Shown piece after piece: positions 1 to 41,374 of a DNA stretch of 41,374 nt. This stretch comes from Nostoc sp. DedSLP01. GTDB taxonomy: Bacteria > Cyanobacteriota > Cyanobacteriia > Cyanobacteriales > Nostocaceae. The translations under genes were made by a program, and so were the position numbers. The notes beneath the pieces are model-generated. The model had not been told where the DNA came from and ran no database searches. It worked only from the letters and a program-made list of their open reading frames with translations. The stretch is from contig JAVRCJ020000054.1 in NCBI GenBank assembly GCA_034530875.2, forward strand, positions 1-41,374, given 5' to 3'. The number at the start of each line of letters is the position of its first letter. The first letter of the stretch is position 1.

Positions 1-70
1 GGTGCCATGAAAGTCGCACGCCCAGATTTAACCGAGAGGTGCGGGGAATAATATCCCCCATCGACTCAAC
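1..70 (+). mobile_element. 3' end of a group II intron (partial domain V, domain VI, 3' splice site), cyanobacterial/chloroplast-like class
   Basis: GGTGCCATGAAAGTCGCACGCCCAG resembles the distal part of catalytic domain V (GAAA loop). GAGAGGTGCGGGGAATAATATCCCCCATCGACTC forms a domain VI hairpin with a bulged A, and the sequence ends in ...CAAC (AY terminus). The rest of the intron lies upstream of the window. Confidence 0.8.
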
Positions 71-732
71 CTTAAGACCCTCACTGAACAAGAGTTCAGT
101 GGCTCCAAGTCAGGAGGGGTGCTACTCCGGATCTGACTTGTTCCTTCTGCCCTCTGTCCTCTGCTTTCTGCCTTCTGCCTTCTTCAAATTGCTAACCTGA
201 TTCTTATCCCAATTTTTACTATTTTCAGTTAGCAAGAAATGAACGCGAGCCAAATCTCCGTAGTTATAGTCAAGGACTGGCAACTGGGGACTGGATGAAA
301 AATCTTTTTGTGTCTGATTTTGGGCTACCCCAACAGATGTAGAGGCTTTGTATCGTAACGTCTTTACCAACATCTTTACGGCTCGCAAAGACTTATTAAG
401 TAATTTGAATTTATACCAAATTTATTTATTAATTATTTTCCCTAGCTCCTAGCTCCTGTTCTACTAGATCGACATAAAATATTGGCTGGCTATCCATAAA
501 CAGAGGCCAAGTAGCTATCATTAGCTAAGTGGTATGGCAGATACAGCGACGGCACTACCATTTAGTCACCGGTCTCTATCAACTGCTTACGCTTGCACCC
601 ATAAAATTTAATTCGATCGCTTTTTATTCCCTACTCTTTATTTTGATTGGCATTACGTAAAAGTACTTAATCAAGTACAGGGTGCAAATAAAGACAAAAA
701 ATTTCTCAAGGATTCAGATTAAGGATAAGGCT

Positions 733-3700
733 ATGGCAACCGAACAGTTGACTAGAGACAACGACAATCTAGATTTAAATCAGCTACTAAGAACGCTGGC
801 AGCTGTTAAGCAGGGTGACTTCTCGGCTCGGATGCCCATAGATCGTACTGGTGTAGCTGGAAAAATAGCCGATACGCTCAATGATATAATCGACCAAAAT
901 CAGCGGATGGCGACAGAGCTACAGCGAATTGGCAATGTTGTCGGCAAAGAAGGCAAAATTGCCGATCGCGCCACTTTAGGAGATGTTCGCGGTTCTTGGT
1001 CGGATTGCATCAGTTCTGTCAATACTCTAATTACAGATTTAGTCCAACCAACAGCAGAAACTACTCGCGTGATTCGAGCTGTGGCTAATGGCGATTTATC
1101 CCAAACCATCGCTACAGAAATTGATGGCAGACCTCTCCAAGGTGAATTTCTGCAAACTGCCAACATTGTGAACACGATGGTAGACCGCCTCGGTTCCTTT
1201 GCATCGGAAGTTACCAGGGTTGCCCGCGAGGTGGGAACTGAAGGTAAACTGGGCGTGCAAGCCCAAGTACGCGGTGTGGCTGGTACTTGGAAGGATTTAA
1301 CTGACAATGTGAACTTGATGGCGGGAAATCTGACCGGTCAAGTTCGTAACATTGCGGAAGTTGCAACTGCGATCGCTAACGGTGACCTCTCCAAAAAAAT
1401 CACCGTCGATGTTAAAGGCGAAATTCTGGAGTTGAAAAACACCGTTAACACAATGGTGGATCAACTCAATTCCTTTGCATCGGAAGTAACAAGGGTTGCC
1501 CGTGAGGTGGGAACCGAAGGTAAGTTGGGCGTACAAGCCGAAGTGAAAGGAGTTGCCGGGACTTGGAAGGATTTAACGGACAACGTGAACTTAATGGCGG
1601 GGAATTTAACCGCCCAAGTCCGTAATATTGCAGAAGTGACAACGGCGGTAGCCAACGGCGACTTATCTAAGAAAATTACTGTAGATGTTAAAGGCGAAAT
1701 TTTAGAGTTGAAAAACACCGTTAACATCATGGTGGATCAACTCAATTCCTTTGCATCAGAAGTAACAAGGGTTGCACGTGAGGTAGGTGCAGAAGGAAAA
1801 TTAGGCGGTCAAGCAGAAGTCCGAGGGGTAGCGGGTACCTGGAAGGATTTAACTGACAGTGTGAATTTCATGGCGGGAAGCTTGACGGCACAGGTGCGGA
1901 ATATTGCGGAAGTAACAACGGCGGTGGCGAATGGCGACCTTTCTAAGAAAATCACCGTTGATGTGAAAGGCGAAATTCTTGAACTGAAAAACACCATTAA
2001 TACAATGGTGGATCAACTGAATTCCTTTGCATCAGAAGTAACCAGAGTTGCCCGTGAGGTGGGAACCGAAGGGAAGTTGGGCGTGCAAGCAGAAGTCCGG
2101 GGAGTTGCAGGGACTTGGAAAGACTTAACGGACAACGTAAACTTAATGGCGGGTAACCTGACGGGACAGGTGCGGAATATTGCCGAGGTTGCAACTGCGA
2201 TCGCCAGTGGTGATTTATCGAAGAAAATCACCGTTGATGTGAGAGGTGAAATTTTGGAGTTGAAAAACACCATAAATATCATGGTGGATCAACTTAGTTC
2301 CTTTGCATCGGAAGTAACAAGGGTTGCCCGTGAGGTAGGAAGTGAAGGTAAACTCGGCGTACAAGCTGATGTTAAAGGCGTAGCTGGTACGTGGAAGGAT
2401 TTAACCGACAGCGTGAACTTCATGGCGGGAAGTTTAACGGCACAGGTACGGAACATTGCCGATGTGACGACGGCGGTGGCGAATGGCGACCTTTCCAAGA
2501 AAATCACCGTTGATGTGAAAGGCGAAATCTTGGAGTTGAAAAACACTATTAATACAATGGTGGATCAACTCAGTTCCTTTGCATCGGAAGTAACGCGGGT
2601 GGCGCGGGAGGTGGGAACCGAAGGGAAGTTGGGCGTACAAGCTGAAGTGCGAGGAGTTGCCGGAACTTGGAAAGACTTGACAGATAACGTTAACTTAATG
2701 GCTGGAAACCTGACAGACCAAGTACGGAACATTGCGGAAGTTGCAACTGCGATCGCCAACGGCGACCTTTCTAAGAAAATTACTGTAGCTGTCAAAGGTG
2801 AAATTCTAGAGTTGAAAAACACTATAAATATCATGGTGGATCAACTCAACTCCTTTGCAAGTGAGGTAACCAGGGTTGCGCGGGAAGTAGGTAGCGAAGG
2901 AAAACTGGGCGTACAAGCAGATGTGCGCGGTGTGGCTGGTACCTGGAAAGACTTAACCGACAGCGTGAATTTCATGGCGGGAAGTTTAACGGCACAGGTG
3001 CGAAACATTGCCGCCGTGACAACGGCTGTGGCAAATGGCGACTTGTCGAAGAAAATTTCCGTTGATGTCAAAGGTGAAATCTTGGAGTTGAAAAACACCG
3101 TTAACACAATGGTGGATCAACTCAATTCCTTTGCATCGGAAGTAACCAGGGTTGCCAGGGAGGTGGGAACCGAAGGGAAGTTGGGCGTACAAGCAGAAGT
3201 TAAAGGCGTAGCCGGCACTTGGAAGGATTTGACCGACAGCGTGAACTTCATGGCGGGAAGTTTGACGGCGCAGGTACGGAACATTGCCGAAGTGACAACG
3301 GCGGTGGCAAACGGCGACCTTTCTAAGAAAATCACCGTGGATGTGAAAGGCGAAATTCTGGAATTGAAGATTACCATTAACACAATGGTGGATCAGCTAA
3401 ATTCCTTTGCCTCGGAAGTAACAAGGGTTGCCCGCGAGGTGGGAACCGAAGGGAAATTGGGCGTACAAGCTTACGTGAGGGGAGTTGCCGGCACTTGGAA
3501 AGATTTAACTGACAACGTGAACTCAATGGCGGGTAACCTCACCGGACAGGTGCGAAATATTGCCGAAGTTACCAAGGCGGTGGCAAATGGCGACCTCTCC
3601 AAGAAAATTACCGTCGATGCCAAAGGTGAAATTTTAGACTTGAAGAACACCACTAATACAATGGTGGATCAGCTCAGTTCCTTTGCATCGGAAGTAACGC

Positions 3701-6700
3701 GGGTGGCGCGGGAAGTGGGCACCGAAGGGAAGTTGGGCGGACAAGCGCAAGTGCAAGGTGTTGCCGGCACCTGGAAAGATTTAACCGACAACGTAAACTC
3801 GATGGCGGGGAACTTAACGGCACAGGTACGGGGTATTGCCAGAGTTGTGACGGCAGTTGCGAACGGCGACTTGAAACGCAAACTGATGTTAGATGCTAAA
3901 GGTGAAATTGAAACCTTGGCAGAAACAATCAACGAAATGATTGATACCCTAGCCACCTTCGCCAATCAGGTAACCACAGTAGCGCGGGAAGTGGGAATCG
4001 AAGGAAAATTAGGCGGACAAGCGAGAGTACCAGGCGCGGCGGGAACTTGGAAAGATTTAACAGATAACGTGAACGAACTTGCTGCTACACTAACTACTCA
4101 GTTAAGAGCGATCGCAGAAGTAGCTACAGCCGTAACCAAAGGTGATTTAACTCGTTCCATTGCCGTCGAAGCACTAGGGGAAGTTGCCATCCTCAAAGAC
4201 AACATCAACCAGATGATTGCCAACCTGCGGGAAACAACGCAGAAAAACACCGAACAAGACTGGTTGAAAACTAACCTGGCGAAGTTTACTAGAATGCTGC
4301 AAGGTCAGCGAGACTTAGAAACCGTATCGAAATTAATTCTCTCAGAACTCGCACCCTTGGTAGGAGCGCAACACGGCGTATTCTACCTGATGGACGCCGC
4401 GGACAATAATAGCTCGTTTTTGAAACTAATTAGTAGCTACGCCTACCGCGAACGCAAACATCTAGCCAACCGCTTCCACATGGGTGAAGGTTTGGTGGGA
4501 CAATGCGCCTTAGAAAAAGAGCGAATTCTGCTCACGGAAGTGCCGACTGACTACATTAAAATTGGCTCTGGTTTAGGAGAAGCCACGCCACTCAATGCTG
4601 TAGTCTTACCCGTACTCTTTGAAGGACAAGTCACAGCAGTTATTGAGTTAGCATCCTTCCGCCGCTTTAGCGAAATTCACCTGACATTCTTCGACCAACT
4701 AACCGAAAGTATAGCGATCGTCTTGAACACCATCGCCGCTTCCATGCGAACTGAAGAATTACTCAAACAGTCGCAATCATTGGCTGAAGAACTGCAAACC
4801 CAGCAAAACGAACTCAGAGAAACCAACAAACGCCTAGAACAACAAGCCCAATCGCTCAAAGCTTCGGAAGATTTATTAAAAGGACAGCAAGAAGAACTGC
4901 AACAAACCAACGCCGAATTAGAAGAAAAGGCAGAATTACTGGCTCAACAAAAGAAAGAAGTCGAGCGCAAAAACCGCGAAATCGAACAAGCAAGGACGTC
5001 CTTGGAAGAAAAAGCCGAACAACTCGCCCTCTCTTCCAAATACAAATCAGAATTTCTTGCCAACATGTCCCACGAATTGCGGACGCCTCTGAATAGCTTG
5101 TTAATTTTAGCCAAGCTATTAACAGATAATATTGATGGCAACCTCACCAACAAACAAATCGAATACAGTCAGACAATTTACTCAGCAGGGACAGATTTGT
5201 TGGCATTAATTAATGACATTCTCGACCTAGCCAAAATTGAATCTGGAACCATGTCAATTGAAATGACCCAGATGCTTTTAGCAGAATTAGGCGACCAAAT
5301 TGAGCGTACATTCCGCCAAATAGCTAACGGTAAAGGACTTGGTTTCACAATTGAATTTACGCCGGAATTGCCAAGCACGATTTATACAGATGTCAAACGC
5401 TTACAACAAGTGTTGAAAAATCTTCTCTCCAACGCTTTTAAATTTACAGAACAAGGAGAAGTTCACTTGCAGGTTGGAGTGGCTAAACAAGGATGGAGTC
5501 CCGACCACGAAATTTTAAATCGTGCGCCGTTAGTCATCGCCTTCTCAGTCAGCGACACAGGCATTGGCATTGCCCCAGACAAGCAGAAAGTGATTTTTGA
5601 AGCATTTCAGCAAGCCGATGGTTCTACCAGTCGCAAATACGGCGGCACCGGATTGGGCTTATCAATTAGCCGCGAAATTGCCCGCCTGTTTGGTGGCGAA
5701 ATCAAACTATCCAGTCAACCCGGTCAAGGTAGCACCTTTACATTCTATTTACCACAGGGAGGAGCATACGCAGAAGCAGGACAGGGAGACACGGGGACGC
5801 TCCGACGCGGAGACACACAGAGAATATTTGAGCGATTCTCCGGTTCATCCTTCGGCTTTAACAGCGACGGTTCTTCCTCGCTACCGCTAACCCAACCAGC
5901 GGAAACCAGCAAGAGTGCGACTGCTTCACCGCATCCATTCCCCATTCCCCACTCTCCATTCCCAGCGATCGCAGACGATCGCAGTAGTATCGGCGTTGGC
6001 GATCGCGTATTATTAATTGTCGAAGATGACATTAACTTTGCCCGTATCCTCCTAGATATGGCGCAACAGCACGGATTCAAGGTCATAACTGCCCAAACCG
6101 GCACCACAGGCTTGATGCTAGCCCAGCAATTTTTACCTTCAGCCGTTTTGCTAGATATCAGATTGCCCGAAATGGATGGATGGACGGTATTAGATCGGCT
6201 CAAACACGACCCGAAGACGCGTCACATTCCCGTACATATCATGACCGTTGAAGAAGGCAGACAGCGCGGTTTGCAACTAGGAGCGATCGCATATCTGCAA
6301 AAACCATTAACCAGTGAGACAATCTCAGAAGCGTTGACCAAAATTAAAGGTTTCGTCGAACGCCAAGTGAAAAACTTACTGGTAGTGGAAGACGACGATA
6401 CCCAACGTCTTAGCATCGTTGAGTTAATTGGCAACAGCGACGTTGCAACTACCGCCGTCGGCACCGGTGCCGCAGCCTTAGAAGCCATCCGCACCCAGCA
6501 TTTTGATTGTCTCGTCCTCGATTTAGGACTACCAGACATGACCGGGTTTGAACTGATCGAGCAAATCAAGCTTTTACCCAACGGCAAATCTCTGCCAATT
6601 ATTGTCTACACGGGTAGAGAAATTAGCAAAGCTCAAGAAACAGAACTCAGACGCATTGCAGAGACAATCATCATTAAAGATGTGCGATCGCCCGAACGCC

Positions 6701-7173
6701 TCCTCGATGAAACAGCATTGTTCCTGCACCGAGTCCAAGCCAATTTGCCGGAACCCAAGCGCCAAATTCTCGAACAACTGCATTCTAGAGACCACTTACT
6801 CGTCGGCAAAAAAGCGCTAATTGTAGACGACGATATGCGAAATATCTTCGCCTTGACAAGTATGCTAGAGCGCTATCAAATCCAGGTTTTATATGCTGAA
6901 AACGGTAGAGAAGGCATTAATTTGTTAGAAATTACGCCAGATATTGATGTGGTTTTAATGGACATCATGATGCCAGAAATTGACGGTTACGAAACAACAC
7001 GTCTCATCCGCCAAAACAGCCGCTTTCAATCCTTGCCGATTATTGCACTCACCGCCAAAGCCATGCAAGGCGATCGCGATAAGTGCATCGAAGCCGGCGC
7101 ATCAGATTACATCACCAAACCCGTAGATACCGAACAATTACTATCGCTCTTGCGTGTTTGGCTATATCGATGA
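733..7173 (+). CDS. Hybrid sensor histidine kinase: poly-HAMP array, GAF, coiled coil, HisKA, HATPase_c and three receiver domains
   Basis: 11 conserved plus 1 degenerate 92-aa HAMP repeats; H-box [15 protein letters not shown]-box [11 protein letters not shown]-boxes DTGIGI and GGTGLGL; three REC domains (LIVEDD..LLDIRLP, LVVEDD..LDLGLP, LIVDDD..MDIMMP). The ATG at 733 follows AAGGATAAGG; the ORF track starts at 682. Confidence 0.95.
940..4230 (+). repeat. 276-bp coding tandem repeat (HAMP units), about 12 copies
   Basis: Codons for the EGKLG motif recur every 276 nt from about 1240 to 4001. Antisense shadow ORFs repeat with the same period. Confidence 0.95.
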
Positions 7174-7174
7174 T

Positions 7175-7295
7175 TGGGGACTGGGGACTGGTGATTGGGC
7201 ATGGGGCATTGGGAAGTGTGGGAGGATGGGGAACAAATCTTTCCCCCCTCTCCCCACACTCCCCACACTTCTCTTTCTCCCCCTGCCTCCCCATC
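7175..7295. repeat. STRR-type short tandem repeat cluster (TGGGGAC / TGGGCAT / CCCCACACT)
   Basis: A G-rich tract followed by a complementary C-rich tract directly after the kinase stop codon, typical of Nostocales intergenic repeats. Confidence 0.85.
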
Positions 7296-7557
7296 TGATT
7301 CATCCTGACGATAAAATAACTTTTCACCTTCAGTAGATACGGCGATCGCTTTTCTATGAGTTAATTAATCTGATAAGTAACATAGTCAAAAAAACCAAAA
7401 TATATAACGAAAAGTTAAGTTACTCAAAAAGCTCTTTCCTCCTGCCTTTTCATAACGACAATTTTCAACACCGACCTACTTAGGTGAATTATTAATGCCA
7501 TCTAAAAAACGTCTGCATTTGAATCCCAGTTGTTAATATTGCATCCTGGTCAGAAGA

Positions 7558-7980
7558 ATGCCTAATAAATCTTTATCTCTCAACGAAGTACGCTTACTCG
7601 TTGTCGATGACGATCCTGACACGAGAAAGATGCTTGCTGTCTTGTTTAAATTAGAAGGGGCAAAAGCGATCGTAGTTGCTTCAGCTGCCGAAGCTTTAGA
7701 AGTAATGTCATATTTTCAACCAGAGGTTTTGATCTGTGACATCTGTTTACCAGGTGAAGATGGCTATTCACTTTTGGAGAAAGTTAGAAGGCTGAACAAA
7801 CAAAAAATGCAACCAGAAATTCTAGCTATTGCTATGACAGCATTTGTCTATGAAGAAGAGCGTACTCGTGCATTTTTAGCAGGTTTTCAGGCCCATTTAT
7901 ACAAACCAATTGACTTGAAAGAATTAATTTCCTCAGTAACTGATTTAATTGAGCCTTCAAGACATTGTACAGAAAATTAG
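7558..7980 (+). CDS. Single-domain response regulator (receiver domain)
   Basis: LLVVDDD, ICDICLP (phospho-Asp), IAMTA and KP motifs; 140 aa with no output domain. Confidence 0.9.
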   Translation: MPNKSLSLNEVRLLVVDDDPDTRKMLAVLFKLEGAKAIVVASAAEALEVMSYFQPEVLICDICLPGEDGYSLLEKVRRLNKQKMQPEILAIAMTAFVYEEERTRAFLAGFQAHLYKPIDLKELISSVTDLIEPSRHCTEN

Positions 7981-8038
7981 CGAGCAGTTTTAAGGCAGAA
8001 CAAGCAACATAAAAATCTCGACTGATAAAATTAGAAAC

Positions 8039-8129
8039 TTGCTGATATAATCTACCAAAATGATTGTGCATAATATCAAAATCGTTGTAGAGACATTGCA
8101 ATGCAACGTCTCTATTTATGGATTCATAC
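8039..8129 (+). repeat. About 90-bp dispersed element with a GTAGAGAC..GTCTCTA palindromic core (SDR/REP-like), copy 1
   Basis: Aligns over its length with the reverse complement of 12491-12581; the palindrome is at 8087-8114. Confidence 0.8.
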
Positions 8130-8138
8130 TAAGATATT

Positions 8139-8243
8139 TATAGCAACAGCCAACGTGGTTAGGACATTAACAGACGATCGAACTTAGACACAACAAAACT
8201 TTTTACCCAATCCCCAGTCACCAGTCCCCAGTCCCTTGCTATA
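8139..8243. mobile_element. Putative MITE with TATAGCAA/TTGCTATA termini and an internal CCCAGTC STRR
   Basis: 8-bp terminal inverted repeats at 8139-8146 and 8236-8243; non-coding; resembles TATAGC-ended Nostoc MITEs. Confidence 0.5.
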
Positions 8244-8351
8244 TATAAGGCAATACCGTTCAGTTAAGCTTTTTTCTTCCCCCCTGCTTCCTCTGCTCAA
8301 GAACAGCCTGCCTTAACAAATAAATTCTTTATTCCCTATTCCTTAATCATT

Positions 8352-9185
8352 ATGTCTGATATCACCCAAACTGAAAAAATTAACATTTTTGATACAACCT
8401 TACGAGATGGAGAATTAGCCCTCGATCGCAAGTTTACAGTCGAGCAAAAAATTCGCTTGGCAATGATTCTTGATGAAATGGGAGTAGATGTAATTGAGGT
8501 GGGTTATCCAGGGGCATTTAGCAAAGATGCTGATGAAATATTATCAGTCTGTGGGCAATTAAAAAATGCCACAATCTGTGGTCTAGCAAGTAGTCAATTA
8601 GAACAAATTACTGCGGTAGCAACGGCGCTTAAAGGAGCTGAAAAAGGGCGAATCAATGTATTCACTCCAGTTTACATTCCGGAAAATATGGCATCATCAA
8701 AGGTAATCGAAACTATTAGTAATAGCGTGTCCTTAGCCAGGAATTACTGTCCGGATGTAGAATGGTCAGCCTTTGATGCTACGCGCAGCCATCCTGACTT
8801 GTTATGCAAAGCAGTTGAAACAGCAATAAAAAGTGGTGCAACTACCATCGCTATTCCTGACAGTCTAGGGGTAGCCTCACCATTAGAATTCAGCAATCTG
8901 ATTGAAACGGTGATGCATCGAGTTCCCAATATCGACCGGGTAACTGTTTCAGTTCACTGCCATGATGATTTAGGTTTTGCCCTCGATAATTCGTTGTTGT
9001 CGCTAGATGTAGGAGTCAGGCAAATTGAATGCTCTGTTAATGGATTAGGGGCGCGTGCTGGTAACGCTGATTTAGCAAAAGTGGTCGCCGCGATCGCTAA
9101 TGATTCGCGCTACCATACTGCGATCGATCCCTCATACCTGAATCGAGCCTCACAGATGCTAACTCAATTTACAACTCATCAATAA
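8352..9185 (+). CDS. DRE-TIM (HMGL-like) enzyme, catalytic-barrel-only homolog of 2-isopropylmalate synthase
   Basis: IFDTTLRDGE, GVDVIEVGYP, VHCHDDLG and GNA motifs. At 277 aa it lacks the LeuA C-terminal subdomains and regulatory domain. Confidence 0.85.
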   Translation: MSDITQTEKINIFDTTLRDGELALDRKFTVEQKIRLAMILDEMGVDVIEVGYPGAFSKDADEILSVCGQLKNATICGLASSQLEQITAVATALKGAEKGRINVFTPVYIPENMASSKVIETISNSVSLARNYCPDVEWSAFDATRSHPDLLCKAVETAIKSGATTIAIPDSLGVASPLEFSNLIETVMHRVPNIDRVTVSVHCHDDLGFALDNSLLSLDVGVRQIECSVNGLGARAGNADLAKVVAAIANDSRYHTAIDPSYLNRASQMLTQFTTHQ

Positions 9186-9255
9186 TCTCTTAGTTAGCAA
9201 AAATATTAGAACTTTATTTGTTGAAAAAATTCACTCATTTAAACTACAAAATCTA

Positions 9256-9389
9256 TATAAATCCGATTTGATTATTGAAAAAATTTAAGTATGTGTAAGT
9301 GCGTGATTGCGAAGCATAACGCACCAAATCCTGAAGAATCATGCGTTATGCTTCTACCTATATGTCAAAAATCAAATCCTATATTCCTA
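9256..9389. mobile_element. Degenerate MITE-like element with an internal REP-like palindrome
   Basis: Imperfect inverted ends ATCCGATTTGATTATTGA / TCAAAAATCAAATC around the GTGCGT..ACGCAC hairpin; intergenic between convergent genes. Confidence 0.5.
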
Positions 9390-9546
9390 TTCTGAATTCT
9401 GAGCCAAGATTTTGCTTAAACGAAAAAATTATGACTAATAAGAAGGTCAGTGTTTTAGTTCTTCTTGGCTCTCACATACTTCGACTTGAAAATGCAAATT
9501 GTTAGTATTTGTATCTAGATTGGGCAAAGTTTTGCCCAACCTACAA

Positions 9547-10092
9547 CTAATTAACATTCCTTAGCTTGCGAGTATTATCAACTAAACTCTGAGCAAATTG
9601 ATCGAATCTTTGAGAAAGCTTCTCATCTAAAAGCTTACCTTCGGGATTAAAAGCACTCCAAGCTTGTCCGATCGCAATTTGTTCCGGAATTACCCAACCA
9701 TGCACCCACCGGACAATTAACCTTAGATCGTTCAAAGCATTACTATTAGACTGACCGCCCAATACACTAATCAACCCCGTTACTTTATCAGACAGTTGGT
9801 CAAAGCTCATCAAATCTAAAGCATTTTTCAGAACGCCACTGACGCCACCATGATATTCGGGTGTCGCTAATATTAACCCATGAGCGTCACTAACTGTATC
9901 CTGCAACCGCTTCACATCTGGGTATTCTGGATACTCCTTTGCGCCATTACAAAAAGGTAGCTGTAACTGCCGTAAATCCAGAATTTCTACCTCTGCACCC
10001 AAGGCTTGCACTCTTTGCATTGCAACTTCCAAAGCCAACTGAGTATAAGAATTAGGTCTTAAACTACCGCCAATACCAACAATTTTCACCAT
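9547..10092 (-). CDS. NADPH-dependent FMN reductase (flavodoxin-like fold)
   Basis: GSLRPNSYT, ATPEYHGGVSGVLKNALD motifs. Confidence 0.93.
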   Translation of the reverse strand: MVKIVGIGGSLRPNSYTQLALEVAMQRVQALGAEVEILDLRQLQLPFCNGAKEYPEYPDVKRLQDTVSDAHGLILATPEYHGGVSGVLKNALDLMSFDQLSDKVTGLISVLGGQSNSNALNDLRLIVRWVHGWVIPEQIAIGQAWSAFNPEGKLLDEKLSQRFDQFAQSLVDNTRKLRNVN

Positions 10093-10315
10093 AATTAACC
10101 CACAAACTATTAACTAGCTACTATCGTGAAGAAAAATAAAACGAAGTCGTTATGACTATGTTTATTTTAACGATTTGTATCGCAATGTGTCAAATTAAAA
10201 TTCTGGAAAAAATTTGAGGTTTTTTCCCCTACCAAGGGTATGGGTTTGGCCAACAATTGAAGAGCCAGTTGCACCAAGTCTTCTAGACTTATGGCTGATG
10301 GCCGAAAAAGAGCAA

Positions 10316-10440
10316 GGGAGTGTGGGGAGATGGGGAGATGGGGAAGTGTGGGGAGATAGGGAAGTGTGGGGAGAAAGAGAATTTATGCCCCCCTGTCTTC
10401 CCACACCTCCCTATCTCCTTATTTGCCCAATGCCCAATGC
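10316..10440. repeat. STRR composite repeat (GTGTGGGGA.. / TGCCCAA)
   Basis: Shares the exact segment GGGAGAAAGAGAATTTATGCCCCCT with the repeat at 18940-19075. Confidence 0.85.
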
Positions 10441-10552
10441 TGGAAGTTAGACTAGATAAGAAAAGTGTAATATCCAGTTACGGGGATTTTTGCTAGAAGA
10501 ATAGGCATAAAACCATAGCTCAACTTCTGCCAGCAGACAAAGGGTAATTATT

Positions 10553-12442
10553 ATGACAAATTTGCAAAAAAAAGCGTTGAAAAAACAGGGGTCATCAAAG
10601 CGTGTTGCTTGGATTGGTGGGCTAGCAGCTAGCTTGATGATGTTGCCAGGAATTTTGGGGGGTACTCCTGTTTTGGCACAAAAGGCAGAGAGTAACTCTT
10701 TAGAGTATGGTGAGTTAATTGAGAAAGCGAAGGCTGGAGAAATCCAAAAAGTTGAGCTTGATGAAGCCGAACAGATAGCAAGGGTTTATCTCAAGGGACA
10801 AAAAGAAAATACACCACCGCAACAGGTGAGACTTTTGGCGCAAAACACAGAATTAATTAATATTCTCAAAGATAAGAATGTTGATTTTGGTGAGATTTCT
10901 TCTGCCAATAGTCGGGCTGCTGTTGGGTTATTAATTAATCTCATGTGGATTTTGCCGCTGATAGCATTAATGCTATTGTTCCTGCGTCGTTCTACCAATG
11001 CTTCTAGCCAAGCGATGAATTTCGGTAAATCCAGAGCTCGTTTCCAAATGGAAGCCAAAACTGGCGTGAAATTTGAAGATGTCGCTGGGGTTGAAGAAGC
11101 CAAAGAAGAACTGCAAGAAGTTGTTACTTTCCTCAAACAGCCAGAAAGATTTACAGCGGTAGGCGCACGTATTCCCAAAGGAGTGCTATTAATTGGCCCT
11201 CCTGGTACAGGTAAAACTTTACTAGCAAAAGCGATCGCTGGTGAAGCGGGCGTACCATTCTTTAGCATTTCCGGTTCGGAATTCGTGGAAATGTTCGTTG
11301 GTGTAGGTGCATCCCGCGTGCGTGACTTATTTAAAAAAGCCAAAGACAACGCACCTTGTCTGATTTTTATCGATGAAATCGACGCCGTAGGCAGACAACG
11401 CGGTGCTGGTATCGGTGGCGGTAACGACGAGCGAGAGCAAACCCTCAACCAGCTGCTGACCGAAATGGATGGTTTTGAAGGTAACACAGGCATCATCATT
11501 ATTGCTGCCACAAACCGCCCCGATGTATTAGATGCAGCGCTGCTCAGACCAGGACGCTTTGACAGACAAGTGATGGTGGATGCGCCAGACTTGAAGGGAA
11601 GGCTGGAAATTTTGCAAGTCCACGCCCGGAATAAGAAGATCGATCCTAGCGTATCATTAGAAGCGATCGCTCGCCGCACTCCTGGTTTTACAGGCGCAGA
11701 CTTAGCCAACCTACTTAACGAAGCTGCCATTCTCACAGCTAGAAGACGCAAAGAAGCCGTCACCATCTTAGAAATCGATGATGCAGTAGATAGAGTAGTT
11801 GCAGGTATGGAAGGCACGGCCTTAGTAGACAGCAAGAGCAAGCGCTTAATTGCCTACCATGAAGTTGGACATGCCTTAGTCGGCACATTACTCAAAGACC
11901 ACGACCCCGTGCAAAAAGTCACACTCATACCCCGCGGACAAGCACTAGGCTTAACTTGGTTTACTCCCAACGAAGAACAAGGCTTAATTTCCCGTTCCCA
12001 ACTCAAAGCACGCATCACAGCCACATTAGGCGGTCGCGCAGCCGAGGAAATAGTCTTTGGCAAACCAGAAGTGACCACAGGTGCAGGAGATGACCTGCAA
12101 AAGGTAACAGGAATGGCACGCCAAATGGTCACGCGGTTTGGAATGTCAGAATTAGGCCCCTTGTCCCTAGAAAATCAGAGTGGAGAAGTATTTCTAGGAC
12201 GCGACTGGATGAACAAATCAGACTATTCCGAGGAAATTGCCGCTAAAATTGATTCCCAAGTCCGCGAAATCGTCAACCATTCCTACATCAAAGCAAAAGA
12301 ACTATTGGAAGAAAACCGCGTACTTTTGGAGCGTTTAGTAGACTTGCTAGCAGAACAAGAGACAATTGAAGGCGAATTATTCCGTAAAATTGTTGCCGAA
12401 AATGCTCAGATAGTGGATGAAAAAGTGGCTGTCTCTCATTAA
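10553..12442 (+). CDS. ftsH: ATP-dependent zinc metalloprotease FtsH (probably FtsH1-type)
   Basis: Walker A GPPGTGKT, Walker [35 protein letters not shown] zinc motif and N-terminal TM segments. Confidence 0.97.
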
Positions 12443-12490
12443 GAGATGAGTCAATTTTTGGATTCTCTACTTTGCGCTTATAGAAGGAAA

Positions 12491-12581
12491 GTATGAATCC
12501 AAATATAGAGACATTGCAATGCAACGTCTCTACAAAGATTTTTATATCATGCACAATCGGTTTCATACATTAAATCAGCAA
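12491..12581 (-). repeat. About 90-bp dispersed SDR/REP-like element, copy 2
   Basis: Reverse complement aligns with 8039-8129. Confidence 0.8.
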
Positions 12582-12594
12582 CGCTAAATTTCAA

Positions 12595-12627
12595 GTAGGG
12601 TGTGTTGTCGCGCAGCGCAACGCACCT
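12595..12627. repeat. REP-like GTAG-headed palindrome
   Basis: GTAGGGTGTGTTGTCGCGCAGCGCAACGCACCT; a near-identical copy lies at 15023-15055. Confidence 0.75.
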
Positions 12628-12741
12628 TTCTTAATTACAGATGCATTATCCTACTGAAATTTTGAGTATGTAAAGAGATTTTAACCTCCATTGATGAGCC
12701 GGATATGATATTAGAATTCATGCTTTTTGTTAAATAAACTT

Positions 12742-14007
12742 ATGAAAAATCAAACAGCGTCTCCTTGGATTTTCATCCCCAGTTTATATTTTACTTCCGG
12801 CATACCTTACGTCATCATCAACACGGTTTCCGTGATTTTTTACAAAAAACTCGGAATAGATAACGCCCAAATAGCCTTATGGACAAGTTTTCTCTATCTA
12901 CCTTGGGTCATCAAAATGTTTTGGGGGCCAATTGTTGATATTTACTCTACCAAACGCAAATGGATAACTTACACTCAATTAGCTATGTTCATCTGTTTAG
13001 CTGTGGTAGCTTTTTGTTTACAACTACCAAACTTTTTCTTCATCTCGCTTACAGCATTAACAATAGGAGCATTTATTTCTGCAACTTATGATATTGCCAC
13101 AGATGGCTTTTATTTACTAGCTTTATCTCCCGAACAACAAGCCTTTTTTGTTGGGATTCGCTCATTGTTCTATAGACTTGCTGTCATCTTCGGCTCTGGA
13201 ATATTAGTAGTCCTCGCAGGTCAGCTTGAAATATCTCTTAAAAACATTCCTCTGAGCTGGACTTTAGCCATTGGCTTCTCAGGATTAATTTTAGCAATCC
13301 TGTTTGTTGTTCATAGCTTAATTTTACCCTTCCCAGAATCAGATACTCAACGACAGCTAAAAGCTACAGAAAAGATAGATTTTTGGAAGATTATTAGTTC
13401 GTATTTTGCTCAAAATAAAATTATAAACATCATAGCCTTTATTTTGCTTTATAGATTTGGCGAAGCAATGCTTGTGAAAATTGCCTCTTTATTTTTGTTA
13501 GACAAACCAGAACTAGGAGGCTTGGGTTTATCAACATCAGATGTTGGATTAGCCTACGGAACATTTGGTGTAATCTCCCTAATTTGTGGAGGAATATTAG
13601 GAGGTTTAGCAATTTCTAAATATGGATTAAAAAAATGCCTTCTACCTATGGCTTTAGCCTTGAACTTACCTGATATCTTTTATGTATATATGGCTTACGT
13701 AAAACCTTCATTAACATTAGTATATCCCTTGGTTTCTCTAGAGCAATTCGGGTATGGCTTTGGATTTACAGCTTTTAGTGTTTATTTAATGTATATTTGC
13801 GAAGGCGAATACAAAACATCCCATTTTGCCATATCTACCGGCATCATGGCTTTAGGAATGATGTTACCCGGATTAATTAGCGGTTATCTGCAAAAAGCAC
13901 TTGGCTATCCACTATTTTTTATCTTAGTTTGTTTATTAACAATTCCTGGAATGATTGCTCTCTTCTTTATACCTTTAAAAGAAGAACCAAAACTTTTGAA
14001 TAATTAA
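12742..14007 (+). CDS. MFS transporter, AmpG-like muropeptide permease
   Basis: About 12 hydrophobic segments; LPWVIKMFWGPIVD and SATYDIATDGFY are AmpG-family motifs. ATG at 12742 is preferred over TTG at 12727. Confidence 0.85.
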   Translation: MKNQTASPWIFIPSLYFTSGIPYVIINTVSVIFYKKLGIDNAQIALWTSFLYLPWVIKMFWGPIVDIYSTKRKWITYTQLAMFICLAVVAFCLQLPNFFFISLTALTIGAFISATYDIATDGFYLLALSPEQQAFFVGIRSLFYRLAVIFGSGILVVLAGQLEISLKNIPLSWTLAIGFSGLILAILFVVHSLILPFPESDTQRQLKATEKIDFWKIISSYFAQNKIINIIAFILLYRFGEAMLVKIASLFLLDKPELGGLGLSTSDVGLAYGTFGVISLICGGILGGLAISKYGLKKCLLPMALALNLPDIFYVYMAYVKPSLTLVYPLVSLEQFGYGFGFTAFSVYLMYICEGEYKTSHFAISTGIMALGMMLPGLISGYLQKALGYPLFFILVCLLTIPGMIALFFIPLKEEPKLLNN

Positions 14008-14020
14008 CTTTTTACTTGTT

Positions 14021-14995
14021 ATGCCTTATGTTTTGGGAATAGATGGCGGCGGTACTAAAACAGTATGTGTCTTGATGGATGATTCTGGCCAAGTGCTAGG
14101 ACGCGGTGAAGCTGGTGGAGCTAACTATCAAAGTATAGGTATTGAAGCTACTTTCAAATCAATTGAAGCTGCAATTCATGGTGCGGTGAATGAAGCAATA
14201 AAAGTCATAAATACTATTACTATTGAAGCAATATGTCTGGGTTTGGCAGGTGTCGGACGGGCATTAGATATCGAAGTAATAAAAAATTTAGTAGCAGAGT
14301 TGCAAAATAGTAAAATATTACTTATTACTTGGGCATTACAACCAGTGAATATCGTAATTTGTAACGATGCATTTATTGCTTTAGTTGGTGGAATTGGGCA
14401 TGATGTGGGCATTGTAGTTGCTGTAGGTACTGGTTCCATAGTTTTTGGGCGAAATCAGCAGGGAATTACCAAGCGAGTCGGCGGTTGGGGTTATATTTTA
14501 GGAGATGAAGGTAGTGCTTATAAAATTGCTGTTACTGGGATGAATGCTGCATTAAAATCTTATGATGGGCGCGAGATATCAACGAGTTTAATAGAGGCTT
14601 TTAAACAGCATCTAAACCTGGAAAGTATAGAAGATTTAATAGAAGTAATATATCGACGACAATGGGGAGTTAAACAAATAGCTGCTTTAGCACCAATTCT
14701 CGATTTAGCAGCAGCATCAGGTGATGAACTAGCCAATAATATAATTGATGATGCTGTTAAAGAATTAGTAAAGGCTACATCTACAGTAATTGAGGCAATT
14801 TTTAGTACAGGCTCAATTTATGAAGTAGTCACAACGGGAAGTGTATGGCTAAGTAGATGCAAAATCCATGAGAGATTTTCAGCATCAATAATTCAGAAGT
14901 TTCCTTTTATTCAAGTGATTTATCCAAGGTTTGAGCCTGCTTATGGTGCTGGATTGTTAGCGTTGCAGACTTTAGTGAAAGATAGTATTAAGTAG
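14021..14995 (+). CDS. BadF/BadG/BcrA/BcrD-type sugar kinase (N-acetylglucosamine/MurNAc kinase)
   Basis: GIDGGGTKT, NDA, GTGS and GGWGYILGDEGSAY motifs; 13 bp downstream of the AmpG-like gene, so probably one operon. Confidence 0.9.
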   Translation: MPYVLGIDGGGTKTVCVLMDDSGQVLGRGEAGGANYQSIGIEATFKSIEAAIHGAVNEAIKVINTITIEAICLGLAGVGRALDIEVIKNLVAELQNSKILLITWALQPVNIVICNDAFIALVGGIGHDVGIVVAVGTGSIVFGRNQQGITKRVGGWGYILGDEGSAYKIAVTGMNAALKSYDGREISTSLIEAFKQHLNLESIEDLIEVIYRRQWGVKQIAALAPILDLAAASGDELANNIIDDAVKELVKATSTVIEAIFSTGSIYEVVTTGSVWLSRCKIHERFSASIIQKFPFIQVIYPRFEPAYGAGLLALQTLVKDSIK

Positions 14996-15022
14996 GTCAA
15001 CTTGATTAAACATAAAACAATA

Positions 15023-15111
15023 GTAGGGTGCGTTGTCGCAAAGCGCAACGCACCTCAATTGAGATAGTAGAGTCTATTGAGGTGCCGTACCCTCAGCCGT
15101 AACACACCCTA
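15023..15111. repeat. Paired REP-like palindromes (GTAGGGTG...CACCCTAC doublet)
   Basis: GTAGGGTGCGTTG at 15023 and the inverted CACACCCTAC near 15111, with an inner CACCTCAAT/ATTGAGGTG stem. Confidence 0.7.
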
Positions 15112-15506
15112 CATTTATTTACTTTGCGTTGAAAAAAAGCGGCATATTTGGCGCAGCTTCACAAAGAAATGGTGTAAGTACCTAATTTTGCTATAGGGTA
15201 GAAAAAGTTGAGAGTAAATTCTGCGAGCTTTACCGATCGATAATATGAATTTGGTTCAATTAGTAAAGGGGATAGATGACATTCGCTGACCGCAAAGCAC
15301 CCATCCCCGAATAGCTGCCCAGATCGTGAAACCTGGAATCCTATAGTCCGGTATCTAATAATCACAGTATCGGCCGAGATATGGGGATTGTCACCCGGAT
15401 ACATACTGATTTAAAAGATATGTGCGAACAAAAAATTACATGGGTAATAGCACATGGGGTATTAGGCATTGGGCATTGCGAGTCCTGATAGGTTACGAGT
15501 TAAAAA

Positions 15507-16793
15507 TTATTCTTTCTTATATTTCCTCATCACTCCGTTCCTTCGTGACCCTGCCCTGGCTAACAGAGCTGTGCCGTAAGCAGCTTCAGTATATACCGAA
15601 GTACTAACAGGTACTTTTAAATGCCTTTGACGAATAGCAGCCCAAGTCTGATTTGCTGCTCCACCACCAGCAGTATAAACACGAGTTAACTTATCCGCAC
15701 CCAATTTTTGTAATAATTCATACCCTTTTGTTTCTATACGAGCAATACTTTCTAACAATCCATGCAGAAATTCCACTGGGTTATCTGGGCGTGGTTCCAA
15801 TCTTGGGGGTAGATTAGGATCGTTAATTGGAAAGCGATCGCCTGCTTTCAACAATGGATAATAATCTAACTCGCTGGCTTTTGAGGCATCAATCTCGCGG
15901 CTGAGACTTTCTAACTCAGCCTTGGTGAAAAATTGCTGTAGCAGTGCACCCCCAGTATTAGAAGCGCCCCCAGTCAGCCACAAATCACCCAAGCGATGGC
16001 TATAAATTCCATACTGCGCATCTTCTACACGGGTGCGACTCAAAAGTTTTAGTACCAGCGTCGAACCCAGCGATGTCACCGCTTCGCCAGGTAATTTTGC
16101 CCCACTGGCAAGAAAAGCAGCAATACTATCGGTAGTACCAGTACACACCAAACAATCACGCCGAAAACCAAATTTATCCGCAATTTCAGAACGTAATTCC
16201 GCGACAGGTGTACCAGGCGCTAAAACTTGGGGCAATTGAATGGGTATTTGCAATTTTTGCAGCCATTCTGGGTATTTCAACTCTTCCACGTCATAACCCA
16301 GCTTTAAAGCGTTATGGTAGTCAGTAACGCCTAAACAGCCATGCAACAGAAATCCCAGCCAATCTGCTTGATGCAAGAAATATCTAGCTTCAGTAAAAGA
16401 AGGTAATTGCTTCATCCAAATCAGTTTGCTCAAGCTAGAGGTGGCGCTTAACACAGTATGATTGGGGGGTGCTACGCTCCTTAAATCATCTAGCACAGAT
16501 GCTCCCCGTGCGTCGTTGTACAATAGCGGTGCATATATTGGTTTGCCAGCGGCATCCACCAGCAAGACAGTGGAAGAAGTACCGTTAATGGCGATCGCTT
16601 TGATTTCTCGCCGCAATTGGTGAGGTATTTGTTCCAGTAGCGCGAATAAAGCCTCCTGCCAACGATCCGGCATCACCGCCGATGGTGAATCCTCAAAGGG
16701 ATATCGTACCTCAGCTTGGATGGTAGCTTCCTGCGCGATCGCCACACCGCGCGCGCCAGATGTTCCAAAGTCGATACCCAAATACAAATTCAT
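15507..16793 (-). CDS. FGGY-family carbohydrate kinase (D-ribulose/xylulose kinase-like)
   Basis: GIDFGTSG, GTTDSIAA, SLGSTL, GGASNTGG and GGGA motifs. Confidence 0.92.
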   Translation of the reverse strand: MNLYLGIDFGTSGARGVAIAQEATIQAEVRYPFEDSPSAVMPDRWQEALFALLEQIPHQLRREIKAIAINGTSSTVLLVDAAGKPIYAPLLYNDARGASVLDDLRSVAPPNHTVLSATSSLSKLIWMKQLPSFTEARYFLHQADWLGFLLHGCLGVTDYHNALKLGYDVEELKYPEWLQKLQIPIQLPQVLAPGTPVAELRSEIADKFGFRRDCLVCTGTTDSIAAFLASGAKLPGEAVTSLGSTLVLKLLSRTRVEDAQYGIYSHRLGDLWLTGGASNTGGALLQQFFTKAELESLSREIDASKASELDYYPLLKAGDRFPINDPNLPPRLEPRPDNPVEFLHGLLESIARIETKGYELLQKLGADKLTRVYTAGGGAANQTWAAIRQRHLKVPVSTSVYTEAAYGTALLARAGSRRNGVMRKYKKE

Positions 16794-16950
16794 AGATTTA
16801 TAAATTTTTTTAAAGGATAATAACTAACGACCACCGATCGATTACTGCTTTTGTTGCATCTTGTAACAAGATCTTCCACGAATCTGGCAAAACAAGGAAA
16901 AGTAGTAAACGAACAGTTCAAAATCTATTCCAGTTAGGAGATTAAGAGCC

Positions 16951-17082
16951 ATGCCTATCTTAGATACCTTGTACATCGCTCAAGTGTCTTCCCTCTCAGA
17001 TACCCAAGTGTACATCGCTCTAGTTGTGGCGTTGATTCCTGGAGTTCTAGCTTGGCGTTTAGCCACAGAACTTTACAAATAA
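16951..17082 (+). CDS. psaM: Photosystem I subunit XII PsaM (not in the ORF track, 43 aa)
   Basis: Manual translation gives MPILDTLYIAQVSSLSDTQVYIALVVALIPGVLAWRLATELYK; AGGAG RBS at 16936-16940. Confidence 0.95.
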   Translation: MPILDTLYIAQVSSLSDTQVYIALVVALIPGVLAWRLATELYK

Positions 17083-17408
17083 GGCTACGATGTGACACAG
17101 TTGAAGAGCTAATAATCCTGGCATTGCGGGGGTGCAATTTCCAAACGCTTGGGGCTTTATGCCCTAAGTTTTAACGAACTTGCACTTACGTAAGCCAGGT
17201 TATTTTTTAACTTGTACGGCACTTGTAGCTATTTTGCAAAAATGAAGTAATATGACAGCTAAATCAAGCATCGCAAAGTGCTGAGTAAAGTAAAAAGACC
17301 TGAGTGAGAAGATTCACAAGTACTACTTCTGGCTCAGCAATTCAGCACAAAGAACTCATTACTCTCAATAGTATTTCCCTTCACCAAGGGAGGTTAATTT
17401 TTAGCATT

Positions 17409-17819
17409 ATGAACGCGATTCAACCGTCAAACCCACCATCACAACCGATACAAAAACGCCGAATCGTCCCTCGACCAAAGCGGCATCTTCGTCAACGTTC
17501 TTACCAAGTGATGGCATGGGAAAGTACTGCCAAGATAGCTGTTAATCTTTTGATTACAGGCGTTGCGGTATCTGCACTAGCACAACTTGTCCCTTATCAG
17601 TCCTCACAGCAACAAAAATTGCGAGAAATCACGACTGAAGTCAAGCAAATGGAAGGACACGTCAACAATTTACAGGCAGAATTTAGCCGTAACTTCGATC
17701 CCCAGCAAGCAAAAAGTATCAGACAACAACAAGGATACAGATTCGATCCCAAGCAGCGTCGGGTGATACTGATGAATAAAGATGGGAGAGTAATCGAACA
17801 AACAGATTTATTACCTTAA
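17409..17819 (+). CDS. Conserved cyanobacterial bitopic protein (basic N-terminus, one TM, coiled coil); slr1601/FtsL-DivIC-like putative cell-division protein
   Basis: Arg-rich N-terminus, TM segment IAVNLLITGVAVSALAQLV, heptad coil, then FDP motif; ATG at 17409. Confidence 0.7.
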   Translation: MNAIQPSNPPSQPIQKRRIVPRPKRHLRQRSYQVMAWESTAKIAVNLLITGVAVSALAQLVPYQSSQQQKLREITTEVKQMEGHVNNLQAEFSRNFDPQQAKSIRQQQGYRFDPKQRRVILMNKDGRVIEQTDLLP

Positions 17820-17982
17820 TAAAATCCAATTTGGTATTATTCTGTTCATTGCGATTTCGGCTACGTATAACTGGGTGTGAATTTATATAATTGCTAGTAA
17901 ATAACAGCGTCGCTATACTCCAATTCAAAATTCAAAATTAAGAATTCATTTTTTGAATCTTGAGTTTATCAGAATGGCTCAT

Positions 17983-18696
17983 CTACCAATTAGGACGCTG
18001 AGGAGATAGAAGAGTATTCAGCCAATTTTCGATTTGTAAACGTAAACGATAACCAGTAATATCTCTAGTATTGTCGCCAGAGGGTAGTTGAGTAAGAGCG
18101 CGACGATAATCTGCGATCGCACAATTCCAATCGCCCCAAAGATGGTAAGTTCTGCCGCGTTCAGCCCAAATATGACCTTCTAACTCTCTGAAAAGCAGCG
18201 CTACCTCAAAATTTTCAATTGCCTCTTCATATTGACTCAAATCGCGCAAGGTAATGCCTCGGTTAATCCACGCCCGGACGTGGCGAGGATTCAAATTAAT
18301 CGCTTCATCGTAGTCGCTAAGTGCTGCTGCTAATTCGCCACAAGCAGCGTGGTAATTTGCTCGATTGTTATAAGCGCTAGGCAAATAAGGATTCAATTTC
18401 AGGGCAGTATTGTAGTCGCAAAAAGCTTTTTGCATTTCCCCACTTTGGAAATAAATTAGCCCTCGATTATTGTAATCAATTGCATTGTGGGGATGGCAGT
18501 AAATTAGTTGATTTAAAAGTGCGATCGCCTCTTGGTAATTTCCTTGTTGAGCTAATCTCAAAGCACAAGAGCGTAAATAACCTTGTGCTAATTCACAGCG
18601 ATGGTTTGTCCTCCGATCTGAATTTTCTGCGCTCTTAATCTTTTGATATTGATGATTTTGATGGCCACCAGAAGCTAAAAATGAGTTAATATTCAT
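17983..18696 (-). CDS. Tetratricopeptide repeat protein
   Basis: Several 34-aa TPR units (YNNRG..A..DY..A..LNP). Confidence 0.9.
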   Translation of the reverse strand: MNINSFLASGGHQNHQYQKIKSAENSDRRTNHRCELAQGYLRSCALRLAQQGNYQEAIALLNQLIYCHPHNAIDYNNRGLIYFQSGEMQKAFCDYNTALKLNPYLPSAYNNRANYHAACGELAAALSDYDEAINLNPRHVRAWINRGITLRDLSQYEEAIENFEVALLFRELEGHIWAERGRTYHLWGDWNCAIADYRRALTQLPSGDNTRDITGYRLRLQIENWLNTLLSPQRPNW

Positions 18697-18939
18697 ATTT
18701 TTATGCCTGAAATGCCTACTTTATAAAAGCAATTTTTAGTTTTTATTTGCGAATGATTTGGTGATATGACTATTTTTAAAGTATTTAGAGTTACGTGTAA
18801 GCCATCTTCAGAGAGAGTTTGACTACTCATATCAGCGGACATACACCCGTTAAATAAACATCGCTCCTCAAACCTAATCATGAATACTTCGTCTCTAAAG
18901 CGAATTCCAGAAATAGCGAAGAGAAATTTGCCAGATTGG

Positions 18940-19075
18940 GGTGTGGAGAGTGTGGGAAGTGTGGGGAGTGTGGGAAGTGTGGGAAGTGTGGGGAGTGTGG
19001 GGAGAAAGAGAATTTATGCCCCCTCTTTTCCCACATTCCTTGTTTCCCCAATGCCCCATACCCAATTCCCAATAC
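18940..19075. repeat. STRR composite repeat (9-mer GTGTGGG(G/A)A x6 plus heptamers)
   Basis: Direct tandem repeats visible in the sequence; source of spurious SVG/PHS ORFs. Confidence 0.9.
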
Positions 19076-19261
19076 CAGTAAAAAATTAAAAATCCTGTAT
19101 TTCTAGGCTTTTGGAACATTTGGAATGCTATTCTTATTCCCGTCGCAGTCTACAACTCAAGTAGTAGCAGCGACAAATTGGTAGAATGCCAACAACCTAG
19201 ATTTAGAGCTCGGGGCTAAAGACTGGATACTAGGAGTGTCAAAGCGGTGGTCTGAAATTCT

Positions 19262-19323
19262 TTCCCCATCTCCCTATCTCCCCATCTCCCTAATCCCCAG
19301 TCCCCAGTCCCCAGTCCCCAATC
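19262..19323. repeat. STRR repeats (CCCCATCT, CCCCAGT)
   Basis: Tandem octamers and heptamers. Confidence 0.9.
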
Positions 19324-19346
19324 CTTAAGTTTTGAGAAATTTTCCG

Positions 19347-19811
19347 ATGACAACAGCAATTTCTTATCCCAATGCGCCTGATTTAACAACCGATGATTAC
19401 ATTGTTATCGGTTTGGCAACTTGCTTCATCAAAGAAGATGGAGAAGTTTATCAAATCGAAGTTATAGAACCTATTCCCTCTGCGGCTTTGGAAGCGCTGT
19501 TGAAGGGAATTCCTACTTCGTACAAGCTAGCTTGTGCGACAACTTTGGGTAATGTGCTAGATGGCGATTCACAACTAGTACCAGATGGCTTTCCCCAGTC
19601 GGCTCAGTTCGGAGAGGAATTTATACCACGGTTGTTTGCAGCAGCCCGGACTTATAAGCGGCGCGAAACAGCAAAATCTCTGATTACCGTAGGTACAAAT
19701 TACACTGAGTTCAATTATTCTATTGACCGCAAGCGGGTGCTAAATGCCGCTAGAGTTGTTACTAAAGAAGATAACGTTAAGCAGCATTCTCATACTCACA
19801 AAGTTCTTTAG
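19347..19811 (+). CDS. Conserved cyanobacterial hypothetical protein
   Basis: 154-aa ORF with normal composition, His-rich C-terminus (KQHSHTHKVL), 6 bp before the GST gene. Confidence 0.8.
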   Translation: MTTAISYPNAPDLTTDDYIVIGLATCFIKEDGEVYQIEVIEPIPSAALEALLKGIPTSYKLACATTLGNVLDGDSQLVPDGFPQSAQFGEEFIPRLFAAARTYKRRETAKSLITVGTNYTEFNYSIDRKRVLNAARVVTKEDNVKQHSHTHKVL

Positions 19812-19817
19812 GTAATT

Positions 19818-20375
19818 ATGCTAAAACTTTACGGTGGCGCTTTTAGTAGAGCTTCGATTGTTTGCTGGTATTTAGAGGAACTAGAAGTTCCCTACGAATT
19901 TGTCAAGCTTGATATGCAGGCTGGCGAACACTTACAACCTGACTTTTTGAAAATTAATCCATTTGCAAGGGTTCCAGCAATTGTTGATGGAGATTTGCAG
20001 CTTTGGGAATCTGGGGCAATTTTGCTCTATCTGATGGAGAAGTATGGAAACGCAGCAGTTTCACTAGAAGAACGTGCTGTAATCTCCCAGTGGGTTTTAT
20101 TTGCCAATTCAACCCTGAGTACGGGAGTTTTCGTAGAAGCAAATCGCGATCGCGAAACACCCCGTATATTGAGTACATTGAATGAAATTTTCAGTCAGCA
20201 ATCTTTTTTGGTACGCAATAAATTCACTGTTGCTGATGTGGCAGTAGGATCTATTCTCAATTACATTCCCATGATTTTGAAACTAGACTTAAGCCCTTAC
20301 CCAGCAGTGTTGAATTACATGAAGCAATTGGCTGAACGTCCCGCGTTTCAAAAGAGTATTGGTGGAAAAAGTTAA
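19818..20375 (+). CDS. Glutathione S-transferase
   Basis: SRA..WYLEEL, INPFARVPAIVDG, LWESGAILLYL and FTVADV motifs. Confidence 0.95.
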   Translation: MLKLYGGAFSRASIVCWYLEELEVPYEFVKLDMQAGEHLQPDFLKINPFARVPAIVDGDLQLWESGAILLYLMEKYGNAAVSLEERAVISQWVLFANSTLSTGVFVEANRDRETPRILSTLNEIFSQQSFLVRNKFTVADVAVGSILNYIPMILKLDLSPYPAVLNYMKQLAERPAFQKSIGGKS

Positions 20376-20412
20376 AAGGGACTAGGGACTGGCGATTAGG
20401 GATTGGGGCAGG

Positions 20413-20484
20413 GGAGGCAGGGGAAAAGGTTAAAGGGAAAAGGAAAAGGAATAAATTTAATCTTTCCCCTTTCCCCCTTACCCC
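20413..20484 (+). repeat. About 72-bp purine/pyrimidine hairpin repeat, left of yajQ
   Basis: Nearly identical to the reverse complement of 21087-21159. Confidence 0.85.
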
Positions 20485-20526
20485 AATCCCAATACTCCAT
20501 TCATTAGCCCCATGCCCCAATCCCTT

Positions 20527-21018
20527 TTAACGATAATTTGTAAATTGCAAAGCCACAGGATAGTCTTCTTGTTTTAGCCGTTGAATAACGATTTGCAAAT
20601 CATCTTTAGATTTGGCAGAAACGCGCACAGCATCACCTTGAATTGAAGCTTGTACCTTTTTGAATTCGTCGCGAATCAATTTAGAAATTTGTTTGGCGAT
20701 TTCCTGACTGATGCCTTTTTTGAGTTTAATTTCTTGACGGACGCGATTACCACTTGCTGATTCGATTTTGCCAAAATCAAAGATTTTCTGGGAGAGATTA
20801 CGCTTGGCGGCCTTTTCCCGCAGGATGTTATGTACAGAATCCAAGGTAAACTCGCTGTCAGTGTTAACATTAATCGTTTGATCGGCTAACTCAACATTAG
20901 TTTGAGTATCTTTGAGGTCGTAACGGCTTTTGATTTCTCGCACAACTTGATCGATAGCGTTAACCAATTCTTGTTGGTCAAAGTCGCTCACAATGTCAAA
21001 GGAAAAAGTAGAAGCCAT
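20527..21018 (-). CDS. yajQ: YajQ family nucleotide/c-di-GMP-binding protein
   Basis: [35 protein letters not shown] and LQFTNYR motifs. Confidence 0.95.
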
Positions 21019-21086
21019 AAAGAATTTTAGATTTTAGATTTTACATTGGGAATTGGGCATAGGAATGGAGAAAGAGAAAGGGGTAA

Positions 21087-21159
21087 GGGGTAAGGGGGAA
21101 AGGTGAAAGATTAAATTTATTCCTTTTCCCTTTTCCCTTTAACCTTTTCCCCTGCCTCC
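21087..21159 (-). repeat. About 73-bp repeat, inverted copy right of yajQ
   Basis: Reverse complement of 20413-20484 with about 2 differences. Confidence 0.85.
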
Positions 21160-21204
21160 TCTGCCCCTCATCTCCCCATCTCCCCACTCCCTACTCCCCA
21201 ATTA

Positions 21205-21575
21205 AAACTTGAACGATGCTCGGGAAGATGAGCCTCTTTCAGAGGAGCTTTGCTAGCGCAAAAGGGGTATATTCACAATATAAAAAATAGAGTAAAAAAA
21301 TGGGCAGCCACAAAAGCGATCGCGATCGTTGCTGCTGTAGAATAATTTACACCAGTTACGTATGCCATGAATGCGGCTGCGACAAATACCATAAACGCTT
21401 CAAAAGCCTTCTGATGTCGCCAGGGAGGTTGTTGAGTGTATGATGGCAATTTATCAAACATAGTGCGAGGAGCAGAAACTTCGTACCCAATACGCACACA
21501 AGCATAAGCTACTACCAAAAATGGCACGTAAATTAGAACGGCAGCAGCAGCGATCGAGTACAAAAAAATTATCAT
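21205..21575 (-). pseudogene. MAPEG family membrane protein, frameshifted
   Basis: MAPEG-like N-terminal part (APRTMFDKLP..HQKAFEAF). The expected continuation YSIFYIVNIPLLR lies in another frame after the homopolymer at about 21294-21300 and ends in TAG; the tail LIFPSIVQV is in yet another frame. Confidence 0.75.
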
Positions 21576-21679
21576 TAGTTATTTAGTCATTAGTCATTAG
21601 TCATTAGTGAAATAGATAAATGCGTTTGATTCTGCTTTCCAGATGGTATAGCAAAAGACAAAGGACTGTTGACAAATGA

Positions 21680-22183
21680 CTAATCAAAGTAGAAGAGTGT
21701 CACCACTTTTCTTTGTTCTTCTGCATCTTGACAAGTTTGCAACAAAGTGCGGCTGTCGTGAAAGGCAAAGCAAATCAGTTGCTGGCAACGAGAGACAATT
21801 TCCTTGTTGCACAAATAACTAGCTTCCGCAAGAGACAGATTATCATTACTGGGATTTTCCACTAGATGCATTACCTGCTCTAGTTGCTGGCGCGATTCTA
21901 AAGGCTGGCGTTCCAAGCTTTGGGGTAAAATCACCGTTAACAAGTTCGGATCGGCCCGCGTTGCCCCCCGAATGGCAGCAGAATTTGTACCTGTAGCACC
22001 AGAAGTGATGATCCGATTACCCGATAAAACTAGGGCATAAGTCATCATTTCAATAAGATTCTGATGTGTAATCGGGACATGACGAGAACCCAGCAAGGCA
22101 ATTCTTTTAGAACCTGTTTGCTGGATTGTCGCCAGTTCTTGCGCTAATGTATCGAGGTTAATAAGGTCTGTTGACTGACTCAA
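21680..22183 (-). CDS. DprA/Smf-like SLOG-fold protein (short cyanobacterial type)
   Basis: RIALLGSR, IITSGATGTNSAAIRGA and N.EIVSRCQQLICF motifs; TTG start. Confidence 0.8.
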   Translation of the reverse strand: MSQSTDLINLDTLAQELATIQQTGSKRIALLGSRHVPITHQNLIEMMTYALVLSGNRIITSGATGTNSAAIRGATRADPNLLTVILPQSLERQPLESRQQLEQVMHLVENPSNDNLSLAEASYLCNKEIVSRCQQLICFAFHDSRTLLQTCQDAEEQRKVVTLFYFD

Positions 22184-22265
22184 AGATAGACAAAATTCAG
22201 ATTAAACGACCCAGCTATTCTACCAAAGAGAGTGTAGGTGCGAGGCAAACCTGAGTTAAAGGTTG

Positions 22266-22814
22266 CTACAAATTTTCAATTTTGTGATTCAGTAATTGAA
22301 TTACTCGATCGCACCAAGCCAACCAATGTGTTTCATCGCTAATGCCATTTAAGAGCGTTAAATACTTATATTTGGATGATTCTGACATTTCTTCTGGATT
22401 TTGAAAGTCACGTTGTTCTAAATCCTTATATATTGACAATTTTTCTAAGTGGACTTTTTTATGGCGTTCTAGTTCTGCGACTATCGTCTGGTTACTAGCA
22501 AGATGACCAGCAAAAATTTTCACAAGTAAATCATCTTTAACCCTTGTCGGTTCGCAAGGTTGAGCAATCCATTGTTTTAACTGCTCCTCTCCCAACTCTG
22601 TAACTCTGTAAAGCTTTTTATCTGGGCGTCCTGCTTGCAAAATCGTCTCGGAATCAATCCAGCCTTGGTCTTCCAACTTTGATAACTCTCGATAAATCTG
22701 CTGGTGGCTTGCTGACCAAAAAAAGCCTACAGAGCCATCAAATCGTTTTGCTAAATCATACCCACTACAAGGAGCGTCAACCAGAGCAGCTAATATCGCG
22801 TGCGCTAATGCCAT
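22266..22814 (-). CDS. PadR-family transcriptional regulator, AphA-like
   Basis: MALAHAIL..SGYDLAKRF..SVGFFWSASHQQIYREL..GRPDKKLY.VT..G, with a long C-terminal helical domain; ATG at 22814. Confidence 0.93.
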   Translation of the reverse strand: MALAHAILAALVDAPCSGYDLAKRFDGSVGFFWSASHQQIYRELSKLEDQGWIDSETILQAGRPDKKLYRVTELGEEQLKQWIAQPCEPTRVKDDLLVKIFAGHLASNQTIVAELERHKKVHLEKLSIYKDLEQRDFQNPEEMSESSKYKYLTLLNGISDETHWLAWCDRVIQLLNHKIENL

Positions 22815-22835
22815 AACTTTTAATTCACTAGTTGC

Positions 22836-22884
22836 TATATGCAATTATTTGCATATAATTTAAATATGCAATTATTTGCATATT
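22836..22884. promoter_or_regulatory. Two tandem palindromic operators ATATGCA-N6-TGCATAT in the divergent promoter
   Basis: ATATGCAATTATTTGCATAT occurs at 22837-22856 and 22864-22883, a 27-bp period. Confidence 0.85.
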
Positions 22885-22911
22885 AGCTAAAAAAGTAAGG
22901 AAGTATAATTT

Positions 22912-23418
22912 ATGCCTCCAGTAATACCAGGAAGATTTACTGCCGAGATTAATGAACCATTTGTTGTGTTTGTGATTGGGGTGAGAATTAATAAGTTATT
23001 TGCTTTTTCCAAATGGATTCCTACAGTTAGGTCAATGCCACCGATGCTACGCAGCCTCCGGCAGCATCCCGAAAAGGGATTTTTAGGGGGAGAAAGTTTT
23101 GTTTACTCGTGGGGAGTAGGACTGATTCAGTATTGGCGCTCCTTCGAGGATTTAGAGCGTTTTGCCAGAAATCCAGCAGATACACATCTAGAAGCTTGGC
23201 AAAGATTTAATCGAGCCGTTGGTGTTGATGGCAGTGTTGGTATTTGGCACGAAACTTATTTAATCGAACCGGGAAGATATGAGGCAGTTTACGGCAATAT
23301 GCCTGTATTTGGATTAGCCGCTGCAACCAAGCATGTCCCGGCGATGGGACGAAGAGAAACAGCACGCCGTCGCTTGGGAGGTGACAACGAGCCTGGGGTG
23401 GCTTCGCCAGAGAGATGA
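22912..23418 (+). CDS. DUF4188 family putative monooxygenase (dimeric alpha/beta barrel)
   Basis: FVVFVIGVRIN, IQYWRSFEDLERFA, H..AWQRF, VGIWHETY and YEAVYGNMP.FGLAAA motifs. Confidence 0.85.
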   Translation: MPPVIPGRFTAEINEPFVVFVIGVRINKLFAFSKWIPTVRSMPPMLRSLRQHPEKGFLGGESFVYSWGVGLIQYWRSFEDLERFARNPADTHLEAWQRFNRAVGVDGSVGIWHETYLIEPGRYEAVYGNMPVFGLAAATKHVPAMGRRETARRRLGGDNEPGVASPER

Positions 23419-23586
23419 GGAGATGGGGAGCTTCAGGGGCAGAGGGGTAGGGGAGACAAGGGGACAAGGAGAGATGGGGAAGTGTGGGGAGTGTGGGGAG
23501 TGTGGGGGAAAGATTTCTTCCCCATCCTCCCACACCTCCTACCCCTCCCACACTTCCTGCTTGCCCAATGCCCAATGCCCAATTCC
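23415..23586. repeat. STRR composite repeat cluster
   Basis: GGGGACAA, GTGTGGGGA and TGCCCAA tandem units between convergent genes. Confidence 0.85.
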
Positions 23587-24681
23587 CTAAGACAATGCGG
23601 TTGCGGGAGTTAAATCGAGTTTAGATAAGAGGCGATCGATGTCAAAGTATTCGGCCATCAGCTGGCGAATAAACTCAACTTTAATCGGCTCGTGGAGACG
23701 AACTTGACCAAATGTCCGGTCAACTATTTCGACTGTGGTGAGGGTGTCTAAGTCAACAGATAAAATCGGAATTTCTAATTCTTCAGCACGACTGAGAATA
23801 AACGGTGGAGGTGGTAGTTGCCCGGTGAGAATTAGACATTGGGTAGAAGTTTCCAAAGCAGCTTGCTGAATTTCCACCCGATCGCCTCCTGTTACCACTG
23901 CCATGTTCCGGCGCTTGCGGAAATATTTCACGGCTGAGTTGACATTCATCGCGCCAATTGCCAGACTTTCGACTAACAAATCTAGGCGATCGTTGCGGCA
24001 TAAAACGTCAGCCTTTAACTGCTTAACCAGTTCGCCAACACTGACACTCTTGAGCAAATCGCTATTTGGCAGCATTCCCAGCACTGGAATATCCCGCTGT
24101 TCCAAAAATGGGCGCAACAAAGTGTCAACCGCTTTTAGTTCAGCCACAGGGATATCATTGATGACTACACCAAGCAAGCGATCGCCCACACGTTGTTTAG
24201 CAGCCAATAATGCCTCAACTGAAAGCAACGATTTATAGCGGGTTACTAACAGTACCCCAGCATCCAAAACTTCAGCCACTTGGAGCAAAGATAAATCAAA
24301 CAAATTGCCTTCAGACAAATCACCAGGACCCTCCAGCAACACTAAATCTCCTAAGGACATTTGCAAATATTGCTCTAATAGAGACTGTTGATAATTGGTT
24401 TTGTCTTCCCCACGCAAGCGTTTTTGCACATTTAGTTCATCCAAAGACAGCATTGTAGGTGCAATACGGTTTTCCTGCAAATTGAGGCTAAGAGCGATAA
24501 ACTGGACATCTTCTTCAATTACAGTTCCACTGGACGAATTCAAGCACGTACCGAGTGGTTTACCATAAGCGATATCCAGTCCTTTTTGCTGTAGCTGATG
24601 AGACAAACCCAGAACAGTTGCAGATTTACCGCTGTAAGTCTCGGTCGATCCAATCAGCAAATATTTAGGGGACTTGGGCAC
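23587..24681 (-). CDS. Phosphotransacetylase N-terminal-like protein (BioD-like P-loop plus DRTGG domain)
   Basis: SGKS P-loop, YGKPLG, LLEG and VVTGGDR..CLILTG motifs; GTG start. Confidence 0.9.
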   Translation of the reverse strand: MPKSPKYLLIGSTETYSGKSATVLGLSHQLQQKGLDIAYGKPLGTCLNSSSGTVIEEDVQFIALSLNLQENRIAPTMLSLDELNVQKRLRGEDKTNYQQSLLEQYLQMSLGDLVLLEGPGDLSEGNLFDLSLLQVAEVLDAGVLLVTRYKSLLSVEALLAAKQRVGDRLLGVVINDIPVAELKAVDTLLRPFLEQRDIPVLGMLPNSDLLKSVSVGELVKQLKADVLCRNDRLDLLVESLAIGAMNVNSAVKYFRKRRNMAVVTGGDRVEIQQAALETSTQCLILTGQLPPPPFILSRAEELEIPILSVDLDTLTTVEIVDRTFGQVRLHEPIKVEFIRQLMAEYFDIDRLLSKLDLTPATALS

Positions 24682-25019
24682 ACATGCACTCCTAATTTCA
24701 AAAGTCAGAAGAACCCAGCTAGGTGTTTCCTAATTCTAGTTCCTTCTGGCAAAAGCCTCTCCTTGTTAAAAACTAGGATTTTTTAAAGATATTATCTGGA
24801 CAGAGGAGGCGGGAGAGGTAGGGGAGGCAGAGGAGGCAGAGGGGGCAGGGGAGGCAGAGGGGGCAGGGGAGGAATAACTCTTGATTCTGCACTCAGTACT
24901 TCTAATTCTTAATTAGATGCGATCGCATTTTTAGCGATCTTGTCCAATATGCCTTGAAGAGTATTCACGGTAAATATTTAGCAACTGGCTCTCATCTGTC
25001 AACAGTCAACAGTCAACTG

Positions 25020-25529
25020 TTAACCATTATCAGTCGACAAGTAGCGGAAACGAAGCCTCAGAAGGCGTAGCCACCGTAACCACATTTGTGCAGGTTGTTC
25101 AAAAAAGGTAAAAATATCACCAAAACCCAAGTTAGTTTTGTGATGATGTAACCAGTGTCTTTCTGGAGTAGTAATAAATAGAATTTGGCATAAAACATTT
25201 ACAGGCTTTGGAGTTTCCCAACCCAAGACACTGATGTGTCTCCACCATACATGAAATTGACCAAGCAGTAGTCCGCAGATAACACCGATGGGAGAAAAAG
25301 ACCATAGAAGTACTGCTATGAGTATGTAAGGTAAAGCTCCTAAGATACCATCTAAAAGAACTTGGGGATTGAAAGTCAAAATAGCGTAGTGACGAAAGTC
25401 TTTCTTCCAGGAGTGGTGCGTTTTTAAATGAAGGCTACCAAAAACATGCTCGGGTACGTGGTAAAAGAATGTAGACAGGAAATCGCCAAAAAATAGTAAT
25501 AACCAAGCAACAGCGATAGCCTCAAGCAT
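25020..25529 (-). CDS. Fatty acid hydroxylase / sterol desaturase family protein
   Basis: His boxes YHVPEH, HLKTHH, HVWWRH and HWLHHH, with hydrophobic segments. Confidence 0.85.
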   Translation of the reverse strand: MLEAIAVAWLLLFFGDFLSTFFYHVPEHVFGSLHLKTHHSWKKDFRHYAILTFNPQVLLDGILGALPYILIAVLLWSFSPIGVICGLLLGQFHVWWRHISVLGWETPKPVNVLCQILFITTPERHWLHHHKTNLGFGDIFTFFEQPAQMWLRWLRLLRLRFRYLSTDNG

Positions 25530-26555
25530 TTTTACTCCTCACGTTTACTAACAAAACTCCACAGAAAATATGCAAATTTCATCCTGTCGGCACAAACACC
25601 TGATTTTTTACTATGCAACTAGCATTTGTATAGTTTAGGGGTCTGCGCTTCAGTTAAATTGGTCGGCTTAGAGTGTATATAATTGATGGATTTGCAGTTT
25701 CATAAATCTGCAATTCTGAACTCACCAAAAACCGATTAGTAAGAGCTTTCAATTTGGCTTCTACCTTTGAGTTGATGGATAAAACACCATTAACTTGATG
25801 GGGATACCGTATTTTATCACAGTTACTACACAATCTTCTTACTAAGGGATACAGCTTGAGCAAAGGTTGAGTTAAAATTAGTACAAATTTAGGTTAAGGC
25901 TTGCTTTGACATTCTTAATTGTCAATTGGTTGCAATTGAGCCTGTTTTTTGAACTCACTACAACGCTAGAATAAACCTGATATTAAGGAAATTAGATTAC
26001 TGAAATATTCAGATGAGTAAAGCGGGTTGAGAATAAAATTGCTCTACAGGAAAATCTGGGATATCCGAAATTAACTAGATATCCAGTCAAGATAGTATTT
26101 AATATTACCGAAATATTCTCAGGATTTAGTAGGCGATCGCCTCAACTTTTTTATCTACATTTCTGAAAGTTGGGGTTTCAGAGCGCCAATCTAAATCTCT
26201 CTAACCTCTGCGAACAAAAAACTGAAGGCTCTTATTAAAGGAAGACTACTTTTTTACCTAAAAAGCATTAGTTTACAACCGTTTAATACACAAACAGATG
26301 CGTCTGTCCTCTCCATGTAATACACGATAAAAGCGACGTTTTTATCTTAGAGGATGAGTAGATAGAGTGCCTTTTTTAACTTACTTAACGTAAATTGTGT
26401 TGCTTAACCGTTGATTTCACAAATCCACTGGTAATGACTTCGCTATTTTGCCAATGTTCTTCTTATCGTACCAGATACCTAATTTAGGTTATTTTTTAGT
26501 CAGGAAGGTAAAATCAGGTTTTAAAATTATCAACACACGATTTATTTGTTTGAGC

Positions 26556-26702
26556 ATGAACAAAAAATGGGCGGTCAAGCGAATTACTATAAACTTGGCA
26601 TCAAATGAAGCTAAGAACCTTGAAAAGTACTGCGAACAGACAGGCAGACCAGCAACGGATGTGATTCGAGAACTCATTCGAGCCTTGCCAGTGATGAAAT
26701 GA
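26556..26702 (+). CDS. CopG-like ribbon-helix-helix protein (48 aa)
   Basis: KRITINL beta-strand followed by LEKYCEQTGRPATDVIRELI helices; ATG at 26556. Confidence 0.85.
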   Translation: MNKKWAVKRITINLASNEAKNLEKYCEQTGRPATDVIRELIRALPVMK

Positions 26703-26741
26703 AAGTAGTTAGACGCTGAGTCTCCTACTAACTGTCATTGA

Positions 26742-26772
26742 TGCGTATCTGGAGACAAACCCCAGATACGCA
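26742..26772. terminator. Hairpin between the convergent RHH genes
   Basis: TGCGTATCTGG / CCAGATACGCA 11-bp perfect stem, 40 nt after the stop codon; weak U-tract. Confidence 0.5.
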
Positions 26773-27071
26773 CTTAGATATTTCAACCCGCTTTGGGAAT
26801 CTTAGAAGTTACCCCTTTTTTAAGAAAAGAGGGATCTAGTTCGGAACTTAATTCCGCAAGTTTTAAAATATTATTTTTTTGGTGCGGCTCTAAACCTACT
26901 TTATTAAGTTTTGTGGAATCGCTCCTATTTTTTGTCCCTGTTTTTTATTTGTAAAGAAAATGACATAATCACCACGATCTTTTGCACAATTAACACTCAG
27001 AGGCTGTTTCTCAACTTGAAGTGTGGCTGTTGGCGATCGCTACGGTTTGAAACTGACCGTGAAAAGTTAGA

Positions 27072-27251
27072 TCATGGCAATGCTCGAATCAGTTCCCGAA
27101 CTACATCCTTTGCTGTTTTACCTGTATGTTCGCAATAGTTTTCCAGGTTATCAGCTTCATCTGATGGCAAGTTTATAGTGATTCGCCTGAGCGTCCTTTT
27201 TTTTGTGGAGGTTGCTAAGCTGGATAACCTCTCAGAGCTAGTCTTATTCAT
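27072..27251 (-). CDS. Second CopG-like ribbon-helix-helix protein (59 aa; not in the ORF track)
   Basis: Manual translation gives MNKTSSERLSSLATSTKKRTLRRITINLPSDEADNLENYCEHTGKTAKDVVRELIRALP, a clear paralog of 26556-26702. Confidence 0.85.
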   Translation of the reverse strand: MNKTSSERLSSLATSTKKRTLRRITINLPSDEADNLENYCEHTGKTAKDVVRELIRALP

Positions 27252-27682
27252 TGATAAATTAAGTATTTACAAACTTTCTTTATTAAGATTGCCAATTTCC
27301 AACCATCTTTACCAGTGAAAATCGAGATTTTAAGATTGAACTTAAGCTTTCTACTCGGATAAATTACTGAAAAGTAAATGTACTAAGCAGCTAACAGCAT
27401 ACGTAGAAAATCTGACATTACTCAAATGTAGTTGCTGCTGTTGCGCTTCGGGTTTATTAACTTTATTTACAATCTTTCGGTTAAAAACTAGAGCATCTTT
27501 TGAATGTAATCGCCCCAAGCCCTCTAATTTAGAAATATATAGCCTAATTACACCCTCTCTACCCCAAATTATTATTAGTTCTTGAGGTCATCGTAGTTGG
27601 GTCTCAGAACTATATCGCAATCATTCTACCCACAACGATCCCTGTTAACACCTTCTTTAACACGCTCTTACCAGGAATTCTG

Positions 27683-28585
27683 ATGAATACCGTCGCACGC
27701 GAACTTGCCTTTGACTACACGAACGCTATCCAAGCTGAGAAAATACAAGAGATACCCCCAACCGCGCTCGATGAACAGTACGACACTGCCACTATAATGG
27801 GCGGACTCTACGGCGACGGCATCATTGGTTTGAAAGACGCATTTGAGCCGACGTGGGCAGACCGCCTTGGTGAAGATATTGAGGTTCTTTTGGAGGAAGC
27901 GCTTGTGCGTCCGGGAGGAGCTGTAGGGCGCGGCCCCAACCGATACTACGTGGAAATTCACCCAGAGAGAATCAGGGGGTTCCTCGATCTCGTGACACAT
28001 CCTTGGGTAGTGGCAGTATCAACGGCGATCCTTGGAGAGGACTATAAAATTGTGGAGATTGGGTTCGATGTGCCTCTTCCTGGCTCGATGAATCAGCCGT
28101 GGCACCGCGACTTTCCTGCGCCTGATGCCACCCTAATAGGACGCAGGCTCAACTCACTCGCCTTCAACTTGACGACTGTAGATGTTGAAGAGGACATGGG
28201 GCCGTTTGAGATTGCACCCGGCACTCAATGGGATCGACCAATCGGTTTCAAACACGAAATGTTCCCGCCCAAATCTCTCTATGAGCGATACCAAGAACGT
28301 GCCGTGAGCAAGATGCCAAAACGTGGAGATGTATCTGTTCGGTCAGCGCTGACCATTCATCGGGGTACTGCCAACCAATCGCAAAAATCGCGGCCGGTAC
28401 TAGTACTCGGCGTGGATGCTCCGGATGCCCAAAACGCACAGCGGCACGATCTCCAGTTTACTCGCGCTTACTACGAAACTATTCCTGTACAGCACCGAAG
28501 GCACTTCAGTTGCCGAATCGTTGACAAACTAGAACCTATCGTACAAGCCCATACCATCGAGGGGCTTGTTATGGGGGAAGTTTAG
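27683..28585 (+). CDS. Phytanoyl-CoA dioxygenase (PhyH) family Fe(II)/2OG oxygenase
   Basis: QPWHRD (HxD), GPFEIAPGT, GDV and IHRGTANQS..R motifs. Confidence 0.9.
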   Translation: MNTVARELAFDYTNAIQAEKIQEIPPTALDEQYDTATIMGGLYGDGIIGLKDAFEPTWADRLGEDIEVLLEEALVRPGGAVGRGPNRYYVEIHPERIRGFLDLVTHPWVVAVSTAILGEDYKIVEIGFDVPLPGSMNQPWHRDFPAPDATLIGRRLNSLAFNLTTVDVEEDMGPFEIAPGTQWDRPIGFKHEMFPPKSLYERYQERAVSKMPKRGDVSVRSALTIHRGTANQSQKSRPVLVLGVDAPDAQNAQRHDLQFTRAYYETIPVQHRRHFSCRIVDKLEPIVQAHTIEGLVMGEV

Positions 28586-28592
28586 TATTACA

Positions 28593-28723
28593 GCAGGAGG
28601 CAGAAGGCAGGAGGCAGGAGGCAGAAGGCAGGAGGCAGGAGGCCGTCCCGATGAAACAAGTTTCACCACCAAGTATGAAAGTGGGCTTTCCCCTACTCCC
28701 TACTCCCTACTCCCTACTCCCCA
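28593..28723. repeat. STRR repeats (AGGCAG(A/G) and CTCCCTA)
   Basis: Tandem heptamers. Confidence 0.85.
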
Positions 28724-29012
28724 CTTACAAGTCAGGAGGGAAAGCTTACTATTCCCAGCATTCAAGTTTTGAAAATGTCCTAATATATCTGGCTACAGCT
28801 TTACCAAAATTTGTAAACATTCGTAAACGCAACTTTTTGGTAGGATGCTTTAGTTGAGCGACCTGTACGACAGCAGTTGGTGGGGTGCTTGATTTTGAAA
28901 TGGCGATCGCCTAATAATGAGGAGCGATCGCTTTCGATTTCCCTCAAATTTCTTTCAAGGCTTTGCAAGGGACGATCCCAGCCATTACTAATCAATCGCT
29001 ACCTCATCACTT

Positions 29013-29897
29013 ATGGCAATACTTCAACTGATTGAACCATTAGTTAAAGATTTAGGTGGTTTTTCTGTCCGTCGCAGTTTGCCATATCCTCATCGGCAAA
29101 TGGTTGGGCCGTTTATTTTTTTCGACCATATCGGGCCGTCGGTTTTGCCACCTAACAAAGGTATTGATGTCAGGCCACACCCTCACATCAATCTGGCAAC
29201 GCTGACTTATTTATTTGATGGCGCGATCTTGCACCGCGATAGTTTAGGTATCGTACAGGAAATTCAACCGGGTGCAGTCAACTGGATGACAGCAGGAAAA
29301 GGCATTGTACATTCAGAACGCTCTCCCGATAGCGAACGTCACAACGAAGTTAGCATTCATGGCATTCAAACCTGGATTGCTTTGCCTGTTGAATACGAAG
29401 AAACCGATCCTTGGTTCGTTCATTACCCTGCCGAAAGTCTTCCTAGCTGGGAAGAGAATGGCGTTACCATCAAACTCATTGCGGGAGAAGTAGATGGTTA
29501 CACCTCGCCTGTAGAAGCTTTTTCACCCATCCTCTATTTAGATGTGGTGCTAGGAGCCAATGCTCGTTTCAATATTCCTACTGGTTACTCAGAAATAGCA
29601 GTATACAGTGTTACTGAAGGATTGAGCATCAACGAGCGATCGCTTGAGCCATATTGCCTAGCCGTACTACAGCCAGGTAATGAGATTGAAATTTCTGCTG
29701 CTGTTGCTGCTAGGTGTATTGCGATCGGTGGCGAACCATTGGGTACGCGTTACAAATGGTGGAATTTTGTTTCTAGCCGACGGGAACGAATAGAGCAGGC
29801 AAAAGCCGATTGGCATGAGGGACGCTTTGCAGCTGTGCCAGATGAAACAGAGTTCGCTCCGCTGCCAGAAGTAGTGACAGAGGCTAACCCATTGTAA
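29013..29897 (+). CDS. Pirin family protein
   Basis: GPFIFFDH, PHPH, WMTAGKGIVHSE, QTW and WNFVSS motifs. Confidence 0.95.
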   Translation: MAILQLIEPLVKDLGGFSVRRSLPYPHRQMVGPFIFFDHIGPSVLPPNKGIDVRPHPHINLATLTYLFDGAILHRDSLGIVQEIQPGAVNWMTAGKGIVHSERSPDSERHNEVSIHGIQTWIALPVEYEETDPWFVHYPAESLPSWEENGVTIKLIAGEVDGYTSPVEAFSPILYLDVVLGANARFNIPTGYSEIAVYSVTEGLSINERSLEPYCLAVLQPGNEIEISAAVAARCIAIGGEPLGTRYKWWNFVSSRRERIEQAKADWHEGRFAAVPDETEFAPLPEVVTEANPL

Positions 29898-30092
29898 AAG
29901 AGCGATCGCTCTTATCAAACTGTTAAAAGCTAAATATTAAGCTAGCAATACCTTAGTACTCTTGTTGTACTACTGAAACGGGTAATATTTTGCTTTTGTC
30001 ATACCAAATATTGAGATCGGCTAAGCTTACAACCCCGTTCTTGGCAAACTGTAACTATATCCTGAACTAGAAACAGCGATCGCCTTCATCAA

Positions 30093-30518
30093 TTAATTCA
30101 ACCAAAATCCCCCTATTTTTCCATCTTTGAGGCTAAGCCTAGCTAGCACATCATCACTGCCATCAGAAAATGTCAGTTTCCATAAATAAACTTGATAACC
30201 TTGCTGATTCAGATTTCCCAAAAAAATTGCCGAATACCCTTTTTTGAAGCGAGGAGCCAATTGCGTGCTAACTTGTGTAAATGTTTGCTTTGTAATGCTT
30301 TCTTGAAAAGCAGCATTTCCTTGAGATATGAACTGAGTGTAGTTGTTTTGTTGAACAGCATTTATCAGTTTTGTAAAAATTCTTTGCACAGACTGGTCTG
30401 GTTGATTACTATGAGTTCCTTTTACTTGCTCGTTCACAGCTGGCACGTTTTTTGCTACAGCCAAAGTCAAAGGTGACATGGTAACAACTGCTGCAACTAT
30501 AAATCCGATCTTATTCAT
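30093..30518 (-). CDS. Secreted hypothetical protein (DUF3887/NTF2-like)
   Basis: N-terminal signal peptide, helix-then-beta pattern ending KIGGFWL; family assignment is tentative. Confidence 0.75.
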   Translation of the reverse strand: MNKIGFIVAAVVTMSPLTLAVAKNVPAVNEQVKGTHSNQPDQSVQRIFTKLINAVQQNNYTQFISQGNAAFQESITKQTFTQVSTQLAPRFKKGYSAIFLGNLNQQGYQVYLWKLTFSDGSDDVLARLSLKDGKIGGFWLN

Positions 30519-31207
30519 TTATTTTGTTTACCTTCTTGAAAGCTTATTTAGTTAAATATATTCGTAAAAGCAGGCTATTAAACTGGTACTATGTCAAAAA
30601 ATTACCAGCCCACATCAGTAAGCCTTTCGCCAACTGCCGAGATGCTTGCTAATAAAGCAGCGTCGTCCCATACCTTCCATAGTCGGGGTTCTTGTTGTGC
30701 GATAAAATTAAATTTAGCTTGTTAGACTGGGAAGTTTTTAAACGCTTCTATTCTGTTTAAATCCCAATATTGTAAACATATATTTTGATTTTATTAATTT
30801 AAATAATTCTTAAAAGTCTAGAAATTAAAGCTGGGTAAGACGCGGCAAATATTGGTTGAGTATAATTAAATATTCTTAATATTAACTAAGCTCGGAAGTT
30901 TTTAGGTACTGCTAATATAAAATCAAATGCTGTATTGTAGTTTGGCAAAAAACTAAGCCATCTTCAATAAGAAAAACTAGTATTTTGTTAAATATGTAAA
31001 TACCTATCTTATTTGCGATCTCTAGCTGCTAAGTAAAAACTAGAGTTGAGAGAATTTCTCAGGTTTTATTCAAGCAAGTTTTCAGTTGAATTTGATATCA
31101 TTAAGAGATTTCATTTTACTACAAAGTACATTTGTCTAGTTGATGAACAGCTTCGTTCGCAAAAATAAAAAATTAGAGCATCTTTTTTGAGATTACATAC
31201 CAAATTT

Positions 31208-31726
31208 ATGAAAAGTTTGAAACCTTTTATTTCTTTAATATTTCTAGCAGGATTTTGTCTTCCTAGTTATGGACTATCATCCGATATCAATCCTTCGAGA
31301 ATAGAAGACCAATTAATTGCTCAAGGTAGATATGAATATTTGAACAATAGAGTTAAAGCCACATTAAATACTGAATTCGATCTGAAGTATGGACAGATAG
31401 CTGACCTGAGAACTGGAGGTATTGAAATCAAATTTGCCAAAGTCATCAATGACTCTAGGTGTCCTTCTAATGTAACTTGCATTTGGCAAGGGCAAGTTAC
31501 TATTGAATTAGAAATCCTACAATATGGGAGAAAGGTCTCAACATTAAACCTAAATCTTATACCAGGCCGGGATGGTTTAGGCGTTAAATTTTTAGATAAA
31601 TATACGGTGAAATTAATACAGGTTTTACCTTACCCAAAAGCGGGACAGCAAATATTTCCCCAAAACTACATAGCTAAAATTGTTGTTACCAAAGAACGTC
31701 CCAGGAATCAAACCCCTAGCGAGTAG
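31208..31726 (+). CDS. Secreted hypothetical protein with a DSRCP-x4-CIW-x-G motif
   Basis: Signal peptide; DSRCPSNVTCIWQG and PYP motifs; ATG at 31208. Confidence 0.8.
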   Translation: MKSLKPFISLIFLAGFCLPSYGLSSDINPSRIEDQLIAQGRYEYLNNRVKATLNTEFDLKYGQIADLRTGGIEIKFAKVINDSRCPSNVTCIWQGQVTIELEILQYGRKVSTLNLNLIPGRDGLGVKFLDKYTVKLIQVLPYPKAGQQIFPQNYIAKIVVTKERPRNQTPSE

Positions 31727-32176
31727 AAACCTCTGTTTTCGGTTTCTGGACAAATGCTTCTAATCTTACTGGAAGCACTATGTGCGTAGGGAATCGTTGC
31801 TACTATCCTGATATCTGCATGTGCCGTTAAATATTCTTGTGGAATCTTGATGTCTTGTACAGCAGCATCAGAGGCGATCGCGCCCGATGTGCTTGTTGGC
31901 GATAAGTAAAACCATTCCATGAACCATGACAATTGCCAGATAGCGATCGCTGTTGCGTGCTTGAGTTCATTGCATGATAAACTGCACTACATCTTTGGCG
32001 ATGCAATGTGCTATGGGACTCACATTTGATTGCGTGAAAAAAATCAGTACATCCAGACAAGGCTTCTGTCCTACTCCCTACTCCCCATTCCCTACTCCCT
32101 GTCTATACAAAAAAATTCTCTAAATCAAATCGGATTCCTCTATCTGTTCGTTCCACTTCATCTAATATCCACATTT

Positions 32177-32587
32177 ATGAACATCGACCGATTCCAGGAA
32201 CTCAAGCAAAAACTGACCTTAGAAGCAGACTTGTCTAATATCTGGTTATTTTATATGGATCGTTTTGCGGAGCAGCCAGAATTTATTGAACTGGGTGAGC
32301 CTAATTATAATCAATACCTAAATAATGTCCTCCAAAAAACTTGTCAGCAAATGTTTGGTAGAGCAGTAAAAATTACTGACTTTTTTTCAATTTACATTGC
32401 AGAGCATCATTTTTTTCATGCTCCTTTCCAAGTTGAACGACGTATCGGAGGTGTAATTTATTTCGAGGATATAAAAGTTGGGTTAATTGCCGTGTCGGCA
32501 GATTATCCTCCTACAGATGCGGTTAAGTATTCACGTTTTTCTGAGGTGATGCAATTGCCAACACCTAATCGCAACGACCTCAATTGA
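32177..32587 (+). CDS. Hypothetical protein (136 aa)
   Basis: Plausible globular composition from ATG 32177. The upstream extension in the ORF track runs through an STRR tract. Confidence 0.75.
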   Translation: MNIDRFQELKQKLTLEADLSNIWLFYMDRFAEQPEFIELGEPNYNQYLNNVLQKTCQQMFGRAVKITDFFSIYIAEHHFFHAPFQVERRIGGVIYFEDIKVGLIAVSADYPPTDAVKYSRFSEVMQLPTPNRNDLN

Positions 32588-32863
32588 AATCATAGCAACG
32601 CACAGGGGACTTACAACAAGTGCGATCGCCAGAATGAATTATACCGTTTCACTTTCAGATTGATACACATAGCAAGCAGGGGAAGGGAAAAGGGGAAAGG
32701 GGAAAGGTTAAAGGGAAAAGGAGGGATCTTGCCCTTTTCCTTTTCCCTTTTGATATCGCGTCCGGTTAAAGACTTATCATTTAGACCGCAAGGAGCAGGA
32801 GTAAAGAGGCTTTTGGGTTTTTGCAAAGATGCATTAATTATAAGTGGTTAACCGGACTTGATA

Positions 32864-34360
32864 TCATTTATTACTTCTTTTAACTCCTGCCCAAACGGTA
32901 AGTGGTTGTCCTACTTGTTTGTAGAGTAAACTTTCTAAAATCACGCCATTATTATTGGCTGTCAAACTTTTATTAGGCTGACGCAGAGATTCATAGAAAC
33001 CGTTATACCAACCATCTTTTGATTTGAGGTTTCCTTGAACGAAATCAAATAATTGGCGGGTGTAAGCAGTGTTATAAAGCACATGCCAACCTACTGCTGC
33101 CTTAGCACTTAAAAAGCGTAAATCGTTACGCTGTTGTCGAGTGTCTGTGATGGTAGCCCAAGGCTCTCCGTTGACAAACAAACTGCTATAAACAAAGTAA
33201 GGAGGGCGATCTAAGTTGTCTTCGGTGACGGCAGTTAATTGTTTTGTTGCTTGATAGCGAGATTCTTGAGCAGCTAAAATTCTATCGGCGTAGGCTTTGG
33301 GCAAAGCTTGAAATCCAGTTTCAATACCATCTAATATATAAGGTTCGCTCAGAACGTAGTTATTAGCTTCAGATTTTTTATAGTCTCGTCGGTCGTAAGG
33401 AATTCCTTGCCCGTAAAGATTTACAAAGGCAGTATTCGACTGATAATCCAAGGCTTTTTTAACATCCAAGCCCCAAAGCTTCAGACCATAAGCAGCATAA
33501 TTTTCGTAGCCCAAGCGTCCTTCTTGGTTGTATTGCTCTTTACCTTTGATAACACTAGTACCGTACATTTGGCCTTTTTGGGTAAGACGCTTGACTTGCC
33601 AATGTTTCCAAACGTCACTCGAGAGCGATTCCATTTGCGGATATTTTGCACCAACAATCTTGAGCCAGATTGCCATCCGTCCCAAATCAATGGCAGACCA
33701 ACCAATTTCTTCACGTTTTTCTAGTTGACCGTAATTAACGGGTACGAGGGTTTTTGCGTTGTAGACCTTGTTGGGTAGTTCTTCTTTATATAACGGCACA
33801 GATGCCAGTGTTTTCAACATTTTGGTCATTTTGGCTTCAAACTCAGCCGCAGACACTATATTGAGTTCTCGCGCACTGACTAAGGCGGCGATCGCTGCTG
33901 CCTGATCCCACATAGTCACAGAAGCAAAGCCATCAGCTGAATTAACCAACCCAGTTTCATCATTCCAGTTGCGCTGGAAATACGACCAAGCCTGACGAGC
34001 AGTTGCAATCTCTTGTTTGGTTAACGAACCAGCACCGGGAGCAACATAAGGAGTGATGGCTATGGTTAATTGATTGGGAGGAATGGGATCGCCTGATAAA
34101 ACTACAGATGTAGCGTCAAGCTTGGCAATTGTTTCAGCTTCTTGAGCAGTAAAAGGAGTGTGTTTTGTGGGTTCCTTTGGTTGTGATAGCTCTCGTGAAG
34201 CTGTTTCGGATGTTGAGATTTCAGGTTTTTGTAGAGAACTTTGAGAAAGTTGCTTAGACCAAAAATTAAAACAAGCGATCGCCACCACAGCCGTCACAAT
34301 TCCTCCTACAGAAGCCAGTACGGACAAGCTTTTAGGCGGCGGTTGAAAATCAGAACTCAT
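32864..34360 (-). CDS. DUF3131 domain protein (membrane-anchored, glucan-processing-like)
   Basis: AWSYFQRN, TMWD, LPNKVYN, GWSAIDLGR, EGRLGYENYAA and TANNNGVILE motifs; N-terminal TM anchor. Confidence 0.85.
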   Translation of the reverse strand: MSSDFQPPPKSLSVLASVGGIVTAVVAIACFNFWSKQLSQSSLQKPEISTSETASRELSQPKEPTKHTPFTAQEAETIAKLDATSVVLSGDPIPPNQLTIAITPYVAPGAGSLTKQEIATARQAWSYFQRNWNDETGLVNSADGFASVTMWDQAAAIAALVSARELNIVSAAEFEAKMTKMLKTLASVPLYKEELPNKVYNAKTLVPVNYGQLEKREEIGWSAIDLGRMAIWLKIVGAKYPQMESLSSDVWKHWQVKRLTQKGQMYGTSVIKGKEQYNQEGRLGYENYAAYGLKLWGLDVKKALDYQSNTAFVNLYGQGIPYDRRDYKKSEANNYVLSEPYILDGIETGFQALPKAYADRILAAQESRYQATKQLTAVTEDNLDRPPYFVYSSLFVNGEPWATITDTRQQRNDLRFLSAKAAVGWHVLYNTAYTRQLFDFVQGNLKSKDGWYNGFYESLRQPNKSLTANNNGVILESLLYKQVGQPLTVWAGVKRSNK

Positions 34361-34740
34361 TGGGATTAAAGCCTCTTTTTATGAATTACAGTTGCTTGCG
34401 TAATCTCGCCAGAGCCTATTGTTCCCAACTTTGAAATCTGATTAACGTAATTTTACGCTGATAGCTGTAAGTAAAAATATTAGTCCCGAGTCCCCAGCCT
34501 CTTTACCAAAGCCAGGGATATTTCAGGGTGCTTATCTTGGTTGATGGGTAGCAATTTTAGCTTGCTCCATCTAACCAATACAAAGCTCCTATGCACTCTG
34601 CACATAGGTCAAACAACTCATCGACACCTTAATGAGGGGTGCGGCACATCTTGCTTAATTTTTGTAAGAATAATGGCGATGGGGTCGTTGCCTGTAGTAG
34701 GTTATTACCTCAAGCAACGTTAGTACCAAAGCAAATAGGT

Positions 34741-34920
34741 TTATTTAAAACGTCTTTTGCGTCTAGCTGCCACTGCCTTACGTTTGCGTTTTTCCAACGG
34801 TGTTTCAAAGTGCCGATGATATTTTACGTCAGCCAATATACCAGCTTTGGAAACCTGGCGTTTAAACCGACGTAAAGCTGAGTCTATTCCTTCGTTCTCT
34901 CCTAGAACAACCTGGGTCAT
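34741..34920 (-). CDS. rpsU: 30S ribosomal protein S21
   Basis: [51 protein letters not shown] at 34920. Confidence 0.97.
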
Positions 34921-35546
34921 TCTTGCCTTGTCCTCATAATCAATAGTTTCCATTGTAATAGTAGCCTCAACCTTAGTAAAACCCCCCCGAACAAAGCCAT
35001 AATTCCCAGGCTATTTGTTTGGTTGAGATTGTTTATGTGTGGTTAATGTCGAACATTTACTAGGAATACGTTCAACGATCGCTGCTAATAAATATGATGT
35101 TTTGGCTAAAAACCTATAAGTATGGAAAAAGCAAGATTTAGGCTATAAGTTTGATTAACAGCCTGTCTATAGTATTTGTATATTATTTTTAGTAGCTGAA
35201 CCTAATTGCAATCAGTTGATGGTGGAGTAATATATTAAATTATTTTTAATTTTCTCAGTAAATATACGTAAAAATTTTAGGTCGTGTGGAGATGTTAGCG
35301 TTAGTAAAGCGGATTACAGAAAGTAATCCTTGCCAGCGTGCGATCGAGGTGCTTTAATAGCGATCGCGTTCCGTAAAAGTTTCCTGGTTGCAGAATACAT
35401 AATAAGACACTCAGCAGTTCAATATATTAGATATTGCTGCTAGCCTTTATAAAATTACAGACTCAAAACATTTAACTCAAAGGTATGACAAGCTAGTAGC
35501 ATATCCTTGATATTAAATTCTCTCAAATAGCTAAATAGGAGCATAT

Positions 35547-36389
35547 ATGGAGCCAATCATTGCTATAGTCTTAGCCCTTATAGGTTATGCATTAGGTTCT
35601 GCAAAACTGATTAATCAAGGAAATGAAGCCCTAGTGGAACGCCTGGGACGGTATCATCGAAAACTTAAGCCAGGGCTGAACTTTATTGTTCCCTTGGTAG
35701 ATCAAATTGTCATGGAAGATACCACGCGAGAGCAGTTTATAGACATCAAACCCCAGAATGTAATTACCAAAGATAATATTTATGTAGAAGTAGACGCGAT
35801 CGTATACTGGCGGATTATAGATATTGAAAAAAGTTTTTACGCTATAGAAGACCTTCAAGGAGCATTGGTGCAGCTGGCTACAACCACACTGCGGGAAATT
35901 ATTGCTCAAAATACCCTAGAACAGACCAATGTCTCTAGAGCCGAAATGGACAGAGCAATCTTAGATCAATTGAATGAAATAACGGCAGATTGGGGAGTGC
36001 AAATTCTGCGGTTAGATCTTCAAAGAATTACTCTACCTGAGAGTGTACGCAAATCTAGAGAAGATGAGCAAGCTGCTGAAATCAAAAAACGGGCTTTGAT
36101 TACCGAAGCGGAAGGACAAAAGGAAGCCGCGATTCGCAAAGCAGAAGGAACAATGACTTCAGTTGAAATCATTGCTAAAGCCTTACGTTCCAATCCAGAA
36201 AGTAAGGAAATTCTCCGCTATCTCGTGGCTCAAGATTACGTCAAAGCTAGCCAACAACTCGGGGAAAGCACTAATGCCAAAATTGTCTTTGTAGACCCAG
36301 CCAACTCCACCGACATGTTCCAGGAGTTGATTGCTGAATCGGTGGCTCAAGAAGATCGCCCCAAAAACTCAGAAAACGGAAATACCTAA
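35547..36389 (+). CDS. SPFH/Band 7 (stomatin/paraslipin-like) protein
   Basis: N-terminal TM, LVERLGRY..L.PGLNFIVP, Q.VITKDN and WGVQILR motifs; GGAG RBS. Confidence 0.93.
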   Translation: MEPIIAIVLALIGYALGSAKLINQGNEALVERLGRYHRKLKPGLNFIVPLVDQIVMEDTTREQFIDIKPQNVITKDNIYVEVDAIVYWRIIDIEKSFYAIEDLQGALVQLATTTLREIIAQNTLEQTNVSRAEMDRAILDQLNEITADWGVQILRLDLQRITLPESVRKSREDEQAAEIKKRALITEAEGQKEAAIRKAEGTMTSVEIIAKALRSNPESKEILRYLVAQDYVKASQQLGESTNAKIVFVDPANSTDMFQELIAESVAQEDRPKNSENGNT

Positions 36390-36483
36390 AAGTAGCCGCA
36401 CTAGTAGCGCACCACCTACTACGAATAAAAGAAACACTTTCTTCCCCGACTCCCTACTCCCTACTCCCCACTCCCCATACTTC

Positions 36484-37344
36484 TTAAGAATCACGCTGTG
36501 CGGTTTGTCGAAATATTGCATCGGCTACCAGAGAAACATCATGCATTTCTTGGACATCGTGAACTCGGAGGATATCAGCGCCATTGGCGATAGCAGCACA
36601 ACAAGCTGCTGCGGTTCCCCAAACTCGTGCTTTGGGGTCTGGTTGATTGAGAATGCGACCAATGAAACTTTTACGAGATGCTCCTACTAAGATAGGACAG
36701 TTGAGTGACTTCAGCGATCGCAATTCCTGAAAAATTTGTATATTTTGTTCGTAATTCTTAGCAAAACCAATACCAGGATCGATAATCAATTTATCCCGGT
36801 CAACACCCGCAGCAGTTGCAGCCGCGATTTGTTTGTGCAAAAAACTCAAAATCTCTGCCATCAAATCCTGATAATCAGTCATCTTTTGCATGGTTTGTGG
36901 CGTTCCCCGGATGTGCATTAAAATAATCGGCACGCCCAAACTGGCCACCGTTGGCAACATTTCCGAATCAAAGCTACCGCCAGAAATATCATTGATCGTA
37001 TCTGCCCCAGCTTCTACAGATGCCCTGGCTACAGCCGCACGGGTAGTATCTACAGAAATGGGTACTGAAATTTCCGGTCTAAGTACCTTTAACACCGATA
37101 GCACCCGTTCCAGTTCCTCTTCCACAGTTATTTGTTTTGCCCCTGGTCGAGTTGATTGACCGCCTATATCGATAATGTCAGCACCAGCAGCCACCAATGC
37201 TTGCGCCTGAACTAAAGCCGCAGAGGTCGTATTATACTCACCTCCATCGCTAAAACTATCAGGCGTCACATTCAAAATGCCCATCAAATAAGTCCGCTGT
37301 CCCCACTCGAAACAGCGTCCCCGGATTATCAAGTTATTTGGCAT
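36484..37344 (-). CDS. folP: Dihydropteroate synthase
   Basis: MGILNVTPDSFSDGG, DIGGQSTRPG, DPGIGFAK, GASRKSF and ILRVHDV motifs. Confidence 0.97.
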   Translation of the reverse strand: MPNNLIIRGRCFEWGQRTYLMGILNVTPDSFSDGGEYNTTSAALVQAQALVAAGADIIDIGGQSTRPGAKQITVEEELERVLSVLKVLRPEISVPISVDTTRAAVARASVEAGADTINDISGGSFDSEMLPTVASLGVPIILMHIRGTPQTMQKMTDYQDLMAEILSFLHKQIAAATAAGVDRDKLIIDPGIGFAKNYEQNIQIFQELRSLKSLNCPILVGASRKSFIGRILNQPDPKARVWGTAAACCAAIANGADILRVHDVQEMHDVSLVADAIFRQTAQRDS

Positions 37345-37354
37345 AAAAAACAAG

Positions 37355-37533
37355 TCAGAATTCAGAATGGGCTACGCCCCGCTGCGCTAACAGAATTCAG
37401 AATTCAGAATATTTAAACTCAAAAATCAAAGCTAATACCAAAGACCATTTGTAGAGACGCGATTCATCGCGTCTTGATTCATCGCGTTTTGATTTGCGGC
37501 GCGGTCATTCCCATGCAGAGCATGGGAACGAGA
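37355..37533. repeat. Cluster of small dispersed repeats between tpiA and folP
   Basis: CAGAATT heptamers, GTAGAGACGCGATTCATCGCGTCT palindrome at 37451 with a partial tandem copy, and TTCCCATGCAGAGCATGGGAA palindrome. Confidence 0.75.
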
Positions 37534-37542
37534 AAAGGTACA

Positions 37543-38274
37543 TCAAAGTGATTTATAATTCACGATCCGGGCAAAACTCTCAGCTTCGAGACTTGCTCCT
37601 CCCACTAAAACGCCATCAATTTCTGGTTGAGCCATGATTTCATCAATATTATTCGGCTTGACCGAGCCACCATATTGAATTGATACATTTGGATTGCTCA
37701 ATTGACTACGAATTAAGCCAATTATTCGATTAGCTTCGACGGCTTCACAAGTATCACCAGTGCCAATTGCCCAAATTGGTTCGTAAGCTATCACCAAATT
37801 TTGTTGATCGATATCTACCAAACCTTTGTCGAGTTGGAGACTAATCAGTGATTCTGTTTCTCCCTTATCTCGTTGTTCTTTAGTTTCGCCAACGCACAAA
37901 ATTGGAGTCAAACCAAACCTTTGAGCTGTTCTGAGGCGCAGATTAACGGTGGCGTCTGTTTCACCGAAGTATTGACGCCGTTCGCTATGACCAATAATCA
38001 CAAAGCGCGCGCCAATTTCTGTCAGCATAGGGGCAGAAATCTCACCCGTGTAGGCTCCATATTCTTCCCAATGGACATTTTGCGCCCCCAGTTGTACGCG
38101 ACTACCATGTAAATTCCTCGACAAAACGCTGAGGTTAGTGAAAGGAGGGCACAATAGTACTTCACGTTCTTCAGGCGTTTCCTGTAGGTAGGGCAGAAAT
38201 CCTCGTAAAAAGTCTTCGGATTCTGCCTGGGTTTTGTACATTTTCCAGTTACCGGCAATAACTATTTTTCGCAC
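37543..38274 (-). CDS. tpiA: Triosephosphate isomerase
   Basis: [38 protein letters not shown] and LVGGASL motifs; GTG start at 38274 (TTG at 38289 is the alternative). Confidence 0.97.
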
Positions 38275-38315
38275 AGGTAATTTAGTCAAGATCTTAACGC
38301 TACTAGATGCATTTT

Positions 38316-39506
38316 TCAGTCTAGAACTTTTTGGGATGCAATCAGCATTTTAAATAAAAGCTTGACTGCTTTAATTGCTACACGCATTCTTACTAGCTTG
38401 ACCGGCTTACCGAATGACTTTTGAGTATCTAAGAATTTACCCAACTGTTTTAACAGTGGGTTTGTCCGACGGCGGGCGGGTTCGACTGCACTAAAAACCC
38501 ATTGCCAAAGCGATCGCCTACACAATGCAGAGCCACCGCTAACTTTAGACTTGGAGATATCACCGCTAGACTCCTGGGAGGGGGCAACGCCCAAAGCCTT
38601 CTGGAATCTCCTCAGCGACAAGTGGCGTTTAGTTGGTTTACCTGATTTTCTGCCTTTGCGAATCTTAATTTCAGGCTTACCATCTTCCCCTAAGAAATTT
38701 TCTAAGGGGAAGATTTGCGAGAGGATAACAGCTTGTACCCGGTTCCCAAAATTGAACTTTTTAAAAATCTCGCGGTAATTACGAAACCTCTCATCCATAA
38801 GGATTTGGAGCAATTCATCCTCTATTAGCTGTTCCTCGCGTTGCAAATTACAAATGCGCTGCGCGTGAAACCTAACCGAATCAGTTAACCCTAGTCCAGC
38901 GGTGGCAGCATAAATACGATCGTATTTTTTACTTTCCCTCTCCCCGGCTAACCATCCCCACATCAGTGGTACTTTTCCAGATCGGCGTTCTGATTGAACA
39001 AGTGCAATTTCTGGAAACTGCCAAGCTAAATCTTGTCTAGCGCGGTTGATGATTGGGGATTGTATTCGATTTAAGTGGTTAAGTCTAAGAACTAATTCCC
39101 TCATTCTCGAAACCAATTTGTCCTTAATTTGGACAAATCGACTTAATTCACTACCATAATCAAACTGGTAACAGGCAAGTGCTAGCGAGTCAGCGTCATC
39201 ATCTTTGTCGGGTAGACCAAGTTGATTTTCGCGGTAATTTCTCAGCTGCTTGTGTCCAACCAGACGAATTTCTACTCCAATACGGGTTAAGTGTTCAGTC
39301 CAAAACCTTGAATAGTTAACCCCAGTAGGTTCAATTATGGCAATTTCTGGCTTGAGTGCTATTAGCCCAGTTAACCCGGCGCAATTATTTTCAAACTTGT
39401 AAAATCGACATTCATAATAAAATTCTCTTGGAGATACGGGCTTTTCCAAAAGTAAGCAGCAAGAAACGCTAGACTTGGAAACATCCAACCCTACAACTCT
39501 AGTCAT
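38316..39506 (-). CDS. IS110-family DEDD recombinase/transposase (bridge recombinase), intact
   Basis: RuvC-like DEDD residues in GLDVSK, IEPTG and KDDDAD; coiled-coil linker; Tnp domain [11 protein letters not shown] with the catalytic Ser, G...CRRSL and GKPVK..RVAIK; GAGGAG RBS at 39515-39520. Confidence 0.92.
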
Positions 39507-39530
39507 TTTGTTTTCTCCTCTAGGGTGTTG

Positions 39531-39797
39531 ATTGTGTCAAAAAGCTTGTGAATCACCCAAAGGCCCGCACAGCCTGATTCAGTCTCAAAGCAATCCCAGT
39601 GCTGTAAACGCTGGGAGACACAATTAAAAAACACAGGAGTAGCCGAGCTTATGAAAAATGAAAAGCCATAAGCTTAATTCACTGTAAAAACCCTAAGCTA
39701 CTTGTGTTATTTGCGGAACTGTTTTGGACACAACCCGCGACTCTGGGTAATCCCAGAGTTTCGGCTACTGTGTCAGGTAGCCCGCGCATGTGGCGCG
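39531..39797 (-). ncRNA. Candidate bridge/seek-type guide RNA upstream of the IS110 recombinase
   Basis: Near-continuous stems: 39531-38/39617-24 enclosing 39549-55/39575-81 and 39594-99/39611-16; 39630-43/39697-708 enclosing 39646-53/39667-74; 39740-47/39752-59; 39763-68/39777-82; 39783-87/39793-97. The position matches the IS110-group non-coding RNA. Expression is not shown. Confidence 0.65.
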
Positions 39798-39831
39798 ATC
39801 GCAATTTGAAAAACTGCAATTCATCAGGCGG

Positions 39832-40062
39832 TTATTCAGTTTCAATTTTTGGCAGTGTTGAATTTAAAGTCTTGAGAATTTTTGATATATGTTCTTCAAC
39901 ATATTCATTTTCTGGAACGGTTTCTTCCTCAAAGTGTGAAATTTCCTCAATGAGTTGATTGAGTTGAGATTTGGCTTTTAATAACGTGTGATAAGTGATG
40001 TAATAGCCCCAAGATGGATCTGGTTCGGGAATGTTCTTAGTTTCGGAATTTTTATTAGTCAT
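39832..40062 (-). CDS. Small hypothetical protein (mobile-element cargo)
   Basis: 76 aa from ATG 40062, helical, 7 bp after the previous gene. Confidence 0.65.
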   Translation of the reverse strand: MTNKNSETKNIPEPDPSWGYYITYHTLLKAKSQLNQLIEEISHFEEETVPENEYVEEHISKILKTLNSTLPKIETE

Positions 40063-40069
40063 AAATTGT

Positions 40070-40354
40070 TTAAGCCTCACGTTGTTCTAGAAATTGCAAT
40101 GCACCTGCAAGAATTTCCATTCTTTTAATGTCAGTAAGCTCATAATCAGTCATACTGATTATTGGATAATCACGCCGTTTGTACCTTAATTTCAGATGCC
40201 TGATGTGCATGGGTGGATATCCAAACGCACCTGGAATAATTTGTTCGCGAACTATTAAAACTCTTTTCTCTTCTGGAATTTCTTCGGAAGAAAAACCGTG
40301 TTTAGCTTCTTTGTCTAAATCGTAATAAACGATGTAATCTATTTTTTTGCTCAT
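40070..40354 (-). CDS. Small hypothetical protein (mobile-element cargo)
   Basis: 94 aa; ATGA overlap with the upstream gene at 40351-40354. Confidence 0.75.
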   Translation of the reverse strand: MSKKIDYIVYYDLDKEAKHGFSSEEIPEEKRVLIVREQIIPGAFGYPPMHIRHLKLRYKRRDYPIISMTDYELTDIKRMEILAGALQFLEQREA

Positions 40355-40614
40355 CTTCGGTTTTTTAAACGGTGATTATTACAATTGCAACGTTGCTCTA
40401 GGAGTGCTATGGCATCAACCCAAGCTTGCATAATTACTGTGGCATTCTCGCGCTTAAAAGCTTGCTTATCGCCGTTATGCCAGGTAACGATCGCAACAGG
40501 ATAACCGTGTGTTGCCTCGTCATATTCAAGTTGGCGAATTTGGGCCAGATTTATCCACCCGGCGCTGGGTGTTTTGCAGCTAAACACAGATGGGGTATTA
40601 ATAATGGTGTGCAT
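40351..40614 (-). CDS. Small hypothetical protein (phage/plasmid-like; GWINLAQIR motif)
   Basis: 87 aa, translationally coupled to the next ORF. Confidence 0.75.
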   Translation of the reverse strand: MHTIINTPSVFSCKTPSAGWINLAQIRQLEYDEATHGYPVAIVTWHNGDKQAFKRENATVIMQAWVDAIALLEQRCNCNNHRLKNRR

Positions 40615-40690
40615 GGTAAACTAATGCATGGTGAGCAATCCTGGCGATCGCAACTCCTCCATCACAAGCAATGCGATCGCTAATATTCAG

Positions 40691-40894
40691 TTAAAAATCC
40701 TCAACCTCTTGTCCTTGTTGGGGTGCAGGATTGCGAACGGCACCATAAAGCTGACCACTAACAAATGACATCAAGTGCTTGGCTTCAATTGCTGGATCGT
40801 CGCCTTCCTCAATAGTTGCAGTAGCCTGGAAAGTTTCGTTTTCAAAATTTCCCAGGTTTTTGACCCGTTTGTAAGTAATGGTTTCGATTTTCAT
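40691..40894 (-). CDS. Small phage-like hypothetical protein (KNLGNFENE motif)
   Basis: 67 aa; I.Y.R..NLGN(F/Y)E.E resembles small prophage early proteins (from memory, not searched). Confidence 0.75.
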   Translation of the reverse strand: MKIETITYKRVKNLGNFENETFQATATIEEGDDPAIEAKHLMSFVSGQLYGAVRNPAPQQGQEVEDF

Positions 40895-40978
40895 ATTTGT
40901 GTGCTATTTTTTACGTGCGAGGTAGCAATCCACAAAAAGCGATCGCTCTTGCGTTCTCCTAGCGATCGCTTTTGAAAC

Positions 40979-41164
40979 CTACCCTTGATTAGCTGGTTGG
41001 GGTTGATTGTCGAAAATCACATTAAATACCCCACCACCCATGCGGAGAATGCTTGCATAAGCATCGGCATCAGAGCGAGTACGAAATCGACAAACGCAAA
41101 CATTCTCACCAGTGGGCTTGCGTTCAAAAATTGCCCACGGTCTAATCTCATCGCGGTAAGTCAT
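40979..41164 (-). CDS. Small cyanobacterial mobilome-type protein (PW...RFR.R.DA motif)
   Basis: 61 aa, MTYRDEIRPWAI..RFRTRSDADAY..VIFD; resembles a recurrent cyanobacterial small-protein family. Confidence 0.75.
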   Translation of the reverse strand: MTYRDEIRPWAIFERKPTGENVCVCRFRTRSDADAYASILRMGGGVFNVIFDNQPQPANQG

Positions 41165-41374
41165 AATTCAAAATCCAAATATTTTCAAAAAAGACCAGCG
41201 CAAGTTCTACCAACTAACGCTGGTTTCCCTATAAATCCAAAAACATCTGAAACTGCCAGTTCAACGGGTACTGACAGATGCGAATAATGGTTGGGTTAGT
41301 TAGTGAGAAATTGTGATTTTCGTCTAAAGAAACCTCCTACGAGACAACAAAACTTGTGGCGTAACAAGTGATGA

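Follow-up and report, generated by a model that had tools for sequence, protein, structure and literature searches.

The IS110-family recombinase gene adjoining tpiA in Nostoc sp. DedSLP01 very probably encodes the RNA-guided integrase of temperate, phage-like cyanobacterial elements of 13-17 kb, and we put the probability of this reading at roughly 0.85. The window analyzed is the whole stretch of 41,374 nucleotides from contig JAVRCJ020000054.1. An earlier, sequence-only reading had proposed that an IS110 enzyme and its RNA were adopted here as a programmable integrase for a large cargo. This proposal is supported by guides that match both junctions of the element, and by a comparison in which 31 of 40 right junctions agree exactly with the guide of their own locus, against 15 of 1546 cross-pairings. 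The agreement constitutes sequence-level evidence for a bridge recombinase that naturally moves an entire 13-17 kb element.

A broader proposal, which we hold at about even odds, is that the elements are temperate viruses of cyanobacteria that lack a recognizable capsid and belong to a family not yet described. A bridge recombinase would have been domesticated as their integrase, a built-in self-cleaving ribozyme would mature the guide RNA, and the rewriting of 11 guide bases would change the attachment site, which would supply dozens of natural guide-target pairs for cargo of 13-17 kb. The sequences give evidence that a phage-like family switches its attachment site through a change in RNA and not in protein. 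For the insertion of large cargo, the family offers new recombinases whose core is three bases long, together with an uncharacterized virion module.

The recombinase and its predicted bridge RNA

The recombinase open reading frame (38316..39506, minus strand) is intact and encodes 396 aa. It matches the NCBIfam model NF051857 (transpos_IS110_2) at 540 bits, where the cut-off is 180, and of the Pfam models PF02371 scores above its cut-off and PF01548 slightly under. Residues D8, E59, D103, D106 and S314 are invariant in all 31 aligned homologs. A profile built from the homologs retrieved ISCro4 (PDB 9t56; E 1.4e-6), and a single-sequence search of the PDB found nothing. The N-terminal DEDD domain and conserved C-terminal serine that distinguish IS110-family (bridge) recombinases are both present, as is an adjacent RNA with loops complementary to target and donor, and on sequence the protein belongs to the IS110 family. 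A model for its protein family already exists in NCBIfam.

The gene occurs as a single copy in the 8.57-Mb genome by both tblastn and blastn. Its stop codon lies 41 bp ahead of the GTG start, at 38274, of the host gene tpiA (37543..38274, minus strand; triosephosphate isomerase; Pfam TIM, E 1.5e-91), which is downstream of the insertion site. Upstream of the recombinase are five small early-operon ORFs on the same strand (39832..41164) of 61, 67, 87, 94 and 82 aa, the 82-aa ORF being 76 aa long if started at the ATG at 40062. The run includes an ATGA overlap at 40351-40354 and one 7-bp gap. Comparison of the five ORFs with Pfam and PHROG gave no convincing family; homologs recur in other elements. 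The gap at 39520-39800 (minus strand) folds with z = -4.8, and an equally good fold was obtained in 0 of 200 shuffles. Thus, the intact gene beside tpiA, the run of small ORFs and the structured non-coding gap that had been described from the letters were all seen again.

The predicted bridge RNA (39507..39738, minus strand; 3' end putative) begins at a predicted ribozyme cut and consists of two stems with internal guide loops. Across 47 homologous sequences, 98.2% of cells in these stems are paired, and two-sided changes occur at 11 of the 29 pairs. The target-binding loop (39653..39686, minus strand) holds a left guide (39686-39678) that equals the left target plus the core, and a right guide (39660-39653) that is the reverse complement of the core plus the right target. 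In the donor-binding loop (39550..39585, minus strand), the left guide (39585-39578) matches the right end of the element, and the right guide (39558-39550) agrees with the left end on contig C16 apart from one bulged base. The four guides therefore cover the host target halves (6 nt, GAA and 5 nt) and both ends of the whole element, which indicates that the donor read by the RNA is composed of the two termini of the complete element.

Junctions and guides across related elements

The right junction (attR; 38310..38323, minus strand) comprises a donor-left hexamer (38323-38318), the core GAA (38317-38315), which overlaps the recombinase stop codon, and the host target-right sequence (38314-38310). 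It was defined by comparison with C16 and with the empty sites of four relatives, and it agrees with the RNA guides. Among the tpiA loci of 29 relatives, the four closest element-free ones (G031, G015, G034 and G036) have tpiA joined directly to the sequence found from C16:10842 onward. These sites are also free of the small early ORFs, so the case of small ORFs beside tpiA with no IS110 gene, which would have spoken against an integrase role, was not encountered in the closest relatives. Two others (G022 and G032) keep the recombinase 3' end alone at tpiA with the same right junction, and the remaining 23 have another gene neighbor upstream of tpiA. The alignment of empty sites advised in the sequence-only reading thus defined both junctions.

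Both junctions, the left one on C16 and the right one in the window, have the sequence TGAA in common with the empty site; this sequence includes the recombinase stop codon. The core common to the whole family is GAA, present at all 13 reconstructed sites. A short common core with neither terminal inverted repeats nor target duplication is as expected of the IS110 family. For 3 of 12 other elements the empty site is contiguous in the genome of the window with a 3-nt overlap; the remainder have rearranged or missing flanks.

The element extends to the end of the contig (41165..41374) and, after an unassembled gap, appears to resume at C16:1-10841 (locus L071), where the far end that had been sought beyond 41374 was located along with phage-like genes. 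The C16 part carries early genes, a tyrosine recombinase with a res-like site, a ten-gene virion-like operon, and the left junction near C16:10842. In this reconstruction the element runs from window positions 38315-41374 through the gap to C16:1-10841 and has a total length of 13.9 kb or more. Pieces of a second related element are present in the same genome (C101, C107, C109 and C110), and the join between the window's contig (C54) and C16 could therefore be chimeric.

Homologs of the recombinase were found in 29 of 61, 33 of 127 and 40 of 401 genomes under differing thresholds, and 75 loci, selected for full length and contig size and not at random, were examined. The first set comprised 41 loci, the window included, and became the 40 counted above as one broken gene was unparsed; it holds 35 distinct guides. 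Junctions in this set were placed by donor motifs alone, and the target guides were compared afterwards. The left junction agrees with the locus's own guide at 6/6 bases in 11 of the 18 loci with a candidate motif (0 of 306 cross-pairings), and two further left junctions agree at 5/6 bases. The insertion targets of different elements have nothing but GAA in common. Donor-guide variants follow donor variants as well, in a table that takes the best-matching site and is thus biased towards agreement. In a second recombinase clade (~40% identity, 454-468 aa, different RNA scaffold), the guide agrees with its right junction in 9 of 12 loci and disagrees in 3, with one further locus unparsed. Right junctions are at odds with their own guide in 9 of the 40 first-set loci, one of them cut by a contig end and one off by a single base. 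Possible causes of the mismatched junctions are an exchange of guides among related elements, integration in trans and collapse during assembly.

The homologs thus sit at the ends of elements and target unrelated sites. Ten elements contained within single contigs measure 12,953-17,174 bp, and in matched elements 11.7-15.4 kb separate the recombinase gene from the left junction upstream of it. Upstream sequence of at least 10 kb is available for 44 loci, of which 43 carry element genes (G224 has none) and 42 carry at least two element gene families; where 3-10 kb is available, at least one such family is present in 16 of the 17 loci, and another 14 loci had shorter upstream sequence. A stand-alone IS110 insertion sequence was also considered, a reading that near-identical copies elsewhere without the cargo would have favored; no such copies exist in this genome, and the single copy, the distance to the left junctions and the element genes at the long loci rule it out.

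If the system behaves as IS621 does, the element would excise as a circle, and the recombinase and its RNA would recombine the donor junction of the circle with a target at the GAA core. Different elements have different target guides and are inserted at the corresponding sites. The predicted donor junction was seen only within G031, where it lies between two tandem 15,895-bp copies, and once in G032; a branch in the assembly graph of sequencing run X3 also falls at the core. In X3, unitigs break exactly at the core, a possible sign of activity, with 37448-38344 at a depth of 198 (host side) and 38315-40618 at 290 (element side). From depth arithmetic, a third unitig of ~78-fold presumably accounts for those 30 bases, and may represent the circle or a second site. 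No break at the core was found in X1 or X2, other runs of the same study. The assembly may have been built from these three runs, which are not independent of it.

A hammerhead motif at the head of the guide RNA

In IS621, circularization creates a promoter at the junction, and this promoter drives expression of the bridge RNA (Durrant et al. 2024, PMC11208160). In the elements described here the RNA and the left end are 11-16 kb apart, and an IS621-style junction promoter therefore cannot make it; a promoter scan gave results at chance level. The guide RNA may instead be transcribed as part of the early operon. The earlier account of an RNA-guided integrase was correct in placing an RNA beside the recombinase, but it missed a type I hammerhead motif that heads this RNA (39727..39831, minus strand). 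The motif has CUGAUGA from 39827, GAAA from 39762, a predicted cut after 39739 and a loop-II pseudoknot partner at 39732-39727, and the stop codon of the last early ORF abuts it. The window copy has an extra two-hairpin insertion ahead of stem II, and about 24 of the 56 hammerhead matches, the window included, carry a hairpin insertion there. We infer that the hammerhead, directly 5' of the guide RNA, would cut it free of the early-operon mRNA. A ribozyme in this position would offer a natural solution to the problem of making a guide RNA from within an operon.

The hammerhead core consensus, CUGANGA and GAAA, was used to scan the regions upstream of the recombinase genes. With two short regions set aside, 56 of 72 regions contained the motif by the core/stem scan, which found it in none of 1440 shuffles, none of 72 reverse strands and 2 of 1000 genome windows drawn at random. 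The motif combines this core with an NUH site and three stems, stem I being open, and stems II and III covary. Rfam at its gathering score recognized no hammerhead in 11 loci and gave no match at all on the window copy; Hammerhead_1 scored 18.5 bits, with the core aligned, on one compact homolog (threshold 34).

It is possible, if unlikely, that the hammerhead is real but has a general phage role, such as cleavage of early transcripts or control over translation of the recombinase, or that copies with the insertion are inactive, and that the guide RNA works without it. Published hammerheads include some close to the integrase genes of prophages and some that flank blocks of genes (Perreault et al. 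2011, PMC3088659). In addition, 16 of the 72 loci fail the scan, and one locus that lacks the motif (G049) nonetheless has junctions that agree with its guides. The arrangement of the motif argues for release of the guide RNA instead: in the two recombinase clades and also in distant families, the predicted cut is mostly 230-260 nt from the recombinase start (range 173-279) and immediately precedes the guide stems, and in 34 of 51 cases loop II can pair, through several different sequence pairs, with the start of the released RNA.

The cargo and its relation to known systems

The sequence-only reading spoke of a prophage or ICE-like element. The large cargo and phage-like genes were found, but no capsid fold was recognized, and prophage is therefore a probable rather than an observed identity. 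The cargo includes a compact ten-gene operon on C16 that encodes tail-fiber-like and collagen-repeat proteins. No capsid, terminase, portal, packaging protein or Zot-like ATPase, and no relaxase or conjugation gene, was recognized on the C16 part; a Zot-like ATPase and a small coat protein were not found among the 17 C16 proteins and five window ORFs, part of the element being unassembled. Folds were predicted for two of the ten operon proteins, both conserved, and the predictions for the 193-aa and 282-aa proteins are confident (pLDDT 88 and 93). The 193-aa protein had a best Z of 3.1 in the fold search and no Foldseek match at E 0.001; its closest Atlas clusters are viral (score 0.83), which we treat as a lead only. 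The 282-aa protein reached a best Z of 5.6, with weak 2H-phosphoesterase-like rows and no clear match, and nothing usable in the Atlas. The absence of fold matches does not show that either fold is new. Neither the recombinase nor the 193-aa alignment retrieved anything from IMG/VR, the recombinase likewise found nothing among INPHARED phages, and a crude scan of the window's genome for CRISPR-spacer-like matches to 11 elements gave 0.

These observations leave some room, though less than for a hammerhead of general function, for the same integration mechanism serving something other than a virus, whether an integrative element, a satellite or a cargo-carrying IS110 of very large size. Such an identity would fit the missing virion and packaging genes and the two conserved candidates that lack a clear structural match. 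The operon of tail-fiber-like and collagen-repeat proteins, the viral neighbors of the 193-aa protein and the lack of a recognized conjugation gene on C16 point the other way, as does the depth of a related element, 1.5-5.8 times that of the host in three runs of one study. The tail-fiber and collagen similarities, the viral Atlas neighbors and the raised depth favor a phage, and the element is probably a phage or virus.

As the sequence-only reading stated, no tyrosine or serine integrase is present at the tpiA boundary, but a 201-aa tyrosine recombinase is encoded within the element on C16, beyond the window and ~7 kb from the left end of the element. It occurs in 11 of 11 complete elements and 42 of the 44 long loci, and its PHROG label is integrase. 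It is very improbable, however, that integration is carried out by this enzyme, with the IS110 gene as a passenger insertion sequence on the edge of the element, since the tyrosine recombinase is central, is just 193-207 aa long with a palindromic site of its own directly upstream, and does not account for targets that share GAA alone, and since both junctions, with a common core of just 3-4 nt and no conventional att repeats, follow the guides of an RNA whose donor is formed from whole-element ends. The protein consists of the catalytic domain alone, and its gene is preceded by a conserved palindrome with arms of 13-14 bp and a variable spacer (C16:3601-3635). The central place, res-like site and palindrome suggest that it is probably a dimer resolvase, which would act at this adjacent site. 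TnpI/IRS and Cre/loxP are short tyrosine resolvases that likewise have a res site beside them. The palindrome and variable spacer immediately ahead of the present gene resemble their layout, and the enzyme, a putative resolvase, differs from theirs in having the catalytic domain alone.

Kawai and colleagues reportedly connected an IS110-type enzyme with inovirus integration in 2005, according to papers that cite the work. The reading offered here makes the long-standing proposal of IS110-type prophage integration directly testable. IS110-family genes lie at the provirus ends of the inoviruses Neisseria Nf and Thermus Zuza8, Zuza27 and phiOH16 (PMC11437467) and of the 7.2-kb Acinetobacter Af1, which has Zot and coat proteins (PMC11209303). 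As in the present elements, the enzyme at the prophage end has been proposed to integrate and excise; unlike here, the accounts given in these sources show no guide RNA, and we predict similar RNAs for the Neisseria, Thermus and Acinetobacter cases. The present element is also twice as large as Af1, has no recognized Zot and has an extra tyrosine recombinase. Elsewhere, ISPpu10 mobilizes a 22.9-kb plasmid cargo (2026 review, PMC13604230). A 2026 preprint (10.64898/2026.10.21.760802) surveyed 32,190 bridge RNAs with boundaries sought within a 1,000-nt extension of the gene; its main text mentions no phage, prophage or cyanobacteria, and its supplements or database may contain this RNA. In the literature covered, we found neither this element family nor prophage guide-target covariation nor a natural ribozyme on a bridge RNA. 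Thus, IS110 genes as proposed inovirus integrases and hammerheads close to prophage integrases are already known, and the ribozyme-headed guide RNA, guide-target covariation at this scale, and a virion module without a recognized capsid are the new parts.

The hammerheads described here share with prophage type I hammerheads (PMC3088659, Rfam RF00163) the core, three stems, a stem I/II pseudoknot and the neighborhood of an integrase gene. They differ in being fused to the guide RNA of a recombinase, in the hairpin insertion that many carry before stem II, and in that all copies tested score under the RF00163 threshold. The closest parallel for the recombination system itself is provided by IS621 and other IS110-group bridge recombinases (PMC11208160), which likewise combine a DEDD and serine enzyme and a scarless short core with an RNA upstream of the gene; this RNA has one loop for the target and one for the donor, its four guides take in the core, and the right donor guide is discontinuous. 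The core of IS621 is a dinucleotide, whereas that of the present elements is three bases. Unlike IS621, the mobile unit here is 13-17 kb with ~20 genes and a target particular to each element, and its RNA is far from the left end and headed by a hammerhead motif.

Insertion sites and the genes beside them

The donor-left hexamer of the element (window 38318-38323) fits a TAnnnT -10 pattern 41-50 bp before tpiA, and the host hexamer that it replaced (C16:10846-10851, on the host contig carrying the left junction) likewise fits this pattern 41-50 bp before the gene. Since both hexamers fit TAnnnT, it is possible, though speculative, that the insertion restored a promoter box in front of tpiA. 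The reconstructed sites of four other elements lie 28-96 bp before a host gene on the same strand.

Two related genomes (loci L037, G022:C167, and L038, G032:C91) have kept nothing of the element before tpiA except the recombinase gene's 3' end and the same right junction, followed by unrelated chromosome. These are decayed insertions associated with rearrangement.

Family members also occur within genes. A reconstructed site in G150 (L096/L097, C1, near 2.77 Mb) places one element inside a putative cas1-like gene, adjoining a presumed cas2. A PemK/MazF-like gene (G150a) and an Rpn-like gene (G138) are hit by other elements, and a shorter family member (L164) is integrated into the 178-kb plasmid CP150887.1.

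A second element in the host genome and an operon protein

The host genome contains a second family element, which is only partly assembled, in pieces on contigs C101, C107, C109 and C110, at 1.5-5.8 times host depth. A unitig from the sequencing runs at window 39723-39854 belongs with the evidence for this element, which apparently carries the RNA scaffold of the second recombinase clade (clade 2). A short leftover of a clade-2 recombinase lies at C21:141923-142129.

For the 282-aa protein (L071:8176-9024) in the virion-like operon of the window element, a fold search with its C-terminal domain gave weak 2H-phosphoesterase-like matches (Z <=5.6, rmsd 4-7), which fall below the level of trust.

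Guide RNA and target tolerance

Two related elements in one genome (L150 and L151, both G297:C1) have an identical target guide and occupy two different sites, one of which differs from the guide by a single mismatch. We read this pair as off-target tolerance in nature.

At window 39652, where the RNA adjoins the right target guide, 33 of 40 loci have A or G regardless of the target base, and such a purine would pair with the donor T following strand exchange. IS621 uses handshake pairing, which the A or G at this position of the family RNA resembles.

Follow-up and report, generated by a model that had tools for sequence, protein, structure and literature searches.

In the contig of Nostoc sp. 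DedSLP01 analysed here (JAVRCJ020000054.1, whose full 41,374 nt are called the window), the region directly upstream of an IS110-family recombinase gene reads as two RNAs in series, a hammerhead ribozyme followed by a bridge RNA (Table 1). Comparative sequence analysis suggests that the ribozyme processes the bridge RNA of a phage-like element of the 14-kb class, in which the IS110 recombinase at the right end would serve as integrase, and we put the probability of this reading at about 0.8. From the same comparisons, the 3′ part is very likely a bridge RNA, and the hammerhead is likely to be catalytically active.

The minus-strand region from 39831 to 39507 folds with a minimum free energy (MFE) of -113.4 kcal/mol (z -4.82), and none of 100 shuffled sequences folded as low, which bears out the structured minus-strand RNA that a first-pass annotation had placed directly upstream of the recombinase. 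We gathered 80 related loci, almost every one of them from a filamentous cyanobacterium (deliberate sampling was confined to Cyanobacteriota), and aligned the upstream region of the window with those of 72 loci, leaving out eight in which the upstream sequence or the gene start was absent from the match. Conservation among these homologues sets in sharply at exactly 39831 and extends almost to the recombinase start codon. The four 5′ hairpins of the first-pass annotation exist (39820-39798, 39797-39783, 39782-39763 and 39758-39741) and are followed by a fifth (39738-39713), and its two large domains lie at about the limits it gave (39705-39633 and 39623-39532). Its single RNA of ~270 nt gave way to a region of 325 nt, in which a 93-nt 5′ fragment of the ribozyme precedes a product of 232 nt. 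The excess in size over the canonical bridge RNA comes mostly from the hammerhead, which it had not recognized.

Table 1. Features of the RNA region, the recombinase gene and the element in the window (all on the minus strand)
Feature	Positions	Strand	Remarks
Structured RNA region	39507..39831	minus	325 nt; between an 82-aa ORF and the 396-aa IS110-family recombinase
Type I hammerhead ribozyme, whole, including pseudoknot partner	39727..39831	minus	Core and stems parsed; fold z -4.79
Stem I 5′ strand CCGC	39828..39831	minus	Abuts the stop codon of the 82-aa ORF; pairs with GCGG 39738-39735
Catalytic core C3-U4-G5-A6-N7-G8-A9 = CUGAUGA	39821..39827	minus	Conserved in parses
38-nt two-hairpin insertion between A9 and stem II	39783..39820	minus	Two of the four hairpins annotated earlier
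Stem II and loop	39763..39782	minus	Loop bases 39774-39770 pair with 39731-39727 (pseudoknot)
G12-A13-A14, stem III, GUC triplet	39739..39762	minus	Predicted cleavage 39739/39738
Predicted 3′ cleavage product (bridge RNA and recombinase leader)	39507..39738	minus	232 nt up to the ATG
5′ stem-loop of mature bridge RNA	39713..39738	minus	Window fold z only -2.19
Target-binding loop	39643..39693	minus	Left guide 39686-39678; right guide 39660-39653
Variable side hairpin with second UUUACAG	39595..39615	minus	Absent or different in homologues; dispensable
Donor-binding loop	39544..39591	minus	Left guide 39585-39578; right guide 39559-39550
CACCC segment	39523..39527	minus	Complementary to right donor guide; adjoins Shine-Dalgarno-like sequence 39520-39515
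IS110-family recombinase, NF051857	38316..39506	minus	396 aa; D8, E59, D103, D106, S314
Right junction	38310..38323	minus	End TAGACT, core GAA (38317-38315), host flank AAATG; ~40 bp before tpiA
Right 3.06 kb of element	38315..41374	minus	The other 10.84 kb, with the left junction, on C16:1-10850, a contig of this genome
Rightward operon of small co-oriented ORFs	39832..41164	minus	Ends at ribozyme; presumed transcript source

Hammerhead motif upstream of the recombinase

A pattern parse with the block order stem I strand, CUGANGA, hairpin, GAAA, hairpin, GUC and stem I partner found the motif in 63 of the 73 upstream regions including the window (61 distinct), a count that retains three parses (L033, L040 and L054) anchored on a wrong upstream CUGA. 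Among the 61 distinct parses the core is CUGANGA in 57, with U, C, A or G at N7, and CCGANGA in four, and the GUC triplet is present in 59; the window has CUGAUGA, GAAA and GUC. Eight of the ten missed regions are variants recognizable by eye, with an extra A in the core, a long stem III, C3U, a long insertion or a compensated stem I, while L061 has the motif in the alignment and L034 lacks it. A strict pairing descriptor matched 60 of the 73 close loci and 12 of 20 distant loci, and none of 93 reverse complements or 465 shuffled sequences. On visual inspection, a hammerhead is present in 17 of the 20 distant loci, the exceptions being L130, L138 and L139. When the whole genome of the strain (8.57 Mb) was scanned with the strict descriptor, 39831-39727 was the sole match, and 20 IS110-like loci below the family cut-off yielded one match, which has a non-canonical core.

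Stems II and III, which are closed, each contain four pairs with double-sided changes. Stem I, the open one of the three, is 90.8% paired and has one-sided changes only in the 30-sequence alignment, and a compensatory variant of it occurs in L077, L143 and L145. The pseudoknot has at least five Watson-Crick pairs in 33 of the 61 distinct parses, against a null mean of 15.9 and a null maximum of 24. Three of its five pairs show double-sided changes, with several different complementary pairs across homologues; it is weak (three pairs or fewer) in 12 of the 61, and in the window it comprises 6 bp and is compensated. Such pseudoknots are described as a known activating contact of type I hammerheads in the accessible text of PMC3088659.

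By established hammerhead geometry, the predicted cut coincides with the start of the 5′ stem-loop, and across loci 180-290 nt separate it from the start codon. The first three bases of this stem-loop are paired in the local MFE structure in 63 of 88 loci. The freed GCGG is able to pair with a CCGC further downstream in this stem-loop, an arrangement that would exclude hammerhead stem I.

The window hammerhead is a variant copy. Its A9-G10.1 junction is interrupted by 38 nt, which sets it apart from hammerheads with an uninterrupted junction; insertions of 28-39 nt after A9 are found in 14 of the 63 parsed loci including the window, and most others have none. Hammerheads can tolerate insertions at the junction between A9 and stem II. 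Moreover, stem I of the window has only 4 bp, and the window MFE structure closes the junction through core bases, not as in the active fold. Rfam hammerhead models gave no match in the window, even at E values up to 10, and none in 12 homologous loci; L131 scores 18.5 bits with Rfam Hammerhead_1, against a gathering threshold of 34.

The ribozyme is not universal in the family, because L138 and L149 have kept guide-like loops and lost the ribozyme, L130 has another structure and L034 has neither ribozyme nor guide-like loops. At L130:4300-4670, different strong hairpins without an Rfam match occupy the usual place of the hammerhead, and they are possibly a decayed hammerhead or another processing element. 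L137, a paralogue of L130, has three hairpins within the core junction and a GUU triplet. Across the distant members L122-L137, the hammerhead is kept and the downstream guide architecture is much changed; L122 and L123 still obey the GAA-core rule given below, with matching flanks where these were found.

Recombinase, guide loops and target sites

The recombinase scores 540 bits with NF051857 (cut-off 180) and is single-copy in the genome. In 18 proteins compared, D8, D103, D106 and S314 are invariant and E59 is nearly so, the DEDD and serine set being compared with that of IS621. A family profile finds the structures of ISCro4 and IS621 (E 1.8e-12 and 5.8e-10), and a single-sequence search of the PDB with the recombinase gave no match. 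The family occurs above cut-off in 39 of 401 cyanobacterial genomes sampled; searches with the recombinase returned two plasmid matches and confirmed no relative in the viral_contigs or phage collections. The last recombinase codons (38315-38332) are similar to the stretch that precedes tpiA elsewhere in the genus.

After the predicted cut the RNA follows the IS621 plan. The earlier proposal of a variant guide RNA stands, although not the view that this guide is unlike the canonical bridge RNA. Both domains share one layout, in which a short outer stem, an internal loop (12 x 12 in the target domain and 12 x 13 in the donor domain) and a short inner stem follow each other; comparative analysis resolves what had been described as a long one-sided loop into a symmetric internal loop of 12 x 12, flanked by a short conserved stem on each side. 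In the joint structure on 30 aligned sequences, 94.6% of cells are paired and 20 of 43 pairs show double-sided changes, exceeding all 500 shuffles and all slid controls, with the score favoured by the structure having been derived from these same 30 sequences. Structural covariation among homologues, which the first-pass annotation had proposed as a check, is thus present. UUUACAG does occur twice (39688-39682 and 39608-39602), as was noted earlier, but it did not hold up as a meaningful shared motif. The first copy is the left target guide, and the second lies in a side hairpin that is missing from L006, L007, L012 and L072 and different in most relatives, so that the repeat is probably a coincidence.

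The target loop of the window reads T-ACAGT-GAA-AAATG. These 14 nt are the exact empty site in the closest relative (G017/L082), and the target guides also match the left flank and the right flank of the window's element. Across loci, the site follows the rule T-N5-GAA-N5. With right junctions called from the element-end motif alone, without the guide, the right target guide matches the right flank exactly in 40 of 63 distinct cases (null mean 0.72, maximum 6) and at four or more of five positions in 48 (null mean 3.0); some of the 15 junctions that match at fewer than four positions are probably mis-called. The left target guide matches the left flank exactly in 14 of 19 cases (null maximum 6), two more fit by hand and one had no candidate. 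Sister recombinases were paired to remove kinship, and 30 of 32 pairs had differing guides. Among 206 differing positions, 180 match the element's own flank and nine match the sister's, so that covariation between loops and flanks, another check named earlier, is also found. In G207, two copies with the same guides occupy two sites, both of which fit the five programmable left positions, with a right-side mismatch at one. Counted in 59 loci without wobble pairs, the handshake-guide matches of either loop stayed inside the range given by shuffling.

For the donor loop, the left guide matches the right end of the element, and the right guide matches the left end with one bulged U. At all listed loci with a junction motif, the left donor guide and the right end are identical, in four versions, whereas the right donor guide, matching with one bulge, cannot covary because it is nearly invariant. 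A left end predicted from the unbulged donor guide was absent from the strain's own genome, from two other genomes and from the 10-kb flanks; the true left junction was reached through the empty site in G017, after which the bulged-U pairing was recognized. The IS621 donor guide also pairs discontinuously, according to the accessible text of PMC11208160. In 73 of 75 loci, at least four Watson-Crick pairs are possible between the CACCC segment and the right donor guide (shuffled-tail mean 38.9, maximum 50), and the segment shows compensatory changes in the distant loci L124-L127.

In L074, the five bases of the left target guide are identical to those at the right end of the window's subgroup, and the left flank of L074 resembles an element end; it is possible that this guide targets the ends of other elements. 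In L026, a second sequence resembling a donor loop lies ~1.26 kb upstream of the recombinase and may belong to a duplicated or orphan bridge RNA.

Extent and cargo of the element

The upstream flank of the G017 empty site maps to contig C16 of the window's genome, and on that contig an identical run of six bases precedes the left junction. We infer from the empty site and the shared gene order that the window (C54) and C16 join across an assembly gap. The element of the window spans at least 13.9 kb with its left junction on another contig, in line with the earlier suggestion of a large element with an internal RNA. Nineteen delimited relatives measure 7.8-19.0 kb, 17 of them more than 12 kb (the left ends of L042 and L053 are uncertain), and their left ends lie 6.6-17.8 kb upstream of the recombinase, compared with at least 12 kb in the window's genome. 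The IS621 arrangement, in which a left-end bridge RNA has a circle-junction promoter, was not found here.

Judged by their genes, the elements appear to be phage-like integrative units, for which viral is a putative label. Leftward genes (among them collagen and tail-fibre-like ones), a mid-element tyrosine recombinase and leftward regulatory genes are followed by a rightward run of small ORFs, which ends in the ribozyme, the bridge RNA and the recombinase. The ORFs of the rightward operon in the window have no Pfam or PHROG matches. No capsid or replication protein was identified in the cargo, and searches for inovirus hallmarks gave no match, the cargo matches being to tail-fibre/collagen, integrase, RHH and weakly to ATPase only. 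The tyrosine recombinase, a 201-aa Phage_integrase protein (G000:C16:2971-3576, L101), is present in 29 of 34 sequence sets compared and perhaps resolves dimers. A 193-aa cargo protein (G000:C16:9158-9739, L101) has a predicted fold with pLDDT 85.9 and no structural match above Z 3.5 or below E 0.001; its nearest Atlas clusters are viral hypotheticals at 0.83, which we treat as a lead only. The fold of a 246-aa cargo protein gave weak winged-helix-type matches only, and two Atlas queries with cargo proteins returned no match at 0.9; we do not read these negative results as a sign of novelty.

The junction pattern had 89 hits (nine viral, plus 80 of 97 metagenome stretches), and in ten of them the predicted right-end-to-left-end junction lies directly 3′ of a recombinase gene, with left-end genes beyond the joined ends in two of the ten. 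None of the nine viral hits carried element genes. A target loop could be parsed in three joined-end contigs, and none of the three reads that junction. By their sequence these contigs appear to be circles or tandems; tandems are known by-products (10.1101/2025.10.25.684509, accessible part).

Further observations concern the element ends. In L050 (14885-15081 nt upstream of the ATG) and L053 (15158-15381), a ~200-bp unit stands in tandem at the left end of the element, bounded by the left end and a right-end-like sequence, and resembles a minimal non-autonomous element. L042 has two left-end motifs 132 bp apart. The contigs of L010, L067 and L079 start or stop within a few bases of element junctions, with a coverage of 851 for L010, and may reflect mixed integrated and excised or multicopy forms. 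The left target hexamer is TAnnnT in 16 of 47 loci (the window and 46 others), against 5.9% of T-N5-GAA sites in the strain's own genome; the right end of the element is also TAnnnT, and the next ORF is co-oriented in 14 of the 16 TAnnnT loci and 19 of the 31 others. TAnnnT agrees with the -10 consensus. Insertion may take place at -10 boxes, which the element would then restore, in the window for tpiA; alternatively, the bias may reflect a preference of the protein for a donor-like site.

Proposed maturation of the guide and comparison with known systems

In the proposed mechanism, the rightward operon would be transcribed through the ribozyme, which, once folded, would cut after GUC and detach the upstream ORFs. 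The new 5′ end would refold into the terminal stem-loop. Hammerhead cleavage leaves a 5′-OH on the 3′ product, and such an end on the bridge RNA would stabilise it. By analogy with IS621, the recombinase would bind both loops and recombine at the GAA core, either to release the element in circular form or to integrate that circle where a site matches. More speculatively, the same product could double as recombinase mRNA, and the pairing between the right donor guide and CACCC beside the ribosome-binding site could switch or couple the guide and messenger roles.

The ribozyme would take over from the junction promoter that sets the 5′ end of the IS621 bridge RNA; that promoter would be unusable here because the RNA is internal, more than 10 kb from the left end or circle junction. 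In 55 of 75 loci, no more than 15 nt separate stem I from the stop codon of an upstream co-oriented ORF, a count that is inflated because the counted stop is in some loci the UGA of the core itself. Since upstream ORFs stop near stem I, the simplest view is of an RNA that forms the end of an operon transcript and is freed by self-cleavage, and co-transcription with processing, the route first offered as an example, is judged likely. A promoter scan for the operon performed at or below chance and found no promoter. The accessible parts of the IS621 literature state that its RNA starts at the circle-junction promoter (PMC11208160) and that the integrated form has weak read-through transcription (PMC13626964). 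They also state that IS621 can excise with unprocessed read-through RNA (PMC13626964), which counts against ribozyme maturation of the guide.

The strongest competitor accepts an active ribozyme and assigns it to mRNA processing or expression control, where it would uncouple and stabilise the recombinase message while the bridge RNA works with an unprocessed 5′ end. Bacterial hammerheads often lie near integrase genes and have been proposed to cut phage transcripts into gene-length mRNAs (PMC3088659, accessible text), and both the read-through excision of IS621 and the loss of the ribozyme from L138 and L149 agree with such a role. The predicted cut, however, falls exactly on the first base of the bridge RNA 5′ stem-loop, and distant relatives retain the ribozyme at its position although their downstream guide architecture has changed. 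Furthermore, the ribozyme and the guide are interlocked because the pseudoknot partner lies inside that stem-loop, which also counts against it. We therefore consider message processing unlikely as the main role, though compatible with maturation of the guide. It is improbable that the hammerhead, or at least the window copy, has ceased to be catalytic and serves as a structural 5′ domain or spacer, with a host RNase or an internal promoter setting the 5′ end. The core-junction insertion, the short stem I and the absence of an Rfam score would fit this, as would core changes in some relatives, such as an extra A after A6 or U4C, given that the A6a insertion is reported to confer low hammerhead activity (PMC3088659, accessible text). 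Yet conservation follows a catalytic pattern, in which only N7 varies freely and GUC is almost constant, the insertion-bearing copies keep both core and triplet, and the window keeps its compensated pseudoknot.

Very little credence is due to a reading that makes the cargo tyrosine recombinase the actual integrase and reduces the IS110 gene and its RNA to a passenger insertion sequence. The wide occurrence of the 201-aa Phage_integrase protein speaks for it; against it, that protein is encoded in mid-element, no left end lies near the IS110 recombinase, both far-apart ends are spelled by RNA guides, and the two junctions of the window's element have only a short core in common. Equally hard to credit is the first reading taken literally, a single 270-nt guide built in a new way, in which the one-sided loop and the UUUACAG pair are functional. 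It draws on the double occurrence of the motif and the branched domains, and we rejected it as the second motif is unconserved, the loops are two-sided with readable guides and the 5′ part is a hammerhead. Ribozyme maturation of the bridge RNA thus remains our preferred reading. Its furthest extension is tentative, and we doubt it somewhat more than we believe it: the elements may constitute an undescribed family of small temperate cyanobacterial viruses with a ribozyme-matured guide, whose transcript is also the integrase mRNA under a guide-to-RBS switch, and whose guides are rapidly rewritten between sisters and often aimed at -10 boxes, which would be restored by the end of the element itself.

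Bridge RNAs, pseudoknotted hammerheads near prophage integrases (PMC3088659) and IS110 integrases of filamentous phages (PMC11437467) are known separately from the accessible parts of these sources. Full-text literature searches, which covered few subscription papers, did not find a hammerhead paired with a bridge RNA. The accessible text of 10.64898/2026.10.21.760802 treats bridge RNAs and a divergent hammerhead cluster separately, and this cluster may overlap the present family; that of 10.1101/2025.05.14.653916 does not contain the terms 'hammerhead', 'ribozyme' or 'cyanobact'. Element-boundary pipelines that scan 1 kb either side of the recombinase, as described in the accessible part of 10.64898/2026.10.21.760802, would miss ends such as these. 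The family offers bridge recombinases that naturally move 12-19 kb, together with dozens of natural guide-target pairs, which could be useful for cyanobacterial engineering.

As far as IS621 and ISCro4 are described in the accessible sections of PMC11208160, PMC11208158 and PMC13626964, the present system resembles them in an RNA upstream of a DEDD-Tnp recombinase with a catalytic DEDD and serine set, in the order 5′ stem-loop, target loop and donor loop, in a left guide on the 5′ side of each loop, in a shared core and in a right donor guide that pairs discontinuously. It differs in that the element is 8-19 kb rather than a compact insertion sequence, the RNA lies more than 10 kb from the left end and a natural hammerhead stands at its 5′ end. 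In addition, the core is GAA, position -6 is invariably T and the programmable target bases number only 5+5; the donor loop is part of a three-way junction, together with a 3′ segment whose sequence complements the donor guide, and handshake covariation was not detected in the 59 loci, wobble pairs being uncounted. With the type I hammerheads of bacteria and prophages (PMC3088659, accessible text; Rfam RF00163), the ribozyme shares its core, three stems, GUC, the contact that a pseudoknot makes between stem I and stem II and a location near integrase genes of prophage-like elements, already noted there. Unlike those, its predicted 3′ product is a guide RNA, the 5′ stem-loop of that guide also supplies the pseudoknot partner and the 3′ strand of stem I, a subgroup has two hairpins inserted after A9, and the ribozyme scores below Rfam thresholds.

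The filamentous prophages Neisseria Nf and Thermus phiOH16/Zuza (PMC11437467, accessible part) likewise have an IS110 recombinase, thought to integrate and excise the prophage, at one end of a multi-gene virus-like element. A bridge RNA or ribozyme is not described in that part of the source, and the cyanobacterial cargo differs in having no inovirus hallmark matches, in measuring mostly 12-19 kb and in being only putatively viral. If our reading is correct, the defined 5′ end of the bridge RNA would be explained without a junction promoter, excision would depend on an element-internal operon, and one class of bacterial hammerheads, whose roles are described as unclear (PMC3088659, accessible text), would gain a testable function. 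The window would then hold a natural self-cleaving ribozyme that matures the guide RNA of a programmable recombinase, a design otherwise present in the literature searched only as the engineered HDV ribozyme behind IS621 (PMC11208160, accessible text).
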